Positions 1 through 64,000 of a stretch of DNA of 64,000 nucleotides are shown here, piece after piece. Source of the DNA: an uncultured Clostridium sp. (GTDB lineage Bacteria; Bacillota; Clostridia; Lachnospirales; Lachnospiraceae); contig UQMJ01000011.1 in the NCBI GenBank assembly GCA_900542035.1, positions 4,993 through 68,992 of the forward strand, written 5' to 3'. The translations under genes were made by a program, and so were the position numbers. Within the stretch, counting starts at the first letter, position 1; each line of letters begins with the position of its first letter. The notes beneath the pieces were generated by a model. It did no database searches, was not told where the DNA came from, and saw only the letters and a program-made list of their open reading frames with translations.

Positions 1-38
1 ATACTTTTTAATAGCGAAGAGGAGAAGTATAAAGAACT

Positions 39-812
39 ATGAAAATTCTGGTCTTATCTGATATTCATGCAAATATTTGGGCTCTCCAGGAAGTAATAGA
101 GAAGGAAAAAGCATATGATCGGTTGTGCTTTGCAGGAGATATGGTGGATTATGGTATAGCTCCATCACAGGTTATCGAATATTTGAGAAATGTCCCGAAT
201 GCACTACTGGTACAGGGAAATCATGATCTCCATGCAGTAAAAGTTTCGCAACAAGAAGATTTTAGAAATATGCCTGCGAAATTATATAAGTGGATTCATT
301 ATAATTTGGAACGGATGGATAGAGAACAGGTAGAGTATTTGAAGAATTTACCACTTCATCAATATTTTATGGCAGATGGTTGGTACTATTTAATGCAGCA
401 CCAGTATGTACAGGGAAGTTATGATGTGATTGAAAGCAGAAATCAATTTGAACACTATTGGAGGGAATATACCCCTGAAGAGTATTGGGATGCACCAAAA
501 CGCCGTATGATTTTTGGGCATAGTCATAGACAATGTATCCATATTTTGGGTAACAATATGGAATGGATAAATTCGGGAAGCGTATCGTACCGAAGACCAG
601 ATGATCCGGATAAGACGGCACATTACATGGTCATTGAAAATGGAGTGGTAGTAATGAAGCAAATCCCATATAACAGGCAGCCTCTTTATGAAGAAGCGCT
701 TAGGCAAATAGAAGATGGTCGTATGATGGATTCGGAAATACAAGATTTTATGTTCTTTTTTGGAAATGCATCTTCTAGCAGAGAAAAATTGCCATTAAAA
801 AAGAAAAATTAA
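39..812 (+). CDS. metallophosphoesterase (calcineurin-like, YfcE/MJ0936 type)
   Basis: 257-aa ORF with motifs LSDIHAN, GDMVDYG, GNHD and GHSH, typical of the metallophosphoesterase fold. Confidence 0.8.
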   Translation: MKILVLSDIHANIWALQEVIEKEKAYDRLCFAGDMVDYGIAPSQVIEYLRNVPNALLVQGNHDLHAVKVSQQEDFRNMPAKLYKWIHYNLERMDREQVEYLKNLPLHQYFMADGWYYLMQHQYVQGSYDVIESRNQFEHYWREYTPEEYWDAPKRRMIFGHSHRQCIHILGNNMEWINSGSVSYRRPDDPDKTAHYMVIENGVVVMKQIPYNRQPLYEEALRQIEDGRMMDSEIQDFMFFFGNASSSREKLPLKKKN

Positions 813-814
813 AA

Positions 815-868
815 AAGGCAGAACGGAAGTCTTTCTTATCTTAGTTAGACGAAGTTCTGCCTTTTTGT
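815..868. terminator. long imperfect hairpin with flanking A and T runs
   Basis: GGCAGAAC (817-824) pairs with GTTCTGCC (854-861). It is preceded by AAAAAA and followed by TTTTT. Confidence 0.6.
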
Positions 869-941
869 TGAATAATGAAACGTAGTTAGGAGTATTATTT
901 GTAAAATAAGAGTAAAAAGCATGGAAAATTATGTCAAACGC

Positions 942-970
942 TTGACATAATTTACGTCTTATATTATACT
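942..970 (+). promoter_or_regulatory. sigma-A type promoter
   Basis: TTGACA (942-947), a 17-nt spacer, then TATACT (965-970), about 100 nt upstream of the 1075 start. Confidence 0.6.
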
Positions 971-1074
971 GTTTGATAAGCGGAAATGGTAAAAAGACAC
1001 AAAAAAATAGAGAAATATCAGCTAAAATTGTAGGATTAATCGATTGATATATTGCGTGAGAGGAGATAACTGCG

Positions 1075-1947
1075 ATGGAGAAGATATTTTGGGGAACAGG
1101 TTCGGCAGAAGGCCTGCCAAATCCTGTGTGTGGATGTCTGGCTTGCGAAAGAGCAAGGAAATTGAAAGGAAAGAACATTAGGGGTAGGAGTTCTTTTCAA
1201 GTATCAAAGGATGTTTTATTGGATTTTGGGCCTGATTTTGTGAGTCAGGCTCAGAAAAATGGTGGGGATTTGATGGAACTTCGCCATGTGTTAGTCACAC
1301 ATACCCACTATGACCATTTTTCGTCCTTTGCATTGTGTCAGTTTGCTGGAAGTTTTATATTACCAACAGCCCCTGTTACGTTTTATTTTACAGAAGAAGC
1401 TTATGAAATGGCAAATTATCTTTGCCACGATGAAATGCTTTTACATAATGGATTTCAAGAAACTTTAGAAAGCGGAGCAATCAGGTTTGAACAATTAAAA
1501 TTTTTTGAAAAGAGAAAAATTGGAAATTATGTAGTAATTCCACTACCAGGAAGGCATTTTGGTTCTGTAGAAACTCGTTCTGCAAACTATTTATTTCAAT
1601 TGCCGGAAGGAGATGTTCTTTACTATGGAACAGATACAGGCTATTATTTTCCAGACACAATAAACTTTTTAAAAGAATATCAAATTAATCAATTGATTAC
1701 AGAATGTACCTGGGATGAAAAACATCCTTGTAATTTGGAAACAGATAAACACTTATCATTGTTGGCGTTAAGAAAATTATTGGGAGTTTTGGAAGAACAG
1801 GGAACATTAGGCAGGTTTTCAGAGGTATATCTTACCCATATTAGTCACAGCCATACCCGTTCGCATGAAGAATTGGAAAAATTGGTAAATAACTGGACAG
1901 AATTTCCATTCAAGGTTTGTATTGCCTATGATGGCATGAAAATATAA
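1075..1947 (+). CDS. MBL-fold metallo-hydrolase, PhnP-like phosphodiesterase
   Basis: N-terminal GTGSAEGLPNPVCGCLACERAR Cys-rich segment as in PhnP-type proteins. HTHYDH metal motif. RBS GAGGAG upstream. Confidence 0.7.
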   Translation: MEKIFWGTGSAEGLPNPVCGCLACERARKLKGKNIRGRSSFQVSKDVLLDFGPDFVSQAQKNGGDLMELRHVLVTHTHYDHFSSFALCQFAGSFILPTAPVTFYFTEEAYEMANYLCHDEMLLHNGFQETLESGAIRFEQLKFFEKRKIGNYVVIPLPGRHFGSVETRSANYLFQLPEGDVLYYGTDTGYYFPDTINFLKEYQINQLITECTWDEKHPCNLETDKHLSLLALRKLLGVLEEQGTLGRFSEVYLTHISHSHTRSHEELEKLVNNWTEFPFKVCIAYDGMKI

Positions 1948-1973
1948 TCATGATAAAGGAGGATTTAAAATTT

Positions 1974-3320
1974 ATGAAAAAGAATGCGAAATTATTTCTC
2001 GGGACAGCTACAGCAGTGGTAATTGGAACAACTCTTGCGGGATGCTCCAAAGATGCAGAAGTATCTGTAAGCACAGGGACAGAAAGTACTGTTAATAATG
2101 TGGAAGGTTCTGGAGAAACAAAAAATATTCGGATTTGGCTGGCAGATGGCGCGGAGGCAGAATTTTATAAAACTATGCTTGCAGAAATTGATGAAAAACA
2201 TTCAGAATTTACTATTGAATATGAGATTTATCCAAATGATGAACTAATTAATAAACTACAGCTGGCTCCTTCGGTAGGGGATACTCCAGATGCGGTAGTT
2301 GTGGATGGACTTAGGGTTCCACTATTTATGACACAGGATATGATTGCACCGATTGACGGCTACATTAGCGATGAATTGAAAAATGATTTGCTTCCTTCTG
2401 TATTAGCAGAATGCACATACGGAGAACAGCTTTATGGAGTTGCTCAGTTTGATGCAGGATTATCCTTATGGGGGAATAAGTCTATGTTGGAAGATGCGGG
2501 AGTAAGGATTCCTGCTAGTTATACAGAAGCGTGGACAAAAATGGAATTTGAGGATGCCTTAGCGAAATTAAAAGCAAATGGAGTTGAATATCCTTTATAT
2601 ATTCGACAGAATTCACCTAGAACCTTGTATTATACTTACTTGCCTGTAGTAAAAAGCTTTGGTGGTGACGTTATGAATCGGGAAACCATGCTTACAGAGG
2701 GAACGCTGAATAGTCAGGAAACTATAGAAGCATTTTCTTATATTACTTGGCTGATTGATAATCAGTATATTGATCCATTGTGTGATTATGAGGATGGATT
2801 TTACAATAAGAAAGAAAATGCACTTTCTTTAGTTGGACACTGGGCTACTACTGATATTACAAATGCGTTAGGAGAAGATGCAGTTTTGATTCCAATTCCA
2901 GACTTTGGAAATGGCGTATATACAGGTTCTGGCTCTACTGTATGGACAATGACAACTGCTGCTGTAGAGAATGGAAATGCAGAGGAGACCTGGAGTATTA
3001 TTGAGGAAGCAGTATCACCGGAAAATATTGCTGAGATAACAAAGGCCAATGGCGGAATTCCAGCGAGAAAATCTGTTTTAGAAAAAGATGAGCGTTTTGT
3101 GGAAGGCGGACAGCTTTATTTATATAGAGAACAGCTGGAAGCTGGAATCAGTTATTTAAGACCATTAACTCCGGCTCATCAGACAAATTATGATGCAGTA
3201 GAAAGTGCGGTTTCGAATATTCTGTTAGGCGCAGATGTTAAAAGCGAACTTGATAATGCAGCAGCATCTGTAGATGCTATCATTAAGGAAAATGGGTGGA
3301 ATGAATGGTTAAACAAGTAG
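1974..3320 (+). CDS. sugar ABC transporter substrate-binding lipoprotein (CUT1/family 1 SBP)
   Basis: RBS AAAGGAGGA then ATG at 1974. Signal peptide with lipobox LAGC. Length and composition are typical of MalE/UgpB-type SBPs. Confidence 0.8.
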   Translation: MKKNAKLFLGTATAVVIGTTLAGCSKDAEVSVSTGTESTVNNVEGSGETKNIRIWLADGAEAEFYKTMLAEIDEKHSEFTIEYEIYPNDELINKLQLAPSVGDTPDAVVVDGLRVPLFMTQDMIAPIDGYISDELKNDLLPSVLAECTYGEQLYGVAQFDAGLSLWGNKSMLEDAGVRIPASYTEAWTKMEFEDALAKLKANGVEYPLYIRQNSPRTLYYTYLPVVKSFGGDVMNRETMLTEGTLNSQETIEAFSYITWLIDNQYIDPLCDYEDGFYNKKENALSLVGHWATTDITNALGEDAVLIPIPDFGNGVYTGSGSTVWTMTTAAVENGNAEETWSIIEEAVSPENIAEITKANGGIPARKSVLEKDERFVEGGQLYLYREQLEAGISYLRPLTPAHQTNYDAVESAVSNILLGADVKSELDNAAASVDAIIKENGWNEWLNK

Positions 3321-4216
3321 GAAATAAAAAAGGCAGCAAATCTGTTAGACGCCAGGGGTTTGCTGCCCTGGTTTTAGGTGCACCAGCGCTGATTTTAATG
3401 TTTGTCTTTATGCTACTACCATTTATTATGTCGATTGGTTATTCTTTTACAGATAAGATGCTGGTATCGGGAAAAGATAATACAGTGAACTTTGTGGGAT
3501 TCGGTAATTATATAAAACTGTTTACTTCTGAGACCTTTCGACAGGCGTGTTTCAATACTGTATTTTATACAGTTATGATAGTTCCATCAATTCTGGTTTT
3601 GGCAGTACTTTTAGCAGTGCTGATTAATCGGAAAATGAAAGGGATTGCATTATTTCGGATGATTTATTTCAGCCCGCAAGTTGTGACTATGACAGTTGTA
3701 GCAGTTGTATGGGCGTTTATTTATTCGCCAGGAGAAAACGGACTTTTGAATTCTTTTTTAGGATTGTTTGGTATAGAACCCCAGCTTTGGATTAAAAGTC
3801 CGAATCAGGCAATGCCTTCCATTGCAGTCATGTCTATCTGGCAGGCGCTGGGGATGCAGGCAGTTATCGTTCTGGGGGGGCTCCAATATATTTCTCCAGA
3901 TTTATATGAGGCAGGAAAAGTAGATGGATGTAACTCTGTTCAGGAGTTCTTTTACATTACCCTGCCACTATTACGTAATACAATTACATATGTGATTGTA
4001 ACAAATACGATTAGTTCTTTAAGACTATTTACACAGGTATATGTATTAACGAACGGAGGCCCTATGGGTGCTACAAATTCTATTGTATTTCAAATGTACA
4101 AGACGGGATTTAATAACAATCAAGTAGGATATGCATCTGCAATGGCAGTAGTCTTCTGCGGTGCAGTTTTGATTATTTCCATTCTTCAGAATAAATATCT
4201 GGGAGGTGAGGATTAA
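3305..4216 (+). CDS. sugar ABC transporter permease (MalF/UgpA type)
   Basis: Six-TM profile. EAA-loop-like YEAGKVDGCNSVQEFFYITLPLL. The start overlaps the SBP gene end. Confidence 0.85.
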   Translation: MVKQVGNKKGSKSVRRQGFAALVLGAPALILMFVFMLLPFIMSIGYSFTDKMLVSGKDNTVNFVGFGNYIKLFTSETFRQACFNTVFYTVMIVPSILVLAVLLAVLINRKMKGIALFRMIYFSPQVVTMTVVAVVWAFIYSPGENGLLNSFLGLFGIEPQLWIKSPNQAMPSIAVMSIWQALGMQAVIVLGGLQYISPDLYEAGKVDGCNSVQEFFYITLPLLRNTITYVIVTNTISSLRLFTQVYVLTNGGPMGATNSIVFQMYKTGFNNNQVGYASAMAVVFCGAVLIISILQNKYLGGED

Positions 4217-4217
4217 A

Positions 4218-5075
4218 ATGGGAAATAGTATGGAAATCAAGCAGAGAAAGAAAGCAAAACAAGTCCTATTTTATATCCTGTGCATAGCTTTGTCAATTGT
4301 ATTCATCTTCCCGCTTGTCTATATGGTAGTTTCTTCTTTTAAAACAGATGATCAGATAGTGAAAGATATGTCTAGTATTGCGGCATTTATCCCATATGGA
4401 GAATTATCGGTTCAAAATTATCAGGATGTATTTGAAAAACTAAACTTTTTTAAATATTTTACAAATTCTATGACCATTTCACTTTGCTCTGTTGCGATTG
4501 GAACCATTATAAATGCCATGATGGGATACGTTTTGGGAATGCTGCAGTTTAAGGGGAAAAAGTTATTGTTTGCTGCTATTTTAGCCTTTATGATTGTGCC
4601 AAATGAGTCTATCATCATTAATCGCTTTTTAGTGGTAAATAACTTAAATATGGTAAATACGCTGTTTGGTTTAATGGTTCCCTGGCTGGCAATGCCTATG
4701 TATATTTATTTGTTTTATAATCATTTTAGAAGAATGCCGTATGAACTGGTTGATGCAGCGGTAGTAGATGGGGAAAGCTATATAGGAATTTTTTGGAAAA
4801 TTATGTTGCCTTTATCAAAACCTATTTGTGCAACAGTAGCTATTATGATTTATATTCATGCATGGGGAGATTTATTGTGGCCAACGATGGTAACAAGAGA
4901 TGACTCCTTAAGAACGCTTCCGCAGGCGTTGCGTTCATTGTTTCAAAGCGACCAGACATTATGGGGGCAGGTATTTGCTTTTGGTACATTAGCAACTGTT
5001 CCGGTTTTTTTGTTATTCCTTACATTTCAAAAACAATTTGTAGAATCCCTTGCGTCTACGGGAATAAAAGGTTAA
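4218..5075 (+). CDS. sugar ABC transporter permease (MalG/UgpE type)
   Basis: RBS GGGAGGTGAGG then ATG at 4218. EAA-loop-like VDAAVVDGESYIGIFWKIMLPLSKP. Confidence 0.85.
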   Translation: MGNSMEIKQRKKAKQVLFYILCIALSIVFIFPLVYMVVSSFKTDDQIVKDMSSIAAFIPYGELSVQNYQDVFEKLNFFKYFTNSMTISLCSVAIGTIINAMMGYVLGMLQFKGKKLLFAAILAFMIVPNESIIINRFLVVNNLNMVNTLFGLMVPWLAMPMYIYLFYNHFRRMPYELVDAAVVDGESYIGIFWKIMLPLSKPICATVAIMIYIHAWGDLLWPTMVTRDDSLRTLPQALRSLFQSDQTLWGQVFAFGTLATVPVFLLFLTFQKQFVESLASTGIKG

Positions 5076-5115
5076 ACTATAAGAAAGTTTTACAAGATGT
5101 TTGGGAGTGAAAAAT

Positions 5116-6093
5116 ATGGCAACAATTAGTGATGTAGCAAAAGAAGCAGGACTAGCAGTGGCAACTGTATCCAGAATCATGAATAATAGGGGATATATTA
5201 GTGAGGAAGCTAGAAGAAAGGTAGAAGCGGCGGCAGAAAAACTAAATTATAGGCCAAATGAGCTGGCTCGTTCATTGTCAAAGCAGAAGAATAATACGAT
5301 TGGAATTATTGTGCCACATATTGAACACCCGTATTTTGCAAAACTTATTAGTAATATCGAGAAAGCAGCTTCTGACAGAAAGTATAAAATACTTCTTTGC
5401 AATACAAGAGAAGAACATGAAAGAGAGCAGGAATATCTGGATATGTGTGTTAGTAACCGGTTGATGGGAGTGATTTTAGGAAGTCCGGTACTAGAACCAG
5501 AAGCGCTAATAAAATTGAATATTCCCATTATTACAATTGAGAGATATTTGGGACAGGGGACAGCATCTATTGTGTGCGATAATTTTCAAGGTGGAGTTAT
5601 GGCAGCAAACCATTTGATTGATAGGGGGTGCCGGTATCTTATTAATTTCGGTGGAGTAGAGAATAACTCTATGCCAGCAGATGAAAGAGAGGAAGGATTT
5701 CTTCGGACTTGCGAACAACGGAATGTGATTGGACTTTCTGTGAAAAGCAAAGCAAATGAGTATTACATGATGGAATATCACGATTATATAGAGAAAATTC
5801 TGAAAGAACATCCAGAAGTAGATGGGATTTTTGCCAGCAGTGATATTATTGCAGCCCAGGTAATTCAAGTCTGCACCCGCTTGGAGATCGGTATACCTGA
5901 TAAAATGAAGCTGGTGGGATTTGATGATGTGAATGTAGCAGCATTGACTACTCCGACTATCACAACGATTCGTCAGCCAGTTAAGGAAATTGCAGATATG
6001 GCAGTAGACCTTCTGATTAAAAGTGCTCAGGGGGAAGTAATTCCAACAAAGGTAATGCTTCCGGTTAAATTGATAGTAAGAGAGAGCACATAA
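5116..6093 (+). CDS. LacI family transcriptional regulator
   Basis: N-terminal HTH MATISDVAKEAGLAVATVSRIMNN followed by a periplasmic-binding-fold sugar sensor domain. Confidence 0.9.
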   Translation: MATISDVAKEAGLAVATVSRIMNNRGYISEEARRKVEAAAEKLNYRPNELARSLSKQKNNTIGIIVPHIEHPYFAKLISNIEKAASDRKYKILLCNTREEHEREQEYLDMCVSNRLMGVILGSPVLEPEALIKLNIPIITIERYLGQGTASIVCDNFQGGVMAANHLIDRGCRYLINFGGVENNSMPADEREEGFLRTCEQRNVIGLSVKSKANEYYMMEYHDYIEKILKEHPEVDGIFASSDIIAAQVIQVCTRLEIGIPDKMKLVGFDDVNVAALTTPTITTIRQPVKEIADMAVDLLIKSAQGEVIPTKVMLPVKLIVREST

Positions 6094-6116
6094 AGAGTAT
6101 ATAAATAATTATTTTT

Positions 6117-6176
6117 CAAAAATCCCCCAACAAAATCAGAAAAAGTTCGATGGATGATTTTGCCTGGGGGATTTTG
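6117..6176. terminator. bidirectional hairpin terminator between lacI-type gene and sleC 3' half
   Basis: CAAAAATCCCCCA (6117-6129) pairs with TGGGGGATTTTG (6165-6176). There is an inner AAAATCA/TGATTTT pairing. Confidence 0.6.
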
Positions 6177-6188
6177 ACTTAGATGAGT

Positions 6189-6578
6189 TTACGGATTCAA
6201 TTCTGCAATTCCCGTAACCGCCACATAAATATGGGAAATCCGGTACCAGGTGGCAAAATCCACGACGCCGGTCTGAGGCATACCAAAAATTGACTGGAAT
6301 TCTCGGACGGCTCGGGCTGTAGCAGGGCCGTAGATGCCGTCAACGGTAACATCCGGAATCGCAGTATAAACGGTGGCAATGGCGTCTAACTGTTCCTGCA
6401 GCTGCCGTACCTTGCTTCCGGAAGAACCAATGGTCAGGTCGTAACCTGGCCAGGATGCCGGAATGCCGGAGATTTGTTCCGCTGTATTGACATACATATT
6501 ATCCCCGTAAAAGTGCCGGATAATTTCAATGGGACTGTATCCCTGTTCGCCCAAAGACATAGAGCCCCACTGGGTCAT
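6189..6578 (-). CDS. sleC: spore cortex-lytic enzyme SleC-like, C-terminal segment (3' half of a split gene)
   Basis: Begins MTQWGSMSLGEQGY and ends with a PG_binding_1-like DGIYGPATARAVREFQSIFGMPQTGVVDFATWY. It continues the upstream ORF in frame once 6583-8257 is removed. Confidence 0.8.
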   Translation of the reverse strand: MTQWGSMSLGEQGYSPIEIIRHFYGDNMYVNTAEQISGIPASWPGYDLTIGSSGSKVRQLQEQLDAIATVYTAIPDVTVDGIYGPATARAVREFQSIFGMPQTGVVDFATWYRISHIYVAVTGIAELNP

Positions 6579-7948
6579 CCAAATGGCATCTGCGTATGGT
6601 AATAAATCTGGATTTGGTTTTCTTCTTTTTTATATACGATTTTTTCTACCGACTGTTTTAGGGCGGTGTTTTTTTCTTCCGTGGTAAAATCCGGAGCAAT
6701 CAGCTGGCTGTAAAGAGAAGGAAGGGCAGGTTCCAGTTCTTTTAGCACCATAGGGACGATTACACGTTCGGATACGTAACAATTTTTGGAACAAGACCCT
6801 TTCAGATAGCCGCTGCACTGAAAGGAAAAGGTATCCGGCATGGTTTTTCGCCTGCGTCTGCAGGAAGAAAGGCTTTTTCCGCAGCGGGGACATTTTAATA
6901 TGCCGCCCAGCCAGTGATGGACCAGCTGGCTGGGTTTTGCGTAAGGGAGAGAGCGGGAAGTTTCTTCTGCCAGTCGTTTCTGGACATTTTCAAAAAAATC
7001 CCTGGAAACAATGGCCGGATGGTGCCCGTCGGCCAGAATCCAGTCAGAAGCGTCCCGCACAAGTCCGGTTTTGCTGTCTGTCCGGTTCCAACGGATAATT
7101 CCAGCGTAAAGGGGGTTTTGGAGAATATACTTCACAGCTCGGGTTTCAAAAGGATTTCCCAGAGCGGTACAGATTCCCTGGGCATTCAGTTTTCTGGCAA
7201 TTTCAAAAGGATTTAAAGATTCAGAGCCATACCAGGAAAAGATTTTTTGGACTGTCTGGGCTTCTGGCGGATCAAGTTCTAACTGGCCGTTTACACTGGA
7301 AATCCGGTATCCAAACGGAGGACGGCTCTGGTAGCCGCCGCGGAGCGCTTTCTCTGTCATGCCGCGGCATACGTCTCCGGACAGGCGGATGGAGTAAAAT
7401 TCATCCATCCATTCAATGATTCTCTCAATCAGGCTGCCAAAGGGGCCGTCAATGATTGGCTCAGAAATGCTGATTACATCAACCCCGTATTTTCCGCGGA
7501 GCATGGATTTGTATACAATGCTTTCCTCCTGATTTCGGGCAAAGCGGGAAAATTTCCATACCAAAATAGCGTCAAAAGGGTGTGATTCCGATTTGGCACA
7601 GGCAATCATCTGCTGAAATTGGGGGCGTTTTTGGGCTGTTCTTCCGGAAATGCCGTTTTCCTGAAAAATCCAGGGTTCTTCTACTAAAAACTGGTGTTTA
7701 TCCGCATAGTCCAGAAGCAGCCGTTTTTGGGAATCAGGGGAAAGCTCTTCCTGGCTGTGAGTAGAGACGCGGATGTACAAAGCGGCTTTTTTGGTAGGGG
7801 AGAGAAGAGACAAAGAATCACCTTCCCATAAGGATTTATTAATCCTTATGATGGGAAGCCGTTTCCTATGAAACAAGAAAGAAGCTCGCTTGCGAGCTTC
7901 TCTGCCTGCGGTGGGTCGCTTCTGTGACAAAGTTTCCTTCCGCCGCAT
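6575..7948 (-). CDS. large serine recombinase (SpoIVCA/phage-integrase type)
   Basis: Resolvase catalytic segment AALYIRVSTHSQEELSPDSQ, a recombinase domain and a Cys-rich zinc-ribbon segment CPRCGKSL...C. The start is uncertain: ATG 7948 (RBS GAGGA) or TTG 7813 (RBS GGAAGG). The first 45 codons of the long form run through hairpins. The stop TGA at 6575-6577 overlaps the junction core. Confidence 0.9.
   Translation of the reverse strand: MRRKETLSQKRPTAGREARKRASFLFHRKRLPIIRINKSLWEGDSLSLLSPTKKAALYIRVSTHSQEELSPDSQKRLLLDYADKHQFLVEEPWIFQENGISGRTAQKRPQFQQMIACAKSESHPFDAILVWKFSRFARNQEESIVYKSMLRGKYGVDVISISEPIIDGPFGSLIERIIEWMDEFYSIRLSGDVCRGMTEKALRGGYQSRPPFGYRISSVNGQLELDPPEAQTVQKIFSWYGSESLNPFEIARKLNAQGICTALGNPFETRAVKYILQNPLYAGIIRWNRTDSKTGLVRDASDWILADGHHPAIVSRDFFENVQKRLAEETSRSLPYAKPSQLVHHWLGGILKCPRCGKSLSSCRRRRKTMPDTFSFQCSGYLKGSCSKNCYVSERVIVPMVLKELEPALPSLYSQLIAPDFTTEEKNTALKQSVEKIVYKKEENQIQIYYHTQMPFG
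7871..7901 (-). terminator. terminator-like hairpin upstream of the recombinase catalytic domain
   Basis: On the minus strand, AGAAGCTCGCAAGCGAGCTTCT is followed by TTCTTGTTT. Confidence 0.45.
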
Positions 7949-8001
7949 GGCAATCCTCGCAGAGCGTTTTTTATTTTATGGGAAGCCATTTCCCATGAAA
8001 T

Positions 8002-8029
8002 AAAAAAACTGCCGCACCAAATGCGACAG
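8002..8029 (-). terminator. rho-independent terminator of the tRNA-Glu gene
   Basis: On the minus strand, CTGTCGCA-TTTGG-TGCGGCAG is followed by TTTTTTT, 9 nt after the tRNA 3' end. Confidence 0.75.
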
Positions 8030-8037
8030 TTCTAAAG

Positions 8038-8109
8038 TGACCTCATCGGGAATCGAACCCGAGTTTACGCCGTGAGAGGGCGTCGTCTTAACCGCTTGAC
8101 CATGAGGCC
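8038..8109 (-). tRNA. tRNA-Glu (anticodon CUC), no encoded CCA
   Basis: Hand-folded 72-nt cloverleaf: acceptor GGCCTCA/TGAGGTC (one G-U), D arm GTCAAGCGGTTAAGAC, anticodon stem ACGCC/GGCGT with loop CT-CTC-AC, T arm TCGGG-TTCGATT-CCCGA, discriminator A. It closely resembles Firmicute tRNA-Glu. Confidence 0.85.
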
Positions 8110-8126
8110 GTATTCAAACCTCGGTT

Positions 8127-8155
8127 ATAATAACATGGATTGCAGAAAAATGCAA
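8127..8155 (-). promoter_or_regulatory. sigma-A promoter driving tRNA-Glu
   Basis: On the minus strand, TTGCAT, a 17-nt spacer, then TGT-TATTAT (extended -10). An A/T-rich tract lies upstream. The -10 lies about 18 nt upstream of the mature tRNA 5' end. Confidence 0.65.
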
Positions 8156-8190
8156 GCACTTTTTCAAAAAAATTAAAAAATTTAAATTTT

Positions 8191-9132
8191 TCAATGAAAT
8201 ACCAATTTCTCCCATGTCACTGGGAAATGAATACCCATACTCCCAAAGGCCATCCAATTGGGGCAGCGAACCTGTTTTCCGTCGCAGTACTGGGTTAAAA
8301 TCGGCTGCCGGACGCCTGGCCTTGATAAGTAGCTGTCAAAGATTTCATCGACAATTACAGAAATGGTTTCAAAAATATTTCGCTCAAAAATCCACTTATG
8401 ATCAAACGCAGTAGAGGAAGTAATGGTAAAATCATGGCCCTGGTTGCGGTACCATTCGGTATAGACACGGTTTAAGGTAAAGGACATGATGGCAAGCACG
8501 TTTGCGGTTATGGTCGATCTGGGCCAGGTAGAGTAAATTTCACTGGAAGCTACGTTTTTAATATAGTCTCGGTAAGGCACATAATAATTAGGTGCGCTTT
8601 CATTAGACGGGGGGCCATCGTGGACCACAATGGTCTGGGGAATGACTACTCGGCTTAACACAATCTCGCCGCTTTCCCGTACGGGCTTGATTTCGGACTC
8701 TGCAATTTTCGGCGGATAATCGCCTACCAGGGTGTGTTCAGGGATGGTAATGAGGGACTGTTCCCCAGGCTGGCTTTCCGGCGTCATACGGATCGGCTGG
8801 ATGGCGGTAGAGTCGGGAAGAATTTCCGTGCCGCTTACAGTAAGAGGGCGAAAACCAGGAGCTTCTACAGAAACCACATATTCGGAGTAAGGAGTTGGGG
8901 CATTGGGATCAAAGCTGTAATCCAGGGGAGGAGCAGGAAGGGAAATTTGCTCTGTCTGACCGGAAGAATTGACGGAAACTTGTTCGATAATGGTTTCCGG
9001 ATTGTTTTTGGAAGAAATAGAAATGGTTGCATCTGTAACCGGAAAATTATTTTGAACAGAGACCACATTGACCTGTAAAAGCCCGCGGGAAGTAAGAGAT
9101 GGGGTTGTCTGGGCTGCATGGAGAAGATTCAT
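8191..9132 (-). CDS. sleC: spore cortex-lytic enzyme SleC-like, N-terminal segment (5' half of a split gene, reading into the element)
   Basis: RBS AGGAGGG then ATG at 9132. Contains IASSEIYSTWP, FTLNRVYTEWYRN and QYCDGKQVRCPNWM. After the junction at 8251 come 19 unrelated codons and a stop. Confidence 0.8.
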   Translation of the reverse strand: MNLLHAAQTTPSLTSRGLLQVNVVSVQNNFPVTDATISISSKNNPETIIEQVSVNSSGQTEQISLPAPPLDYSFDPNAPTPYSEYVVSVEAPGFRPLTVSGTEILPDSTAIQPIRMTPESQPGEQSLITIPEHTLVGDYPPKIAESEIKPVRESGEIVLSRVVIPQTIVVHDGPPSNESAPNYYVPYRDYIKNVASSEIYSTWPRSTITANVLAIMSFTLNRVYTEWYRNQGHDFTITSSTAFDHKWIFERNIFETISVIVDEIFDSYLSRPGVRQPILTQYCDGKQVRCPNWMAFGSMGIHFPVTWEKLVFH

Positions 9133-9232
9133 ACAAAACCCTCCTGTTTTCAATTACTATTAATATATAAAAATGGGAAAAATTGATGCCAGTCCATAAC
9201 CAATATTCATAGAACCCATTCCTTTTAATTAA

Positions 9233-9261
9233 TTGACAAAGAAGGGATAGATTGTTATGAT
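9233..9261 (+). promoter_or_regulatory. sigma-A promoter of ilvN-ilvC
   Basis: TTGACA (9233-9238), a 17-nt spacer, then TATGAT (9256-9261). The ORF-track ATG at 9257 lies inside the -10. Confidence 0.6.
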
Positions 9262-9292
9262 TAAAGCTAAATATGAAAGACAGGGGGACGCT

Positions 9293-9793
9293 ATGGATAG
9301 AATCGTATTATCATTGCTGGTAGACAATACGGCAGGTGTGCTGGCAAGGGTGGCATCACTGTTCAGCCGTCGGGGATACAACATTGAAAGCCTTACCGTA
9401 GGCGTGACAGCAGATGAACGGTATTCCAGAATGACGGTGGTTTCATTTGGCGATCAGCAGGTTTTAGAGCAGATTGAAAAGCAGCTGCGCAAGCTGGAAG
9501 ACGTCAGGGACATTAAAGAGTTAAAGATGGGACATTCGGTTTACAGAGAGCTGATTATGGTAAAGGTCAAGGCCAATGCCGCAGATCGTCAGGCGGTCAA
9601 TGCGATTTCCAATATTTTCCGCGCAACCATTGTAGATGTGGGAAAAGAGTCCCTGACGGTTATGCTGACCGGCGATCAGTCAAAGCTGGAGGCGCTTTTA
9701 AACCTTTTGGAAGACTACGAGATTTTAGAAGTAGCAAGAACCGGTCTGACCGGACTTTCCAGAGGTGTGGACGACGTCCGTTACCTTCCCTGA
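9293..9793 (+). CDS. ilvN: acetolactate synthase small (regulatory) subunit
   Basis: ACT-domain N-terminus LSLLVDNTAGVLARVASLFSRRGYNIESLTV. RBS GGGGGA then ATG at 9293. Confidence 0.9.
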   Translation: MDRIVLSLLVDNTAGVLARVASLFSRRGYNIESLTVGVTADERYSRMTVVSFGDQQVLEQIEKQLRKLEDVRDIKELKMGHSVYRELIMVKVKANAADRQAVNAISNIFRATIVDVGKESLTVMLTGDQSKLEALLNLLEDYEILEVARTGLTGLSRGVDDVRYLP

Positions 9794-9815
9794 CCGGAAC
9801 AGGTACAAGGGTTAA

Positions 9816-10871
<1,056 letters not shown>

Positions 10872-10901
10872 TGGAAATGGTTCCATTAATAAAATTTACT
10901 C

Positions 10902-10930
10902 TTGACAGATTCTTTTTTATCGCGTATAGT
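10902..10930 (+). promoter_or_regulatory. sigma-A promoter of the riboswitch-ATPase unit
   Basis: TTGACA (10902-10907), a 17-nt spacer, then TATAGT (10925-10930). Confidence 0.7.
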
Positions 10931-10937
10931 ATCTGTC

Positions 10938-11095
10938 ATAAGATAAGAGGGAGTAGCTGGCGTCAGAATATCGGGTTTAAAAGCCAGGTAGGAGGCGTTT
11001 GCGATATGTCAGCACGATGAGATTGCTCATCCGTATCGTAATGAAATGGCGAGACTTTTATTGCATCTTAGAATGCAAAAAGGCCTCGCCTTTTT
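10938..11095 (+). promoter_or_regulatory. yybP-ykoY type Mn2+ riboswitch with intrinsic terminator
   Basis: Conserved elements AGAGGGAGTAGC (5' arm), TGCGATATG and ATGGCGAGACTTTT (3' arm) match my memory of the family. GGCGAG (11048-) also pairs with CTCGCC (11085-11090) followed by TTTTT, forming the expression-platform terminator. Confidence 0.7.
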
Positions 11096-11135
11096 GCTGT
11101 CTAAAAAACTCGAAAAGAGGAAAGGAGACATGAGG

Positions 11136-13757
11136 ATGAGCAGAGAATTTTATAATCTGACACCGGAAGAAGCAAGAAAACAGGTAAATGGCAAAGAAAC
11201 GCCATTGTCTGCAGAAGAAATCCGGAAAAACCAGGAAAAACATGGTCCAAATGAATTAGACGAGGGAAAGAAAAAGACGACGCTGCAGATCTTCTTTGAG
11301 CAGTTTAAAGATTTCCTGGTATTGATTCTGATTGCGGCTGCAGTGGTTTCCCTGTTTTTGGGAGAAACCGAAAGCGCAGTGGTAATCCTAATCGTCATTA
11401 CTATGAACGCGGTGTTAGGAACCGTTCAGACCGTTAAGGCGGAACAGTCCTTAAATGGATTAAAGGCTTTGTCGGCGCCGGTCTGTAAAGTATTCAGAGA
11501 CGGCCATGTGACAGAGATTCCAAGTAAGGAAGTAACCATTGGAGATTTGGTCTACCTGGAAGCTGGAGACTGCGTTCCGGCAGACGGACGAATTATGGAA
11601 TGCGCCAGCATGAAGGCAGATGAAAGCGCCCTGACCGGCGAAAGCCTTGGAGTCGAAAAAACAGACCAGGCCCTTTCTGGGGAACTTCCTCTGGGAGACC
11701 GGAAAAACATGGTATATTCCGGCAGCTTTATTACCTACGGCAGAGGATCTTTCCTGGTAACTGGAATCGGTATGGAGACAGAGGTTGGAAAGATTGCAGG
11801 GCTGTTAAAAAATGCATCTGAGAAAAAGACTCCTCTCCAGATAAGTCTGGACCAGTTTGGAAAAAGCTTATCTATTCTGATTCTGATTTTCTGCGGAATC
11901 CTGTTTGGCGTCCAGGTGTTCAGGGGCGGAAATGCAGCCGATGCATTCCTGTTTGCAGTTGCGTTAGCAGTGGCTGCGATTCCGGAAGCATTAAGTTCCA
12001 TTGTAACCATTGTGCTGGCATTTGGAACGTCCAGAATGGCAAAAGAAGGCGCCATTATCCGGAAACTCCAGGCAGTAGAGGGACTGGGAAGCGTATCCAT
12101 TATCTGTTCTGATAAGACCGGTACTTTGACTCAGAATAAGATGACCGTAGAGCATTATTTTATGGAAGGAGAAAATGTAGACGCCAAATCCGTCAATCCA
12201 TTAAATCCCCTTCATAAAGAAATGATTCGTCTTTCTGTATTGTGCAACGATTCCACCAATGAAAATGGGCAGAGATTAGGAGATCCGACAGAAACGGCTA
12301 TGATTGATTTAAGCTCGTTTGTAGGAGTCCCGCCGTCCAGATTAAGAGCCGCCTATCCAAGAATCAGCGAGCTTCCATTTGACAGCGACCGGAAGATGAT
12401 GTCCACCTTCCATCAGCTAAAAGATGGCTGGACCATGATTACAAAAGGCGCGGTAGACGTGATGATGGATCGGGTAACCAGCATCCAGAAACATGGAAAA
12501 GCAGAGCCGATTACAGACGAAGACAGAAAACTGGTGGAGCAGTGGAACCGTCATTATTCTGAAAATGGCCTTCGTGTGCTGGCAGTGGCTTACCGGAAAT
12601 TTGACGGCAGCCGCCAGCTGACATTGGAAGACGAAAATGATTTGACCTTCTTTGGCCTTATCGCCATGATGGATCCGCCAAGAGAAGAGAGTATGGAAGC
12701 AGTCAAAGCCTGCAAGAGCGCAGGAATCCGGCCGATTATGATTACCGGCGATCACAAGGTGACTGCGGCAGCCATTGCAAAGCGGATTGGAATCCTGGAA
12801 AATGAGAGCGAAGCCTGCGAAGGCGCAGTGATTGACAATATGAGCGATGAAGAACTGGAGAAATTTGTAGAAGGCATTTCTGTTTATGCAAGAGTATCTC
12901 CGGAACACAAGATCCGAATCGTAAAAGCATGGCAGAACAAAGGAAATGTGGTTGCCATGACCGGCGACGGCGTCAACGACGCTCCGGCTTTAAAACAGGC
13001 GGACATCGGCGTAGCCATGGGTATTACCGGAAGCCAGGTATCGAAAGACGCAGCTTCCATGGTTCTGACAGACGATAACTTTGCAACCATCGTAAAAGCA
13101 GTGGAAAACGGACGAAACGTTTACGCCAATATTAAGGGATCTATCCAGTTTCTGCTGTCCGGCAACTTCGGCGGAATCCTGGTAGTACTGGCAGCTTCCC
13201 TGTTAAGTCTCCCAGTACCGTTTGCACCAGTTCATCTGCTGTTTATCAACCTGTTGACCGACAGCCTTCCGGCAATCGCCTTAGGCTTAGAACCCCATAA
13301 GAGTTCTGTGATGAAAGAAAAGCCCCGTCCAGCCGGAGAATCTTTGCTGACCAAATCATTTTTGGCAAGAGTTGGAATAGAAGGACTGGTAATCGGAGCT
13401 TTAACATTTGCCGCATTCTTAATCGGTTTCAACCAGGGAGGCGAAAACGGAACCGTTCTTGCCAGTACCATGGCATTTGGAACTCTGTGCCTGTCCCGTC
13501 TGGTTCATGGATATAACTGCAAGTCTGTAGAACCGGTTGTTGGAAAGAAAGGATTTTTCAACAATATTTATATGCAGGGCGCGTTTCTGGCAGGATTTTT
13601 GTTATTAAACCTGGTTCTGTCCGCACCGGCTCTGGAAGGATTCTTCCAGGTTCAGACACTGACCTGGCAGCAGCTCTTTACCGTATACGGTCTGGCAGCG
13701 CTGACGCTTCCGATTATTCAGGCTTTAAAATGGCTGGTTTCTAAATTTAAAAAGTAA
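11136..13757 (+). CDS. cation-transporting P-type ATPase (P2A Ca2+/Mn2+ type)
   Basis: CSDKTGTLT phosphorylation site, TGDGVNDAPALK hinge and PEAL/PEGL-type TM4 (AAIPEALSS). RBS AAAGGAG then ATG at 11136. The ORF-track start at 11046 lies inside the riboswitch. Confidence 0.9.
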   Translation: MSREFYNLTPEEARKQVNGKETPLSAEEIRKNQEKHGPNELDEGKKKTTLQIFFEQFKDFLVLILIAAAVVSLFLGETESAVVILIVITMNAVLGTVQTVKAEQSLNGLKALSAPVCKVFRDGHVTEIPSKEVTIGDLVYLEAGDCVPADGRIMECASMKADESALTGESLGVEKTDQALSGELPLGDRKNMVYSGSFITYGRGSFLVTGIGMETEVGKIAGLLKNASEKKTPLQISLDQFGKSLSILILIFCGILFGVQVFRGGNAADAFLFAVALAVAAIPEALSSIVTIVLAFGTSRMAKEGAIIRKLQAVEGLGSVSIICSDKTGTLTQNKMTVEHYFMEGENVDAKSVNPLNPLHKEMIRLSVLCNDSTNENGQRLGDPTETAMIDLSSFVGVPPSRLRAAYPRISELPFDSDRKMMSTFHQLKDGWTMITKGAVDVMMDRVTSIQKHGKAEPITDEDRKLVEQWNRHYSENGLRVLAVAYRKFDGSRQLTLEDENDLTFFGLIAMMDPPREESMEAVKACKSAGIRPIMITGDHKVTAAAIAKRIGILENESEACEGAVIDNMSDEELEKFVEGISVYARVSPEHKIRIVKAWQNKGNVVAMTGDGVNDAPALKQADIGVAMGITGSQVSKDAASMVLTDDNFATIVKAVENGRNVYANIKGSIQFLLSGNFGGILVVLAASLLSLPVPFAPVHLLFINLLTDSLPAIALGLEPHKSSVMKEKPRPAGESLLTKSFLARVGIEGLVIGALTFAAFLIGFNQGGENGTVLASTMAFGTLCLSRLVHGYNCKSVEPVVGKKGFFNNIYMQGAFLAGFLLLNLVLSAPALEGFFQVQTLTWQQLFTVYGLAALTLPIIQALKWLVSKFKK

Positions 13758-14655
13758 GCTGATTAGATACCTGTTGTCTGCAGAATTGGAGAAACATCGA
13801 AAGGGCTTTGGAATGTCCGTCACTTCTGCAGGCAAATCCAATGGTTCGTTTGGGGATTGGGGATGCCAATGGGATTTCTACCAGTTCGTTGGCATCCAGC
13901 TCGTCCTGGACAAAGTCTCGGATGACGCAGCCAATCCCCAAACCAATCTTGGCAAATTCGATAATTAAATCCATAGTCGTTACTTCCAGAATCTGCTTTG
14001 GCTCAATATCGTGGGCGGAAAGGTACTGATCAATATAAGTGCGGGACATATTTTTACCATCCAGCAGCATAATGGTTCCCTTTTGGAATACATTGACATC
14101 TTCTCCTTCGCGCAGGCGGAGGTTTTTTAAATATTGGGGAGTAGTAACAAAGGCGTCTTTAATGTCCAGCACCGGCGTGAAGGTAAGACCTTTTTTGCTT
14201 TTTGGTTCAGCCACCAGTCCCAGGTCAATTCTGGACTGATCCAGCATAGCCAGGGTCTGGCTGCTGGACTGGCTTTCAATGGAGATCTGCACATGGGGGT
14301 ATTGCTCTACAAATCCCTTTAAATAAGGAAGCAGTATATATTTGCACAGGGTATTGCTGACCCCGATTCGCAGATGTCCGATGTGGAATTCGTGAACCCG
14401 TTTTAATTCTTCTTCTCCCCTGGTCAGGGAATCAAAAGCAGACCGGACGTATTCGTAAAGAATTTCCCCTTCTTCTGTAAGCTGTACTCCTCTGGAACTT
14501 CTGAAAAACAGAGTGGTATTTAAACTTTCTTCTAATTTTCCGATGGCTTTGCTGATAGCCGGCTGGCTGATGTAAAGCTCTTTGGCGGCTTTGGAAATGT
14601 TGCCGGTTCGGGCTACTTCGTAAAAGATTTTGTACTGGGAAAGATGCTGTTCCAT
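13747..14655 (-). CDS. LysR family transcriptional regulator
   Basis: HTH FYEVARTGNISKAAKELYISQPAISKAIGKLE and a LysR substrate domain. Divergent from leuC. The start is taken at MEQHLSQYK. Confidence 0.9.
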   Translation of the reverse strand: MEQHLSQYKIFYEVARTGNISKAAKELYISQPAISKAIGKLEESLNTTLFFRSSRGVQLTEEGEILYEYVRSAFDSLTRGEEELKRVHEFHIGHLRIGVSNTLCKYILLPYLKGFVEQYPHVQISIESQSSSQTLAMLDQSRIDLGLVAEPKSKKGLTFTPVLDIKDAFVTTPQYLKNLRLREGEDVNVFQKGTIMLLDGKNMSRTYIDQYLSAHDIEPKQILEVTTMDLIIEFAKIGLGIGCVIRDFVQDELDANELVEIPLASPIPKRTIGFACRSDGHSKALSMFLQFCRQQVSNQLTF

Positions 14656-14786
14656 AAAAATTCTCCATAACTGTATTTTATAGTGAGTATACCTCATATG
14701 TATTGTTAGTATAGCAAAAAATATGGTAAAATGCAAAGCAAGACCTTTTGATAAAAATTATTTGCTGTAAAAGGAGGAGTATCGCT

Positions 14787-16052
14787 ATGGGAATGACAAT
14801 GACCCAGAAGATATTGGCAGCTCATGCCGGCCTTGCCGAAGTAAAGGCTGGCCAGCTGATAGAGGCAGATTTGGATCTGGTGCTTGGCAACGACATTACC
14901 TCGCCGGTTGCGATTCACGAGATGAAAAAGATGAATAACCAGACTGTATTTGATAAAGACAAGATCGCCCTGGTTATGGACCATTTTATCCCCAATAAAG
15001 ACATTAAATCTGCAGAAAACTGCAAATGCTGCAGAGATTTTGCCAGCAGCCATGACATTACCAATTACTTTGACGTGGGAGAGATGGGGATTGAACACGC
15101 CCTTCTTCCGGAAAAAGGACTGGTGGTAGCGGGTGACGCGGTAATCGGAGCCGATTCCCATACCTGTACCTACGGCGCGCTGGGCGCGTTTTCCACTGGA
15201 GTAGGAAGTACGGATATGGCAGCCGGAATGGTAACCGGAAAAGCGTGGTTTAAGGTTCCTTCTGCCATCAAGTTTATCCTTACGGGAAAACCAGGCAGAT
15301 GGGTCAGCGGAAAAGACGTGATTCTCCATATTATCGGTATGATCGGCGTAGACGGCGCCCTTTATAAATCCATGGAATTTGCGGGAGACGGCATCGCCAA
15401 TCTGTCTATGGACGACCGGTTTACCATCTGCAACATGGCCATCGAAGCAGGCGGAAAAAACGGTATTTTTCCAGTAGACGATCTGGCAAAAGCTTATATG
15501 AAGGAACATTCCCAGAAAGAATTTACCGTATACGAGGCAGATGACGACGCAGAGTATGATCAGGTTATTACCATTGATTTATCCGCGCTAAAGCCGACGG
15601 TTGCGTTCCCACACCTTCCGGAAAACACCAGAACCATCGATCAGGTAGGGGAGGTAAAAATCCAGCAGGCAGTTATCGGATCCTGCACCAATGGACGCAT
15701 AGACGATATCCGCATTGCCGCCCAGGTAATGAAAGGCCGCAAGGTGGCAAAAGGGGTGCGCTGCATTGTGATTCCGGCAACCCAGGCCATTTATCTGCAG
15801 GCATTGCGGGAAGGACTGTTAGAGATTTTTATTGAGGCAGGAGCCATTGTCAGCACGCCTACCTGCGGCCCCTGTTTAGGAGGATATATGGGAATCCTGG
15901 CTGCAGGAGAGCGGTGCATTTCGACTACCAACCGCAACTTTGTAGGCCGCATGGGCCATGTGGATTCGGAAGTATACCTGGCAAGTCCGGCAGTAGCGGC
16001 AGCCAGCGCTGTGACTGGAAAAATTTCCTGTCCCTGTGAACTGGGATTATAA
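14787..16052 (+). CDS. leuC: 3-isopropylmalate dehydratase large subunit
   Basis: Aconitase-family motifs [21 protein letters not shown] and CGPCLGG. RBS AAGGAGGAG. Confidence 0.95.
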
Positions 16053-16062
16053 GGAGGCAGCT

Positions 16063-16548
16063 ATGAAAGCATATGGAACGGTATTTAAATATGGAGACAA
16101 CGTAGATACGGATGTGATTATTCCAGCCCGCTACTTAAATGCTACAAAGGGAGAAGAACTGGCAAAGCATTGTATGGAAGATATAGACAAGGATTTTATT
16201 CATAACGTGCAGAAGGGCGACATGATTGTAGCCAATAAGAACTTTGGCTGTGGTTCTTCCAGGGAACACGCGCCTCTGGCAATTAAATGCGCAGGGGTAA
16301 GCTGCGTCATTGCAGAGACCTTTGCAAGGATTTTTTACCGCAATGCCATCAACATCGGACTGCCCATTATTGAATGTCCTAAGGCGGCAAAGTCCATTGA
16401 AGCCGGAGATGTGGTAGAGATTGATTTTGACAGCGGAATTATCACGAATAAGACCAAAAATGAGACCTACCAGGGGCAGGCATTCCCGCCGTTTATGCAG
16501 AAGATCATTGAGGCAGGCGGCCTGGTCAACTATATCAATCAAAAATAG
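16063..16548 (+). CDS. leuD: 3-isopropylmalate dehydratase small subunit
   Basis: [15 protein letters not shown] and [12 protein letters not shown] motifs. RBS AAGGAGG. Confidence 0.95.
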
Positions 16549-16564
16549 AGGCGTTGATTTAAAA

Positions 16565-16600
16565 CTTGCCGCAGGCGCTGGAACAGGCGCCTGCGGCAAG
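16565..16600. terminator. 14-bp GC-rich hairpin between convergent genes
   Basis: CTTGCCGCAGGCGC pairs with GCGCCTGCGGCAAG. The T-run is better on the minus strand (TTTTAAAT). Confidence 0.65.
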
Positions 16601-16614
16601 TGTGCGTTTCTGGG

Positions 16615-17238
16615 TTATCGGATAAAGTTGATCCGGTTTCCGCTTTCCTGCTCTGGAAATGAAATTCCCGCAGCTTTTGCAGTTTCCAGGGATTTTAACA
16701 TCCAGGCCATATTTCGTCCAAGATTTCTCATAGTCTGAAGGCCTTCTGCATCTTTTAATACGTCTTCTGCGCAGGAACCGTGAACCTGATTCCAGTAGGT
16801 CGAAGAAACCACTGGCATAGAAGAGATGGTAAAATATTTGTTTAACACATCAAAAGAAGCGGTGGTTCCGCCTCTTCTGGCAGAAACGACTGCAGCGCCT
16901 GGTTTTCCCTGGAATGCTTTTTTGCCGGAGTAGAAGGCTCTGTCCAGGAACGAAAGAACCCGTCCGCTGGGGTGGGCGTAGTAGACAGGGGATCCAAATA
17001 CAAATCCGTCGGCTTCCATGGCCTTTTTGGTAAATTCATTGACATCATTGTCAGAAAATGCACATCCGTTTCCATTTCTGCACTGTCCGCATCCGATGCA
17101 GTCCATGACAGGCGCGCTGCCTAACTGGAAGATTTCGTATTCAATTCCATGTTCATTTAAAACGTTTCCAATCTCTGTAAGAGCAGTATAGGTACATCCA
17201 TGCAAATTGCAGCTGCCGTTTAACATCAATACTTTCAT
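16615..17238 (-). CDS. flavodoxin-fold NADPH-dependent FMN reductase / iron-sulfur flavoprotein-like
   Basis: MKVLMLNGSCNLHGCTYT N-terminus, Cys cluster CIGCGQCRNGNGC and SPVYYAHPSG. Confidence 0.75.
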   Translation of the reverse strand: MKVLMLNGSCNLHGCTYTALTEIGNVLNEHGIEYEIFQLGSAPVMDCIGCGQCRNGNGCAFSDNDVNEFTKKAMEADGFVFGSPVYYAHPSGRVLSFLDRAFYSGKKAFQGKPGAAVVSARRGGTTASFDVLNKYFTISSMPVVSSTYWNQVHGSCAEDVLKDAEGLQTMRNLGRNMAWMLKSLETAKAAGISFPEQESGNRINFIR

Positions 17239-17361
17239 AAAGTAAGACCTCCTTCTTTTCTATCCATTATACCCATCATAGAAAAAAATTGCAAGATTGG
17301 CAGGGGACTGATATAATAGTAGAAATAAGTCAGATTTGGCAGAAAAAAGGAGGTCATAGGA

Positions 17362-18663
17362 GTGAACGACACCGGTTATGAACTGTTGTGGCTTTTGCTT
17401 GTATATTCTTTTCTGGGATGGGTGTTAGAAAGCGTCAACGGAGCAATCCGCCAGAAGCGTTTTGTGAACAGAGGTCTGGTCAACAGCCCCTTCTGTTTGA
17501 TTTACGGCATTACAGCCGTTGCGATTGCAGTATTTGGTCAGGAGCTTTCCGGAATCTGGCTGTTTATCGGTTCTGCGGTTCTGGCTACGGTAGTAGAGTG
17601 GATTGGCGGCCATCTTTTAGAGTGGCTCTGCAAAGAAAGATGGTGGGACTATTCTCATGTAAAATGGAACCTGGACGGTTATATCTGCCTTCCGATCTCT
17701 TTGCTGTGGGGATTTTGGGGATTTGTTACCCTGAAATGGGGGAATCATATTCTGGTAATGGTTTATCATCTCATGCCAGCCAGTCTGGGAAAGATTCTGA
17801 TCTGGACGCTGCTTGCCGCGCTGTCTGCAGATATTCTGGCAACCCTGGTGGTTCTCAGCGGAAAAAGCCAGAGAATCGAGCGGTGGGAATCGATGGATTC
17901 CTGGTTTGCGTCATTAAGCGTCCGCCTGGAAAAATGGCTTTCCGGCTGGATCAATGGGCGAATCCAGAAGGCTTACCCGAAGGCCGGAGAAAAAGAAACT
18001 GAAAAAGCGGCAGAGCAGGAAAAGGGATTCGCAAAGGGATGCAGTTTCTACAAAATCGTATTGCTGTTTATTATCGGAGCATTTTTAGGAGATGTGACAG
18101 AAACCATTTTCTGCCGCATCAGCGCAGGCGTATGGATGAGCCGCAGCAGCTTAGTGTGGGGGCAGTTCAGCATTGTCTGGGGACTGGCCATTGCCGCAGT
18201 AACCGTCCTTTTATACCGGTACCGAGATCGGTCCGATCGGTTTCTCTTTCTGATGGGAACGGTATTGGGAGGAGCTTACGAATACCTGTGCAGCGTATTT
18301 ACAGAGATAATGTTTGGAACCATATTCTGGGATTACAGCAAAATCCCTTTTAATCTGGGCGGCCGTATTAATTTGCTGTACTGCTTTTTCTGGGGAATCG
18401 CAGCCGTGGTCTGGTTTAAAGGCCTTTATCCGGTATTCTCCAGATGGATCGAGAAGATTCCGGAGAAGCCAGGAAAACCAATTATCTGGTTCCTGATTTT
18501 ATTTATGTGCGCAGATATGGGAGTTTCCTGTATGGCGCTTTCCAGAAGCAGCCAGAGAAGCCAGGGGATTCCGGCTCAGTACCACTGGCAGGAAATTATG
18601 GACGAGCGGTTTGACGACGAGCGGATGAACCGGATTTACCCAAATGCCAAAATGGTAGAATGA
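17362..18663 (+). CDS. polytopic membrane protein, tandem duplication of the 'putative ABC-transporter type IV' domain
   Basis: Two similar halves, LLVYSFLGWVLESV... and LLFIIGAFLGDVTETI.... GTG start preceded by AGGAGG. Confidence 0.6.
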   Translation: MNDTGYELLWLLLVYSFLGWVLESVNGAIRQKRFVNRGLVNSPFCLIYGITAVAIAVFGQELSGIWLFIGSAVLATVVEWIGGHLLEWLCKERWWDYSHVKWNLDGYICLPISLLWGFWGFVTLKWGNHILVMVYHLMPASLGKILIWTLLAALSADILATLVVLSGKSQRIERWESMDSWFASLSVRLEKWLSGWINGRIQKAYPKAGEKETEKAAEQEKGFAKGCSFYKIVLLFIIGAFLGDVTETIFCRISAGVWMSRSSLVWGQFSIVWGLAIAAVTVLLYRYRDRSDRFLFLMGTVLGGAYEYLCSVFTEIMFGTIFWDYSKIPFNLGGRINLLYCFFWGIAAVVWFKGLYPVFSRWIEKIPEKPGKPIIWFLILFMCADMGVSCMALSRSSQRSQGIPAQYHWQEIMDERFDDERMNRIYPNAKMVE

Positions 18664-18696
18664 AGTTAAGAAAGATGACAAAAAAGGAGAAATAAA

Positions 18697-19017
18697 ATGG
18701 GATTATTTTCATTATTTAATTTATCAAACGGTATGACCATGGATCAGGGAGTGGAAGAGGCAAAAGCAGTTGAAGGGTCTGTTTTGCTGGATGTACGTAC
18801 CAGGGAAGAGTATGCAGAAGGCCATGTTCCAGGAAGCGTAAATCTGCCCTTAGATCAGTTGGAAACCATTGATTATGACAAGTCGGTGCCGTTGTTTGTA
18901 TATTGCAGAAGCGGCGCCCGCAGCGGAAGAGGCGTAGAATTTTTAAAGAAAGCCGGTTATGAAAAGGCGGTCAATATCGGCGGAATCATGGATTATCACG
19001 GGCCAGTGGAACGGTAA
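18697..19017 (+). CDS. rhodanese-like domain protein
   Basis: Active-site loop CRSGARS and LLDVRTREEYAEGHVPGSVNLP. Confidence 0.9.
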   Translation: MGLFSLFNLSNGMTMDQGVEEAKAVEGSVLLDVRTREEYAEGHVPGSVNLPLDQLETIDYDKSVPLFVYCRSGARSGRGVEFLKKAGYEKAVNIGGIMDYHGPVER

Positions 19018-19043
19018 CAGGTTCCGGAAGGAGAGAAGACAAC

Positions 19044-19511
19044 ATGGTAAAGACAAACGTAATGCGTCTGCTGGATGCAGCGAACATTTCATATGAATCC
19101 AAGGAATATGAGGTAGATGAAAAGGATCTGTCCGGCAGCCATGCGGCGGACATGATGGGAGCTGATCACGACACGATTTTTAAGACCCTGGTATTAAAAG
19201 GCGAAAAAACCGGATACCTGGTCTGCTGCATTCCGGTGGACGAAGAATTGGACTTAAAAAAGGTGGCAAAAGCGGCTCACGATAAGAAAGTAGAGATGAT
19301 TCCCATGAAGGATTTGCTGCCGCTGACCGGTTATATTCGGGGAGGATGTTCTCCCATTGGAATGAAGAAAAAGTTTCCCTTATATATAGAAGAAACAGCG
19401 ATTCTGTTTGAAAAAATTGCCGTCAGCGCAGGCCAGAGAGGCGTTCAGATTCTTCTGTCTCCCAACGATCTGTGCGCCTATACAGAAGGCAGTTTTGCGC
19501 CTCTTATTTAG
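19044..19511 (+). CDS. ybaK: Cys-tRNA(Pro)/Cys-tRNA(Cys) deacylase
   Basis: YbaK/EbsC family pattern MVKTNVMRLLD...KTLVLKG...GGCSPIG. Confidence 0.85.
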   Translation: MVKTNVMRLLDAANISYESKEYEVDEKDLSGSHAADMMGADHDTIFKTLVLKGEKTGYLVCCIPVDEELDLKKVAKAAHDKKVEMIPMKDLLPLTGYIRGGCSPIGMKKKFPLYIEETAILFEKIAVSAGQRGVQILLSPNDLCAYTEGSFAPLI

Positions 19512-19650
19512 CAAAAGAGTTGACATAAGGATTCGACAGTAAATTTCGACAAAGAATATGACACAAAATAATTAACAAAAATGTAATAAAATCGTAAAAA
19601 TAAGGAGGTCAGTCTGGCTAAAAAAATAGGAGAAATAGACCGGAAACTTG

Positions 19651-19686
19651 CGCTATCTGCACAAAAATGGAGATAGCGTTTTTTTT
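19651..19686 (+). terminator. rho-independent terminator 140 nt downstream of ybaK
   Basis: CGCTATCT (19651-58) pairs with AGATAGCG (19671-78) and is followed by TTTTTTTT. Confidence 0.7.
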
Positions 19687-19722
19687 CGCCCTGGAATAAG
19701 TGACAAAGTTGTCCGGTTTCCA

Positions 19723-19752
19723 TTGACATTGTGGTGCGTATTCCCATATAAT
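19723..19752 (+). promoter_or_regulatory. sigma-A promoter of the cell-wall hydrolase gene
   Basis: TTGACA (19723-28), an 18-nt spacer, then TATAAT (19747-52). Confidence 0.7.
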
Positions 19753-19838
19753 TTGCCATGTTAACCAGAAAAACGAGCAGAAAGTGGGAGATGAATCCTG
19801 TTTCTGCGCCAAAAAGAGGGAGAAAAAGGAGAGTATCT

Positions 19839-20708
19839 ATGTTTCCATTTTATTCTTTTCTTCAGGCAGCACTGCAGTTTGTTCGGGAATTTATGAGACC
19901 TGCGATTCAGGTAAGTAAAAGAATGCACCGCCAGGCCGCTGTTTTAACATCCGGCTGCATGGTAGTGGCCGTCGTCGTATTTACCGCCGCCGGATTTGGA
20001 GCGGGAGGAAAAAGTGCGCTGACTGCATTTGCAGAGGGACGTTACCAGGAGAGCAGCGATGCTTTAGAGGAAACGGACGCTGAAGATTTGGATTTGATTA
20101 CAGAAGCTAAAATACAAGCCGAATTCGCCGCTTTCAGACAGGAGAGCAGCCTGATAGGCCAGAACCTGGTAAAAAATACAGAAAAAAAGATAGAACAGTC
20201 AGAGCGGGCAAAAGCGGAACTTGCGGCTAAGCAGGCAAAGATACAGGAGGAAAAAGAAGCAGAAGCCAGACGGATTGCAGAAGAAGAGGCCAGAAAAAAG
20301 GCAGAGGAAGAAAGAAGAGCCGCCAGACGGATTTCTTATTCCCAGTCCGATTATCAGGTGCTTTTGAAAATTGTACAGGCTGAGGCCGGAATCTGCGATG
20401 AACGGGGCCGGATTCTGGTAGCCAATGTGATTATGAATCGGGTACGGGACAAGCGTTTCCCTAATTCAGTCACAGAAGTGGTTTATCAGAGAGGGCAGTT
20501 TTCCCCAGTATCCGATGGACGGATTAATCAGGTAGAGGTAACGGATTTGACAGTTGAATGCGTAAACCGCGCATTAGATGGGGAAGATTATTCCCAGGGC
20601 GCCTTGTATTTTATGAACAGAGGACGTTCCCAGTCAAAAGCGGTCAGCTTTTTTGATTCCAGGCTTACCTATCTGTTTGCCCACGATGGACATGAGTTTT
20701 ATAAATAA
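19839..20708 (+). CDS. cell wall hydrolase, SleB-type (Hydrolase_2) catalytic domain with TM anchor and charged coiled-coil linker
   Basis: C-terminal LLKIVQAEAGICDERGRILVANVIMNRVRDKRFPNSVTEVVYQRGQFSPV. RBS AAGGAGAG then ATG at 19839, downstream of the promoter. Confidence 0.85.
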   Translation: MFPFYSFLQAALQFVREFMRPAIQVSKRMHRQAAVLTSGCMVVAVVVFTAAGFGAGGKSALTAFAEGRYQESSDALEETDAEDLDLITEAKIQAEFAAFRQESSLIGQNLVKNTEKKIEQSERAKAELAAKQAKIQEEKEAEARRIAEEEARKKAEEERRAARRISYSQSDYQVLLKIVQAEAGICDERGRILVANVIMNRVRDKRFPNSVTEVVYQRGQFSPVSDGRINQVEVTDLTVECVNRALDGEDYSQGALYFMNRGRSQSKAVSFFDSRLTYLFAHDGHEFYK

Positions 20709-20788
20709 AAAGGATTGAGTTTTTAGAAGGTATGGCGTATACTGTCTGTAAAAAGATGTAGTATCTACATAGAAAAGGAGAGCGCCAT

Positions 20789-21253
20789 ATGATTTTTGAC
20801 GAGAAGAAGAATTTAAATTTTTACAGAAATTTAGGAATTGAGGGCCGCTATGCAAAGGCAGTTGATTTCCTGTTAAATACGGATCTGGCTGCATTAGAGA
20901 CTGGCAAACATGAGATTGATGGAAAGAACGTATATGCGAATGTGGTAGAATACACGACGATTCCGTGGGAAGAGGCAAAGTTTGAAGCCCACGAGCATTA
21001 TACCGATATCCAGTATGTCATTAAGGGTACTGAGATTATGACCTATGCTCCGGTAGGAGAGATGACAGTTAAAACCCCTTACAATCCGGAAAAGGACGTT
21101 GTATTTTTTGACAATTCCAATCCAGGTCTGCAGGTTGCAGCAAAAGACGATCAGTACATGATTTTCTTCCCATGGGACGCTCATAAGCCGAAGGCAGCCA
21201 ATGGAGAACCAGCTCCGATTAAAAAGGTAATTGTAAAGATTAAAGAAGACTAA
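20789..21253 (+). CDS. YhcH/YjgK/YiaL family (DUF386) protein
   Basis: 154 aa with GKHEIDGKNVYANVVEYTT...EAHEHYTDIQYVIKGTE, typical of the family. Confidence 0.75.
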   Translation: MIFDEKKNLNFYRNLGIEGRYAKAVDFLLNTDLAALETGKHEIDGKNVYANVVEYTTIPWEEAKFEAHEHYTDIQYVIKGTEIMTYAPVGEMTVKTPYNPEKDVVFFDNSNPGLQVAAKDDQYMIFFPWDAHKPKAANGEPAPIKKVIVKIKED

Positions 21254-21261
21254 TCCATAGA

Positions 21262-21304
21262 AAAAGACGGGAAAAAAGCGGTTGCGCGGATTTCCCGTCT
21301 TTTG
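21262..21304. terminator. bidirectional hairpin terminator
   Basis: AGACGGGAAA pairs with TTTCCCGTCT, with flanking A and T runs. Confidence 0.7.
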
Positions 21305-21334
21305 CGTTTGCTGCACAGATTTGCAGCGGTTTTG

Positions 21335-21916
21335 TTACCTTCTGGTATCAGACTCTCCGGAAATACCCCCCCCATTTCCATCTGTCAGGAACAGGTCGGT
21401 TTTCTTTTGCCGGATAAGCCAGATTCCCAGGAAAATAATTCCGGCAGCAACTGCCAGCTGGGGAATCCGGCGGCTAAACCAGAAGAGAAGATCGGTTACA
21501 GGCTCCGGAATTACCAGGTAGCGTCCAAGAAAGGTCTGAATAAAGTCGCTGAAGATTCGCCACAACATAACGGCGCCTAAAAAAATCAAGGTGCAGGAGG
21601 TGGCTTTCCGGTATCTGGTAAACAGCAGGCTTCGATTTTTGATCAGAACATCCAGATGGAAGCAGTAATCATCCTCGATCATATAGAATTCCTCATCCGG
21701 AAGGGTAATCAGGTGGTTTACATGGAAAAAGCTGTAAAACCACAAAACCGGTGAAAGAAACATCAGCGGAGGAAACAGGATGCCGCTGCAGAACAGAAGC
21801 AGGAAAAACAGGCTCATTACGCTGATTCCGTGTTTAAAGAAGCCAAGATACATCTCTCCGGCTCCAGGAATCAGGGAGCAAAAAAAAGTAAATAGGCGGT
21901 TTTTCTTTTTTGTCAT
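21335..21916 (-). CDS. membrane protein of unknown function (third gene of the ECF sigma operon)
   Basis: 193-aa ORF with about 5 hydrophobic segments, 7 nt downstream of the anti-sigma-like gene. Confidence 0.6.
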   Translation of the reverse strand: MTKKKNRLFTFFCSLIPGAGEMYLGFFKHGISVMSLFFLLLFCSGILFPPLMFLSPVLWFYSFFHVNHLITLPDEEFYMIEDDYCFHLDVLIKNRSLLFTRYRKATSCTLIFLGAVMLWRIFSDFIQTFLGRYLVIPEPVTDLLFWFSRRIPQLAVAAGIIFLGIWLIRQKKTDLFLTDGNGGGISGESDTRR

Positions 21917-21922
21917 AGTAAC

Positions 21923-22258
21923 TTACCTCCACTTAAATAGATAATAAGAAAGATCAAGCATGGATTTCAGAGAACTTTCTGAAAGAGAAAATAGCAGGAA
22001 TAAAGCTCCGGCGACAGCGGTTCCTACCTGGAGGCTGTAACGGAGAAGCTGCAGTTTTCTGGATGCCTGACGGGTTTTCACAGTGACCTGGACATCCAGA
22101 CTGCGGCTTTTCTTTAATACCGATTCAGAAAATCCATTTGGAGCAGGAATAAAATAATACCGCTCCGTTTCATCTGCAAATGCATCCATCAGCTGGTCTG
22201 AATCTGCAATCTCTTCCAGTGTTTCGAGATAAATTCTGGATTTGGGGCTGTTTCTCAT
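21923..22258 (-). CDS. putative membrane-anchored anti-sigma factor
   Basis: 111 aa with a single C-terminal TM (VGTAVAGALFLLFSL). The start overlaps the sigma gene stop by 4 nt. The function is inferred from position only. Confidence 0.5.
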   Translation of the reverse strand: MRNSPKSRIYLETLEEIADSDQLMDAFADETERYYFIPAPNGFSESVLKKSRSLDVQVTVKTRQASRKLQLLRYSLQVGTAVAGALFLLFSLSESSLKSMLDLSYYLFKWR

Positions 22259-22764
22259 TTCAGATCCTCCCTTCGGTAGAGTTTTTTCAGCATCCCTTTG
22301 GCACGATAAATCTGGGTCTGAAGCGTTTTGATATTTTTGCCGGTTCTGGCCGCAATCTCGCTGATTTCAATTTCATGGCAGTAATAGTCTAAAGCGACGT
22401 CCCTGTAAGGAGGAGAAAGCTGGCAGCAGCAGTCATAAAGCCGTTTTTTTACATCCCGTTCCAGACATTCGTCTTCGGGGGAGGAATGGCTGTCTGCAAT
22501 CGCAGTAAAATAATCGTCTGCCGTAGGTACGCTGCGTCTGCCGGCGCGTTTTAAATAATCGATGCATTTGTTGGTGGCAATGCGGCACAGCCATGCCCGT
22601 TCGTTGGCCCCGTCAAAATGATCCAGATTTTTGTAAGCAGAAAGAAAGGTGTCCTGAGCTAAATCTTCTGCATCAAAATAATCGCCGGTAAGGCGGTAGC
22701 AGATGGAATAGATTAAGTTCTGATACTGCCGAATCAGCCGTTCCAGCGTTTCTTCATCATTCAA
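22255..22764 (-). CDS. RNA polymerase sigma-70 family, ECF subfamily
   Basis: Region 2 AEDLAQDTFLSAYKNLDHF and region 4 HTH ISEIAARTGKNIKTLQTQIYRAK. Confidence 0.9.
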   Translation of the reverse strand: MNDEETLERLIRQYQNLIYSICYRLTGDYFDAEDLAQDTFLSAYKNLDHFDGANERAWLCRIATNKCIDYLKRAGRRSVPTADDYFTAIADSHSSPEDECLERDVKKRLYDCCCQLSPPYRDVALDYYCHEIEISEIAARTGKNIKTLQTQIYRAKGMLKKLYRREDLK

Positions 22765-22941
22765 GCAAAGTTCTCCCCCTTCTTGGTGTCGTTCTATTTA
22801 TTATAACGGATGGAACGGCGAAATGTCTTCATTAAATTTTTTTATAAAGTGCCAGATAGAGGGAATTCTTTCCAAGTGTCTCTGGTTATTTCGGTCAAAA
22901 TATGGTAGACTAATACCATCATAAACTGGGGAGGTGTTTCC

Positions 22942-23220
22942 ATGGCAAGAACCATTCGCTATCATGTGATTGCCAGAGGGCGTGTCCAGAATGTAGGATG
23001 CCGCTTTTTCGTGTGTATGGAAGCCAGGCCTATGGGGATTACCGGATATGTAGAAAATCTCTATGACGGTACGGTTCAGATGGAACTTCAGGGAGATCCG
23101 GTTCAGTTATCGGAGCTTTTAGACGTTATCCGCAAAGGCAACGGCTATATGGAAGTGGAAGATCTGGACATTACAGAAATTCCGGTAAAACCTGGGGAAC
23201 GTCAGTTCTTGATGAGCTAG
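22942..23220 (+). CDS. acylphosphatase
   Basis: 92 aa with GRVQNVGCRFF (VQGVGFR-type motif) and GYVENLYDGTV. Confidence 0.85.
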   Translation: MARTIRYHVIARGRVQNVGCRFFVCMEARPMGITGYVENLYDGTVQMELQGDPVQLSELLDVIRKGNGYMEVEDLDITEIPVKPGERQFLMS

Positions 23221-23251
23221 TTTGAACTGCTGTACGGAAAGGAGTTTGTGT

Positions 23252-24415
23252 ATGAAACGAGTATTTTTAATGGTATTGGACAGTGTGGGAATCGGCGAGA
23301 TGCCGGACGCTGCAGATTTTGGGGATGAGGGGAGCAATACCCTGGCGGCTGCGGCCACCAGTTCTTATTTTTCTATGCCGAATATGAAAAAGCTGGGCTT
23401 ATTTAATATAGAAGGAGTAACCTGCGGGGAAAAAGAGGCAGATCCAGCAGGGGCAGTTGCCAGAATGACAGAAGTATCCAAAGGAAAGGATACGACCATC
23501 GGCCATTGGGAGATTGCCGGCGTGATTTCGCCAAAACCGCTGCCAACATTTCCGGAAGGATTTCCAAGAGAACTTCTGGATGAATTTGAGAAAGAGACGG
23601 GCAGAAAGGTTATCTGCAACAAACCTTATTCCGGTACAGAGGTAATCAAAGATTACGGCAGGGAACACGTAGAGACCGGAGCGCTGATTGTGTATACTTC
23701 CGCAGACAGCGTATTCCAGATTGCTGCCCATGAGGATGTGGTTCCCATTGAAGAATTGTATCGTTACTGTGAGATTGCCCGCCGCCTGTGTACAGGCAGA
23801 TATGGAGTTGGACGTGTCATCGCCCGTCCGTTTGAGGGGGAATGGCCTTATAAGAGAACGTCCCGCCGCCACGATTATTCCCTGGTTCCCCCAAAGGAAA
23901 CCATGCTGGATGCAATCTGCGCTGCCGGACAGAAGGTACTGGCAGTAGGCAAGATTAACGATATTTTTGCCGGACAGGGCATCAGCGGGATGGTAAGAAC
24001 CGCAGGAAATGCAGAGGGAATCGACCGGACTATCGAATACCTGGGACAGGATTTTGAGGGACTGTGCTTCATTAACCTGGTAGATTACGATATGCTCTAT
24101 GGCCACCGCAATGACGTAGATGGCTATGCGAAGGCGCTGACCTATTTTGATGAGCGGCTTCCGGAGATTTTAGCCGCTATGAGAGAAGATGACCTGCTGA
24201 TGATTACCGCGGATCATGGATGCGATCCCATTACGCCGTCTACCGACCATTCCAGGGAATATACCCCGTTAGTCATAGCTGGCGCCAGGGTAAAAGCAGG
24301 CATAAATCTGGGAACCAGATCTTCCTTTGCAGATACGGCGGCAACGATTCTGGACTATCTGGGAGTAAAGGGAGAGATTGCCGGAGAAAGCTTTTTAAAA
24401 GAAATCTGCAGATAA
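23252..24415 (+). CDS. deoB: phosphopentomutase
   Basis: MKRVFLMVLDSVGIGEMPDA N-terminus and ...ITADHGCDP. RBS GGAAAGGAG. Confidence 0.95.
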   Translation: MKRVFLMVLDSVGIGEMPDAADFGDEGSNTLAAAATSSYFSMPNMKKLGLFNIEGVTCGEKEADPAGAVARMTEVSKGKDTTIGHWEIAGVISPKPLPTFPEGFPRELLDEFEKETGRKVICNKPYSGTEVIKDYGREHVETGALIVYTSADSVFQIAAHEDVVPIEELYRYCEIARRLCTGRYGVGRVIARPFEGEWPYKRTSRRHDYSLVPPKETMLDAICAAGQKVLAVGKINDIFAGQGISGMVRTAGNAEGIDRTIEYLGQDFEGLCFINLVDYDMLYGHRNDVDGYAKALTYFDERLPEILAAMREDDLLMITADHGCDPITPSTDHSREYTPLVIAGARVKAGINLGTRSSFADTAATILDYLGVKGEIAGESFLKEICR

Positions 24416-24448
24416 GCAGAAAAAATAAAAAAGAATCGAGGAACACAC

Positions 24449-25120
24449 ATGGATAAGAAAGAAATTTTTAAAACAGTCGATCATACGCTGCTGACTCAGG
24501 GAGCTACCTGGGCAGAGATTAAGGAAATCTGCGACGATGCAGTCGCTTATGGTACCGCTTCAGTCTGCATTCCTCCGTCTTTTGTAAAACGGGCGGCAGA
24601 CTATCTGGGAGATAAGATGCCGGTCTGCACCGTAATCGGATTTCCAAATGGCTATAATACCACCAAAACCAAGGTATTTGAGACCAGAGATGCCATTGAA
24701 AACGGCGCCGAAGAAATCGATATGGTTATTAATATCGGAGATCTGAAAGATCAGAATTACGATAAGGTTGAGGCCGAGATACGGGAAATCAAAGAGGCCT
24801 GCGGCGACAAGATTTTAAAAGTAATCATCGAGACCTGCCTGCTGACAGAGGAAGAAAAGATTAAGATGTGCCAGATAGTTACCGATGCGGGAGCAGACTA
24901 CATTAAGACTTCTACGGGATTTTCCACAGCCGGCGCAACCTTTGACGATATTGCGCTGTTTGCAAAGCACGTAGGGCCGGATGTAAAGATGAAGGCCGCA
25001 GGCGGGATTAAATCCTTTGACGATGCAGAAAAGTTTATTGAACTTGGGGCGTCCAGACTGGGAACCAGCCGGATTGTCAAACTTGCCAAGGCAGAGACCA
25101 TCGAAGAGGGAAGCTATTAA
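24449..25120 (+). CDS. deoC: deoxyribose-phosphate aldolase
   Basis: DHTLL, the Schiff-base region IKTSTGF and KAAGGI. Confidence 0.95.
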
Positions 25121-25152
25121 TCCGCAGTTTGAACGGCAAGGAGGCGCAGCTT

Positions 25153-26475
25153 ATGAGGATGTATGACCTGATTGAGGAGAAAAAACGGGGAGACGCTCTT
25201 TCAGAGGACGAGATTGCTTACATGATCCAGGGATTTACTGCTGGGGATATTCCGGATTATCAGATGGCAGCGATGCTGATGGCCATTTATTTCAAAGGAA
25301 TGAATGATGAAGAAATCACAACGATGACCATGGAGATGGCAAAGTCCGGAGACATGGTGGATTTAAGCGCCATCAAAGGAATCAAGGTGGATAAACACAG
25401 TACAGGAGGCGTTGGAGATAAGACTACATTAATTATCGGCCCTATTGTGGCGGCCTGCGGCGTAAAAGTAGCCAAAATGTCTGGAAGAGGCCTGGGACAT
25501 ACGGGAGGAACCATTGATAAGCTGGAGAGTATCCCTGGATTTTCTACTTCCATTCCCAGAGAAGAATTTTTCGATATTGTAAACCGTACTGGAATTGCCG
25601 TCATTGGACAGTCCGGCAACATGGTTCCGGCAGATAAGAAAATTTATGCGCTTCGGGATGTAACAGCGACGGTAGACAGCATTCCGCTGATAGCGTCTTC
25701 CATTATGAGCAAGAAACTGGCGGCGGGAAGCGACGGAATCGTGCTGGATGTCAAGACTGGAAGCGGCGCGTTTATGAAGACGCTGGAAGATTCCATTACC
25801 CTGGCTCAGAAGATGGTGGCCATTGGAACCAGGGCTGGCAGACGATGCTGCGCCCTGATTACAGATATGGACGTACCGTTAGGCCATGCGGTAGGAAATG
25901 CTTTGGAGATAAAAGAGTCCATAGAGGTATTAAAGGGCGGCGGCCCCTCCGATCTTCGGGAGGTTTCTCTGGGGCTGGCAGCTAATATGCTGTATATGGC
26001 GGAAAAAGGAACGATTGAAGAGTGCCGGAACCTGGCAGAATCAGCGATTCAGGACGGCAGCGCATTCGAGGCCCTGCTGCGCATGGTGGAAGGCCAGGGA
26101 GGCGATAAGAGCTATGCAGAGCATCCTGAAAAACTTCCCAAAGCGCCTTATTCGTTTGAAGTCCTGGCAGAAAAAGACGGCTTTATTACCCATATGGACA
26201 CAGAATCCGTGGGAATCGCCTCTGTTATGTTAGGGGCTGGACGCAGTAAGAAAGACGATGTAATCGACCCGTCAGCTGGAATTCTGTTAAAGAAAAAATA
26301 CGGAGACTCTGTAAAGAAGGGGGAGGCGTTGGCAGTGCTGTACGCTTCCAAAGAATCCCTGTTTGCAGATGCAGCTGGGAAGCTGAAAGAAGCTTATGTC
26401 CTGGGAGCAGAGATGCCCCTTGAAAAGAAATTAATTTACGCAAGAGTTACCAAGGATCAGGTGGAACGGTTTTAA
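25153..26475 (+). CDS. pdp: pyrimidine-nucleoside (thymidine) phosphorylase
   Basis: DKHSTGGVGDKTTL and SGRGLGHTGGTIDKLESIPGF. RBS AAGGAGG. Confidence 0.95.
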   Translation: MRMYDLIEEKKRGDALSEDEIAYMIQGFTAGDIPDYQMAAMLMAIYFKGMNDEEITTMTMEMAKSGDMVDLSAIKGIKVDKHSTGGVGDKTTLIIGPIVAACGVKVAKMSGRGLGHTGGTIDKLESIPGFSTSIPREEFFDIVNRTGIAVIGQSGNMVPADKKIYALRDVTATVDSIPLIASSIMSKKLAAGSDGIVLDVKTGSGAFMKTLEDSITLAQKMVAIGTRAGRRCCALITDMDVPLGHAVGNALEIKESIEVLKGGGPSDLREVSLGLAANMLYMAEKGTIEECRNLAESAIQDGSAFEALLRMVEGQGGDKSYAEHPEKLPKAPYSFEVLAEKDGFITHMDTESVGIASVMLGAGRSKKDDVIDPSAGILLKKKYGDSVKKGEALAVLYASKESLFADAAGKLKEAYVLGAEMPLEKKLIYARVTKDQVERF

Positions 26476-26520
26476 TCTGCGCAGGCAGTGAAAAGAGTGA
26501 CACAGCTTTCTGGAAAGGAA

Positions 26521-26560
26521 AAGGCAGTTGATCAGATGATAGGAACAGCTGCCTTTTTTG
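26521..26560 (+). terminator. rho-independent terminator of the deo operon
   Basis: AAGGCAGTTG pairs with CAGCTGCCTT (one G-U) and is followed by TTTTTT. Confidence 0.75.
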
Positions 26561-26745
26561 CGTACGCTGATTGAGGATAACGCAGAACATGGGGAAAGTA
26601 TCCCTCTTTGAGGCGTGTTGCCCCTGTACACGGATGCTAGAAAATTTGTAAGGAAAATTGTAAGAAAAAAACAGCATTTCCTGTAAGGTCTCTGTGGTAA
26701 GATAAAAGAAAACGCGATATGCGGATAGGGACAGGAGGGCTGGAT

Positions 26746-27855
26746 ATGAGAAAAAAGAATTTTTGGGCCGGAATAGGAATCCTGACGGTTTGTGCAGCGC
26801 TGGGACTGGGCGGATGCCAGAGGGAAAACCAGAAGATTCCGGAAAAAACAGAAACCAGTGTAGAAGAAACTAACGGGACAGAAAGCAACGGAGAGGAAAA
26901 CGAGGAGACAGAAAACAGGGAACCAGACGCCAGCCAGAAGCCGTCTTTGGAAGCCGAAGAAAAACCGGCTGGAGACGAAACGGAAGAAGTTCTGACAGCG
27001 CCTCCCGACATTTGGCTGTCAGATTCCCTTTCCAGCAGTTATCAGCCGTTTTTGGTTTCGTGCAGTTCTTATACCTGGAATATGAAGGGCAATGAGGATT
27101 TTGAGGGAGTTGTGGCCTGCGGCGCTCATCCGCTGGAAATGAACGCAGACGCTTTGCCGCTGTATGTGACAGACTATCACCAGATAACCCAAAACCCGTA
27201 TCTGGTATCCTGTCCAGTAATGCCGGATCAGATCCGGCTGACCAGTTGGGATCGTTCTGCCCTGGGAGATGTAGAGAATTCTGCAGAAGAAATGGTTGTC
27301 TATGAACATGAGGCATTGATTGAATTGAAAGCAGGAAAGGTCTATGCGCTGACGGCTGTGTGGGAAAAAGAAGAGGAAGAGCGACGGGGATTTTCCGGAG
27401 AAGCGCAGTATGTATTTCTGACAGACAGCAGGCAGCCTGGCCAGTCAGAGCAGGAGAAACGGGTTGGGCCAGAACGCTTAGAGCCGTTAAATGATATGGC
27501 GCTTTACGTTTCGTATCCGTTTTCTTATGGAGAGAAGGAATGGGAACTTCAGAAATTTGTCCAGAAAGATATGCTGATAGATGGGGAGCTGGCAATGGAT
27601 GACAGGTGCCGTTTCGCAGTTTCTCTGACTTCAGGAGAAAGCGAGTATTGGCTTTTTGACGAGACAGTCCAGCTTGGAGAACCTCAGGCAGATGTCTGGA
27701 TTGATGCAGACGACAGGCTCCATGTGGCGCTTCGGGACAGCCGGACCGCCAGATACCAGATTACAGATTTTGTGTATAACCAGGAAACAGATGAATTTAT
27801 CGGCCGGAATGTGATTAGCGAGGATGGGATAAACTATCTGGGGACGACGGAATGA
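26746..27855 (+). CDS. lipoprotein of unknown function with acidic low-complexity linker
   Basis: RBS ACAGGAGGG then ATG at 26746. Signal peptide with lipobox LGGC, then an E/T/N-rich stretch. Confidence 0.7.
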   Translation: MRKKNFWAGIGILTVCAALGLGGCQRENQKIPEKTETSVEETNGTESNGEENEETENREPDASQKPSLEAEEKPAGDETEEVLTAPPDIWLSDSLSSSYQPFLVSCSSYTWNMKGNEDFEGVVACGAHPLEMNADALPLYVTDYHQITQNPYLVSCPVMPDQIRLTSWDRSALGDVENSAEEMVVYEHEALIELKAGKVYALTAVWEKEEEERRGFSGEAQYVFLTDSRQPGQSEQEKRVGPERLEPLNDMALYVSYPFSYGEKEWELQKFVQKDMLIDGELAMDDRCRFAVSLTSGESEYWLFDETVQLGEPQADVWIDADDRLHVALRDSRTARYQITDFVYNQETDEFIGRNVISEDGINYLGTTE

Positions 27856-27910
27856 GAGAGGATAGAAGAGGCGCTTCGGGCATATTTTTCAAAAGTCATT
27901 GATTAAGAAA

Positions 27911-27936
27911 CCGCCCCAGGTAAATACCTGGGGCGG
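27911..27936. terminator. 10-bp GC hairpin between convergent genes
   Basis: CCGCCCCAGG-TAAATA-CCTGGGGCGG, with TTTCTTAAT on the minus strand downstream of pckA. Confidence 0.75.
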
Positions 27937-27954
27937 CCGCTGTTATTATGGAAA

Positions 27955-29562
27955 TTATAACTGAGGACCAGCAGGAACTAAAGCCTTGCCGGCTTCGTTG
28001 CCTTCGTATTTAGCAAAGTTCTTGATAAATCTTGCTGCCAGATCCTTAGCCTTTGCTTCCCACTCAGCAGCATCTGCGTAAGTGTCGCGTGGATCCAGAA
28101 TGCCGGTATCTACGCCTGGAAGTTCGGTTGGAATCTCGAAGTTGAAGTATGGAAGCTTCTTGGTTGGTGCGTTTAAAATATCGCCGTTTAAGATAGCGTC
28201 GATAATGCCGCGGGTATCGCGGATGGAGATACGCTTGCCGGTTCCGTTCCAGCCGGTGTTTACTAAGTATGCCTTAGCGCCGCTCTTTTCCATCTTCTTA
28301 ACCAGTTCTTCTGCGTACTTGGTTGGGTGCAGCTCTAAGAATGCCTGTCCAAAGCAAGCGGAGAAGGTAGGAGTAGGCTCGGTAATGCCGCGCTCTGTAC
28401 CAGCTAACTTAGCGGTAAAACCGGATAAGAAGTAGTACTGGGTCTGCTCAGGAGTTAAAACAGATACTGGAGGCAGTACGCCGAAAGCATCTGCAGACAG
28501 GAAGATTACGTTCTTAGCAGCTGGAGCAGCAGAAACTGGACGAACAATCTTCTCAATGTGGTCGATTGGGTAAGATACACGGGTGTTCTCCGTTACGCTC
28601 TTGTCAGCAAAGTCGATCTTGCCGTCTTTGTCTAAGGTAACGTTCTCCAGAAGAGCGTTGCGCTTGATTGCATTGTAGATATCCGGCTCGGAATCCTTGT
28701 CCAGGTTGATAACTTTTGCATAGCATCCGCCTTCAAAGTTAAATACGCCGTTGTCGTCCCAGCCGTGTTCGTCATCGCCAATCAGCAGACGCTTCGGGTC
28801 GGTAGACAGGGTGGTCTTGCCGGTTCCGGACAGACCGAAGAAAATAGCGGTATTTTCGCCGTTCATATCGGTGTTTGCAGAGCAGTGCATGGAAGCGATG
28901 CCCTTTAATGGAAGGTAGTAGTTCATCATGGAGAACATACCCTTCTTCATCTCGCCGCCGTACCAGGTGTTTACAATAACCTGCTCGCGGGAGGTAATGT
29001 TGAACATAGCAGCGGTCTCAGAGTTTAAGCCCAGCTCTTTGTAGTTTTCAACTTTTGCCTTGGAAGCATTGTAAACAATGAAATCTGGCTCAAAGTTTGC
29101 TAATTCTTCGTCAGTTGGCTGGATAAACATATTCTTAACGAAATGAGCCTGCCATGCAACTTCCATAATGAAACGGATTGCCATACGGGTGTCTTTATTT
29201 GCGCCGCAGAATGCATCTACAACGAACAGTCTCTTATCAGACAGCTCTTTTAATGCAATTTCTTTTACAGCGTCCCAAGCTTCTTTGGAAGCTGGATGGT
29301 TATCGTTTTTGTATTCATCAGAAGTCCACCATACAGTATCTTTGGAATTCTCGTCCATAACGATAAATTTGTCTTTTGGGGAACGGCCGGTATAGATACC
29401 AGTCATTACGTTTACTGCGCCCAGCTCACTGACCTGGCCTTTTTCAAAACCTTCCAGTTCTGGCTTGGTCTCTTCTTCGAATAACAGCTCATAAGAAGGA
29501 TTGTACACGATCTCTGTGGTGCCGGTAATGCCGTACTTGGTTAAATCGATCTTTGACATCAT
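27955..29562 (-). CDS. pckA: phosphoenolpyruvate carboxykinase (ATP)
   Basis: [14 protein letters not shown]-loop, IGDDEHGW, 535 aa. Confidence 0.95.
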
Positions 29563-29753
29563 ACATTTACCTCTTTTCTTTCATAGTGAAATCACGCCCA
29601 GTATCAGACGCTTTACTCAGAAGTAATCAAAAAAGCGATTCTTCTGATTGTATTATACATCATTCATAAAGAAAAGCAATAAAAAAGTTTTATTTTTAAC
29701 AATGTATTTTTACGAAAATTTAACGGTTGGTTCAAAAAAGAAAACTGGTAATA

Positions 29754-29782
29754 TTGCACAAAGATAAAAAGGATGATATAAT
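29754..29782 (+). promoter_or_regulatory. sigma-A promoter of hflK-hflC
   Basis: TTGCAC, a 17-nt spacer, then TATAAT. The ORF-track start at 29727 lies upstream of it. Confidence 0.65.
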
Positions 29783-29843
29783 GAACAACAATCCATTATT
29801 CACAAACTCAATTGGAATTACAAAAAAGATAAGGGGGAACAGA

Positions 29844-31151
29844 ATGGATTTACTAATTATCATTATCATCATTATGATCTTTGCCTCTCAAAGCGGAGAA
29901 TTAGGCGAAAAGATTAAGCGTACGTTTGATAAGAAAAAAAGCAGTACAGGGAGGCTGCGGCCAGACGCCGACTATAGTAATGTGCGTCCGGAGCAGGGAG
30001 AAGAAAAAGCTGGAGACTCTTTTGCAGAAGGAGTTTCTGATATAGATAAGAAGGAGAAAAAAGAATCTGGTTCTCAGAATAAGAAAAAAGGAGGCGCCAG
30101 AATGAAGGAAAACGGAAAGAAGAAAGAAAAAGCCGGATCCATCTTACGGGTTGCAGGGATTGCAGCGGCAGTTCTGATTGTAGCGTCCTGTGCATGGGAT
30201 TCCTTCTATATGCTGAATGAAAATACCTATGCAGTCGTAACGACTTTTGGCAGTCCGTCTGTAGTAAAGACGGCAGGCCTTCATTTTAAGATTCCGTTTA
30301 TCCAGAGAGTCCACATGATTACAAAAAATATTATGGGGATGCCAATCGGATATTCCGTGGAAGACGCTGCAGATCCGGAGGTAAGCGAAGACAACCCAGT
30401 CAGCGTTTCGAAAGAATCAGAGATGATTACCAAAGACTTTAACTTTGTAGAAGTGGATTTCTACATTGAATATCAGGTAGTGGATCCGATTCAGGCATTT
30501 ATCCATGCAGATACCTATCAGGAGATTATCAAAAATTTAGCCCAGTCCTATATCAGGGACACTGTCGGCACTTATAATGTAGATGATGTAATTACGACAG
30601 GAAAAAGCGAGATTCAGTCCAAGGTAAAGGAAAAGCTGTCTAACCGTCTGGAACAGGAAAACATCGGATATGGCATTTATAATGTAACAATCCAGGATGC
30701 AGAGCCGCCGACTGTAGAAGTAACCAATGCATTTAAAGCAGTCGAAGACGCAAAACAGGGTATGGATACGGCAATTAACCAGGCAAAGAAATACCAGTCT
30801 GAGCAGATTCCTACAGCCAATGCAAAGGCAGATAAGGTCATTCAGGATGCAGAAGCCTATAAGCAGGAAAAAATCAGCGAGGCTACTGGTCAGGCAGCCC
30901 GATTTAACGATTTGTATCAGGAATACAGCAAATATCCGCTGATTACCAAAAAACGGATGTTCTACGAGGCGATGGAAGACGTCCTTCCGGAGTTGAAGGT
31001 TATCATCAACGCTTCTGACGGAACCCAGAGTCTTCTGCCTTTAGAGCCGTTTGCAGAGATTCCATCAGGAGCAGGCGCGTCCAGCCAGCCTGACGTTTCC
31101 GGACAGACAGCAGCGCCAGATGGCCAGGCCGCACAGAATGGAGGTAATTAG
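29844..31151 (+). CDS. hflK: SPFH/band-7 protein, HflK-like FtsH modulator
   Basis: Band-7 core (YAVVTTFGSP...GLHFKIPFIQ...ITKDFNFVEVDF) and an HflK-type C-terminal coiled coil. RBS GGGGGA then ATG at 29844. There is an unusual extra N-terminal TM and a Lys-rich tract. Confidence 0.8.
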   Translation: MDLLIIIIIIMIFASQSGELGEKIKRTFDKKKSSTGRLRPDADYSNVRPEQGEEKAGDSFAEGVSDIDKKEKKESGSQNKKKGGARMKENGKKKEKAGSILRVAGIAAAVLIVASCAWDSFYMLNENTYAVVTTFGSPSVVKTAGLHFKIPFIQRVHMITKNIMGMPIGYSVEDAADPEVSEDNPVSVSKESEMITKDFNFVEVDFYIEYQVVDPIQAFIHADTYQEIIKNLAQSYIRDTVGTYNVDDVITTGKSEIQSKVKEKLSNRLEQENIGYGIYNVTIQDAEPPTVEVTNAFKAVEDAKQGMDTAINQAKKYQSEQIPTANAKADKVIQDAEAYKQEKISEATGQAARFNDLYQEYSKYPLITKKRMFYEAMEDVLPELKVIINASDGTQSLLPLEPFAEIPSGAGASSQPDVSGQTAAPDGQAAQNGGN

Positions 31152-31154
31152 TTT

Positions 31155-32033
31155 ATGAAGAAGACGGTAAAATGGATTGTCACTCCGCTGCTTCTGATTG
31201 CAGCCGTAGTCGTATTAGGTTCCAGCATGGTAACCACAACAGCAAAAGAATACAAACTAATTACCCAGTTTGGAAAGGTAGTGCGGATTTCTTCCGAGCC
31301 AGGACTCAGCTTTAAAATTCCGTTTATTCAGGAAGTACAAAGCGTTCCCAAATACAAGATGATTTCGGATCTGGTTCCCAGCGACGTTACGACAAAAGAT
31401 AAAAAGGTCATGACGGTAGACAGTTTCGTAATCTGGGACATTGTGGATCCGTTAAAATACCTTACGACCTTAAATGCCAGCAAAGAAAATGCGGAGGTCC
31501 GTATCAGCAATGTCGTATACAACTCCATTAAAAATGTTCTGGCGGCAACCAATCAGGAAGACATTATTACTGGAAGGGATGGAAAACTGGCGCTTACCAT
31601 TACCGAAAATATCGGAGACTCCCTGGACAGCTATGGAATCCGTATTTACTCGGTAGAGACCAAAAAGCTGGATCTTCCGGATTCCAACAAAGAGAGCGTT
31701 TACGCCAGAATGATTTCTGAACGGAATAACATTGCAGCCGGTTATAAGGCAGATGGAGAGTACGAATCCAAACTGATTATGAATAAAACGGATCGTACTG
31801 TCAGGGAAACGATTGCAAAAGCAGACGCAGACGCTGAAAAGATTAAAGCAGAAGGCGAAGCTGAATACATGAGAATCCTGTCAGAAGCATATAATGATGA
31901 ATCAAAGGCAGATTTCTATAATTTTGTCCGTTCTTTGGATGCGTTAAAAGCTTCTCTGGTAGGAGATAATAAAACCATTGTACTGGATGCAGATAGTGAA
32001 TTGGCCCGCATTTTAAGCGGTAATATCCAGTAA
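31155..32033 (+). CDS. hflC: SPFH/band-7 protein, HflC-like
   Basis: Band-7 core adjacent to hflK (LITQFGKVV...GLSFKIPFIQ). Confidence 0.85.
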   Translation: MKKTVKWIVTPLLLIAAVVVLGSSMVTTTAKEYKLITQFGKVVRISSEPGLSFKIPFIQEVQSVPKYKMISDLVPSDVTTKDKKVMTVDSFVIWDIVDPLKYLTTLNASKENAEVRISNVVYNSIKNVLAATNQEDIITGRDGKLALTITENIGDSLDSYGIRIYSVETKKLDLPDSNKESVYARMISERNNIAAGYKADGEYESKLIMNKTDRTVRETIAKADADAEKIKAEGEAEYMRILSEAYNDESKADFYNFVRSLDALKASLVGDNKTIVLDADSELARILSGNIQ

Positions 32034-32044
32034 AGATAAGAAAA

Positions 32045-32085
32045 CTGGCCTGTCAGAATAAATAGGCAGGCCGTTTCTTTTTCTT
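32045..32085 (+). terminator. rho-independent terminator
   Basis: GGCCTG pairs with CAGGCC and is followed by GTTTCTTTTTCTT. Confidence 0.6.
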
Positions 32086-32159
32086 CTGGTGTTTAACGCG
32101 TTGATGTGATATAATAAAAATAGTTTTTCAGATTTTAAGAAAACCCTGCGAAGGAGGAT

Positions 32160-33905
32160 ATGAAATTGAGCGAAAAGAACATTATGCTGGGAAACGAAGC
32201 GTTTGCCAGAGGAGCATGGGAGGCAGGCGTAAAAGTCTCTGCCGCTTATCCAGGAACCCCCAGTACAGAAATCAGCGAAAATCTTGCCAAATATGAAGAG
32301 GTTTATGCAGAATGGTCTCCCAATGAAAAAGTAGCTGCAGAAGTAGCCATTGGCGCTTCTATCAGCGGAGTCCGCTCCCTGGCGTGTATGAAGCACGTGG
32401 GATTAAATGTAGCGGCGGATCCGCTATACACGGCAGCCTATACCGGAGTAGGGGGCGGCATGGTTTTGATTGTGGCAGATGATCCTGGTATGTACAGTTC
32501 CCAGAATGAGCAGGATACCAGAATGATTGGACGGGCTGCCAACATTCCGGTGCTGGAGCCGTCAGACAGCCAGGAAGCAAAAGATTTTGTCAAACTGGCT
32601 TATCAGATAAGCGAAGATTATGATACTCCGGTAATTGTCCGAAGCACCACCCGATTATCCCATTCCCAGGGAGTTGTCCTGCTGGAAGACAGAGTGGTTC
32701 CGGAAGATAAAGCGTATACCAGAAATCCGGCAAAGTACGTAATGATGCCTGGAAATGCAAAGGGACGCCATCTGGCAGTAGAGGACAGGATGAACAGACT
32801 GGCAGAAGATGCGTCGACGCTTCCGGTTAACAAGGCAGAATATGGGGATTTGTCGGTTGGATTTATTACCAGCGGAATCCCTTATCAATATGTAAAGGAA
32901 GCTATGCCGGAGGCTTCTGTATTAAAACTTGGCATGGTGCATCCTCTTCCCAGAAAACTAATTGAAGAATTTGCGTCAAAAGTAGAAAAGCTATATGTGT
33001 TTGAAGAACTGGAGCCGGTATTTGAGGAGCAGATCAAATCCTGGGGGATTGAGGTAATCGGAAAAGACCTCTTTACCCGTCAGGGCGAATACAGCGCCAA
33101 TTTAATCCGGACCAGGGTGCTGGGACAGAAGATTGAAGCGGCAGAACCGGCAAAGGTTCCGGCAAGACCTCCGATTCTTTGTCCAGGATGTCCTCACAGA
33201 AGCGTTTATTCTGTATTAAACCGGTTAAAGATTCATGCAGCCGGAGACATTGGCTGCTATACTCTGGGAGCAGTCGCCCCCTTAAATGTAGTGGATACCA
33301 CAATCTGCATGGGGGCCAGTATTTCCTCTCTCCATGGCATGGAAAAGGCAAAGGGAAGAGAGTATATCAAAAACTGGGTGGCAGTTATTGGAGATTCCAC
33401 GTTCTTACATACAGGAGTCAATTCCCTGATGAATATGGTATATAACAAATCTGCCGGAACGGTTATGATTCTGGATAACTCTACCACTGGCATGACAGGA
33501 CACCAGGATCATGCGGCTACAGGAAAAACCTTAAAAGGAGAACCTACCTATGCCATCAGCCTGTATCATCTGTGCAAAGCCATGGGAATTGAGCACGTAT
33601 ACGAAGTGAATGCCTTTGACATTGATGCGCTGGCAGAAACGGTAAAGAGAGAAGTAGAGCGGGACGAGGTTTCCGTTATCATTACCAAATCTCCATGTGT
33701 TCTGTTAAAGGGAGTGACATTCCCGAACAAGTGCAGGGAAATTTCTGATAAATGCAAAAAGTGCGGACAGTGCTTAAAGCCAGGATGTCCGGCCCTTACA
33801 AAAAAAGAAGATGGAACCATTACCATTCATCCATCCATGTGCAACGGCTGTGGACTGTGTATGAAGTTGTGCAAATTCGGCGCCATTGAGGAGGTAAAAG
33901 CGTGA
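32160..33905 (+). CDS. iorA: indolepyruvate ferredoxin oxidoreductase alpha subunit
   Basis: TPP-binding 2-oxoacid:ferredoxin oxidoreductase layout. The C-terminus has two 4Fe-4S Cys motifs (CKKCGQCLKPGCP and CNGCGLCMKLC). Confidence 0.9.
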   Translation: MKLSEKNIMLGNEAFARGAWEAGVKVSAAYPGTPSTEISENLAKYEEVYAEWSPNEKVAAEVAIGASISGVRSLACMKHVGLNVAADPLYTAAYTGVGGGMVLIVADDPGMYSSQNEQDTRMIGRAANIPVLEPSDSQEAKDFVKLAYQISEDYDTPVIVRSTTRLSHSQGVVLLEDRVVPEDKAYTRNPAKYVMMPGNAKGRHLAVEDRMNRLAEDASTLPVNKAEYGDLSVGFITSGIPYQYVKEAMPEASVLKLGMVHPLPRKLIEEFASKVEKLYVFEELEPVFEEQIKSWGIEVIGKDLFTRQGEYSANLIRTRVLGQKIEAAEPAKVPARPPILCPGCPHRSVYSVLNRLKIHAAGDIGCYTLGAVAPLNVVDTTICMGASISSLHGMEKAKGREYIKNWVAVIGDSTFLHTGVNSLMNMVYNKSAGTVMILDNSTTGMTGHQDHAATGKTLKGEPTYAISLYHLCKAMGIEHVYEVNAFDIDALAETVKREVERDEVSVIITKSPCVLLKGVTFPNKCREISDKCKKCGQCLKPGCPALTKKEDGTITIHPSMCNGCGLCMKLCKFGAIEEVKA

Positions 33906-34471
33906 TGACAAAAAATATAATGATTGTAGGCGTGGGAGGCCAGGGAACGCTGCTTACCAGCCGGATTTTAGGAGGTCTTGCCACAGCAGGAGGATATGAC
34001 GTAAAACTGTCAGAAGTACACGGTATGGCACAGCGGGGCGGAAGCGTCGTAACCTTTGTGCGATATGGCGAAAAGGTGGCAGAACCTATTGTAGAAGAGG
34101 GACAGGCAGATGTGCTGATTGCATTTGAACGGTTGGAAGCGCTTCGGTATATCCAGTTTTTAAAGCCTGACGGCGTAATTGTAGTCAATGATCAGCGGAT
34201 TGATCCCATTACGGTTGTAACCGGAGCAGCGGGATATCCGGACGGGATTTTAGAAACCTTGAGAAAAACCCATACCGTTTATGCAGTAGAGGCAGAGAAG
34301 AAAGCAATGGAGCTGGGCAACAGCAGGGCGTTTAACGTCATTGTCCTGGGCGCAGCTGCAAAACACATGGATTTTGCAAAAGAACAATGGCTGGAAGTAA
34401 TTGAAAAAACCGTTCCGCCTAAAACGGTTGAGTTAAATAAAAAAGCGTTTCTGCTGGGATATGGGATGTAG
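33902..34471 (+). CDS. iorB: indolepyruvate ferredoxin oxidoreductase beta subunit
   Basis: IVGVGGQGTLLTSRILG gamma-domain motif. Overlaps the iorA stop. Confidence 0.9.
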   Translation: MMTKNIMIVGVGGQGTLLTSRILGGLATAGGYDVKLSEVHGMAQRGGSVVTFVRYGEKVAEPIVEEGQADVLIAFERLEALRYIQFLKPDGVIVVNDQRIDPITVVTGAAGYPDGILETLRKTHTVYAVEAEKKAMELGNSRAFNVIVLGAAAKHMDFAKEQWLEVIEKTVPPKTVELNKKAFLLGYGM

Positions 34472-34500
34472 AAAAGATTACATTTGGGAGAAAAAGTATC

Positions 34501-34529
34501 TTGAAATTATGATACTTTTATTGTATACT
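34501..34529 (+). promoter_or_regulatory. sigma-A promoter of the 6S-like RNA
   Basis: TTGAAA (34501-06), a 17-nt spacer, then TATACT (34524-29). Confidence 0.6.
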
Positions 34530-34536
34530 TACTTAT

Positions 34537-34740
34537 GTAAAAATTATGTGAACTTGTAACACCTGGAATGTTCGACACTCTTACGTATTTGAACCTACAC
34601 TATGACATCGGGATTCCAATATTTTCAAACGGATGTCGGGCCTCCTTTTGAGTGGATGGCAGAAGTTTGAGTGAGGTTGCCCACCTAGCTTTGCTAGGGG
34701 TCAATTAGTAAGAACCGGCATTTTGGGGTTACAAAAGAGG
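34537..34740 (+). ncRNA. ssrS: 6S RNA candidate
   Basis: No credible ORF. The 5' arm CUUGUAACACCUGGAAUGUUCG...UCUUAC pairs with the 3' arm GUAAGAACCGGCAUUUUGGGGUUACAAAAG to give a long closing helix. AUGUUCG/CGGCAU, UUUGAACC and CACCUAGCUUUGC resemble E. coli and B. subtilis 6S as I remember them. Ends are approximate. Confidence 0.6.
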
Positions 34741-34768
34741 AAAGCAGCGAGCAATCGCTGCTTTATCT
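34741..34768 (+). terminator. hairpin terminator after the 6S-like RNA
   Basis: AAGCAGCGA-GCAA-TCGCTGCTT followed by TATCT (weak U tract). Confidence 0.55.
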
Positions 34769-34836
34769 GCATATATACAAAAAATAGGCCAAACAGAGAC
34801 CAAAAATGCCTGTTGGAAGTTAAGGGGAAAACATTT

Positions 34837-36069
34837 ATGAACAGACAAAAATTTTATCACTACATCTGCTGGGGGATCACTGCATTTCTGGTAATTGCAG
34901 CCAGTATTGCATTTTGTTTTGTAATACTAAAATTCGATACGGTAAAGGGCGGATTTTCTTTGCTGGCGGATATTATGGCTCCGGTTATTTACGGCGCAGT
35001 CATGGCATATCTTTTAACGCCTATTTACAACCGGTGCGTGGCAGCGGCTGAGCCGGTATTAAAAAAATGGTTAAAAAAGGAAAAAAGCGGAAAAGCTGTG
35101 GCAAAGGGACTGGGAACCGTTGTCAGCCTGGTCGTTCTGATTGTGATTGTAGTAGGATTATTTTCCATGGTCATTCCAGAAGTGATCCGAAGCATCCAGA
35201 ATGCAGTGGCTGCTCTTCCGGAAAACATGAGAAACTTGTCAATCTGGGTATCCCAGGTTCTGGAAAATAATCCAGAAGCGGAGACAATCGCAATTAATTC
35301 CTTAAACCGCCTGTCCGAGTGGGCGCAGGGCGTGTTGGAACCTAATTTAGATAAGATTTTAGGGATTTTAGGAAATCTCTCTTTAGGGGTAATCAGTCTG
35401 TTGGTCTGGCTGAAAAATCTGCTGATCGGCGTCATCGTTATGATTTACCTTCTGAATATTAAAGATCAGTTTGTGGCGCTGGCAAAGAAAATTACCTACG
35501 GTCTCTTTTCAGTAGAATGGGCGAACCGGATTGTAAGAGAAGCTCGGTTCATTCACAAAGTATTCGGCGGATTTATTATTGGGAAAATAGTAGATTCCCT
35601 GATTATCGGAATTATGTGTTTTGTGTGCCTGTCTTTTATGAAGATGCCGTACACGCTGTTAGTCAGCGTCATTGTAGGCGTTACCAACGTCATTCCATTT
35701 TTTGGCCCGTTTATCGGAGCCATTCCAAGTGCGTTTTTGATTTTGCTGGTAAGTCCGATCCAGTGTCTGTACTTCCTGATTTTCATCCTGCTTCTGCAGC
35801 AGTTTGACGGAAACATCCTGGGGCCAAAGATCTTAGGAGACTCGACCGGTGTTTCCAGCTTCTGGGTACTGTTTTCCATCCTGCTGTTTGGCGGATTGTT
35901 TGGATTTGTAGGTATGATTATTGGCGTGCCGACCTTTGCTGTGATTTATCGCCTTACCGGAGACTTCATCAACAGCAAACTGAAAAAACGGAAGCTGTCT
36001 GTGCGGACAGAAGACTATCAGGAACTGGATTATGTAGAGGAAACAGACGGGAGCTATAAGAAATTATGA
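34837..36069 (+). CDS. AI-2E family transporter (UPF0118/PerM-like permease)
   Basis: Eight-TM profile and a conserved C-terminal region IPFFGPFIGAIPS...QQFDGNILGPKILG. ATG 34837 lies after the RNA terminator. Confidence 0.85.
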   Translation: MNRQKFYHYICWGITAFLVIAASIAFCFVILKFDTVKGGFSLLADIMAPVIYGAVMAYLLTPIYNRCVAAAEPVLKKWLKKEKSGKAVAKGLGTVVSLVVLIVIVVGLFSMVIPEVIRSIQNAVAALPENMRNLSIWVSQVLENNPEAETIAINSLNRLSEWAQGVLEPNLDKILGILGNLSLGVISLLVWLKNLLIGVIVMIYLLNIKDQFVALAKKITYGLFSVEWANRIVREARFIHKVFGGFIIGKIVDSLIIGIMCFVCLSFMKMPYTLLVSVIVGVTNVIPFFGPFIGAIPSAFLILLVSPIQCLYFLIFILLLQQFDGNILGPKILGDSTGVSSFWVLFSILLFGGLFGFVGMIIGVPTFAVIYRLTGDFINSKLKKRKLSVRTEDYQELDYVEETDGSYKKL

Positions 36070-38339
36070 GCAAAAAGGCATTCGTTGCGCGGATCACAGC
36101 GATATTGTCCCTGATTCTGGTACTGATAACCGTTATTGTTGTTCTGGAACCGGAACGGAAGGATGAGGGGATTACCAGGGCGCGGGCTGCGAAAGCAGTG
36201 GCGCTTATGATGGAATCCAGAGAAGAGATTCTTCAATATGAAGAAGAGAGCGGACGTTCCTATTTTTCCCAGAAAGAGCAGAATAACTGGTATGTACCGT
36301 ATATGGATTACCTGTATGAAAAGAAAATTTTATCAGAAGATTTGACAAAACCTTCTGCAGCAGAGGCTCAGAAAGAGATTACTTATGAAGAGGTCAGCCA
36401 TATAGCGGCGGCTTTTTCCAAACCTCTGGAAGCTTCTGTAGGATTGGTGAGGAAAAACCGGAGCCATCCTTATCCGGAAGAGGATTTCTGGCAGTTTTAT
36501 GACAAATTGCTGGAAGAAACAGGGGCAGCAGAGACGGAAGACGGCGTCAGGACACTGGAAGTCCTGCTGTATGGAACTCCTGCCAACGTTCAGCCGTCAG
36601 AAAGCTGGACGGCTTATACCAGTGAAGGAGATTTCCGGTTTGAAGGGCTGGCTCTGGATGCATACATAGACTGCAAACTGGAAATTATGGTACGGAACGA
36701 GGAAATGATTGCTGTCCGCAAGGTGATTTCAGAAGATGTCGTGTATGAAAACGTATGGCTGGACGACAGCGGCAGCGAAACCTTCCAGGTTCATCTGGGA
36801 AGTATCTGCCGGACGTTTTCCGGAAAAGGAATCGAAAATCTGGAAGAATTCCGGAATAATCTGGTTGATCTGGAATTAAATTCCGGAAACCTGGTAAAAA
36901 TTTCTGTCCAGAATGACCGGATTACCGGAAAGGTGCTGTCAGCTGGCAAAAATGGAATTGAGATCGAAGGTTACGGTCTGATTCCATTAGAGAAAAATTT
37001 CAGGGTCCATAAAGTGTATGGAGAGTATCAAGAACTGGAACTTTCGGATATTTTAGTAGGATATGATAACCAGGAATTTGTGACCAGCAACGGAAAGCTG
37101 TGCGCGGCTCTGATTACCAGAGAGTTCGACGCGGAGAAAATCAGAGTTCTGCTGATGAATACAGGATTTCAATCCATTTTTCATCCTTCTGTGACGTTTA
37201 CTGCGGATACAGGTGCGGTACTTACGTATGGGAAAAAGGAAAAAAGGCTGGAGGCAGGAGAAAGTTTGACCATTGAGCCAGGAAGCAAATATCTGAAAGA
37301 AGGACGTTTAAAGGTTCAGCCGGAAACAGAAGACGGGCGTATCCTGATTTCTTCTATTTCCAGAAACCAGGGCACTCCTGCGTATTGCGGCACGATTGAA
37401 ATTAAGGAAGAGACGGAAGGCCTGACCATTGTCAATGATTTATATCTGGAAGATTACCTGAAAACAGTAGTTTCCAGCGAAATGCCGGCAAGCTATGAAC
37501 TGGAGGCGTTAAAAGCTCAGGCAGTCTGCGCCAGAACCTATGCTTACCGCCAGATTCTGGGCAACAGCTACAGCCAGTACGGAGCTCACGTGGATGACAG
37601 TACCAATTTCCAGGTCTACAACAATACAGAAGAATCGACACGGACAACGGAAGCAGTCAATGAAACGTACGGTCAGATGCTGTTTTACGAGGGAAATGCA
37701 ATCGAGGCCTTTTATTTCTCTACTTCCTGCGGTCATACCACAGACGGAAGCGCCTGGGGCGGAAGCGGAGAGAAAACCCCTTATCTCAAGGCCAGAGAGC
37801 TAAGAGACCGGAAGGAGCAGTTGGATTTGTCCAGCAATGCGGCTTTTTCCGAGTTTATTAAAAACAAGGACTATCCGGCTTATGACCAGAGCTATCCGAT
37901 GTACCGGTGGGAAACCAGGATCCAGGCTTCTGATTTGGAGAAAAAGATACCGGAGCTGGGGACTGTCACAGATGTGGAAATCACAGAACGCGGCCCTGGC
38001 GGAGTGGCCCAGAAGCTGACGCTTTATGGGACTTCGGGAGAAAAGAAGATAGAGGGACAGAACCAAATCCGGAGTATACTGGGGGATTCTGCTTTAGAGA
38101 TTGCCAAAAAAGACGGAAGTACCCAGACGGGATTTTCTATTTTGCCAAGCGCTTATATTTCCATTGAAAAAAGAACCGGCGCCGATGGAATTCTGTCGTT
38201 TTATATTTACGGCGGCGGCTATGGACATGGAGCCGGCATGAGCCAGAACGGCGCTCAGGAAATGGCAAAAGATGGAAAAGATTACCAGGCAATTTTAAAC
38301 TTCTTTTACGAAGGCGCAGAAATTAGGGAAGCAAATTAG
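36066..38339 (+). CDS. SpoIID/LytB domain-containing protein
   Basis: C-terminal SpoIID motifs AQAVCARTYAY, FYFSTSCGHT and GYGHGAGMSQNGAQEMA. N-terminal TM anchor. Confidence 0.85.
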   Translation: MSKKAFVARITAILSLILVLITVIVVLEPERKDEGITRARAAKAVALMMESREEILQYEEESGRSYFSQKEQNNWYVPYMDYLYEKKILSEDLTKPSAAEAQKEITYEEVSHIAAAFSKPLEASVGLVRKNRSHPYPEEDFWQFYDKLLEETGAAETEDGVRTLEVLLYGTPANVQPSESWTAYTSEGDFRFEGLALDAYIDCKLEIMVRNEEMIAVRKVISEDVVYENVWLDDSGSETFQVHLGSICRTFSGKGIENLEEFRNNLVDLELNSGNLVKISVQNDRITGKVLSAGKNGIEIEGYGLIPLEKNFRVHKVYGEYQELELSDILVGYDNQEFVTSNGKLCAALITREFDAEKIRVLLMNTGFQSIFHPSVTFTADTGAVLTYGKKEKRLEAGESLTIEPGSKYLKEGRLKVQPETEDGRILISSISRNQGTPAYCGTIEIKEETEGLTIVNDLYLEDYLKTVVSSEMPASYELEALKAQAVCARTYAYRQILGNSYSQYGAHVDDSTNFQVYNNTEESTRTTEAVNETYGQMLFYEGNAIEAFYFSTSCGHTTDGSAWGGSGEKTPYLKARELRDRKEQLDLSSNAAFSEFIKNKDYPAYDQSYPMYRWETRIQASDLEKKIPELGTVTDVEITERGPGGVAQKLTLYGTSGEKKIEGQNQIRSILGDSALEIAKKDGSTQTGFSILPSAYISIEKRTGADGILSFYIYGGGYGHGAGMSQNGAQEMAKDGKDYQAILNFFYEGAEIREAN

Positions 38340-38360
38340 AGAAGCAGAGGAAAAATCCCG

Positions 38361-38389
38361 TTGACAGTAATTTATTCCTATGCTATCAT
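38361..38389 (+). promoter_or_regulatory. sigma-A promoter of rpsO (about 100-nt leader)
   Basis: TTGACA, a 17-nt spacer, then TATCAT. Confidence 0.6.
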
Positions 38390-38490
38390 TACTGAGTATG
38401 AGTAAACGCCGAAACTCAGCCGGCAGGAACACTCCAACCGCGGCTTGGTTTACGGTAAGGTTTCAATTTATTTTAAGGAGGATATTTACC

Positions 38491-38757
38491 ATGATTTCTA
38501 AGGAAAAGAAAGCAGCTATTATCGCAGAGTATGGCAGAAAGCCAGGAGATACCGGTTCTCCAGAAGTTCAGATCGCTATCTTAACTGCAAGAATTACTGA
38601 ATTAACTGAGCACTTAAAGAGCAATCCAAAGGATCATCACTCCAGACGTGGTCTGCTGATGATGGTAGGTCAGAGACGTGGTCTGTTAGACTACTTAAAG
38701 AAGACCGATCTGGAAGGCTATCGTACACTGATCGAGAAGTTAGGCATCAGAAAGTAA
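38491..38757 (+). CDS. rpsO: 30S ribosomal protein S15
   Basis: [32 protein letters not shown]...[18 protein letters not shown]. Confidence 0.97.
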
Positions 38758-38770
38758 TTTTGCTGCTGTT

Positions 38771-38800
38771 AGGGTGGAGAGATTTCTCCGCCCTATATTT
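38771..38800 (+). terminator. rpsO terminator/attenuator
   Basis: AGGGTGGAGA pairs with TCTCCGCCCT and is followed by ATATTTGTT. Confidence 0.65.
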
Positions 38801-38981
38801 GTTCTATTTCATAAGGAATTTGCGCAGGCAGGCGCGCTGCGGCAGAAGGATACACCGAGACCGCTGACGTATATATGATTCCCAGACAGGCAGGACTTTG
38901 CCAATCATGTACAGGTCAGTAGTTTCGGATCTTTTACCGCAGACAAAGAGTGATTATTTAAGAGTAAAAAGGAGACACACT

Positions 38982-41114
38982 ATGTATAAGAGTTTTAGTA
39001 TGGAATTAGCAGGCCGTACTCTGACCGTAGACGTTGGCAGAGTGGCAGCACAGGCAAACGGAGCCGCATTTATGCATTACGGCGATACCGTCGTTCTTTC
39101 CACTGCAACTGCATCCGATAAGCCAAGAGAAGGGATTGATTTTTTCCCTTTAAGCGTTGAATATGAGGAAAAGCTGTATTCCGTAGGAAAGATTCCAGGC
39201 GGATTTAACAAGAGAGAGGGAAAGGCATCTGAAAATGCGATTTTAACTTCCCGTGTTATCGACAGACCGATGCGTCCTCTGTTCCCGAAGGATTACCGCA
39301 ATGACGTTACCTTAAACAACCTGGTAATGTCCGTTGATCCAGACTGCAGTCCGGAACTGACCGCTATGTTAGGATCTGCAATTGCGGCTACCATCTCCGA
39401 TATTCCATTTGACGGCCCGTGTGCAACTACGCAGATTGGCTTAATTGACGGAGAGTTTATTGTCAACCCGACCAACGCCCAGAAGAAGGTTTCGGATATG
39501 GCGCTGACCGTAGCTTCTACCAGAGAAAAGGTTATCATGATCGAGGCTGGGGCTAAGGAAGTTCCAGAGCAGGTTATGATTGACGCGATTTTCAAGGCTC
39601 ACGAAGTAAACCAGGAAATCATCAAATTTATTGATACGATTGTTGCAGAATGCGGCAAGGAAAAACACTCCTACGAGAGCTGTGCAGTTCCGGAAGAGCT
39701 GTTTGCTGCAATCAGAGAGATTGTAACTCCGGAGGAGATGGAAGCAGCAGTCTTTACTGATGAAAAGCAGAAAAGAGAAGAAAATATCCGCGCAATTACC
39801 GAGCGTCTGGAAGAAGCGTTTGCAGAAAATGAAGAATGGCTTCCTCTTCTTGGAGACGCCATTTACCAGTATCAGAAAAAGACAGTCCGCAAGATGATCT
39901 TAAAGGATCACAAGCGTCCTGACGGCCGCGGAATTAAGGAAATCCGTCCTTTGGCAGCAGAAGTGGATCTGCTTCCAAGAGTACATGGTTCCGGTATGTT
40001 TACCCGCGGACAGACCCAGATTTTAAATGCCTGCACCCTGGCTCCATTATCCGAGGCACAGAAGTTAGACGGCTTAGATGAAAATGAGACGGCTAAGAGA
40101 TATATGCACCACTACAACTTCCCGTCCTACTCCGTAGGCGAGACCAAGCCGTCCAGAGGACCTGGACGCCGTGAAATTGGTCATGGCGCACTGGCTGAGA
40201 GAGCGTTAGTTCCGGTACTTCCAAGCGAGGAAGAGTTCCCATATGCGATCCGTACAGTATCTGAGACTATGGAGTCGAATGGTTCTACTTCCCAGGCAAG
40301 TATCTGTGCGTCTACTCTGTCTTTAATGGCAGCAGGCGTTCCGATTAAGAGCATGGTAGCCGGCATTTCCTGTGGCCTGGTTACCGGAGAAACGGATGAC
40401 GATTACATTGTATTAACGGATATTCAGGGGCTGGAAGACTTCTTCGGCGATATGGACTTTAAAGTAGGCGGTACTCATAAGGGTATTACTGCAATCCAGA
40501 TGGATATTAAGATTCACGGACTGACCCGTCCGATTATCGAAGAGGCAATCGCAAGATGTCGGGAAGCCAGACTTTACATCATGGATGAGGTTATGGCTCC
40601 GGTTATTTCCGAACCGAGAAAAGAATTAAGCAAATACGCTCCTAAGATTCGTCAGATTACCATCGATCCACAGAAGATTGGCGATGTAGTCGGAAAACAG
40701 GGCAAAGTAATTAACAAAATTATTGAAGAAACCGGAGTAAAGATTGACATTGAAGATACCGGAGCAGTCAGCGTATGCGGCACAGACGCTGCGATGATTG
40801 AAAAAGCTGTCAATATCATCAACAGCATTGTAACCGAAATTGAAGCTGGTATGATCTTTACTGGAAAAGTTGCCCGTATTATGAATTTCGGCGCTTTTGT
40901 AGAACTGGCTCCAAATAAAGACGGTATGATCCACATTTCTAAACTGGCAGACCGCCGTGTTGCAAAAGTAGAAGATGTGGTAAATATTGGAGATGAAGTT
41001 ACTGTAAAAGTAATTGAAGTTGACAAGATGGGTAGAATCAATTTAAGCATGCGTCCAAGTGACTTAGCAAAAAATGAAGAAGCCAAGGAAGAACATGCGG
41101 TTGATGCAGAATAA
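38982..41114 (+). CDS. pnp: polyribonucleotide nucleotidyltransferase (PNPase)
   Basis: Two RNase PH domains, then KH and S1 (GKVARIMNFGAFVEL). RBS AAAAGGAG then ATG at 38982. Confidence 0.97.
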   Translation: MYKSFSMELAGRTLTVDVGRVAAQANGAAFMHYGDTVVLSTATASDKPREGIDFFPLSVEYEEKLYSVGKIPGGFNKREGKASENAILTSRVIDRPMRPLFPKDYRNDVTLNNLVMSVDPDCSPELTAMLGSAIAATISDIPFDGPCATTQIGLIDGEFIVNPTNAQKKVSDMALTVASTREKVIMIEAGAKEVPEQVMIDAIFKAHEVNQEIIKFIDTIVAECGKEKHSYESCAVPEELFAAIREIVTPEEMEAAVFTDEKQKREENIRAITERLEEAFAENEEWLPLLGDAIYQYQKKTVRKMILKDHKRPDGRGIKEIRPLAAEVDLLPRVHGSGMFTRGQTQILNACTLAPLSEAQKLDGLDENETAKRYMHHYNFPSYSVGETKPSRGPGRREIGHGALAERALVPVLPSEEEFPYAIRTVSETMESNGSTSQASICASTLSLMAAGVPIKSMVAGISCGLVTGETDDDYIVLTDIQGLEDFFGDMDFKVGGTHKGITAIQMDIKIHGLTRPIIEEAIARCREARLYIMDEVMAPVISEPRKELSKYAPKIRQITIDPQKIGDVVGKQGKVINKIIEETGVKIDIEDTGAVSVCGTDAAMIEKAVNIINSIVTEIEAGMIFTGKVARIMNFGAFVELAPNKDGMIHISKLADRRVAKVEDVVNIGDEVTVKVIEVDKMGRINLSMRPSDLAKNEEAKEEHAVDAE

Positions 41115-41124
41115 ATAATAGACA

Positions 41125-41158
41125 GGGCCGCTGTCCTTGATGGACGGCGGCCTTTTTG
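41125..41158 (+). terminator. pnp terminator
   Basis: GGGCCGCTGTCC pairs with GGACGGCGGCC and is followed by TTTTTG. Confidence 0.8.
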
Positions 41159-41194
41159 CACCCATAGAACAGATTGCAGCAGAGGAAGACATCC

Positions 41195-42568
41195 ATGAGA
41201 AAAAACAAATTATATGCGATAGGACTGGGATTGGTATTAGGACTTGCATCCCCTTGTATCCCGTCATTTGCAGAAACGGAGGCGCAGCTTCCCGAACTGG
41301 AAGCGCCGTCAGAAACGGAGGCTTCAGCGGAAACACAGGCGCCGTCGGAGACCGAAGCACCGTCAGAATCAGAATTACCAGCAGAGACCGAAGCACCGCC
41401 CGCAACAGATGCTCAGAAGGAATCAGAGACGCTGTCCGCACCGCAGACAGAGGGACCAGGACAGGGAATGTCAGAAACAGAAGGGGGAACGATCTCCCAT
41501 ACAGGGGAAGTCCCAAAGGACTATTCCCAGATTGGTCCAGGGATGGAAATGCCTTCTGGCGGCAGTTCGTCACAGTCGTCCATCCAGGAATTTACATCTA
41601 TGACAGTGGAAAATCCTGTTGTGCAGGTAGCAGAAAAATATTCTTATGAGCAGATGGAAGCAGATATTCAGGATTTGCAGAAGCGGTATGGAACCGCGCA
41701 TATGCAGGTAACCGTGATTGGCACTTCTGCAGACGGCCGGAAAATTTATGATATACTGGTCGGAAATCCCAACGCCGGAAAACACATTTTAATCCAGGGG
41801 GCAATTCATGCCAGGGAATACGCCAATCCGCTTCTGATGATGAAGCAGATAGAAGATATTCTGGCTTTTTACGATACGGGTTCCTACCATGGCAGAGCGA
41901 TTTCAGATTTGTTAAATCAGGTAGCAATTCATTTTGTACCCATGGCAAATCCGGACGGAGTTGCGTTAAGCCAGTTTGGCCTGGATGCGCTTCACTCCCA
42001 GCAGTTAAAACAGACAGTCCAGACGGCTTATACATCGGATCTGGCGGCAGGGCGGACTACCCAGGAGTTTTCCAGATATCTGGAACGCTGGAAATCCAAT
42101 GCAAGAGGCGTAGATTTGAACCACAATTTTGATGCGCTGTGGACCAATACTTCCAGCAACTGGATGCTTCCTTCATTTTCCGGATATAAGGGACTGACGC
42201 CGGTATCAGAGCCGGAATCACAGGCGCTGGTCAATCTGATGAACAGCAATTATCCGTGGGCAGCGGTATTGAATTACCATTCCATGGGAAAGGTAATCTA
42301 CTGGGACATTGAAGGAAACAAAGAGAAGGAAAAATCCCAGCAGCTGGCTCAGCTGATGTCAGCAGCAACCGGCGGCTACCAGATGCTGTACAGCGGAGGC
42401 GGAGGCGGTTTTAAAGACTGGGTTCAGTTAAAGGAAAATCCAGTGCCGAGCATTACAGTAGAAACTGGAAAAATGGATTGTCCAATGCCTGTTTCGGAGT
42501 TTGAAAGCATATGGGTAGAAAACCGGACAGGCTGGGCAGTTACTGCAGAGTTTGTGTTGTCCTACTAA
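41195..42568 (+). CDS. secreted M14-family zinc carboxypeptidase (gamma-D-Glu-DAP peptidase-like) with acidic ETEAPS repeat linker
   Basis: Signal peptide MRKNKLYAIGLGLVLGLASPCIPSFA, HxxE motif IHAREY, NPDG and a later YHS. RBS AGAGGAAG. Confidence 0.75.
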   Translation: MRKNKLYAIGLGLVLGLASPCIPSFAETEAQLPELEAPSETEASAETQAPSETEAPSESELPAETEAPPATDAQKESETLSAPQTEGPGQGMSETEGGTISHTGEVPKDYSQIGPGMEMPSGGSSSQSSIQEFTSMTVENPVVQVAEKYSYEQMEADIQDLQKRYGTAHMQVTVIGTSADGRKIYDILVGNPNAGKHILIQGAIHAREYANPLLMMKQIEDILAFYDTGSYHGRAISDLLNQVAIHFVPMANPDGVALSQFGLDALHSQQLKQTVQTAYTSDLAAGRTTQEFSRYLERWKSNARGVDLNHNFDALWTNTSSNWMLPSFSGYKGLTPVSEPESQALVNLMNSNYPWAAVLNYHSMGKVIYWDIEGNKEKEKSQQLAQLMSAATGGYQMLYSGGGGGFKDWVQLKENPVPSITVETGKMDCPMPVSEFESIWVENRTGWAVTAEFVLSY

Positions 42569-42578
42569 GGAGTACAAG

Positions 42579-43250
42579 ATGTTAGAAGTAGACGGAATCT
42601 GTAAAACCTATCGGAAAAAGCAGGTGTTGTCAGGGGTTTCTCTGACTGCCGGACCTGGACAGTGCGTAGGGATTGTTGGGGGAAACGGCTGCGGGAAGAC
42701 GACGCTTTTGTCGATTTTAGCGGGCGCCAGAAAAGCGGACAAGGGGAGCGTAAAGGCAGATGGAATGGAAATTCTGGGAAAGCCGGCTCTCCAGGCGGCA
42801 AAGATTGCCTATGTACCTCAGGAGAATCCATTTATGGACGAGTTAAGCGTAAAGGATAATTTAAGCCTGTGGTATAAAGGCGACCGGTCTGCCATGAAAA
42901 GGGATTTAGAAGACGGTCCGGCTGCCATGCTGGGAATTAACCAGTTTTTAACCACTCCGGTGGGAAAGCTTTCCGGAGGCATGAAGAAACGCTTATCAAT
43001 TGCGTCTGCTTTGGCAGGCCATGAAAAGATTCTGATTATGGATGAGCCAGGGGCTGCTCTGGATTTAGTATGCAAGGAAATCATCCAGGAATATATGAAG
43101 CAGTACATAAAGGATGGGGGAATCATCATTTTAGCATCCCATGAGCTGGCGGAGCTGGCAGTCTGCTCCAAAATGTATGTGTTAAAAAACGGCATGACAG
43201 AAGAAATTCCCTGCGGCCTGACGGTAGCACAGCTTACTGCCAGATTTTAA
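42579..43250 (+). CDS. ABC transporter ATP-binding protein
   Basis: Walker A GGNGCGKTT, signature LSGGMKKRL and Walker B ILIMDEP. Confidence 0.9.
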   Translation: MLEVDGICKTYRKKQVLSGVSLTAGPGQCVGIVGGNGCGKTTLLSILAGARKADKGSVKADGMEILGKPALQAAKIAYVPQENPFMDELSVKDNLSLWYKGDRSAMKRDLEDGPAAMLGINQFLTTPVGKLSGGMKKRLSIASALAGHEKILIMDEPGAALDLVCKEIIQEYMKQYIKDGGIIILASHELAELAVCSKMYVLKNGMTEEIPCGLTVAQLTARF

Positions 43251-43339
43251 TACCGGAAAATCTGTCACAGGCAGCTTTTCCGGATGTTTTACAATAAACA
43301 TTCTGACAGCAGCAGCTGTCGAGAGAAAGGAGAAGCAGT

Positions 43340-44920
43340 ATGAAGGAGTTAAAAACAAAAAAGGGGATGATAATTGGAGGCGCTGCCATTGCGGCAGCGG
43401 CAGTAGTGGGGATTGGTGTTTTTGCTGTTGCTTCCAAGGATCCAAAGACAGTTGTAATCGATGCGTTTAAAGGCGTATATGCAGCGGATCGGGTCAAGCC
43501 GGCAGAAGAAATGTTCGGACTTGGACAGCTTTTCGAACAGTTTGAGACTACTGGCGGGGAAATGGGGCTGGAGTTTACCTATACAGGGGCAAATGACGAG
43601 ATATTGGATATGCTTACTGGAAGCGGAATTACAGTCAAGGCAGCTTCTGACGTTGTAAATAAGAAATTTTCCGAGCAGCTCGGAATTCTTTACAGCGGAA
43701 TGGAATTAGGAAATCTTACAATTTATGGGGACGAGAATGACCTGATGGCCGCCCTTCCGGATCTGACGACAAAGGTATTAACGATACATTATGCAGAGGA
43801 TCTGTCAGAGCAGATTGCAAATTCCCCGCTGATGGCAATGAGCGGATACGAGATAGGAGAGGAAGAGAAACAGGCCATCGACAATTATGTATCCTATCTG
43901 ACCAGCATCTACAGCGGAGAAAAGAAGCCGTTTGATTTGAAGGGGCTGTGGCAGCGGTACAAAGAAGGAAGCCAGGCCATGGAGAGTTTTAAGGAAGCGC
44001 TGACCGTAACAAAGGCAGACAGCGCCCAGCTTTTGTACAATGGAAGCGAACAGAAGTGTACCGGATACGATGTGGTAGTTCCCAAGGCCGCGTTAATTGA
44101 GTTTTTAAAAACCACATCCAGCTTCTTTCTGGAGGACGAAAGCCTGAAAAATGACGTGATGGAATACGTAATGGCTCTGAGCGTCATGGACGAAATTTCT
44201 TTTGATGCTGCAGACTGGGAAGAACTGGGAACTGCCTGCGACCAGGCGATTGCGCAGCTGGATCAGATACTGGACGGCGACATTACCATGCGGGTGTATA
44301 TAACCAAAAAAGGACAGCTTGCCACCATGGACGCTTCCTGTAAGTTTACAGAAGAAGAGACCACTCTGGATATGAATGTAAAGGCGGCTTTAGAAGGCGG
44401 AAGCTATCCGACCCAGAATGGAACCCTGACCATTACCACTACAGACGGAACCGATACGATAGTTGCCGGTCTTACAAAAAATGGAGAATATACCGACGCA
44501 TCTTACCACAGCCGTTTAGATGGCCAGATTGAATACGGCGGGGAAACCATGGGAATCGGGTATGAAAATACGTATGACCGTACTACCGGAGACTCTGTGG
44601 TACAGATTACCCTGGGCGGCAGCGAAGGACTTGGCATAAATGAAACGGAAATTACCATTAACGGAGTCGTAGACGAGCTGGAAAAGGGCAAAAAGATTCA
44701 TTATACAATGGATTCCCTTGTAGTAAAAGAACCGGCTAGCGGCGTATTCTATGAAGTTTCCGGCGCATTTTATGTGGGAGAGCTTCAGAGTGAGATTGCG
44801 GCTCCAAAAGGAGAAGAGATGGATGTGCTGGCAGCTTCGGAAGAAGACTGGGAAGAGCTGCTGAATGAGATTATGATGAATCTGTACTCCCTGATTTTAG
44901 GAGGCGGTTTGTCTGAATAA
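43340..44920 (+). CDS. N-terminally anchored extracytoplasmic protein of unknown function
   Basis: 526 aa. Has a single TM (IIGGAAIAAAAVVGIGVFAVA) and no motif that I recognise. Confidence 0.6.
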   Translation: MKELKTKKGMIIGGAAIAAAAVVGIGVFAVASKDPKTVVIDAFKGVYAADRVKPAEEMFGLGQLFEQFETTGGEMGLEFTYTGANDEILDMLTGSGITVKAASDVVNKKFSEQLGILYSGMELGNLTIYGDENDLMAALPDLTTKVLTIHYAEDLSEQIANSPLMAMSGYEIGEEEKQAIDNYVSYLTSIYSGEKKPFDLKGLWQRYKEGSQAMESFKEALTVTKADSAQLLYNGSEQKCTGYDVVVPKAALIEFLKTTSSFFLEDESLKNDVMEYVMALSVMDEISFDAADWEELGTACDQAIAQLDQILDGDITMRVYITKKGQLATMDASCKFTEEETTLDMNVKAALEGGSYPTQNGTLTITTTDGTDTIVAGLTKNGEYTDASYHSRLDGQIEYGGETMGIGYENTYDRTTGDSVVQITLGGSEGLGINETEITINGVVDELEKGKKIHYTMDSLVVKEPASGVFYEVSGAFYVGELQSEIAAPKGEEMDVLAASEEDWEELLNEIMMNLYSLILGGGLSE

Positions 44921-44935
44921 GCAACAGGAGGGAAT

Positions 44936-46189
44936 ATGCGGACATTTTTGGTATATGTGAAATTAGAACTGAAAAGGGCTCTGCGATTCCTTCCATGGAT
45001 AGCTGCGGGGGCAATGGTACTGGCAGGACTGCTGGGCTCCATTGCCCTTTTTGCCTTCCGTACGGTGGAAAGCGGAGCAAAGCTGGATAAACTGAAGGTA
45101 GGCGTTGTTGTACCAGAAGAAGATGGGCTGGCAAAAAAAGCAGTATCTATGTTGGGAACGCTGGACAGTGTAGAAAGTATCTGCCAGTTTGTCTTTACAG
45201 AAGAAGCGGATGGAAAAAAACGGACAGAAGCAGGAGAATTTGCCTGTCTGATGGAAGTGCCGGAAGATTTTGTAGGAAGCATTATAGACGGAAGCAACCA
45301 TCCGGTTACCATCTGGTTTCCAAGGCCATTAGGCGTGGAAGAGCAGGTGTTTAAAGAACTGGCAGAAGCGGGAGCCAGAACCCTGTCCAGCGCCCAGGCG
45401 GGGATCTATGCAGCCGGACATATGAACGGGCTTTATGGAATACCGGCAAGTATCCAGGAAGCAGAGCGGTATCTGAATACAAAATACTTATCTTACAGCC
45501 TGGATCGGGAAGGATATTTCAGGAGACGCCAGGTTTCTTCGGCAGGAGATGTTTCGACAGAGGTTCATTATATGGCGGCGGCAGCAGTGTTTTTTCTGCT
45601 GCTGTCCGGTATTCCGGCAGGCCGCCTTTTTGCGGAAGACAGCCGTTCCAGGCAGGAAAAACTGAAACTTTTAGGGATTGGAACTGGAAGCCGGATCGTG
45701 GCAAAAGCGGCGGCAATGACAGTATTGCTGTTCTTATTGACAGGATTTTTAGCGATAGCGGCGGCAATGGCAGGTTTCTTTTTGAAAGATGCTGGTTTGT
45801 CAGAAGCGCTGTCTTCGATCTTGGCGGAAATAGGAGAAAAAAGCAGAGGAACCGTATTTTTCCGGATAGGGCTGGCAGCCGCTGTCTTTGCTGCGTCGGC
45901 ATCCCTCATTGTCCTTTGCTATAGCCTGTCAGGAACGTTGATTGGCGGGATGATGGCGCTGTTTTTGGGAACTTGCGGAATGATGGTAATTTCCGGCGGA
46001 TTTTTGCCGGAAGTCTTTCTGCCTCAAAGCTTTCAAAAACTGTCGGAGTATCTCCCGACTACTGCTTTGCTTTCCGGAATAAAAGGATTTTTCCAGAGCG
46101 GGGAAAACTGGAGCCTGGTTGTCAGGCTGTGGGCAGTCAGCGCCGGTTCCCTTGTGATTGCCGGAGTCAGGAAAGGAGGATGGGCATGA
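44936..46189 (+). CDS. ABC-2-type permease-like membrane protein
   Basis: N-terminal TM, a large loop, then about 5 C-terminal TMs, which is the ABC-2 exporter topology. Confidence 0.6.
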   Translation: MRTFLVYVKLELKRALRFLPWIAAGAMVLAGLLGSIALFAFRTVESGAKLDKLKVGVVVPEEDGLAKKAVSMLGTLDSVESICQFVFTEEADGKKRTEAGEFACLMEVPEDFVGSIIDGSNHPVTIWFPRPLGVEEQVFKELAEAGARTLSSAQAGIYAAGHMNGLYGIPASIQEAERYLNTKYLSYSLDREGYFRRRQVSSAGDVSTEVHYMAAAAVFFLLLSGIPAGRLFAEDSRSRQEKLKLLGIGTGSRIVAKAAAMTVLLFLLTGFLAIAAAMAGFFLKDAGLSEALSSILAEIGEKSRGTVFFRIGLAAAVFAASASLIVLCYSLSGTLIGGMMALFLGTCGMMVISGGFLPEVFLPQSFQKLSEYLPTTALLSGIKGFFQSGENWSLVVRLWAVSAGSLVIAGVRKGGWA

Positions 46190-47223
46190 GAAGGATGGCA
46201 GTCTGGTTTTGTCTTTCTATAAAAAGATGGCTTCTGCATCCTGGATTTACGGTCATGCTGCTTGTTATGCCCATCCTTTTGTGGGGGATTTCCAGGTTGG
46301 AGCCGGAGGAAACAGAACGGATCCGGATTGGGGTAGCGTCAGAGGATCCAGGACTTGGAAGAGAAGTGGCAGAAGATCTGGTACGCATGGGGACAGAAGG
46401 AAGTATGTTTGAGTTCGTCCTCTATCACACGGAAGAAGAATTAAAACAGGCCGTCCGGACCAGACAGGCGGAATGCGCTTATCTGTTTCCGGAAGGATTT
46501 GAAGAAAAAATGAATGAGGGCAGATATAGGCGATCCATTCTCGTATATACGGCGCCGTCTACCATTTTGGAACCTCTGGCAGGAGAGGTGGTAATATCGG
46601 TTTTAGCAGCCAGATACGATGGGATGATGTTTGCAGATTATATTGGAAACCAGGGAAAAGAGGGAGAGCTTTTGAAAGAAGAGGCCCTTTCCTGGTATCA
46701 GGTGTATCAGGAAAATGGAAGCACCTTTGGATTTGAGTTTCGTACTTCGCTGGAAGAGCCTGTACTGGAAAAAAAGAGCGTATTCCCAGTACGGGGGCTG
46801 ATTGGGATTTTTGTGTTTTTATCGGCTTTTTTTGCAGCCTGCAGTGTAAAAGAGGATGAAAGAAACGGGCTGTTTCTGGCAGTTCCCTATGGAGAACGGA
46901 CAGTTTGCAGAATCGGAGCTTTGGCGGCGCCGGTCTTCCTGGCGGGTCTGTCCGGACTGGCTGGTTTGTGGGCAGCCGGCGAAGTCCAGAATGCGATTAT
47001 GGAGATGGCAGCTCTTACTGTCTGCGGGGCGGGAGCCGTTTTTTATGCCGGTCTGGCCTGTATGGCGGTTCCAAAACCAGAATGGATAGCCATGTGTATT
47101 CCGGTTCTGGCTCTGGGACTTTTCCTGATATGCCCGATTTTTATAGATATTGGAAAATGGCTGGACGTCATAGGAACCATCCGATGGTTTCTGCCGCCGG
47201 CCTGGTATCTTCAGTTCTTTTAA
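46186..47223 (+). CDS. ABC-2-type permease-like membrane protein (second copy)
   Basis: ATGA start/stop overlap with the previous gene, and RBS GGAAAGGAGGA. Same topology as its neighbour. The ORF-track 5' extension overlaps the previous gene. Confidence 0.6.
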   Translation: MRRMAVWFCLSIKRWLLHPGFTVMLLVMPILLWGISRLEPEETERIRIGVASEDPGLGREVAEDLVRMGTEGSMFEFVLYHTEEELKQAVRTRQAECAYLFPEGFEEKMNEGRYRRSILVYTAPSTILEPLAGEVVISVLAARYDGMMFADYIGNQGKEGELLKEEALSWYQVYQENGSTFGFEFRTSLEEPVLEKKSVFPVRGLIGIFVFLSAFFAACSVKEDERNGLFLAVPYGERTVCRIGALAAPVFLAGLSGLAGLWAAGEVQNAIMEMAALTVCGAGAVFYAGLACMAVPKPEWIAMCIPVLALGLFLICPIFIDIGKWLDVIGTIRWFLPPAWYLQFF

Positions 47224-47313
47224 AATGGTGCAAAAGAATATTTTGGGAAAATCCGTACATTCTATCTACAGATATAAAAAGGAAAGTTTTGCTGATGAGA
47301 GGAGTATACGGAT

Positions 47314-47742
47314 ATGAATGGAAATGCAGAACTGCTGAATTTTATTTATCAGAATTCCCAGATGGGAGCAGAAACCATGGAACAGTTCATGGGAATGACC
47401 AAGGATGAGGAGTTCCTTGGTTTTCTGGGAAAGCAGCAGGAAGGTTACCGGAATTTTCACAAAAAGGCCAAACAGATGCTTTGTGAAAACGGATTTGATG
47501 AAAAGGGACTGGGAACATTTGAAAAACTCCGGACCTACCTGATGATTAACGTGCAGACCATGGCAGACAAGAGCGTTTCCCATATGGCAGAAATGCTGAT
47601 TCAGGGAAGCACAATGGGAATCAATGACGCTATTAAAAAAGTGAGAGAGTATCCGGACGCGGATCCAAAGTCTGTAAAGCTGATGGAAGAGCTCCAGAAG
47701 TTTGAAGAGAAAAGTTTAGAAAAATTAAAGGGATTTTTATAA
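47314..47742 (+). CDS. hypothetical helical protein
   Basis: 142-aa ORF with RBS AGAGGAG. Family not recognised. Confidence 0.55.
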   Translation: MNGNAELLNFIYQNSQMGAETMEQFMGMTKDEEFLGFLGKQQEGYRNFHKKAKQMLCENGFDEKGLGTFEKLRTYLMINVQTMADKSVSHMAEMLIQGSTMGINDAIKKVREYPDADPKSVKLMEELQKFEEKSLEKLKGFL

Positions 47743-47748
47743 AAGAAA

Positions 47749-47792
47749 AGCTGCAGGGATATTCCGGATCGGATCCTCTGCAGCTGTTTTTT
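47749..47792. terminator. bidirectional terminator
   Basis: AGCTGCAG pairs with CTGCAGCT. It is flanked by AAAAGAAAAG and GTTTTTT. Confidence 0.75.
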
Positions 47793-48999
47793 ATGCCTCT
47801 ATTTCTTCTGCAATTTTTCCAGCCAGAGTTTCCAGAACTTCTAACTGGCCGTCTTTTAAAGAAGATTTTAAGCTTACGCTGGTCTCTAAGACCGTCATAT
47901 TTTTCATGGTTTCCAGAATCGCCTTCATCTGTTTGGAAGCGGTGCTTGCCCAGGAACCGTTGTCTAATAAAGCGACGGTGCGGTTCTGCAGGTTCAGAGC
48001 TTTCATATCTAAAAGAACGTGTTCCATAGCCGGATATAACCCGCCGTTATAAGTAGGGGCAGCCAGGACAATGTGACTGGTCCGGAAGGACTCGGAAATA
48101 CACTGGGAAACATGGGTAGAAGAAACGTCGTATACCGCGATGTTTTTGATTCCCTTGTCAGCCAGCATGGCAGCCAGGACGTTGGCAGCATTTTCTGTAT
48201 TGCCGTACATAGAACCGTAAAGGATCACAACAGACTTTTCTTCCGGCGTATAGGTACTCCACAGCTGATACTTGTCCAGCAGATAGGAAATATTAGTTCT
48301 CCAGATTGGTCCATGCAGCGGGCAGATGATTTCGATATTAAAGGTGCTTAACTTTTTAATGGCATTCTGAACCTGCAGGCCGAATTTACCGACAATGTTG
48401 GTATAATACCGTCTGGCGTCATTTAACCAGTCTCTGTCAAAATTGATTTCATCATTAAAAATATTGCCGTTTAATGCGCCGAAGGTACCGAACGCATCTG
48501 CAGAAAACAGCACTTTTTCGGAGGTTTCGTAGGTTACCATTACTTCCGGCCAATGTACCATAGGAGTCATGGCAAAAGCTAACGTGTGGCTTCCCAGCTC
48601 TAAGGTATCGCCTTCTTTTACAATAACGGAACGGTCGGACAGGTCGGAAATCTCATAAAACTGTCCCATGATCTGAAACGTTTTTGCATTTCCTACCAGC
48701 TTAACTTCTGGATGCAGGGCGAGGATATCGGCAATTGCGGAGCAGTGATCTGGCTCCATGTGGTTGATGACCAGGTAATCCAGAGAACGGCCGTTTAAAA
48801 CGTGCTGGACGTTTTCCAGAAACTGTGAGCGGATAGAAGGATCTGCTGTGTCCATAAGAACTGTTTTTTCATCCAGGATGACATAGGAGTTATAGGAGAC
48901 GCCATTGGGGATCGGAAACAGATTTTCAAATAATGCAAGACGGCGATCATTTCCGCCTACCCAATGAATACTGTCTGTTATTTTTCTGGTACAATACAT
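47791..48999 (-). CDS. FprA-family flavodiiron protein (MBL-like plus flavodoxin domains)
   Basis: HMEPDH diiron motif and a C-terminal flavodoxin SVVILYGSMYGNTE. RBS GAAAGGTGG then ATG at 48999. Confidence 0.9.
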   Translation of the reverse strand: MYCTRKITDSIHWVGGNDRRLALFENLFPIPNGVSYNSYVILDEKTVLMDTADPSIRSQFLENVQHVLNGRSLDYLVINHMEPDHCSAIADILALHPEVKLVGNAKTFQIMGQFYEISDLSDRSVIVKEGDTLELGSHTLAFAMTPMVHWPEVMVTYETSEKVLFSADAFGTFGALNGNIFNDEINFDRDWLNDARRYYTNIVGKFGLQVQNAIKKLSTFNIEIICPLHGPIWRTNISYLLDKYQLWSTYTPEEKSVVILYGSMYGNTENAANVLAAMLADKGIKNIAVYDVSSTHVSQCISESFRTSHIVLAAPTYNGGLYPAMEHVLLDMKALNLQNRTVALLDNGSWASTASKQMKAILETMKNMTVLETSVSLKSSLKDGQLEVLETLAGKIAEEIEA

Positions 49000-49245
49000 G
49001 AAATACCACCTTTCTGTGAATCGATATATGGAATGGGGGATTAGTTGTAACTTACTTAAGTGCTCCAAATTCAATATTATACTATAAAGTTTCCAAAATG
49101 TCATCGGTTTATCAAGGATTTTAAAGAAAAAAACAGAAAAATATCACGGCTGCTGTTTTTCAGAGAAAATAGGGGTGTTCTATTTAGTAAAATTATGATA
49201 AACTATACTCAGTATGCCTATAGAGAGATTAAGGAGGAATTCCCT

Positions 49246-50163
49246 ATGATTCAGAAATTAATTGAAAAAATTCAAAAAACCAAAGCGCCTATCTGTGTTG
49301 GACTGGATCCAATGCTGTCTTACCTTCCAGAGCACTTGCTGCAGAAGTCTTTTTCCGAGTACGGCGAGACGTTAGAAGGTGCAGCTGACGCAATCTGGCA
49401 GTTTAATAAAGCGATTGTAGACGCTACCTATGATTTGATTCCATCTGTAAAGCCTCAGATCGCCATGTATGAGCAGTTTGGCATTGAAGGATTAAAAGTA
49501 TATAAGAAAACCGTGGATTACTGTCAGGAAAAGGGCCTGGTGGTAATCGGCGACGCCAAGAGAGGCGACATCGGTTCGACTTCTGCCGCATATGCAACCG
49601 CTCACATCGGAAACGTAAAAGTAGGCTCCAACGTATGTTCCGGTTTCGGCACAGATTTTGTAACCGTTAATCCATACTTTGGAACAGACGGCATTCAGCC
49701 ATTTGTAGACGCCTGCAAGGAGAATGATAAGGGGCTGTTTATTCTGGTTAAGACCTCCAATCCTTCCAGCGGCGAATTCCAGGACAAGTTAGTAGACGGA
49801 CGTCCGGTGTATGAACTGGTAGCAGATAAGGTAGTAGAGTGGGGCAGAGAGTCCATGGACGGAACCTACAGCAACGTAGGCGCAGTAGTGGGCGCAACCT
49901 ATCCGGAAATGAGCCGCATCTTAAGAAAATTAATGCCGAACACCTATTTCTTAGTACCTGGCTACGGCGCTCAGGGCGGTACGGCTAAAGATTTAAAATA
50001 CTGCTTTAATGAAGACGGCTTAGGCGCCATTGTCAACTCTTCCAGAGGCATTATTGCTGCTTATAAGAGCGCTTCTTACGAGAAGTTTGGTCCAACACAT
50101 TTTGCGGACGCTTCCAGACAGGCAGTTATCGACATGGTAGCAGACATTAACAGCGTATTATAA
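49246..50163 (+). CDS. pyrF: orotidine 5'-phosphate decarboxylase (long, type 2)
   Basis: ICVGLDP...DAKRGDIGST motifs. RBS AAGGAGG. Confidence 0.9.
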   Translation: MIQKLIEKIQKTKAPICVGLDPMLSYLPEHLLQKSFSEYGETLEGAADAIWQFNKAIVDATYDLIPSVKPQIAMYEQFGIEGLKVYKKTVDYCQEKGLVVIGDAKRGDIGSTSAAYATAHIGNVKVGSNVCSGFGTDFVTVNPYFGTDGIQPFVDACKENDKGLFILVKTSNPSSGEFQDKLVDGRPVYELVADKVVEWGRESMDGTYSNVGAVVGATYPEMSRILRKLMPNTYFLVPGYGAQGGTAKDLKYCFNEDGLGAIVNSSRGIIAAYKSASYEKFGPTHFADASRQAVIDMVADINSVL

Positions 50164-50179
50164 TTGACCAGGAGGAAAC

Positions 50180-50956
50180 ATGGCACAGGTAAAATTAACA
50201 GCATCCGTAGCCAGTCAGGAAAAACTGGCAGACGGCATTTACAGTATGTGGATTGACGCAGAGCCGGTAGCTTCCCAGGCAAAGGCCGGACAATTTGTTT
50301 CCGTATATTCCAAAGACGGCGCAAAACTGCTTCCAAGACCCATCAGTCTCTGTGAAGTAGACAAAGAACAGGGCAAAATCCGCCTGGTTTATCGGGTGGC
50401 GGGCGCTGGAACCGAAGAATTTTCCCATTATCAGCCAGGAGATTCCATTGATATTTTAGGCCCTCTGGGAAATGGATTCCCGTTGGAGCAGATGGCTGGA
50501 AAAAAAGCGTTTTTAATCGGCGGAGGCATTGGCGTGCCTCCGATGCTGGAACTGGCAAAAGCACTGGACTGTGAAAAACAGGCGGTTCTCGGCTATCGGG
50601 ACGCGGCTATGTTTTTAAAGGAAGAGTTTGAACCATATGCAGCCGTATACGTTGCTACAGAAGACGGCAGCGTGGGTACAAAAGGAAACGTTATGGATGC
50701 AATCAGGGAAAACGGCCTGGAAGCAGACGTAATATTTGCCTGCGGCCCAACCCCGATGCTTCGGGCAATTAAGGCTTACGCATTAGAACACAACATAGAG
50801 TGTTACTTATCCCTGGAGGAGAAGATGGCCTGCGGCATCGGGGCGTGCCTGGCCTGCGTCTGCAAGTCCAAAGACGTAGACGAGCATTCCCACGTCCATA
50901 ACAAGAGAATCTGCAAAGACGGTCCTGTTTTTCGGGCAGAGGAGGTGGAGCTGTAA
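50180..50956 (+). CDS. pyrK: dihydroorotate dehydrogenase B electron-transfer subunit
   Basis: FAD/NAD-binding fold and a C-terminal 2Fe-2S motif MACGIGACLACVC. Confidence 0.9.
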   Translation: MAQVKLTASVASQEKLADGIYSMWIDAEPVASQAKAGQFVSVYSKDGAKLLPRPISLCEVDKEQGKIRLVYRVAGAGTEEFSHYQPGDSIDILGPLGNGFPLEQMAGKKAFLIGGGIGVPPMLELAKALDCEKQAVLGYRDAAMFLKEEFEPYAAVYVATEDGSVGTKGNVMDAIRENGLEADVIFACGPTPMLRAIKAYALEHNIECYLSLEEKMACGIGACLACVCKSKDVDEHSHVHNKRICKDGPVFRAEEVEL

Positions 50957-51858
50957 TGAATACCAGAGTCAGCCTGGCTGGAGTCGAATTAAAAAATCCG
51001 GTCATGACAGCTTCCGGAACCTTTGGTTCCGGCGCGGAATATGGAGAGATGGTAGATTTAAACAAGCTGGGAGCAGTGGTAACCAAAGGCGTTGCCAACG
51101 TGCCCTGGCCAGGCAATCCGACGCCCCGTATTGCAGAGACTTACGGCGGCATGATCAATGCCATCGGATTACAGAATCCAGGCATTGATGTGTTTGTAAA
51201 AAGAGACATTCCGTTTTTAAAGCAGTATGATACCAGGATTATTGTCAATGTCTGCGGAAAGACCACAGAAGATTACATCGAAGTAGTAGAGCGCTTGGGA
51301 GATGAGCCGGTGGATATGCTGGAAATCAACATTTCCTGCCCCAATGTAAAAGAAGGCGGAATTGCCTTCGGCCAGGATCCCAAGGCAGTTGAGGCCATTA
51401 CCAGGGAAGTGAAGAAATACGCAAAACAGCCGGTAATTATGAAGTTAAGCCCCAATGTTACGGATATTACCGTAATGGCAAAGGCAGCGGAAGCCGGCGG
51501 CGCAGATGTGCTTTCCCTGATTAATACCCTGACCGGTATGAAGATTGACATCAATAAGAGAACCTTTGCAGTGGCAAACCGTACCGGCGGTATGTCCGGA
51601 CCTGCCGTAAAGCCGGTAGCGGTGCGGATGGTCTACCAGGTAGCCCAGGCGGTCAAACTGCCGATTATCGGCATGGGCGGCATTATGAATGCTGACGACG
51701 CCATGGAGTTTATTTTAGCGGGCGCTTCCGCAGTAGCAGTAGGAACCGCCAATTTCCACAATCCTTACGCAACGGAAGAGATTGCGGCGGGCATCGAACG
51801 CTACATGAGAAAGCACCAGATTGAAGACATCCGAGAATTAATCGGAGCGGTGAGATAA
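50956..51858 (+). CDS. pyrD: dihydroorotate dehydrogenase B catalytic subunit
   Basis: LKNPVMTASGTFG...NISCPN...GGMSGPAVKP. Confidence 0.95.
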   Translation: MNTRVSLAGVELKNPVMTASGTFGSGAEYGEMVDLNKLGAVVTKGVANVPWPGNPTPRIAETYGGMINAIGLQNPGIDVFVKRDIPFLKQYDTRIIVNVCGKTTEDYIEVVERLGDEPVDMLEINISCPNVKEGGIAFGQDPKAVEAITREVKKYAKQPVIMKLSPNVTDITVMAKAAEAGGADVLSLINTLTGMKIDINKRTFAVANRTGGMSGPAVKPVAVRMVYQVAQAVKLPIIGMGGIMNADDAMEFILAGASAVAVGTANFHNPYATEEIAAGIERYMRKHQIEDIRELIGAVR

Positions 51859-51890
51859 AAAATCATGTCCTTACAGATGGAGGTTTAGAT

Positions 51891-52565
51891 ATGGAACAGT
51901 ATAAACAGGAATTTATAGAGTTCATGGTAGACAGCAATGTCTTAAAGTTTGGAGATTTTACATTAAAGAGCGGACGCAAGTCCCCGTTCTTTATGAATGC
52001 AGGAGCTTACGTAACCGGAACCCAGCTTCGCAAGCTGGGCGAATACTACGCAAAAGCCATTCACGACAACTACGGTCTGGATTTTGACGTTTTATTCGGA
52101 CCGGCTTACAAGGGAATCCCGTTAAGCGTTGCAACCGCTATGGCAATCAGCGAGCTGTACGGAAAGGATGTAAAGTACTGCTCCAACCGGAAAGAAGTAA
52201 AAGATCACGGCGATACCGGAATCCTTTTGGGAAGCCCGATTAAGGACGGCGACAGAGTGGTAGTCATTGAAGACGTTACCACTTCCGGCAAATCCATCGA
52301 AGAGACCTTCCCGATCTTAAAGGCACAGGGAAATGTTGAAATTAAGGGATTAATCGTTTCCTTAAACCGTATGGAAAGAGGAAAGGGAGAAAAGTGCGCT
52401 CTGGAAGAAATCCAGGATTTATATGGTTTCCCAACTGCTGCCATCGTCAATATGCAGGAAGTTACCGAATATCTGTACAACAGGGAGTGCGGCGGCAAAG
52501 TAGTAATTGACGATACCATTAAAGCTGCGATTGACGCTTATTATGAGCAGTACGGGGCAAAATAA
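51891..52565 (+). CDS. pyrE: orotate phosphoribosyltransferase
   Basis: FTLKSGRKSPFFMN and the PRPP motif VVVIEDVTTSGKS. Confidence 0.95.
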   Translation: MEQYKQEFIEFMVDSNVLKFGDFTLKSGRKSPFFMNAGAYVTGTQLRKLGEYYAKAIHDNYGLDFDVLFGPAYKGIPLSVATAMAISELYGKDVKYCSNRKEVKDHGDTGILLGSPIKDGDRVVVIEDVTTSGKSIEETFPILKAQGNVEIKGLIVSLNRMERGKGEKCALEEIQDLYGFPTAAIVNMQEVTEYLYNRECGGKVVIDDTIKAAIDAYYEQYGAK

Positions 52566-52597
52566 AACAGCCGCGAAATACCGGAAGGAGAGAAATT

Positions 52598-52747
52598 ATG
52601 GAGCGAGTCTATAAGACCATGCGCAATGTAGGAGCAGGAAATATTGCCATTGGAATCATTATCGCCATTACCGGCCTGGCAGTTGGAGTTGTTGCCATTG
52701 TCAATGGGGCGCTGTTATTAAAGCGCAAATCAGAAATTGAGTTTTAA
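52598..52747 (+). CDS. small (49-aa) single-TM membrane protein, not in the ORF track
   Basis: RBS GGAAGGAGAG 7 nt before the ATG. Sequence MERVYKTMRNVGAGNIAIGIIIAITGLAVGVVAIVNGALLLKRKSEIEF. Confidence 0.5.
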   Translation: MERVYKTMRNVGAGNIAIGIIIAITGLAVGVVAIVNGALLLKRKSEIEF

Positions 52748-52759
52748 GCGGGGCATTAC

Positions 52760-53248
52760 ATGATTAAGAATACGACAAAGAACCAGAAACTGGGTTGGGT
52801 ATTGTTTCTTTCCTACCTGATCCTACTGGTTTATTTCCTGTTCTTTGCGGAAGAGTTTGGAAGGACCACCAGGCCCCAGGATACCTATGCCTATAATCTG
52901 GAATTGTTTAAAGAAATCCGTAGATTCTGGACATATCGGGACGTGGTGGGAATCAAAAGTTTTCTGCTGAATGTCATCGGCAATATTGCAGGGTTTCTGC
53001 CGGCTGGCTTTTTCCTTCCCATAGTCAGCCGCAGAAGCAAAAAATGGTACAATACCTTTTTGATTTGCTTTTTTTTCAGCTTATCAGTGGAAACGGTTCA
53101 GCTTGTGTTTAAAGTGGGAAGCTTTGATGTGGATGATATTATGCTGAATGTGTCAGGAGCAGTTCTTGGCTATATTCTGTATCAGATTGTGCAGATGGTA
53201 AGGAGTAAGCATCGTGTTAGGAAAAAGAAAAAAAGGACAGCCAGATAA
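52760..53248 (+). CDS. VanZ family protein
   Basis: NVIGNIAGFLPAGFFLP...ETVQLVFKVGSFDVDDIMLNVSGAVLGY. Confidence 0.85.
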   Translation: MIKNTTKNQKLGWVLFLSYLILLVYFLFFAEEFGRTTRPQDTYAYNLELFKEIRRFWTYRDVVGIKSFLLNVIGNIAGFLPAGFFLPIVSRRSKKWYNTFLICFFFSLSVETVQLVFKVGSFDVDDIMLNVSGAVLGYILYQIVQMVRSKHRVRKKKKRTAR

Positions 53249-53561
53249 GCCCAAAAAGGTGTCATATATCCGGAAGCCTTTGGCAAAACACAGCAAATGG
53301 TCCCTGGGGCTTTCAGCCGCAGGGCTGCTTTTATTTGCCGGAACTATGTATATTGCAGTAAAAGAACAGGGGCAAAGCGGTATGTATGCAGGCGCGCTGG
53401 GATTTTCCAGTATGGTGTTTTCCATATTGGGATTGTGGTACAGCGTCCACGCGTTTCGAGAAAAGGAAAAAAAATATATACTGGCCAGAATCAGCCTGCT
53501 GATAAGCGGAATTCTGGTTCTTGCATGGCTGGTTATGATTATAATTGGAATAAGGAGCTGA
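53214..53561 (+). CDS. small membrane protein of unknown function
   Basis: GTG start after AAGGAG. Three hydrophobic segments. Confidence 0.55.
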   Translation: MLGKRKKGQPDKPKKVSYIRKPLAKHSKWSLGLSAAGLLLFAGTMYIAVKEQGQSGMYAGALGFSSMVFSILGLWYSVHAFREKEKKYILARISLLISGILVLAWLVMIIIGIRS

Positions 53562-53565
53562 GACA

Positions 53566-55650
53566 ATGGATTACCGCGAATTATGGAAAGAAGAAAATGA
53601 GTCTGTATTAGAACGATATGAACTGTCATTGGAGAGAATCCGCCAGATAAAAGACGAACAGGCGGTAACAGAACCGTTCAGAGACTATTTTGCAGGCGTT
53701 TCCGGATTTATCAGCCGGATTGGGGACCTGGCAGAAAAGCTGAACCGGAACGGAGTCAGCAAGTATATTCATTCATTCAGCCTGGAGGAACTGGCAGAAG
53801 AAAATAAGTCTTTCTATGCAGATATTTTACCGGATCATTACGAAGAAAGCTACGCCAATCCTGCTTATGCGGTAAAGAAGCTAGGCGAAGAGTATGGCCC
53901 GCTTCTGGCGTTTTTATATACAGAAATCAGAGGGCAGATCGTATATGCGTTTGAGAGCCGTCTGTGGAACATTACCGTCTTAAACGAGACGTTTATTGAA
54001 ATTTACAATTTATTTGAAGAAGGGATTCCGAAAGCCCAGGAAGTAAAAGACGTGCTGTATTGGTTTGTCAGCGATTATGCGGATCAGACTGTGTCCTACC
54101 GCACCAGGGAATCCCTGGATCCTTCTTTATCCTTTGCGGCAGATATTATTACAGGCGAAGACCTTTTCGATCTCAGGTATCTGTATCAGTTCGGCGAGTA
54201 TATTTCCGATACCGAACTTCAGATAGCCGGATTTTTAAACAGCCTTCCTCAGGAAACCATTGATAAAATGGCCGATACTTATACAGAAGGGTTTTCTAAA
54301 GGCTTTGAGGTAATGGGAAGAGATCTTTCCATTAAGAAAACCGTATCCATCCGCTATGAACTGGGATTTGAGCGGATGTTAAAAAAGGCCATTTCCAATT
54401 TTAAAGAGATGGGAAAAGACGTAATCATCCTGCGGGCCGCAGTAGAGTCCATTAACCGCAATCCCAACCGGAAACTGGGATTTTACGGGACTTCTCCCAA
54501 TAAGCAGTATGAGTATGACCACCGCTATGACAGCGCCATTTATATGGGGACTGCGTTAAAAGAGCGGAAGCTTTCGGTCATCAAGAGCGCCCTGGAAGAG
54601 TATAAGGATCTGGCCAGATTAAATGCAGGTCCGGCTGTGGTGGAGACCTTTGGAGAAGCGGGATTTACGCCAATTAACAAAAAAGAGGCGCTTTTGCTGA
54701 GCCGCCACCAGGAAGAGGTAAACATTACCTACTCCAACGAATATATGCAGATTCTGGATCAGTATCAGCCTGGCGAAGAAACCAGCTTTACCATTATTGC
54801 ATTTCCAAAGCCGGAGATTGGAAACCAGTTTCCGGAGATTTTCCAGGAAATCATTAAAATCAACACCCTGGACTATGAACTGTACCGAGATATGCAGCAG
54901 GTAATTATCGACGCCTTAGATAAGGCAGAATATGTGACGGTAAAGGGAAGGGGAAACAACCGGACGGATATTCGGGTGCATCTTCATACCCTGACGGATC
55001 CGGCTTCCCAGACCAATTTTGAAAACTGCGTAGCAGACGTAAACATTCCAGTCGGTGAAGTCTTTACCTCCCCGCTGCTTTCCGGCACAGATGGGGAGCT
55101 GTTTGTGGAAAACGTATACATCGGAGACATCCAGTTTAAAAATTTATCGGTTCAGTTTGAAAACGGACGGGTAACCGGCTATATGTGCGATAATTTTGCA
55201 GATCCGGAGGAAAATAAAGCCCTGATAAAGCAGGTCATTATGAGAAACCATGACAATCTGCCTCTGGGCGAATTTGCCATCGGAACCAATACCACCGCCT
55301 ATGCAATGGCAGAAAAATACGGAATCATTGACAAGCTTCCGATTCTGATTGTAGAAAAAATGGGGCCTCATTTTGCAGTTGGGGATACCTGCTACAGCTG
55401 GTCCGAAGATGCGCCTATGTACAATCCAGATGGAAAAGAAGTCATTGCCAGGGACAATGAAGTATCTATTTTAAGAAAAACCGACGTTTCCCAGGCGTAC
55501 TTTAACTGCCACTGCGATATTACCATTCCCTATGACGAGCTGGGAGAGATTGCGGCCATCGGACCAGACGGAACCAAAACCGTAATTATTAAAAACGGAC
55601 GTTTTGCCCTGGCAGGAGCAGAAAAATTAAATGAACCATTGGAAGCTTAA
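53566..55650 (+). CDS. M29-type aminopeptidase domain protein with long N-terminal extension
   Basis: C-terminal half carries ADVNIPVGEVFTSP, LGEFAIGTN and GPHFAVGD, which resemble AmpS/PepS (M29) motifs. The first ~300 aa are unassigned. Confidence 0.6.
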   Translation: MDYRELWKEENESVLERYELSLERIRQIKDEQAVTEPFRDYFAGVSGFISRIGDLAEKLNRNGVSKYIHSFSLEELAEENKSFYADILPDHYEESYANPAYAVKKLGEEYGPLLAFLYTEIRGQIVYAFESRLWNITVLNETFIEIYNLFEEGIPKAQEVKDVLYWFVSDYADQTVSYRTRESLDPSLSFAADIITGEDLFDLRYLYQFGEYISDTELQIAGFLNSLPQETIDKMADTYTEGFSKGFEVMGRDLSIKKTVSIRYELGFERMLKKAISNFKEMGKDVIILRAAVESINRNPNRKLGFYGTSPNKQYEYDHRYDSAIYMGTALKERKLSVIKSALEEYKDLARLNAGPAVVETFGEAGFTPINKKEALLLSRHQEEVNITYSNEYMQILDQYQPGEETSFTIIAFPKPEIGNQFPEIFQEIIKINTLDYELYRDMQQVIIDALDKAEYVTVKGRGNNRTDIRVHLHTLTDPASQTNFENCVADVNIPVGEVFTSPLLSGTDGELFVENVYIGDIQFKNLSVQFENGRVTGYMCDNFADPEENKALIKQVIMRNHDNLPLGEFAIGTNTTAYAMAEKYGIIDKLPILIVEKMGPHFAVGDTCYSWSEDAPMYNPDGKEVIARDNEVSILRKTDVSQAYFNCHCDITIPYDELGEIAAIGPDGTKTVIIKNGRFALAGAEKLNEPLEA

Positions 55651-55658
55651 AAATCCTA

Positions 55659-55690
55659 TTGACGGCAGATTTAAAACCTAGTATTATAAT
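55659..55690 (+). promoter_or_regulatory. sigma-A promoter of the pur operon
   Basis: TTGACG, a 17-nt spacer, then TATTATAAT. Confidence 0.6.
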
Positions 55691-55797
55691 TAATAAGTGA
55701 TATTTAATTCATAAAACATACTTATAAGAAGAACTTATTAAAAACATTCATGGAAATTATGAATCCAGGTCAAGCACCAGAAAAAGGAGGAGCACAC

Positions 55798-56316
55798 ATG
55801 GCAAAAGTTGGAATTGTAATGGGAAGTGACTCAGATATGCCGGTTATGGCAAAAGCGGCAGAGGTATTAGAAGAGTTGGGCGTAGAGTTTGAAATGACGA
55901 TTATTTCTGCCCACAGAGAGCCGGACGTATTTTTTGAATATGCAAAATCAGCAGAGAGCAAAGGCTTTCAGGTTATTATTGCAGGAGCAGGAAAGGCAGC
56001 CCATCTTCCAGGTATGTGCGCCGCTATTTTCCCTATGCCGGTAATTGGAATCCCGATGAAGACTTCTGATCTGGGCGGCGTAGATTCTTTATATTCCATC
56101 GTTCAGATGCCGTCTGGCATTCCGGTGGCAACCGTCGCAATCAATGGCGGCGCCAATGCCGGTATTCTGGCAGCAAAGATTCTGGCAACTTCCGACGCAG
56201 CGCTGCTTGGCAGACTGAAAGAGTATTCTGCAAAGTTAAAAAGCGATGTAGAAAAGAAGGCGGAAAAACTGGATGAAATCGGATATAAAGAGTATCTGGC
56301 ACAGATGAAGAAGTAA
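55798..56316 (+). CDS. purE: 5-(carboxyamino)imidazole ribonucleotide mutase
   Basis: VGIVMGSDSDMPVM...SAHR...AGKAAHLPG. RBS AAAGGAGG. Confidence 0.95.
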   Translation: MAKVGIVMGSDSDMPVMAKAAEVLEELGVEFEMTIISAHREPDVFFEYAKSAESKGFQVIIAGAGKAAHLPGMCAAIFPMPVIGIPMKTSDLGGVDSLYSIVQMPSGIPVATVAINGGANAGILAAKILATSDAALLGRLKEYSAKLKSDVEKKAEKLDEIGYKEYLAQMKK

Positions 56317-56372
56317 TAAAGTAATGAAAACAGAACCGTCAATCGTATCAGGAATTTACAATGGAGGAAGTT

Positions 56373-57404
56373 ATGGATTACAAGAAATCTGGAGTTGATA
56401 TTGAGGCAGGATACAAATCAGTAGAATTAATGAAAAAATTTGTTCAGGGAACCATGCGTCCAGAAGTATTAGGCGGACTGGGCGGATTTTCCGGCGCGTT
56501 TTCTTTAAATTCTTTTAAAGATATGGAAGAGCCGACCTTATTATCCGGAACAGACGGCGTGGGAACCAAATTAAAACTGGCTTTTCTTATGGATAAGCAT
56601 GATACTGTCGGAATCGACTGCGTGGCAATGTGCGTCAACGATGTAGCCTGCGCAGGCGGTGAGCCGTTATTCTTCCTGGACTATATTGCCTGCGGCAAAA
56701 ATTATCCGGAAAAAATTGCAACCATCGTAAGCGGCGTAGCGGACGGATGCAAGCAGTCAGGAGCGGCGTTAATCGGCGGCGAGACTGCAGAAATGCCTGG
56801 CTTCTATCCGGAAGACGAGTACGATCTGGCTGGATTTGCAGTGGGAATTGTCGATAAGAAAGACTTAATTACCGGCGAAAACCTGGCTGCCGGAGACGTT
56901 CTCATCGGTATGGCATCTACCGGCGTCCACAGCAACGGCTTTTCATTAGTCCGTAAAGTATTTGAAAAGGAACTGACGAAAGAGGGATTAAATACTTACT
57001 ATGACGAGCTTGGCAAAACCCTTGGCGAAGCTCTGATTGCTCCGACCCGTATCTATGTAAAAGCTCTGAAACACGTAAAAGAAGCAGGCGTAAAGGTAAA
57101 GGCCTGCAGCCACATTACCGGCGGCGGTTTCTATGAGAACGTTCCCCGTATGTTAAAAGACGGCACCAGAGCGGTAATCAAGAAAGACAGCTATCCAGTT
57201 CCTCCTATCTTTAAGATGCTGGCAGAAAAAGGCCAGATTGAAGAGCAGATGATGTACAACACCTATAACATGGGCATCGGCATGATTGTAGCGGTTGATC
57301 CAGCAGATGTGGAGACCGCTATGGAAGCCATGAGAAAAGCCGGAGATACTCCTTATGTAATCGGTTCTATTGAGGCAGGAGAAAAGGGAGTGACATTATG
57401 CTGA
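56373..57404 (+). CDS. purM: phosphoribosylformylglycinamidine cyclo-ligase (AIR synthetase)
   Basis: [12 protein letters not shown]...GTDGVGTKL...[10 protein letters not shown]. Confidence 0.95.
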
Positions 57405-57985
57405 AAATCGGCGTAATGGTGTCCGGAGGCGGCACCAACCTTCAGGCGATTATAGACGCCATTGAAACCGGAAAAATTACCAATACCGAAATTCGGGTTG
57501 TGCTCAGCAACAATCAGAACGCTTACGCATTAGAGCGGGCGAGAAAGGCCGGAATCGAGGCAGTATGCCTGTCTCCAAAAGATTTTCCGGACAGAGGGGC
57601 GTTTAATGAGGCTTTTCTGGAAAAAGTAGAGGAATACGACCTGGATCTGATTGTCCTGGCAGGATTTCTGGTAACTATTCCGGCCGCTATGATTGAAAAA
57701 TACCGCAGCCGGATTATCAACATCCATCCGTCCCTGATTCCATCTTTCTGCGGAGTGGGGTATTACGGATTAAAGGTTCACGAAGCAGCTTTAAAGCGCG
57801 GGGTAAAGGTAACCGGCGCAACGGTTCACTATGTCGATGAAGGCGTGGATTCCGGCCCTATTATCCTTCAGAAAGCAGTAGAGGTCAAAGAAGGAGATAC
57901 TCCTGAGATCCTGCAGCGTCGGGTCATGGAAGAAGCAGAGTGGATCATTCTGCCCCAGGCTATCAACATGATTGCCAATCAGTAA
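57398..57985 (+). CDS. purN: phosphoribosylglycinamide formyltransferase
   Basis: [13 protein letters not shown]...NIHPSLIP...[17 protein letters not shown]. Confidence 0.95.
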
Positions 57986-58008
57986 ACAGTCCATAAGGAG
58001 AGTTCATT

Positions 58009-59292
58009 ATGAAGGTATTAATCGTAGGAAGCGGCGGACGGGAACACGCCATTGCATGGAAAGTAGCCCAGAGTCCGAAGGTAGATAAAATTTATTGCGC
58101 TCCTGGAAATGCCGGCATTGCAGAATTTGCCGAATGCGTGTCCATTGGCGCTATGGAGTTTGAAAAGCTGGCAGCCTTTGCCAAAGAAAAAGAAATCGAC
58201 CTGACGGTTATCGGGATGGACGATCCGTTGGTTGGCGGCATTGTAGACGTATTTGAAGCAGAGGGCTTAAGAGTGTTCGGCCCGAGAAAAAATGCGGCGA
58301 TTCTGGAAGGCTCCAAGGCGTTTTCTAAGGATTTAATGAAAAAGTACAACATTCCCACAGCAGCATACGAGACGTTTAACAGTCCAGAAGACGCTCTTGC
58401 ATACCTGGAAACTGCCGATATGCCAATCGTGTTAAAGGCAGACGGCCTGGCGCTTGGAAAAGGCGTGCTAATCTGCAATACCAGAGAAGAGGCAAAAGAG
58501 GGCGTTAAAACCTTAATGTTAGATAAGCAGTTTGGATCTGCAGGCGACCGGATTGTGGTAGAAGAGTTTATGACTGGCCGCGAGGTGTCCGTTCTGTCTT
58601 TTGTAGACGGAACTACCATCAAAATTATGACTTCTGCCCAGGATCATAAGAGAGCGGGAGACGGAGATACCGGATTAAATACAGGCGGTATGGGAACCTT
58701 CTCTCCAAGCCCCTTCTATACAGCAGAAATCGACGCATTCTGCAAAGAACACATTTACCAGAAGACCGTAGATGCCATGAAGGCAGAAGGAAGAACCTTT
58801 CAGGGAATTATTTTCTTTGGCCTGATGCTGACGGAAAAAGGCCCGAAGGTTCTGGAATACAATGCCAGATTTGGCGATCCGGAGACCCAGGTAGTTCTTC
58901 CGCGCATGAAAAACGATATTGTGGAAGTCTTTGAAGCCTGTGTAGACGGCACGCTTGATCAGATTGACCTGGAATTTGAAGACAATGCGGCAGTCTGCGT
59001 GGTGCTGGCTTCTGAGGGGTATCCGGTAAAATATGAAAAGGGCTTTGAAGTAAAAGGCCTGGAAACCTTCAAAGAGAAAGACGGCTACTATGTGTTCCAT
59101 GCAGGAACCAGATTTGACGAAAACGGCCGTCTGGTAACAAACGGCGGCAGAGTGTTAGGCGTTACCGCCACTGGCAGAGACTTAAAAGAAGCCAGAAAAA
59201 ATGCCTATGAAGCAACCAACTGGATTGATTTTTCCAATAAGTATATGCGCCATGACATCGGCAAGGCCATCGATGCGGTTGGAGAAAAGTAG
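58009..59292 (+). CDS. purD: phosphoribosylamine-glycine ligase
   Basis: MKVLIVGSGGREHAIAWK...ATP-grasp...FNARFGDPE. Confidence 0.95.
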   Translation: MKVLIVGSGGREHAIAWKVAQSPKVDKIYCAPGNAGIAEFAECVSIGAMEFEKLAAFAKEKEIDLTVIGMDDPLVGGIVDVFEAEGLRVFGPRKNAAILEGSKAFSKDLMKKYNIPTAAYETFNSPEDALAYLETADMPIVLKADGLALGKGVLICNTREEAKEGVKTLMLDKQFGSAGDRIVVEEFMTGREVSVLSFVDGTTIKIMTSAQDHKRAGDGDTGLNTGGMGTFSPSPFYTAEIDAFCKEHIYQKTVDAMKAEGRTFQGIIFFGLMLTEKGPKVLEYNARFGDPETQVVLPRMKNDIVEVFEACVDGTLDQIDLEFEDNAAVCVVLASEGYPVKYEKGFEVKGLETFKEKDGYYVFHAGTRFDENGRLVTNGGRVLGVTATGRDLKEARKNAYEATNWIDFSNKYMRHDIGKAIDAVGEK

Positions 59293-59305
59293 GAGTTGGT
59301 GTTCG

Positions 59306-59950
59306 GTCCTATTTCAATCGGAAACAGGGATATTTTTCGGAAACAGAAAATTTGAAAAAAGGCAGTTTTAAGGAAACTTTTCCTATTTCAATCGGAAACA
59401 ATGCAGCGAAAAACTCAGGGCCGTAATTCCCATTATATCGGAAATAAAGAGCAAAAACACATATGTCATAACAAATCGGAAAAGACCATGGACAGTCGGA
59501 AAACCCTGACTGGCTGTGGTCTTTCTCTTTTCTACAGCAAAAAAATATATTGTGCCGCAGCAGGTACGAAAAATGGGAAAAGTGTTTTTAGACAGCCGCT
59601 TGTTTCTTTTCTAATAGGAAAAGTCGAAAATTCAGAAAACGCCTGTTTCCTTTTGAAATGGAAATGCGATTTTTTCAAAAAATGCGTCTTATTTCCGTTT
59701 GAAATGGGAAAAGGACGAAAATTGGCATTTTTGAAAAATTTCCCATTGTATCAGAAACAAGGGTGTAAAATTTCGAAATATTTTCCTATTGCAATGGAAA
59801 CAGGAGGCCGAAATCGAAAAAACTCAATTCCCATTATACCGGAAACAAAAGGGTAAAATTGCGATTTTCGGATTCCTATTGTATCGGAAACAGGGAGTGC
59901 TTTTGCAATCATATAGTCGTTTTCGAAAAATAAAAAATTTTCAACTTTTG
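59306..59950. repeat. array of at least 10 degenerate tandem repeats (unit about 44-47 bp, core TTCC-N9-10-GGAAAC)
   Basis: Unit starts read by eye at 59306, 59380, 59427, 59608, 59646, 59692, 59739, 59783, 59828 and 59873. An example unit is ttcccattataccggaaacaaaagggtaaaattgcgattttcgga. Confidence 0.8.
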
Positions 59951-60327
59951 AAAGCGGAAGTATCTAAAAGAACAATTTATAAGGAAAATAGAAGACCATG
60001 CGGAAAACATTATGAAGGATGGCATTTTGACGGATTTACGGAAGAAGAGATCCGAAAGACAGTCATGCCCATGGGCGAGTTGACGGATGCAATAAAAAGA
60101 AGTTAATATAGCCTGAAAGGCAGCTGGAGAGATGCAAGAACTTTACCACTGCAGGCATTCGGATGCTGATGTATCGGAACTGGTACAAAGCCAGTACGAA
60201 TGTTTCGTAAAATTTGTTACAGGGGAAAATAAGTGCAGATGTTGAAACAGTTTAATTCTTTTTTGCACCTGTCGGTTGCATGACTTTTATCCTGCTTATT
60301 GATAAAATAGAGGTACTTGAAAGGAGC

Positions 60328-60432
60328 ATGATGAGTATAAATACCAAGAAAACTTTGTCAATTGGAATTTCCGACTTTTTCCTATTAAAATTGAAAACAA
60401 CAGATTTAACCAAAAAACTGATTACTGATTGA
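60328..60432 (+). pseudogene. 34-codon remnant resembling the N-terminus of PF09820-type predicted AAA-ATPases
   Basis: MMSINTKKTLSIGISDFFLLKLK... resembles the KKLPIGISDF start of that family from memory. It is truncated by a stop at 60430. Confidence 0.3.
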
Positions 60433-60510
60433 ACTACAGGTTCATGGACGCCATGGGATGAATGGTGTATGATTAAAAGCATAAGGCACGAAAAAAGGAG
60501 GTAGGAAGTC

Positions 60511-61020
60511 ATGAAATATACATCGGCAGAAGCTGCAAAGCTGCTTCGAAAACTGAACGAAGAAGTGGAAAACCTGGAAGCACAGGAGGCGAAACGCCGT
60601 GAATTTAATGCTGCAATCGGCGAGGATATCGAAACGGTACGGCCCGCATACGATTATGCAGATACTCAGAGAAAGCTGAAAGATCTGGAGAAAAAAATCC
60701 GCATGGTTAAGCATACGCTGAATTGTTTCAACTCCACTACGGAAGTACCAGGATTCGGCATGACCATTGATCAGCTTTTGGTTTATATTCCGCAGCTGAG
60801 TAGGAGAAAACAAAAACTGGCTATGATGAGTAGTTGCCTCCCAAAAGAACGGGCAAACGTATCTGGATTTGGAAGCCAGATTATCGACTACCGGTATGCC
60901 AATTATGATATTGAAGCTGTAAAAGCTGATTATCAAAGCGTATCCGACGAGCTGGCAAAGGCTCAAACAGCGCTGGATCTGGTAAATACAACAATGGAAA
61001 TGGAAATCGAGATCGATTGA
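60511..61020 (+). CDS. hypothetical coiled-coil protein
   Basis: Strong RBS AAAAAGGAGG. 169 aa with heptad-like charged N- and C-termini. Confidence 0.65.
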   Translation: MKYTSAEAAKLLRKLNEEVENLEAQEAKRREFNAAIGEDIETVRPAYDYADTQRKLKDLEKKIRMVKHTLNCFNSTTEVPGFGMTIDQLLVYIPQLSRRKQKLAMMSSCLPKERANVSGFGSQIIDYRYANYDIEAVKADYQSVSDELAKAQTALDLVNTTMEMEIEID

Positions 61021-61251
61021 TCTTTTTCCAGACGGGCGGAACTACTTATTGATGAAAGTAGTTAAGGTTTAATGTGAAAGTTTTCCGTTATTTTTCTTTG
61101 TTATCCTGTATTGGTTAAGGTTCAGAGTTTTGGATTGTAAAAGATATTTTAGCGAAAATTTCATTTTTCCGTCCGCGAAAGCTATTATCTGGAACTTATG
61201 GGTTCCGGACGGCGGCAATGGCATGGTTTCAGGCCGCATTTGAGGAGAAAT

Positions 61252-61572
61252 ATGGAGTATCAGAATTATGTTAGACTTCGCAGTTGGGTTCCGTGGAGAA
61301 GAACCTATTTTATTGTGGACACAGAAGACTATCTGGCAGACCAGCTTTTCATAGAAAAGAAAATACCCGTTTATTTTGGACGGGAATTCGTAAAAAAGGA
61401 TTCACCTTATGTGGTAATCGAAGTGAAACTTCGAAGGAAACAAGAAGCAGCCTTTTTGGAAGCGATGGAAAAACTGAAAAGAAAGATGCTGTTAATGGGA
61501 CATACCGATTATCCAGAACTCTGCATGAAAATTATGAGCTTGCAGGACAAGTTGGTTAATGTGAAAATGTAA
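61252..61572 (+). CDS. hypothetical small protein
   Basis: RBS GAGGAG then ATG at 61252. 106 aa, no recognised motif. Confidence 0.5.
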   Translation: MEYQNYVRLRSWVPWRRTYFIVDTEDYLADQLFIEKKIPVYFGREFVKKDSPYVVIEVKLRRKQEAAFLEAMEKLKRKMLLMGHTDYPELCMKIMSLQDKLVNVKM

Positions 61573-61664
61573 GAAATTTGTCCTTAGCATTTTCCGAAAT
61601 ACTGTGCTACAATACGGATATGTATAGTTGGATGGGAATCTTTTAGCTTTGAAAGGAGACCTAT

Positions 61665-61949
61665 ATGAGAGAAACAGTCTGTGTTGCGATCAAACAAAAG
61701 GAAACAGGAGAAAAGATTCGGAAGCTGATGGGGGAACATGGTTATTCCGTCAGGGACATCCAAGAGCTGATGGGATTTGAAAGTCCACGGGCAGTCTACA
61801 AATGGCTTGCCGGAGACAGCCTTCCCACTGTGGACAATCTTTTAATTCTGAGTCGGATCCTGCATACAAATATGGAAAAAATCCTCGTCTATGACGGGGA
61901 TTTTCCTATATATAGGCTTAGGAAAGAGCAGCTTGAGAAAATAGCTTGA
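61665..61949 (+). CDS. XRE-family helix-turn-helix transcriptional regulator
   Basis: GEKIRKLMGEHGYSVRDIQELMGFESPRAVYKWLAGDSLPTVDNLLILSRIL is an HTH_3 pattern. RBS AAAGGAG. Confidence 0.8.
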   Translation: MRETVCVAIKQKETGEKIRKLMGEHGYSVRDIQELMGFESPRAVYKWLAGDSLPTVDNLLILSRILHTNMEKILVYDGDFPIYRLRKEQLEKIA

Positions 61950-62732
61950 ACCGCTCACGCCTGACTGGAATCAGATGGGGATTATTCTATTTGGGGTAAT
62001 GAATCTGGAAAAGATAAAAGAAAATTACAGTAGCTTTTGCGGATTACCAGATTTGTAGCCAGGATGAATTGCGCCATTCGTGGCGGGAGCATCCCGCATT
62101 TTCCAGTGCAGCTTTAACAGTTTCTGCATAGTTTACAGTTTGCTCCTCAAAGATATGGATTGAGCCTACATGTCATTGATTCAGATTTTTTCTAACTCCA
62201 TCCTTACATCTTCAGAAATAGTTTCGCCTATTTCTAAATGAGCTGAACAACGATTGAGCGAATCCAATATTTCATTTTTTGTGACATGATTTCTGAATAC
62301 TCGCGGTCATCACTATGCAAGCAGCCATTACAAAGAGCTATTCAAATTTAAAGGGAGGCCTTGCCAACGTCGTAGCGTTGAGCTGCCTCCCTTAATGACT
62401 GATTTTTCCGTTGTCTGCCAACCGTCCGGCCCATTGTCCGACACCGTCTTTCGGATTTTGCGTGTCAGCCACACGAGCGGAATGTCCTCCACTTTCCTTC
62501 CCTTATTATATGAAAAATCCTTGAAAAATACAAGATGGAAAATTTCCGCCTTTATTTCCAAACTTTTCAATTAGGCTTGTTTCAAAAACGGAATAAGCCT
62601 ATTTTTCTGCATATAGGTATATAATAGTGAAATTTATTTTTAAAATTTCATGAAGTATATTTTCAAAGGAATTGCGTCATGATAAACTCAAAATAACCAA
62701 GATGTAGTTTTATGTTACGAGGTGGTTTAATT

Positions 62733-64000
62733 ATGAAAAAATACATATTCATCATTTTATCAACTATGTGCATGTTATTATTCATAGGATGTGGACATAA
62801 AGAAAAATATGAAATTGGGATTTTAGTACCAGCTGGCAGTACAGAAGCATTTGTGTACTCAGATGAGGAAATCCGCCCAACTGGAAACAAAATTACCATA
62901 TGGTCTGGTGCTGGTTTAGGAGATACAGAAGTTATATTAAAACCAGTTAATGAAAATGTGGAAACTGGTTATGCAGCAACCTATTTAACGCATAGTATGC
63001 CAGTTGAATTTGATACACATAATGTAAAAGACGAGTGGTTTGTGATTGGTGTATCAGAACAAAATGACTCTGACAGGTTTCCGATTGCAGTATCAGTTGA
63101 AGTAGAAGGTGTTGAAGTTAGAACTGCAGATAAAGCAGAAGTAACATTCCAAGCAACCATTCTTGAAATTAAAGATACCTGCTATTTAGTAGAGCCAGTT
63201 GAAGGTAGTCAAGAATTAAAAAGTGCAGATAAAATCACTGTTCCAATAAAGAAGCTTGATCAATCTTTAGAACCAGAAGTTGGAGATGTTATTGAAATCA
63301 AATATAACGGTAAAATTGCTGAAAGTTATCCAGCCCAGATAACAGAAGTTTATGATATCAAAGTTATGAAAGAAGCAGAGAAATGGGATTTAATTCCAAT
63401 GGTTATGGTAAACGGCGAATTATATCTGGATACAGGTCATGAAAGTTCAGTGGAAGCTCGTTGTGAAATGATGGATGGAGAGATTACATCATCAGTAGAT
63501 GGAAGTGAACAGCCAACTGAAAATGATCAATCCAACTTTGGTACAGGTTTTGGATATCAATATGGTTCACAAGAAGGTCTAATTGAGATTTTTATGAATG
63601 ACAAATGGTGGGGATTTGCAACTGAAAAAGTTTTAGCTAGTAGTCAAATGATAATAGAGCCAGAAACAACCGATGAAATCATTACATACAACGGAAAAGA
63701 ATATAAAAAATCCGAATTGTGTAATGCTACATTAAAATGGTTAGAATTATCCAAAGAAGAAAAGATGTTATCATCCTATTTCCCACCAGAATTTGTGATA
63801 ATTGATGAAAACTGGGGCATCACTTTAACGGCAGAAAACATTACTCCAACGGGGGCAACAATCAAATGTACGCAATCAAGCGGAAAACCTACAGGAGAAT
63901 TACAAACAGGCAGCGGGTATATTGTAGAAAATTGGACGCAGGAAAATGGCTGGAAAGAAATGCCATATGTGATAGACGGTGAAATAGGCTGGACAGCTGA
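62733..64000 (+). CDS. lipoprotein of unknown function (5' partial view; the ORF runs off the window end)
   Basis: RBS GAGGTGG then ATG at 62733. MKKYIFIILSTMCMLLFIGCG lipobox. The frame stays open for 422 codons to position 64000. It is absent from the ORF track because no stop lies in the window. Confidence 0.75.
   Translation, partial: MKKYIFIILSTMCMLLFIGCGHKEKYEIGILVPAGSTEAFVYSDEEIRPTGNKITIWSGAGLGDTEVILKPVNENVETGYAATYLTHSMPVEFDTHNVKDEWFVIGVSEQNDSDRFPIAVSVEVEGVEVRTADKAEVTFQATILEIKDTCYLVEPVEGSQELKSADKITVPIKKLDQSLEPEVGDVIEIKYNGKIAESYPAQITEVYDIKVMKEAEKWDLIPMVMVNGELYLDTGHESSVEARCEMMDGEITSSVDGSEQPTENDQSNFGTGFGYQYGSQEGLIEIFMNDKWWGFATEKVLASSQMIIEPETTDEIITYNGKEYKKSELCNATLKWLELSKEEKMLSSYFPPEFVIIDENWGITLTAENITPTGATIKCTQSSGKPTGELQTGSGYIVENWTQENGWKEMPYVIDGEIGWTA

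Follow-up and report, generated by a model that had tools for sequence, protein, structure and literature searches.

The rebuilding of developmental genes by recombinase elements is known for sigK, spsM, spoVFB, spoVR, gerE and yabG, and a literature search found no description of it for sleC, the gene considered here. A close counterpart is skin in sigK (B. subtilis, with SpoIVCA; C. difficile, with CD1231 and the directionality factor CD1234), where, as in the sleC element, an element encoding a large serine recombinase (LSR) splits a mother-cell sporulation gene in frame. Skin is a decayed, vertically inherited prophage with the recombinase gene at one end, and in this too it resembles the sleC element as we read it. 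However, skin targets sigK and spans 14.6–48 kb, whereas the present element targets sleC, spans 1.7 kb, encodes no directionality factor and carries an LSR without a coiled-coil, and its excision is predicted from sequence. The SPβ pair SprA/SprB in spsM (PMC5499854; structures 9dxh and others) provides the best match of the LSR in the PDB, by sequence as well as by fold, and shares with sleC a symmetric host attB within the coding region and a site that serves a developmental switch as well as an active phage; the LSR is, however, only ~17–20% identical to SprA, which has a coiled-coil and requires SprB for excision. Gin in gerE of Bacillus cereus (GirC plus GirX; PMC5595907) is, like the sleC element, a small, non-phage intervening element, with a 9-bp shared core and a crossover predicted at the core-end dinucleotide in the centre of an imperfect inverted repeat, but it has three recombinases, requires GirX, and its attB in gerE is asymmetric whereas that in sleC is symmetric. 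Finally, the Listeria A118/LI integrase stripped of its coiled-coil comprises the same catalytic, recombinase and zinc-ribbon domains as the sleC LSR, and it recombines attL with attR intramolecularly without a directionality factor while integrating poorly in the intermolecular setting (PMC3783163; PMC5499577). That protein was obtained by mutating a distant LSR, whereas the sleC LSR occurs naturally and is known from its sequence.

The locus lies in a stretch of 64,000 nucleotides (the window) from an uncultured Clostridium sp. of the Lachnospiraceae (contig UQMJ01000011.1, positions 4,993–68,992), in which sleC is broken at codon 294/295 by a 1,675-bp element whose contents are an LSR gene and a tRNA-Glu. 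A 7-bp repeat, CATCCAA on the plus strand and TTGGATG in gene sense, sits exactly at the two break points. We consider it likely that these copies are the centres of the attL and attR sites of the sleC element, with crossover at TG, excision that restores sleC, an origin from phages, a lost coiled-coil and a junction stop codon that plays no role. The features are as follows, in window coordinates.

8251–9132, minus strand: 5′ part of sleC, codons 1–294, by homology to SleC
8226–8272, minus strand: predicted attL, with the B arm at 8272–8253, the crossover TG at 8252–8251 and the P′ arm at 8250–8226 (GCCTTTGGGAGTATGGGTAT...), from junction reading and att comparison
8251–8257, minus strand: left TTGGATG copy, with the predicted crossover TG at 8252–8251, from att and viral comparison
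8037–8109, minus strand: tRNA-Glu(CUC), the sole other gene of the element, found by ARAGORN
7842–7871, minus strand: candidate mother-cell-type promoter, TCATAGG (7871–7865), a 14-nt spacer and CATAAGGAT (7850–7842), from a conserved box
6575–7813, minus strand: LSR gene, 412 aa, likely start TTG at 7813–7811 and stop TGA at 6577–6575, from Pfam, fold and a start aligned with the ATG of G011
6576–6582, minus strand: right TTGGATG copy, with the predicted crossover TG at 6577–6576, from att and viral comparison
6556–6602, minus strand: predicted attR, with the P arm at 6602–6578 (...CCATACGCAGATGCCATTTGGA), the crossover TG at 6577–6576 and the B′ arm at 6575–6556 (ACCCAGTGGGGCTC...), from junction reading and att comparison
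6189–6575, minus strand: 3′ part of sleC, codons 295–422 plus stop, with a PG_binding_1 domain within it, from homology to SleC and domain search

Joined in silico, the flanks yield an uninterrupted 422-aa frame, the restored SleC, which matches the SleC structure 9h68 in the PDB with an E-value of 1.6e-137; as no SleC model matched in an NCBIfam search, the identity of the protein rests on that structure. The break point falls within the conserved SleC motif CPNWMTQWGS, and in the integrated state the 5′ part runs 18 codons into the element, up to 8194. Thus, as in skin, excision would restore the reading frame of the split gene, with expression in the mother cell taken over from C. difficile, in which sleC is σK-dependent (PMC3738446). 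The host genome encodes Spo0A and SpoIVA, and inspection by eye upstream of sleC revealed no clear σK-type promoter. The tRNA-Glu(CUC) is found in the elements of G001, G002, G003, G005 and G006 as well.

On the minus strand, which is gene sense, the left junction reads GCTGCCCCAA-TTGGATG-GCCTTTGGGAG and the right junction CAGATGCCAT-TTGGATG-ACCCAGTGGGGC; the identical 7-bp core described in the original prediction is read directly in both, and the identity is exactly seven bases long, the adjoining bases differing on either side. The heptamer is not enriched in the window (5 copies against ~13 expected); its signal is positional, since two of the five copies lie exactly at break points that were set independently by homology to intact sleC, and we estimate that an identical stretch of 7 or more bases would span such a break point by chance with a probability of ~3e-4. 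The B arm of attL is host DNA encoding the sleC codons that end in C-P-N-W-M, whereas its P′ arm belongs to the element and bears a conserved outer GGTAT motif; the P arm of attR, also from the element, overlaps the final recombinase codons, and its B′ arm is again host DNA. That these are LSR attL and attR sites rather than a target-site duplication, as had been proposed, is borne out by the dyads, the LSR gene and the viral attP sites, and the proposed host attB dyad, with GCCCCA/TGGGGC arms centred on the core-terminal TG, is likewise upheld. The dyad proposed for attP survives in part: its arms are indeed complementary at 8 of 10 positions, but its centre on core bases 2–3 is unsupported in sister species. 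Within this genome that centre ties with the TG centre, both giving 11/22 pairs, and only comparison with relatives separates the two, the sister-species mean being 7.3/22 for core bases 2–3 versus 12.8/22 for TG. A centre on core bases 2–3 would, moreover, lie 4 bp off the attB register, making one shared crossover dinucleotide impossible. The arms of attP are predicted instead to be the outer motifs ATAC...GTAT, ~20 bp to each side of TG.

Comparison across relatives places the crossover more sharply. Over 21 attL/attR pairs, attB and attP each have one symmetry peak, and both peaks fall on TG (8.1/16 for attB, with 6.6 at the next best centre; 13.5/22 for attP, with 7.5 at the next best centre). 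An unbiased dyad scan of related viral contigs returned seven distinct contiguous attP sites, all TG-centred and symmetric at 18–21 of 24 positions, so that attP and attB, at ~40–50 bp, are pseudo-palindromic about a single, non-palindromic central dinucleotide, as befits LSR sites, in the pairs and in the viral attP sites alike. Within the core, GG and TG are the only bases identical between attL and attR in 21/21 pairs, the GG being mirrored by CC at +3/+4, while the remaining T, T and A match in this lineage only. Since GG at positions 2–3 and C at position 9, counted from the centre, recur in all four half-sites, the GG of the repeat would serve in binding rather than mark the point of exchange. 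On this comparison, the 7-bp core appears to be a composite of the 2-bp crossover TG, the conserved GG half-site motif and three chance matches. The viral sites bound the exchange as well: attP of L161 and attR of L163 share 95% identity over the 1.5 kb left of TG and part ways 3 nt past it, and both have T at base −1 where every attL has A, which puts the exchange 3′ of −1 and, intersected with the identical block of this genome, leaves TG. A mismatch between attL and attR at −1 is found in G001, G003, G006 and G009; in G006, for example, attL reads GGATG and attR GGCTG. The zinc-ribbon motif, expected to lie 5 bp nearer the centre in attB than in attP, was not discernible at that position in the pair consensus, the outer TatA.gc of the P arms having no recognisable copy 5 bp further in on the B arms.

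The recombinase itself, whose likely start is preceded by the ribosome-binding site GGAAGGTGA, combines a resolvase catalytic domain (PF00239, E 2.7e-25) in which the YIRVS motif, including the nucleophile serine, is invariant in 34 relatives, a recombinase domain (PF07508, E 3.4e-26) and a zinc-ribbon domain (PF13408, scoring 30.1 bits where 25.3 is the cut-off). In the alignment, three of the ribbon's four cysteines are assigned to the invariant C307, C310 and C332; a cysteine further along the chain, C340, is likewise invariant. Foldseek matches 9dxh, 9iu2 and 4kis, with E-values of 1e-12 to 1e-19, and the fold corresponds to that of the SPβ, Bxb1, phiC31 and LI integrases. The coiled-coil normally blocks recombination of attL with attR, that is, excision, in LSRs. 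A segment of ~95 aa that forms it (KE.R.KeAY.dGIDT.EEY) is kept in all relatives of 490–526 aa and, in the alignment, is cleanly missing from this LSR and from P0002–P0006; the AF2 model has short helices only, at 348–387, and the coiled-coil insertion in the zinc-ribbon domain that marks LSRs is absent. Clustering of small ORFs over 19 elements found no candidate directionality factor conserved in the minimal elements, the LSR being the only conserved ORF in those of 1.5–1.9 kb; some larger elements share conserved small ORFs, 56 and 69 aa long, which match no Pfam family. The coiled-coil is retained in the sister species G001, G003 and G009, whose elements of 2.4–3.6 kb are also without an obvious directionality factor, and coiled-coil loss is thus not the sole route to excision; a directionality factor encoded elsewhere on the chromosome is conceivable. 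Upstream of the LSR start, at ~35–45 nt, a CATA(A/G)nnn box occurs in 11/11 species amid unalignable flanks, and the candidate promoter that contains it presumably resembles the σE/σK consensus.

All 11 same-genus genomes carry an orthologous LSR at the same sleC codon, and sleC is intact in other genera of the family. At a dS of ~1.5, the two parts of sleC have dN/dS ratios of 0.046 and 0.029 and the LSR has one of 0.095, values that point to an element maintained under strong purifying selection in all 11 species of the genus. A search of 5.8 billion protein clusters returned no full-length SleC of >78% identity, so no empty site is seen in this genus, and the exact predicted attP and attB 42-mers were absent from the JGI metagenome contigs, in which the species is possibly unsampled. 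As for its origin, the element would have descended from temperate phages that share its LSR family and its target site in sleC.

Could the exchange take place at another position of the 7-bp block, either the inner TG (core bases 2–3) or the conserved GG (bases 3–4)? The tied attP symmetry about bases 2–3 in this genome and the agreement of GG between attL and attR in every pair lean that way, yet neither alternative centre gives a symmetry peak across species, core bases 1–2 differ between attL and attR in G002, G004, G006, G009, G010 and G011, and a GG crossover predicts the opposite of the −1 bases observed in the contiguous viral attP, attR and attL, which makes such a position very improbable. 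Still less weight, indeed next to none, can be given to the idea that the repeat is a coincidence or a transposase target-site duplication. Many transposons are flanked by short direct repeats, and copies of the heptamer are not uncommon across the window, but no DDE transposase is encoded on the element, and its recombinase is of the serine type, a class that leaves no duplications behind; sister species have the repeat in interrupted form or cut down to GG-n-TG, the site flanks are dyads of the LSR type, and viral relatives hold intact attP sites.

Granting an LSR site with crossover at TG, the element may nevertheless be an immobile relic, with sleC permanently split (dead or expressed as two polypeptides) and the repeats mere fossils of one ancient integration. 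Such a reading would fit the lack of any excision product or empty site of this genus in the JGI contigs and protein clusters, the loss of a coiled-coil whose deletion abolishes activity in phiC31 integrase (PMC10754689), and the overlap (ATGA) of the LSR stop with an ATG that could independently start the C-terminal part of sleC. We regard it as unlikely, however, because a fossil recombinase would have decayed across such divergence; selection on the sleC parts and the LSR is instead strongly purifying, at saturating dS, conservation extends to the att arms but not to their flanks, the break lies inside a conserved SleC motif, and the promoter-like box upstream of the LSR is conserved. A different role had been proposed for the LSR stop codon. 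In this genome the recombinase frame does end in TTT GGA TGA (6577–6575) with the A supplied by the sleC flank, and the predicted read-through in the circle, WPLGVWVFISQ*, is reproduced, but little speaks for the suggestion that the C-termini of the two forms, integrated and excised, differ in a meaningful way, as the ORF reaches the junction stop in only 4/11 species and stops 15–44 nt upstream of it in the others. A short LSR when integrated and one 11 aa longer in the circle, acting as a directionality switch, is allowed by the sequence of this genome and has parallels in predicted circle extensions of 5 to 25 codons in G002, G007 and G010; these extension peptides, however, are unrelated in sequence and length, the close relatives G005 and G007 differ in the trait although their P arms are nearly identical, and LSR residues past the last conserved strand are not conserved. 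The P′ arm, moreover, starts with A in 9/21 pairs, so that the junction TGA is kept in the circle; in G003, G005 and G006 it does so, yet the LSR ORF already ends upstream. A functional switch is thus a slim prospect, and the junction TGA, which would arise from the sleC codons ATG-ACC against the P arm and has no conserved role, is probably incidental.

In the mechanism that we favor, excision at TG that restores sleC, each att site would consist of a ~20-bp host half-site and a ~25-bp element half-site around the 2-bp crossover. LSR dimers would bind attL and attR and then synapse, both sites would be cut at TG with 2-nt overhangs, and rotation and religation would release the segment 6578–8252 as a 1.7-kb circle bearing attP and restore the 422-aa sleC. 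By analogy with skin, SPβ and gin, excision would be expected in the mother cell during sporulation, the compartment of sleC expression, and the spore genome would then retain the element. Considering that the LSR of this clade lacks the coiled-coil and that no directionality factor is encoded, excision is probably governed by recombinase expression alone, and the factor-free excision achieved by engineered coiled-coil deletions suggests a dedicated excisionase. Taken to its full extent, this idea holds that a natural coiled-coil-less LSR acts as a one-way, factor-free excisionase that cuts out the sleC element upon expression in the mother cell while integrating inefficiently. The element itself would then be fixed and vertically inherited throughout a Lachnospiraceae genus, where it would serve as a developmental switch, and would stem from phages that target this codon to the present day. 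We put this forward tentatively, as a serious possibility somewhat short of even odds.

The LSR family forms a natural series that runs from active phages whose attP sites are almost perfect palindromes to a minimal element of 1.5 kb, and it offers a sharply defined predicted crossover dinucleotide. Its cultured carriers include Blautia producta DSM 2950, with an element of ~52 kb, Faecalimonas umbilicata DSM 103426, [Ruminococcus] torques ATCC 27756 and Anaerocolumna aminovalerica DSM 1283. Serine integrases are in wide use for genome engineering, their directionality is governed by the coiled-coil, and the family holds a case in which that segment has been deleted naturally. Should the coiled-coil-less enzyme excise alone, directionality would have been solved by removing a lock rather than by adding a key, and the result, if true, would be a very small, self-contained excision module. 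For the organisms themselves, the splitting of sleC affects a whole genus together with dozens of gut Lachnospiraceae.

The sleC gene of this genome lies in two parts, with 1,675 bp between them that hold a serine recombinase and a tRNA gene.

Features of the split sleC locus (window positions)
9132-8251, minus strand: sleC 5′ part, the gene being broken after codon 294
8109-8037, minus strand: tRNA-Glu(CUC), inside the element (ARAGORN)
7813-6575, minus strand: serine recombinase of 412 aa, on the same strand as sleC
6575-6189, minus strand: sleC 3′ part (sequence reading)

In gene sense, the first junction reads GCTGCCCCAA-TTGGATG-GCCTTTGGGAG and the second CAGATGCCAT-TTGGATG-ACCCAGTGGGGC; every letter of these junctions in the original prediction was verified on re-reading the window. 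Joined in silico, the sleC flanks yield an open frame of 422 aa that matches the solved structure 9h68 ("spore cortex-lytic enzyme pre-pro-form") over residues 16-422 (E 1.6e-137), which identifies the host gene as SleC. The window has 5 copies of the TTGGATG heptamer where ~13 would be expected, so there is no enrichment; what gives it meaning is its position at both break points, not its frequency. While the element is integrated, the frame of the 5′ part continues into P′, one of the element half-sites P and P′, as AFGSMGIHF... (8194-8250, minus strand), loosely like the true SleC continuation TQWGSMSLG because P′ resembles the host half-site B′. The element's tRNA-Glu(CUC) is the sole tRNA-Glu found by ARAGORN in this 86%-complete assembly (24 tRNAs in total). 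It also lies inside the elements of the same-genus genomes G001, G002, G003, G005 and G006, and reverse-strand translations suggest tRNA-like remnants in those of G009, G010 and G011.

To what extent the crossover can be placed within the heptamer depends on comparison of 21 attL/attR pairs, comprising 11 same-genus species and ten pairs from other genera. In the junction alignment of the 11 species, attL always reads (T/C)TGGATG, and attR reads TTGGATG, AAGGATG, ATGGATG, TGGGATG, ATGGCTG, TTGGCTG or AAGGCTG. Within 9 bp of the centre, attL and attR are identical in 21/21 pairs only at GG (-3, -2), TG (0, +1) and a C at -9. When dyad symmetry was scored around every possible central dinucleotide of the reconstructed attB (rejoined host site) and attP (excised circle site), both gave a single sharp peak, at TG, with means of 8.1/16 pairs for attB (next best centre 6.6) and 13.5/22 for attP (next best 7.5). 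The GG has its mirror image, CC, at +3/+4 and is therefore part of a half-site motif common to all four arms, the consensus being ttTatA.gc...tgCcat.tGGa for P, tttaTA.cc...tgCca.AaGGc for P′, TGCCCgaAtTGGA for the host half-site B and GAgCCCCAtTGGGT for B′. In viral contigs, the DNA 3′ of the recombinase gene was put through an unbiased dyad scan, which yielded seven distinct contiguous attP sites (for example, ctttataggttatgacaatttggtTGacctttttgctataacctataaag), symmetric at 18-21 of 24 positions and all with TG at the centre. One viral locus with a contiguous attP (L161) matches an integrated relative (L163) at 95% identity over 1.5 kb up to TG; the two have TGACC in common and diverge after it. 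At -1 both carry T, but the host's A stands there in every attL; the attR base at this position is therefore phage-derived and the exchange lies 3′ of it, which excludes GG as the crossover. Intersecting the L161/L163 block (0 to +4) with this genome's block (-5 to +1) leaves exactly TG, which is the predicted exchange point; large serine recombinases cleave at the two base pairs in the middle of the dyad (PMC3783163).

At L040, L046, L056, L062, L063, L068, L074, L098, L101 and other loci, and so in many relatives, the recombinase gene adjoins attL, reversed relative to sleC, and junctions read in sleC sense look unchanged. This orientation fits a near-symmetric attP in which the central dinucleotide alone, read as TG or CA in recombinase sense, would fix the polarity.

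The original prediction was right to centre the attB dyad on the terminal TG, the sole attB symmetry peak across the 21 pairs. Its attP dyad about the inner TG (arms CAGATGCCAT/ATGGCCTTTG) is arithmetically correct, and in this genome alone ties with the terminal TG at 11/22 pairs each, but relatives do not support it as the attP centre. The inner centre is offset by 4 bp from that of attB, averages only 7.3/22 in sister species, and needs core bases 1-2 to be identical in attL and attR, an identity that several species lack. The real attP arms are instead the ATAC...GTAT motifs further out, some 18-21 bp to either side of the centre.

The recombinase stop was likewise correctly described as host-completed, the TGA at 6577-6575 comprising the crossover TG and the A of sleC codon ACC; in an excised circle the frame would run on as WPLGVWVFISQ*. 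A junction TGA is present in every species because sleC there reads (A/C)TG-ACC. The arrangement, however, is not conserved: the recombinase frame reaches this TGA in only 4/11 species (the genome under study, G002, G007 and G010), and elsewhere the ORF ends 15-44 nt upstream. The idea that integrated and excised forms encode meaningfully distinct C-termini is weak: G005 and G007 differ in reaching the stop despite nearly identical P arms, the P′ arm begins with A in 9/21 pairs and so keeps the TGA in the circle, and the predicted extensions of different species bear no sequence relation to one another. Residues past the last conserved strand are not conserved. We conclude that the arrangement is best read as incidental to the overlap between the P arm and the gene's 3′ end. 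The TGA also overlaps the ATG of sleC codon 294 (ATGA, 6575-6578, minus strand), an overlap that might in principle allow coupled translation of the 129-aa 3′ part. In 7/11 species the recombinase ORF ends upstream, so the overlap is not conserved.

The recombinase has resolvase, recombinase and zinc-ribbon domains and is predicted (pLDDT 82.9) to fold like the SPbeta, Bxb1, phiC31 and Listeria integrases. Recombinases of 490-526 aa, the form in G001, G003, G009 and nearly every more distant relative, have a ~95-aa coiled-coil segment after the zinc ribbon and ahead of the last strands, typically with a KE.R.KeAY.dGIDT.EEY tip. This segment is cleanly absent from the present enzyme and its closest relatives (408-421 aa), the structure model having only short helices in its place, and the short form is under purifying selection (dN/dS 0.106). 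Without its coiled-coil, the Listeria integrase is promiscuous: no directionality factor is needed for it to excise intramolecularly with each of the four site pairs, attL × attR included, and it integrates poorly (PMC3783163; PMC5499577); in phiC31 integrase, coiled-coil deletion abolishes activity (PMC10754689). ORF comparison among the minimal elements found no conserved ORF besides the recombinase, and the coiled-coil-bearing sister elements (G001, G003, G009) have no obvious directionality factor either. Together, the coiled-coil loss, the Listeria deletion behaviour and the lack of another conserved ORF make a dedicated, presumably factor-independent excisionase a coherent reading, one to be taken with caution given the phiC31 deletion and the factor-less sister elements. 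A second large serine recombinase in this genome (G000:C13:22180-23328) is 43% identical, with a 543-aa open frame.

Among representative same-genus genomes, sleC is broken at the identical codon in 11/11, and the element at each break, 1.5-3.6 kb long, carries a recombinase orthologue with 63-78% identity; sleC is intact in other genera of the family. Beyond the genus, the recombinase adjoins a sleC piece broken at residues 285-300 in 60/80 closest loci of the genome collection and 41/80 closest loci of IMG/VR viral contigs, the recorded carriers being Lachnospiraceae (Enterocloster/Lachnoclostridium-like). These comparisons indicate that the split is ancient and widespread. Blautia producta DSM 2950 (NZ_CP039126.1), a cultured carrier with a complete genome and thus suited to experiments, has a ~52-kb insert in sleC (about 2,285,100-2,336,900) with a family recombinase at its attR end. 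No excision product came to light: exact 42-mers of the predicted attP and attB were absent from JGI contigs, and the protein collection searched held no intact same-genus SleC. G008 has a second, intact sleC-like gene (C74:7743-8978; 66% identity) on a separate contig from its split sleC, which may be a paralogue or bin contamination. As further cargo, the 2.6-3.0 kb elements of L072 and L073 encode a 135-aa protein whose C-terminal Spo0A DNA-binding domain scores 33.4 bits (PF08769), along with a conserved ORF of 69 aa from no known family. L049 and L050 have an amidase-like cell-wall hydrolase together with a conserved ORF of 56 aa, and G009 has a 358-aa secreted or lipoprotein-like ORF.

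Intervening elements are known for sigK, spoVFB, spoVR, spsM, gerE and yabG (PMC4191935, PMC5595907, PMC10747680), and we found no description of one in sleC in the searchable literature. New here are the crossover assignment, the corrected attP register, the non-conserved stop-codon arrangement and the natural coiled-coil loss.

In 11/11 species a CATA(A/G)nnn box stands ~35-45 nt 5′ of the recombinase start, amid otherwise unalignable sequence. In this genome it reads TCATAGG-14-CATAAGGAT, which we take to resemble mother-cell (sigmaE/sigmaK) promoters and treat as a candidate promoter, a lead. Just 5′ of the recombinase (within 7822-7900, minus strand) lies a terminator-like structure, the perfect hairpin GAAGCTCGC-AA-GCGAGCTTC with a T-rich run behind it. 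Another long hairpin, CTTCCCAT...ATGGGAAG, overlaps the RBS of this gene, and the pair suggests tight transcriptional and translational control.

Spo0A, SpoIVA and a sigmaK-like factor are among the proteins encoded in this genome. Pairwise comparison at a synonymous divergence of ~1.5 gives dN/dS values of 0.046 (sleC 5′ part), 0.029 (sleC 3′ part) and 0.095 (recombinase); dead-gene halves and a fossil recombinase would not show such preservation. In C. difficile, sleC is sigmaK-dependent (PMC3738446), which fits a rebuilding of the gene in the mother cell, its presumed time and place.

Follow-up and report, generated by a model that had tools for sequence, protein, structure and literature searches.

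A tRNA-Glu(CUC) gene paired with a lone recombinase in a minimal element that interrupts sleC

Our analysis of a 64-kb stretch of DNA (the whole of which we call the window) points to a functional, host-type extra copy of tRNA-Glu(CUC) as the sole passenger of a minimal, sleC-interrupting developmental excision element, which the tRNA may modestly stabilise. We give this reading a probability of roughly 0.6. Elements that are cut out of sporulation genes during development are a textbook case of programmed DNA rearrangement, and why genomes retain them is still debated. The sleC family is apparently the smallest form of its kind, with one recombinase and one tRNA in 1.5–1.7 kb, and it has become fixed in a clade of Lachnospiraceae that are common in the human and mouse gut. 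Its interest comes mainly from this conserved minimal architecture and from the natural recombinase without a coiled-coil.

The split sleC gene and its intervening element

Table 1. Features of the interrupted sleC locus, with positions in the window.
Feature	Position	Strand	Basis or remark
sleC 5' part, ATG at 9132	8251..9132	minus	containing ORF 8191..9153
attL core TTGGATG, sleC 5' half/element junction	8251..8257	minus	
Intervening element, 1,675 bp, one core copy counted	6583..8257	minus	junction comparison
tRNA promoter, sigma-A-type	8127..8155	minus	read from sequence
tRNA-Glu, anticodon CUC, CCA end not encoded	8037..8109	minus	ARAGORN
tRNA intrinsic terminator, stem ACTGTCGCA/TGCGGCAGT, then T-run	7998..8033	minus	terminator scan (hairpin 8033..8005)
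Second terminator-like hairpin	7878..7903	minus	scan; within the window-specific 127-bp duplication
Candidate recombinase promoter region	7814..7860	minus	7 mini-element intergenic regions compared by eye
Large serine recombinase, 412 aa, coiled-coil motif missing	6575..7813	minus	ORF 6575..7948
attR core TTGGATG, element/sleC 3' half junction	6576..6582	minus	
sleC 3' part, PG_binding_1 domain	6189..6578	minus	Pfam

The element interrupts sleC, and its removal would restore an intact frame (Table 1). In the integrated state, the sleC 5' ORF is extended by 19 element codons up to a stop at 8191, and the element arms beside the two cores form an imperfect inverted repeat. The rejoined product of 422 aa matched PDB 9h68 ('spore cortex-lytic enzyme pre-pro-form') with E = 1.6e-137. 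Its junction, QVRCPNWM/TQWGS, was the same as in intact 416–421-aa homologs from Hungatella, Enterocloster, and Lacrimispora, and CPNWM/TQWGS was identical in the intact homologs P0132, P0169, and P0198. Four independent assemblies of human-gut metagenomes contained the element at 100% identity. Neither the predicted attB of the repaired gene (CAATTGGATGACCCAGTGG) nor the predicted attP of the excised circle (CCATTTGGATGGCCTTTGGG) was found in JGI metagenome contigs, where the presence of the species is not established.

Within these borders lie the tRNA unit, the recombinase, and a 127-bp duplication specific to the window (30-nt repeats at 7851-7880 and 7978-8007), which is not present in the seven closest relatives, L002–L008. 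The ORF list, an Rfam search, and comparison with relatives gave no other conserved ORF or Rfam match, in line with an earlier description made from the letters alone (the sequence-only reading), in which the tRNA was the sole non-recombinase gene of a gene-disrupting element of ∼1.7 kb. We considered a 47-aa ORF (7846..7989) as a hidden directionality factor and rejected it, as it had no Pfam match and did not occur in L002–L008; this ORF sits in the window-specific duplication, which contains a terminator hairpin.

To place the element among its kin, we surveyed the best 80 recombinase relatives in species-representative genomes, in most of which a sleC half adjoins the recombinase. The sleC junction and the inverted-repeat arms were common to all 16 loci that we analysed, with element sizes of 1,541–3,695 bp. 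The six smallest elements (1.5–1.9 kb, that of the window included) held a tRNA and a recombinase only; in larger elements there were, in addition, an XRE-type gene, an endolysin of phage type (PHROG 435), and a small ORF with an acidic product that reads away from the recombinase.

Both the interrupted gene and the recombinase are under constraint. Measured against the window, dN/dS was 0.03–0.06 for the sleC 5' half, 0.01–0.03 for the 3' half, and 0.06–0.14 for the recombinase, all at a saturated dS of 1–2. The order ilvC-ilvN-sleC::element was kept in L002 and L004–L008 at 81–90% DNA identity (the L003 locus comes without its upstream flank), and no intact SleC above 77% identity was present among 5.8 billion proteins. 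Taken with the conserved gene order, the lack of an intact close SleC indicates that the element is fixed in the clade and vertically inherited. We reasoned that a split sleC under such strong constraint is still used, which would require precise excision.

Purifying selection on the sleC halves and the recombinase, together with the conserved order, gives the element the look of a vertically inherited prophage remnant. IMG/VR proviruses of 30–50 kb carried the same recombinase family at their ends, directly beside sleC halves, and intermediate elements retained an endolysin; in deposited phage genomes there was no recombinase relative above 40% identity. By these comparisons the element is clearly derived from a prophage lineage, of which it appears to be a domesticated remnant.

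The tRNA gene and its chromosomal counterparts

ARAGORN called one tRNA in the entire window, a tRNA-Glu(CTC) inside the element, upstream of the recombinase and on the same strand. Rfam tRNA (RF00005) matched 8038..8109 with E = 7e-13 and 64.3 bits, well over its gathering score of 29, and the cloverleaf was the minimum-free-energy fold, so the well-folded tRNA-Glu(CUC) of the sequence-only reading stands. At most 3 of the 72 nt varied among the eight species of the coiled-coil-less clade (at least 96% identity) at dS of 1–2. Where the three element-borne tRNA-Glu variants differ, in the acceptor, anticodon, and T stems, the changes are paired and compensate each other. The missing CCA end might be taken as the mark of a pseudogene or a functionless tRNA-like remnant; the chance of this is negligible in our view, given the full-length Rfam match, the compensatory stem changes, and the promoter and terminator kept in relatives. 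Also against it, the window's exact tRNA recurs as a chromosomal gene in a Hungatella MAG, next to tRNA-Val(CAC) and with no recombinase nearby.

We read the tRNA promoter by eye as a -35 TTGCAT (8155..8150), a 17-nt spacer, a TG (8135-8134), and a -10 TATTAT (8132..8127). The layout TTGCwT-17-TGnTATTAT was clear at 10 of the 12 element-borne tRNA-Glu loci compared, whose recombinases are 62–79% identical; L018 and L019 have a similar -10, but further upstream of the tRNA. The extended -10 promoter that had been proposed is present and conserved; its -35 matches the consensus at only 3/6 bases, for which reason a consensus promoter scan missed it. The proposed terminator was recovered: the terminator scan listed the hairpin and its T-run, and the hairpin was kept in L002–L008. 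Together, these analyses confirm, at the level of sequence, that the tRNA-Glu(CUC) is a genuine gene with its own transcription unit, and we infer its expression with the conserved promoter and terminator as support.

The same recombinase-tRNA pair recurred in relatives. A tRNA-Glu(CUC) lay just upstream of the recombinase, on the same strand, in all seven of L002–L008 (69–79% identity), and upstream of the recombinase likewise in L012, L013, L017, L018, and L019; a complete census of the tRNA variant added one genome, for 13 species-representative genomes with the tRNA-Glu pairing. In L021, L023, and L024, a tRNA-Val(GAC) occupied the equivalent position. Beside recombinases of 55% identity or less, among the best 80 relatives, we observed no tRNA. 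We agree with the sequence-only reading that a tRNA as sole cargo is unusual, and the pairing is moreover conserved (13 genomes with tRNA-Glu, three with tRNA-Val).

The tRNA itself is an ordinary host gene. A complete census of its A/B sequence variant returned 73 copies in 48 assemblies, located in the element in 13 assemblies and in chromosomal clusters in the rest; the usual setting in related genomes was a Pro(CGG)-Glu(CUC)-Thr(CGU) cluster. Many related Lachnospiraceae genomes carried two or more copies of tRNA-Glu(CUC). We also scanned species-representative genomes with a degenerate tRNA pattern, and among the matches listed no element-bearing genome (most of them MAGs) was shown to be without a second tRNA-Glu(CUC). 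Seven genomes with a linked tRNA and a split sleC could be checked (L002, L006, L012, L014, L017, L018, and L019). In each, a different contig held a chromosomal cluster copy, which matched the sleC-linked one at 100% in L012, L014, L017, and L019 and departed from it in the acceptor stem in L002, L006, and L018; in the closest relative, L002, the second copy is L183. The linked tRNA was inside the element in six of the seven, the exception being L014.

The sequence-only reading had presented the CUC isoacceptor as an accessory decoder; we find instead a standard chromosomal gene of these Lachnospiraceae, often in further copies. That reading had itself reasoned that identical copies elsewhere would make the tRNA redundant, and relatives do have them (a copy in 7/7, identical in 4/7). 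With these copies of the relatives in view, we regard the element tRNA as host-type and redundant, and see no special decoder in it. GAG accounts for 34% of the Glu codons in the long ORFs of the window, where codon usage had been named as worth checking, and within the element it is rare (5 GAG versus 24 GAA in the recombinase). Two solo tRNA-Glu(CUC) units, L180 beside the spoIIIA operon and L175 beside citrate lyase genes, were considered as relics of lost elements and rejected; their surroundings are ordinary chromosomal, with no recombinase and no sleC.

One could suppose that the element holds the only tRNA-Glu(CUC) of its genome, so that germ-line loss would leave cells with poor GAG decoding, and selection would remove them. 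The inventory of the window fits such an addiction, as there is no second tRNA-Glu(CUC) within its 64 kb; the inventory in relatives speaks against it, with a chromosomal copy in 7/7 checked genomes and two or more copies per genome as the usual state in the family. On the pattern scan and the variant census we rejected a sole copy for the relatives, and we hold strong addiction to be very improbable. Because of the chromosomal copies in all seven checked relatives, any benefit of the tRNA would be one of dosage only.

A phage origin of the tRNA was likewise rejected. In none of 80 IMG/VR loci that carry an integrase of this family was there a tRNA in the upstream stretch covered, which reached as far as 6 kb. 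Only five IMG/VR contigs carried the tRNA pattern, in 4/5 cases within a host-type Pro/Thr tRNA cluster, and a recombinase of the element's family was absent from all five. The sleC element resembles phages with tRNA genes in having a tRNA on phage-derived DNA, but differs from them in that its tRNA has the sequence of host chromosomal copies and in that full-size sleC prophages with this integrase family show none in the 6 kb next to the integrase.

A recombinase lacking the coiled-coil

The recombinase belongs to the PHROG 95 integrases (E = 1e-91) and contains the Pfam domains Resolvase (PF00239), Recombinase (PF07508), and Zn_ribbon_recom (PF13408). A Foldseek search with its model returned the SPbeta, Bxb1, LI, and phiC31 integrases, with SPbeta integrase complexes as the top matches. 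Translation probably starts at a TTG at 7813 (RBS GGAAGGTGA), and the TGA stop overlaps the crossover core. Compared with relatives of ∼500 aa, the recombinases of the mini-elements (407–420 aa) are missing ∼95 aa directly after the zinc ribbon. The AF2 model of a 502-aa relative, P0018, has long helices at 373-404 and 410-436 (pLDDT about 88–90); in the model of the window recombinase this helical hairpin is missing, and the chain runs straight into the C-terminal strands. Helices after the zinc ribbon mark the position of the coiled-coil in large serine integrases, where the coiled-coil controls directionality. In a neighbour-joining tree, the coiled-coil-less recombinases form a single sub-clade.

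A second component has gone with the coiled-coil. In L012, L013, L014, L017, L018, and L019, all with long recombinases, a small ORF lies directly upstream of the recombinase (HMM E of 1e-12 to 1e-27), and the tRNA-less L040, L042, and L048 have it at the same place. The HMM had no match in the window or in L002–L008, which are all coiled-coil-less elements, nor in the tRNA-Val element L021. A PHROG search with the small upstream ORFs of the relatives matched no family. We regard this ORF as a candidate directionality factor, putatively lost along with its presumed docking site, the coiled-coil. Neither the ORF list nor the small-ORF HMM nor comparison with relatives gave any candidate for a recombination directionality factor encoded by the element.

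A laboratory precedent exists for such a recombinase. LI integrase without its coiled-coil yields attL × attR deletion products in the absence of a directionality factor, where the wild type yields none; it excises weakly in vitro and works on supercoiled intramolecular substrates (PMC5499577). With both the coiled-coil and the small ORF lost, excision would be factor-independent and one-way, and we consider this probably the case whenever the recombinase is made.

A TCATAA motif, a -10-like sequence of the CATA type, is conserved ∼35 nt upstream of the recombinase start codon and may represent a mother-cell promoter of that type. An assignment to sigma-E or sigma-K was tried and set aside, as TCATAA alone is conserved, with no consistent -35.

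From these components we propose the following course. During growth, and likewise in the forespore, the element would stay integrated, and the tRNA would be transcribed from its sigma-A-type extended -10 promoter, end at its own hairpin, be processed, and receive its CCA, to supplement the chromosomal tRNA-Glu(CUC) in decoding GAG. Constitutive transcription of the tRNA would be kept from entering the recombinase gene by the tRNA terminator, of which the window has a duplicate. In the mother cell, the coiled-coil-less recombinase would be made from its own promoter and would join the two TTGGATG cores, removing the tRNA on a circle and restoring sleC, in a reaction probably made factor-independent and one-way by the loss of the coiled-coil and of the candidate directionality-factor ORF. 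Ordinary purifying selection on a useful tRNA copy would keep the tRNA, and as a side effect, loss of the element from the germ line would cost some tRNA dosage. We infer both the mother-cell timing of excision and any fitness effect of the element tRNA, the former indirectly, from the strong purifying selection on the two sleC halves and from the CATA-type motif upstream of the recombinase.

Retention of the tRNA and comparison with known elements

In the recombinase tree, all tRNA-linked elements group together except L014, the tRNA-Val elements make up one sub-branch, and the tRNA linkage is older than the loss of the coiled-coil. In every element that contains it, the tRNA unit has attL on one side and the recombinase on the other, and it is read in the direction common to sleC and the recombinase. 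The spacings vary widely (85–1,546 nt from attL to the tRNA and 111–1,329 nt from the tRNA to the recombinase), and L008 has two further genes separating the tRNA from the recombinase; with spacing so variable, a fixed architecture does not seem to be required. L014 has its linked tRNA outside the element, just upstream of sleC. Reduced sleC elements of 2.6–3.0 kb without a tRNA occur on other branches (L040 and L042), so a tRNA is not required for such elements to persist.

These observations bear on the proposal of the sequence-only reading that a useful tRNA selects for retention of the element. The redundancy of the copies and the persistence of tRNA-less elements weaken the proposal, and what stands of it is a possible gene-dosage effect. 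Whether the tRNA has a real stabilising effect on the element we consider doubtful. A host tRNA copy might instead have landed by accident in an ancestral element and been kept like any tRNA gene, doing nothing for the persistence of the element, which would owe its own survival to strictly mother-cell excision or to a useful delay in sleC. The host-type, redundant nature of the tRNA, the tRNA-less reduced elements, the outside position in L014, and the variable spacings all fit such an accident. Set against it, the mini-elements have shed everything else, from the endolysin and the XRE gene to the small ORF and even the recombinase coiled-coil, and kept the tRNA unit in 8/8 species, when at least one loss might have been expected for a redundant gene; moreover, a different tRNA, Val-GAC, occupies the equivalent position in the sister branch. 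We take the accident to be possible, though on balance unlikely.

The constant orientation and place of the unit, and the fact that either of two tRNAs fits the position, could also reflect a role in cis, as an insulator and terminator against read-through from the sleC promoter into the recombinase gene or, if strongly transcribed, as a source of local supercoiling for the recombinase; the use of supercoiled intramolecular substrates by the coiled-coil-less LI integrase (PMC5499577) would suit the latter. However, the spacing is highly variable, with the two inserted genes in L008, the tRNA linkage predates the loss of the coiled-coil, and tRNA-less relatives do without the unit. The compensatory changes further indicate that the mature tRNA sequence itself is selected, and not the promoter and terminator alone. 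We judge a role in cis to be improbable.

Our preferred reading, an extra host-type copy with at most a modest stabilising effect, can be extended into a bolder one. The tRNA, whether Glu-CUC or Val-GAC, would be a selected anchor, the minimal anti-loss module of the smallest known developmental excision element: factor-free, irreversible excision would make any leaky loss final, and only those lineages in which loss of the element also meant loss of a useful tRNA would have kept it. We offer this extension as a speculation that is unlikely to hold.

By its sequence and location, the sleC element is a member of the known sporulation gene-intervening elements with a large serine recombinase. 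Such elements have been described in sigK, spsM, gerE, yabG, cotJC, and spoIIID. Among the skin (sigK-intervening) elements with SpoIVCA, lengths span 2.6–48 kb and protein counts 2–67, the minimal form being 2.6 kb with two proteins (Galperin et al., bioRxiv 10.1101/2022.02.25.481979). Like skin, the sleC element is prophage-derived and splits a mother-cell sporulation gene, its recombinase gene lies at the edge beside the 3' gene fragment in the same orientation, and the recombinase is the sole gene common to all elements. It differs from skin in its target (sleC and not sigK), its size of 1.5–1.7 kb with one protein, the tRNA that it carries, and its recombinase without a coiled-coil or a candidate directionality factor.

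In SPbeta in spsM (SprA, SprB) and in skinCd (CD1231, CD1234), too, a sporulation gene is restored by a large serine recombinase, as is predicted for the sleC element. In those two systems the RDF (SprB or CD1234) sets the directionality and its expression sets the timing (PMC4191935, PMC5499854, PMC5025042), whereas the sleC element has lost both the coiled-coil, on which an RDF acts, and the small ORF that is conserved upstream of the recombinase in relatives. The gin element in gerE of Bacillus cereus (GirC, GirX; PMC5595907) similarly has a short repeated core and no phage structural genes. However, gin, which comprises 31 genes with three recombinases among them, depends on GirX (PMC5595907), compared with one recombinase and one tRNA in the sleC element, which is of a clearly prophage-derived lineage. 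A further likeness is to the engineered, coiled-coil-deleted LI (A118-type) integrase, also a large serine recombinase without a coiled-coil (PMC5499577). That mutant is a laboratory construct of weak activity, whereas the sleC recombinase, known here from sequence, represents a natural lineage under purifying selection in eight species.

In a literature search outside subscription journals we found no report of a sleC-intervening element or of a tRNA in a sporulation intervening element. The element is new in its sleC target, its small size, its tRNA passenger, and the joint loss of the coiled-coil and the candidate helper. It offers a simple experimental system for element loss and for excision by a lone recombinase. 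Should partner-free excision prove true, the natural coiled-coil-less recombinase would bear on integrase directionality and on genome-engineering tools. Finally, the split sleC and its tRNA are likely misannotated in many gut genomes, with the gene entered as a pseudogene or as two 'peptidoglycan-binding' fragments.

Loss of the coiled-coil from a compact recombinase

We compared the recombinase encoded by the element that splits sleC with its 500-aa relatives and found a gap of ~95 aa behind the zinc ribbon. AF2 models were consistent with the absence of the coiled-coil from the window recombinase. The deletion is common to all eight species that carry mini-elements (8/8), and the coiled-coil-less gene is under purifying selection. 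The mini-element recombinase parallels, in nature, the integrases from which the coiled-coil has been deleted by engineering.

Features of the sleC elements (window coordinates unless a locus is named)
Feature	Position	Strand	Remark
Large serine recombinase	6575-7813	minus	coiled-coil motif known from large serine integrases is absent
Junction overlaps	6575-6582 and 8191-8257		recombinase stop / sleC fragments
127-bp duplication	7851-8007		between tRNA and recombinase; specific to the window
Small acidic ORF, examples	L018 element 1838-2008; L048 3696-3854	minus	
135-142-aa ORF	L040 2616-3023; L042 3065-3493	minus	tRNA-less reduced sleC elements

The crossover core shares bases with the TGA stop of the recombinase gene, as does the ATG of the 3' part of sleC. 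While the element is integrated, it contributes 19 codons to the sleC 5' fragment; in the excised circle, the recombinase ORF is predicted from the sequence to gain 11 codons (WPLGVWVFISQ). The duplication, absent from the other mini-elements (L002-L008), is formed by a pair of 30-nt repeats at 7851-7880 and 7978-8007, with a terminator hairpin immediately before each (7903..7878 and 8033..8005, respectively). A 47-aa ORF across the duplication showed no conservation.

A candidate directionality factor in the long-recombinase elements

Directly upstream of the recombinase gene, and pointing away from it, lies an acidic ORF of 50-80 aa in relatives with an element-borne tRNA (L012, L013, L017, L018 and L019), in L014 and in the tRNA-less relatives L040, L042 and L048. 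This ORF is kept across the long-recombinase elements, with HMM E-values of 1e-12 to 1e-27, and is missing from all coiled-coil-less mini-elements. A PHROG search returned no match for it; we regard it as a candidate recombination directionality factor. Separately, the 135-142-aa ORF of L040 and L042 looks similar, by eye, to the DNA-binding domain at the C terminus of Spo0A.

sleC as an integration site and the context of tRNA-Glu(CUC)

sleC is widely used for integration across Lachnospiraceae by a family of 30-50 kb serine-integrase prophages (L025-L079 and the IMG/VR loci L200-L279), in both insertion orientations and in hosts that include Blautia, Dorea, Roseburia, Mediterraneibacter and Anaerocolumna. 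Among deposited phage genomes, we found no relative above 40% identity.

In L014 (1008-3301), a MAG locus, an endolysin(-)/tRNA-Glu(+) block sits immediately upstream of the 5' part of sleC rather than within the element; the same block is element-internal in L018 and L019. Because a 145-bp inverted repeat, 95% identical, flanks the L014 region (233-377 and 3157-3301), we suggest that this region has been rearranged.

Lastly, in the related Lachnospiraceae loci (L082-L199 and L289-L325), a conserved cluster unites three C34 tRNAs, namely Pro(CGG), Glu(CUC) and Thr(CGU). A further Pro(CGG)-Glu(CUC) pair is often found beside a divergent Gln(UUG), and several unrelated contexts there hold tRNA-Glu(CUC) units that stand alone and have a promoter and a terminator of their own.

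Follow-up and report, generated by a model that had tools for sequence, protein, structure and literature searches.

The locus raises the question of what a series of short dyad repeats is doing immediately downstream of purD, the last gene of the pur operon, in an uncultured Clostridium sp. of the Lachnospiraceae. The window referred to throughout is the whole stretch of DNA that was analyzed, 64,000 nucleotides long. A sequence-only reading of it had described a tandem array directly after purD, with at least 10 units each carrying a TTCC-N9-10-GGAAAC dyad. The repeats were found where they had been placed, starting 14 nt past the purD stop codon, and comprise ten full units in addition to a half unit and a partial one; the picture of a simple head-to-tail array was abandoned, as three of the units are inverted. 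The array spans window positions 59306-59891, with ten full copies of the dyad motif in units of 43-47 bp, and the 19-20 bp core of each follows the motif TTCCYATT(N)NNANNGGAAAC (spelled out, TTCCYATT-N2-3-A-NN-GGAAAC). Three forward units are followed by the purD intrinsic terminator, three reversed units and four further forward units, the array thereby straddling a hairpin recognized from its inverted repeat and computed fold and kept across the genus (Table 1). From start to start, successive units are 74, 47, 175 (spanning the terminator), 43, 46, 49, 43, 45, and 45 bp apart, with 43-49 bp inside the unit blocks. The words AAAATTTCGAAA and AGG(G) recur in the spacers, yet outside the core the similarity between units reaches only about 60-70%.

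Table 1. Features of the purD 3′ end and the adjoining DNA, in window coordinates.
Feature	Position	Strand	Basis or remark
purD (phosphoribosylamine-glycine ligase), last pur operon gene	58009-59292	+	Stop TAG 59290-59292; ORF list
Unit 1, GTCCTATTTCAATCGGAAAC, N10 type	59306-59325	+	Homology of the shared module begins sharply at its left edge
Half unit TTTTTCGGAAACAG, duplicated right half of unit 1	59331-59346	+	Missing from the C. porci single unit
Unit 2, TTCCTATTTCAATCGGAAAC	59380-59399	+	HMM match
Unit 3, TTCCCATTATATCGGAAAT	59427-59445	+	Orthologous to the single unit of close relatives
purD intrinsic terminator	59481-59533	+	17-bp arms 59481-59497/59508-59524, loop GGAAAACCCT, then T-rich tract
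Reversed partial unit, reverse complement CTTTTCCCATTTTTCGTACC	59563-59582	-	Within a ~55-bp conserved block after the terminator
Unit 4, reversed, TTCCTATTAGAAAAGAAAC	59602-59620	-	Pattern and HMM match
Unit 5, reversed, TTTCCATTTCAAAAGGAAAC	59645-59664	-	Pattern and HMM match
Unit 6, reversed, TTCCCATTTCAAACGGAAAT	59691-59710	-	HMM match
Unit 7, TTCCCATTGTATCAGAAAC	59740-59758	+	Pattern and HMM match
Unit 8, TTCCTATTGCAATGGAAAC	59783-59801	+	Pattern and HMM match
Unit 9, TTCCCATTATACCGGAAAC	59828-59846	+	Pattern and HMM match
Unit 10, TTCCTATTGTATCGGAAAC	59873-59891	+	Two alternative right flanks part ways just past its AGGG
Conserved A/T-rich module tail with TTTTCGAAAA-like palindromes	59892-59975	+	Common to AT4, L162, L157, L159a
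Lineage-specific stretch crowded with gene fragments, module to coiled-coil gene	59976-60510	.	Sequence, ORF list
169-aa coiled-coil protein gene	60511-61020	+	Accompanies the array in the window, AT4, L157, L162, G277
Example unit oligonucleotide sequence, TTCCCATTGTATCGGAAACAGGG

The array is real, non-coding and confined to a single locus in this genome. Allowing up to two mismatches, the motif pattern matched the window 13 times against 0.43 matches expected from shuffles, a count reached by none of 100 shuffled sequences. A hidden Markov model of the unit, run on the 2.74-Mb assembly, gave exactly 10 matches at E ≤ 0.005, all of them in the array, with the next best match in the assembly at E = 0.32. 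Tandem Repeats Finder reported no array here even at a score of 30, because the units diverge outside the core and not because repeats are absent; the proposed periodicity was accordingly missed by the standard repeat finder and upheld by the pattern search and the unit model. The question whether the repeats are dispersed or unique was settled by the same model in favor of a single locus. Pattern and model scans found no further strong site in the genome beyond the array, so that no regulon can be inferred, and motif counts in 11 genus relatives were at control level, with no dispersed family. The units do resemble REP/BIME (REPIN) elements in being short imperfect palindromes just past a stop codon, in both orientations, with linkers of set length, and in being partly transcribed as 3′ UTR. 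REPs, however, number tens to hundreds of dispersed copies with long G+C-rich stems, whereas the array motif occupies one locus per genome and has A/T-rich arms of 4-5 bp. With all 10 significant model matches at a single locus, a dispersed REP-like family was rejected.

Two open reading frames (59401-59856 and 59789-60106) cover the array in the window, and could in principle encode a small repeat protein, with a similar frame open after the terminator in the L135 locus. Neither has a Pfam match, and in Clostridium sp. AT4 the frame is interrupted across the orthologous array, in agreement with the earlier view that the ORFs are non-coding. Because units are 43, 46, and 47 nt long, the reading frame is shifted at successive units, the ORF crosses the terminator hairpin, and whole units are deleted in L130, L131, and L152. 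We regard the chance that a protein is encoded here as negligible.

The distribution of the array does not follow that of purD. The window purD is 93-96% identical at the nucleotide level to that of genus relatives (G006 96%, G004 94%), and only 73-75% identical to that of the lineages with which it shares the array. G006 and G004 carry one unit, TTCCCATTGTATCGGAAAC, between the purD stop and the same terminator (74-77% alike); G002 has one degenerate unit, C. fessum one unit fused to its own terminator, and G010 half a unit, together with a flipped terminator hairpin that is the only flip found. Only unit 3, the terminator and the block following it are common to the window and its nearest relatives. 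A two-unit pattern scan combined with a 27-mer scan of public genomes and metagenomes recovered the ten-unit architecture, with order and orientation kept, after purD in Clostridium sp. AT4 (L126/L158), L162, L157, and L159a. Shortened arrays have 6 units (L131/L154), 4-5 (L152/L160/L150/L153), or 3 (L130), and G277 retains units 1-3 and remnants. By these comparisons the window genome carries an AT4-type module although its genus normally has one unit.

A near-identical array (87-95%) thus stands after purD in at least six lineages whose purD genes are merely 73-83% identical pairwise. This discordance between array identity and purD identity or the species tree implies horizontal exchange. 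The macro-domain, flavin reductase and 169-aa coiled-coil genes that follow the AT4 array are 86-92% identical among lineages, as conserved as the array, so the high identity belongs to the whole block. Together, the sequence comparisons point to horizontal exchange of the array and its adjoining island among gut Lachnospiraceae species. The coiled-coil gene of the window is 86% identical to that of AT4 at the nucleotide level; it was rejected as a partner of the array, since its family also occurs in unrelated, array-free contexts, with more than 1,300 members. In a scan of 400 genera most matches were a coding motif of a membrane protein, and only G277 held a true array. No array match was found among PLSDB plasmids and INPHARED phages by distant-mode BLASTN, the scan of viral contigs was empty, and literature searches on a purD attB and on Clostridium sp. 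AT4 returned nothing relevant.

The shared module has sharp borders. Homology between lineages begins at (T)GTTAATTCCCATT, the left edge of unit 1, where at least five different kinds of left flank abut the array; the 15-30 nt past each purD stop cannot be aligned between lineages, and in G277 a 230-bp unrelated insert lies to the left of the array. In two cases, contig C36 of G042 (G042:C36) and C. porci, the left neighbor is a DUF4046-like element gene and not purD. On the other side, two alternative right flanks start immediately after the AGGG of unit 10. Beyond the module the islands differ: the window has gene fragments along with XRE and lipoprotein genes, AT4 an IS3 element and a class 2 DISARM system, and L131 an Abi_2 gene. 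The suggestion that the array marks the boundary between the pur operon and a variable accessory region is borne out by the sharp homology border and the differing islands, which in other genomes hold DISARM, Abi_2, or IS elements. None of the chromosomal copies has a rep, par or integrase gene next to it, nor a gene for a candidate binding protein or recombinase, and the window XRE gene is not kept beside the others. Within the window no integrase was found downstream of the array, and no second unit was seen at the far island end in the contig or genome; the contig stops 1.7 kb past the window, so the far end of the island may lie out of view.

To assess constraint, six full-length orthologous arrays were compared column by column. 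Variable columns made up 11/150 (7%) of the motif-specified positions, 9/44 (20%) of the N positions within cores and 73/330 (22%) of the spacers (Fisher's test: cores vs. spacers, p = 0.0006; specified vs. N positions, p = 0.02). Each unit retains its own N bases in all lineages, and the low variation of the motif therefore does not stem from ongoing gene conversion or homogenization. The reversed units are constrained too; they would be read as the complement in RNA, which favors recognition as double-stranded DNA. Gaps occur in 4 of the 330 spacer columns and in none of units 4-10 despite many A/T runs. In L050 an independent five-unit array combines this core, TTTCTATTnnAnnGGAAA, and a period of 45 bp with unrelated spacers. 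Taken together, the observations argue that motif and spacing both matter. Judged from these alignments, the motif positions and their spacing are under selective constraint.

Copy number nevertheless changes. The shortened arrays are fusions with junctions inside the cores, joining units 1 and 3 in L152 and L130, 7 and 9 in L131, and 8 and 10 in L130, and within one species (L157/L152/L160, purD 98-100% identical) there are 10, 5, or 4 units with differing right junctions. Neither inversions, of blocks included, nor excisions turned up in about 20 assemblies. At least five lineages, diverged by 5-13%, keep all ten units in order, and on this comparison the array is not a decayed relic. The earlier suggestion of a decayed mobile element therefore holds in part: the discordant identities and the units found on conjugative elements (see below) support the link to mobile DNA, while an array kept unit for unit in at least five lineages does not fit decay.

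Copies away from purD were found on large conjugative elements. In G042:C36 a ten-unit array lies directly after a 235-aa DUF4046-like gene, the last in a block that also encodes a RecD2-like helicase, unassigned small proteins and a RusA-like protein, on a contig with PrgI, a VirB4/TraG-like ATPase and a DnaG-type primase. The homologous block of C. porci (72% nucleotide identity; protein 91%) ends in one unit-1-like copy, GTCAATCCCCATTTCAATCGGAAACAGTAGATTTG, followed directly by a mini-CRISPR leader, on a 240-kb contig where conjugation genes span more than 80 kb. Neither a tyrosine nor a large serine recombinase was matched on this contig. Beyond the G042 array the homology with C. porci DNA continues, and element-like DNA on both sides places the unit or array inside the element and not at its end. 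The idea of an ICE integrase targeting the unit found no support, given the recombinase-free C. porci contig and the element-like DNA on both flanks in G042. A more distant element (L216/L217, protein 54% identical) has three direct and one inverted unit-like copies at the same position, reading TTCCTTTTATATCGGAAAT and similar, while most of the homologous element modules (L211-L215 and L218-L220; seven modules) have no clear unit. The genomes with chromosomal arrays lack the DUF4046-like gene. Its protein has a confident all-alpha AlphaFold model, for which no fold match in the PDB and no functional clue emerged, and a neighboring 201-214-aa protein of the element module has no Pfam or PHROG match.

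None of the known systems accounts for all of these features. In the sopC site of the F plasmid, tandem 43-bp units each carry a short inverted repeat that is bound by SopB. The array is similar in its tandem units of about 43-47 bp, one short dyad in each (here TTCC-N9/10-GGAA), and about ten copies, and in both cases copy number varies without loss of the basic architecture. However, sopC units are near-identical, all direct, and beside sopAB, whereas the units here are 60-70% alike outside the core, three or four of them inverted, and straddle a chromosomal terminator; no parA/parB-type partition operon lies beside the chromosomal loci. Iterons share the ~20-bp repeated sites, the conserved cores and the link to mobile elements, but are direct, phased at ~22 bp (two helical turns) and adjacent to rep, in contrast to the 43-49 bp period and mixed orientation of the array. 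No Rep family was detected among the ORFs neighboring the array in the window, in AT4 or in the element contexts. Recombination-site arrays (Acinetobacter pdif, the R64 shufflon sfx, att sites at housekeeping 3′ ends) likewise consist of ~19-28-bp sites in both orientations, bound exchangeable segments where a conserved gene gives way to variable DNA, and occur on plasmids and chromosomes. Unlike in pdif and sfx arrays, the segments between units here are ~25 bp and gene-free, no recombinase was identified and no inversion variants were seen. For an integrase att or arm-type site, the junction of a conserved 3′ end with acquired DNA is present, in the sharp border at unit 1 and the islands to its right, but an integrase at one end and a core repeat at the other are not. 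The proposal that the repeats are an array of protein-binding sites fares better than that of a multi-hairpin RNA, given motif constraint in both orientations, but its more specific labels (iteron, arm-type, partition) each lack a defining feature because rep, integrase and par genes are absent beside the chromosomal copies.

Several other candidates were discarded. CRISPR repeats are 23-55 bp, near-identical and direct, with unique spacers of similar length, whereas the cores here are 19-20 bp, the ~25-bp "spacers" are related to one another and three units run in reverse. A dif/Xer site has an 11-6-11 architecture and a conserved XerD arm (TTATGTAAAT-like), which the unit lacks, being 5-6 bp too short. 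A dif-like site does lie elsewhere in the genome (C16:12661, TAGTTTCCATAATATTTTTATGTAAATT), recognized against the dif consensus, and the unit resembles its left arm only. A possible resemblance to PurR or cre operators was dropped, there being no similar motif at the pur promoter.

The array may instead act as RNA, with units 1-3 forming purD 3′ UTR hairpins (a stabilizer, a processing site, or a sponge for a protein or small RNA) and the later units a long hairpin RNA. Each unit is able to form a stem of UUCC with GGAA, units 1-3 do lie between the stop codon and the terminator, and in unit 4 of L162 a change to TTCT opposite AGAA restores pairing, the single possibly compensatory change seen. 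The part after the terminator folds better than shuffles on both strands (z = -4.3 on the plus and -4.9 on the minus strand), which is simply because reversed units 4-6 pair with forward units 7-10. The 3′ UTR part, however, folds no better than shuffles (z = -1.2), the stems are just 4-5 bp with loops of 9-10 nt, and conservation extends to bases of the loop and flanks (ATT, A, AC). Seven of the units lie past a strong terminator, the equal constraint on reversed units does not fit recognition in a transcript, and Rfam gave no match up to E = 1 on either strand of window positions 55000-64000. An RNA role is in our judgment quite unlikely. A further candidate, a remnant of a type III toxin-antitoxin antitoxin, can be considered effectively refuted. 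A type III toxin-antitoxin family is known in Lachnospiraceae, ToxI/CptI antitoxins also consist of tandem RNA units of ~36-45 nt followed by an intrinsic terminator, as do the three direct ~45-nt units here, and ToxN-like genes are present in this genome and its relatives. These PF13958 matches lie on contigs other than that of the array, beside 40-nt repeats of their own. In none of the lineages is the terminator followed by a toxin ORF, and the genuine loci of G044 and G045 have 2.1 near-identical 40-nt repeats directly upstream of toxN, unrelated in sequence to the degenerate, partly inverted and toxin-free array.

The least unlikely of the alternatives, although still an unlikely one, is an essentially neutral minisatellite, functionless in itself, in which an old motif lying between the purD stop and the terminator was amplified by slippage and unequal crossing-over, with one inversion, and hitch-hiked with the island. 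The old motif could be represented by the single unit that G004, G006, G002 and C. fessum have in this position, copy number spans 3 to 10 and its junctions fall within the repeated cores, the neighboring genes are as conserved so that the array's identity is nothing special, and no partner protein was found. Such a history sits poorly with motif-specified bases that vary threefold less than N bases and spacers, with units 4-10 free of indels despite their A/T runs, and with a ten-unit order maintained across lineages. The L050 array, with the same core and period among unrelated spacers, and the recurrence of unit-like copies after the same gene on diverged conjugative elements argue against it as well. 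The array might also have been captured from a conjugative plasmid or ICE, where it served as a centromere-like or iteron-like site, and be either a relic or a chromosomal decoy that titrates a partition or replication protein in an incompatibility-type exclusion. An architecture that appears similar to F sopC (~43-45-bp units, each with a short dyad), units that close a helicase/RusA-like maintenance-type module on conjugative elements, and islands with defense genes headed by the array would agree with this. We nevertheless consider it improbable: neither a ParA/ParB nor a Rep family was detected beside the units, where the 201-214-aa neighbor has no Pfam match, C. porci has only one unit and most related elements none, and the orientation is mixed with a spacing out of helical phase.

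We tentatively prefer, with confidence that falls short of an even balance, the explanation that the array is a multi-site platform for a candidate DNA-binding or recombination protein at an island hotspot. It would be a horizontally exchanged, non-coding cis-element, most likely acting at the DNA level, whose ten dyad sites, held at fixed spacing and in both orientations around the terminator, may be bound by a sequence-specific and probably dimeric protein that the host or a mobile element provides in trans. Protein binding of the units is what we infer from the constraint on their motif. Acting as a recombination or landing site, the units would let conjugative elements and chromosomes trade island DNA, and copy number would then shift by unequal recombination within the cores. 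A role in recombination appears more plausible than one in regulation, partition or replication because the borders are sharp, units occur in element contexts, the islands vary and the junctions of shortened arrays fall within cores. Confidence is limited since no binder or recombinase was identified and every named family misses one defining feature or more; against a dedicated protein, recombination between repeats together with homology-driven exchange could yield the same borders and copy-number changes. A bolder version, which we think unlikely but worth stating, is that the unit is recognized by a novel site-specific recombination system acting in trans. With its ten sites, the array would in that case form a multi-copy landing pad, seeding a defense-island hotspot after purD and shuttling island segments between large Lachnospiraceae conjugative elements and chromosomes, similar to an integron-type platform without an integrase in cis, or else a chromosomal decoy that excludes elements.

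If the units are protein-recognized recombination or maintenance sites, the locus would be a defined hotspot in abundant human-gut Lachnospiraceae, through which defense genes (DISARM, Abi, and CRISPR-bearing element DNA) and other cargo move between conjugative elements and chromosomes. It would then also be a clear case of a non-coding module that is ~90% identical across genera beside a housekeeping gene diverged to ~75%, and Clostridium sp. AT4 is a cultured carrier of the full ten-unit array. Even if the array is a mere hitch-hiking minisatellite, it would still be a useful marker for horizontal exchange at the purD locus.

In the genus relative G010 (locus L008), the purD terminator hairpin was found to be inverted relative to the hairpin at window 59481-59524 and to that of the cultured isolate Clostridium sp. 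AT4. The hairpin's own arms mediated this small inversion, which left the loop and both stem arms of G010 reverse-complemented with respect to the window and AT4. On metagenome contig ERZ779820.1483 (L159), two diverged purD copies, sharing 79% and 75% identity with the window purD, each bear an array, the two facing one another. This contig is probably a chimeric assembly, with the join located within the shared island.

In AT4, the class 2 DISARM system downstream of the array comprises DrmMII, DrmE, DrmA and DrmB. In C. porci, the 240-kb contig C56 contains many conjugation genes, and one of the mini-CRISPR leaders begins immediately 3' of the single dyad unit. No match to a tyrosine or serine recombinase was found on this contig.

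The 169-aa coiled-coil protein encoded in the window is part of a large unnamed family: over 1,300 relatives, sharing 60-65% identity, are spread across many Lachnospiraceae, and their neighborhoods are unrelated, for example adjoining response-regulator and LytTR genes. ToxN-family (PF13958) type III toxin genes were detected in this assembly (G000), where the gene is interrupted by the contig end, and in genomes G044 and G045, where a terminator and 2.1 copies of a 40-nt repeat lie upstream of each gene. Outside the window, G000 has a probable chromosomal dif site, TAGTTTCCATAATATTTTTATGTAAATT, which matches a Firmicutes dif pattern.

Features identified in the window, the remainder of its assembly and other genomes
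Feature	Location	Source	Description
Coiled-coil gene	60511-61020	window	169 aa
ToxN-family gene	C3:154022-154189	G000	
ToxN-family gene	C53	G044	
ToxN-family gene	C6	G045	
Candidate dif site	C16:12661, minus strand	G000	
Mini-CRISPR arrays	L173 (C56), about 7.5-19.4 kb	C. porci	three, with a common leader
Island	L163, 3' of array	AT4	macro-domain, flavin reductase and coiled-coil genes; IS3; two unassigned ~500-aa proteins; class 2 DISARM
Dyad array	L134:626-1190	Flavobacteriales MAG	intergenic, 42-bp tandem, 15 copies, GACTTTCCTACTCATCAGGAAACCTTCAAACATTCTGTTTCA
Dyad array	L127:2788-3000	Tannerella MAG	intergenic, 42-bp tandem, 5 copies, GACTTTCCTAAACAATAGGAAACCTTCCTGCAAGTTGCAGGA

The Flavobacteriales array adjoins a 1063-aa PLD/helicase-type gene. 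The dyad of the Flavobacteriales and Tannerella arrays is of the same kind as that in the purD array, and both may belong to a broader group of repeat arrays with the form TTTCC-N9-GGAAAC.
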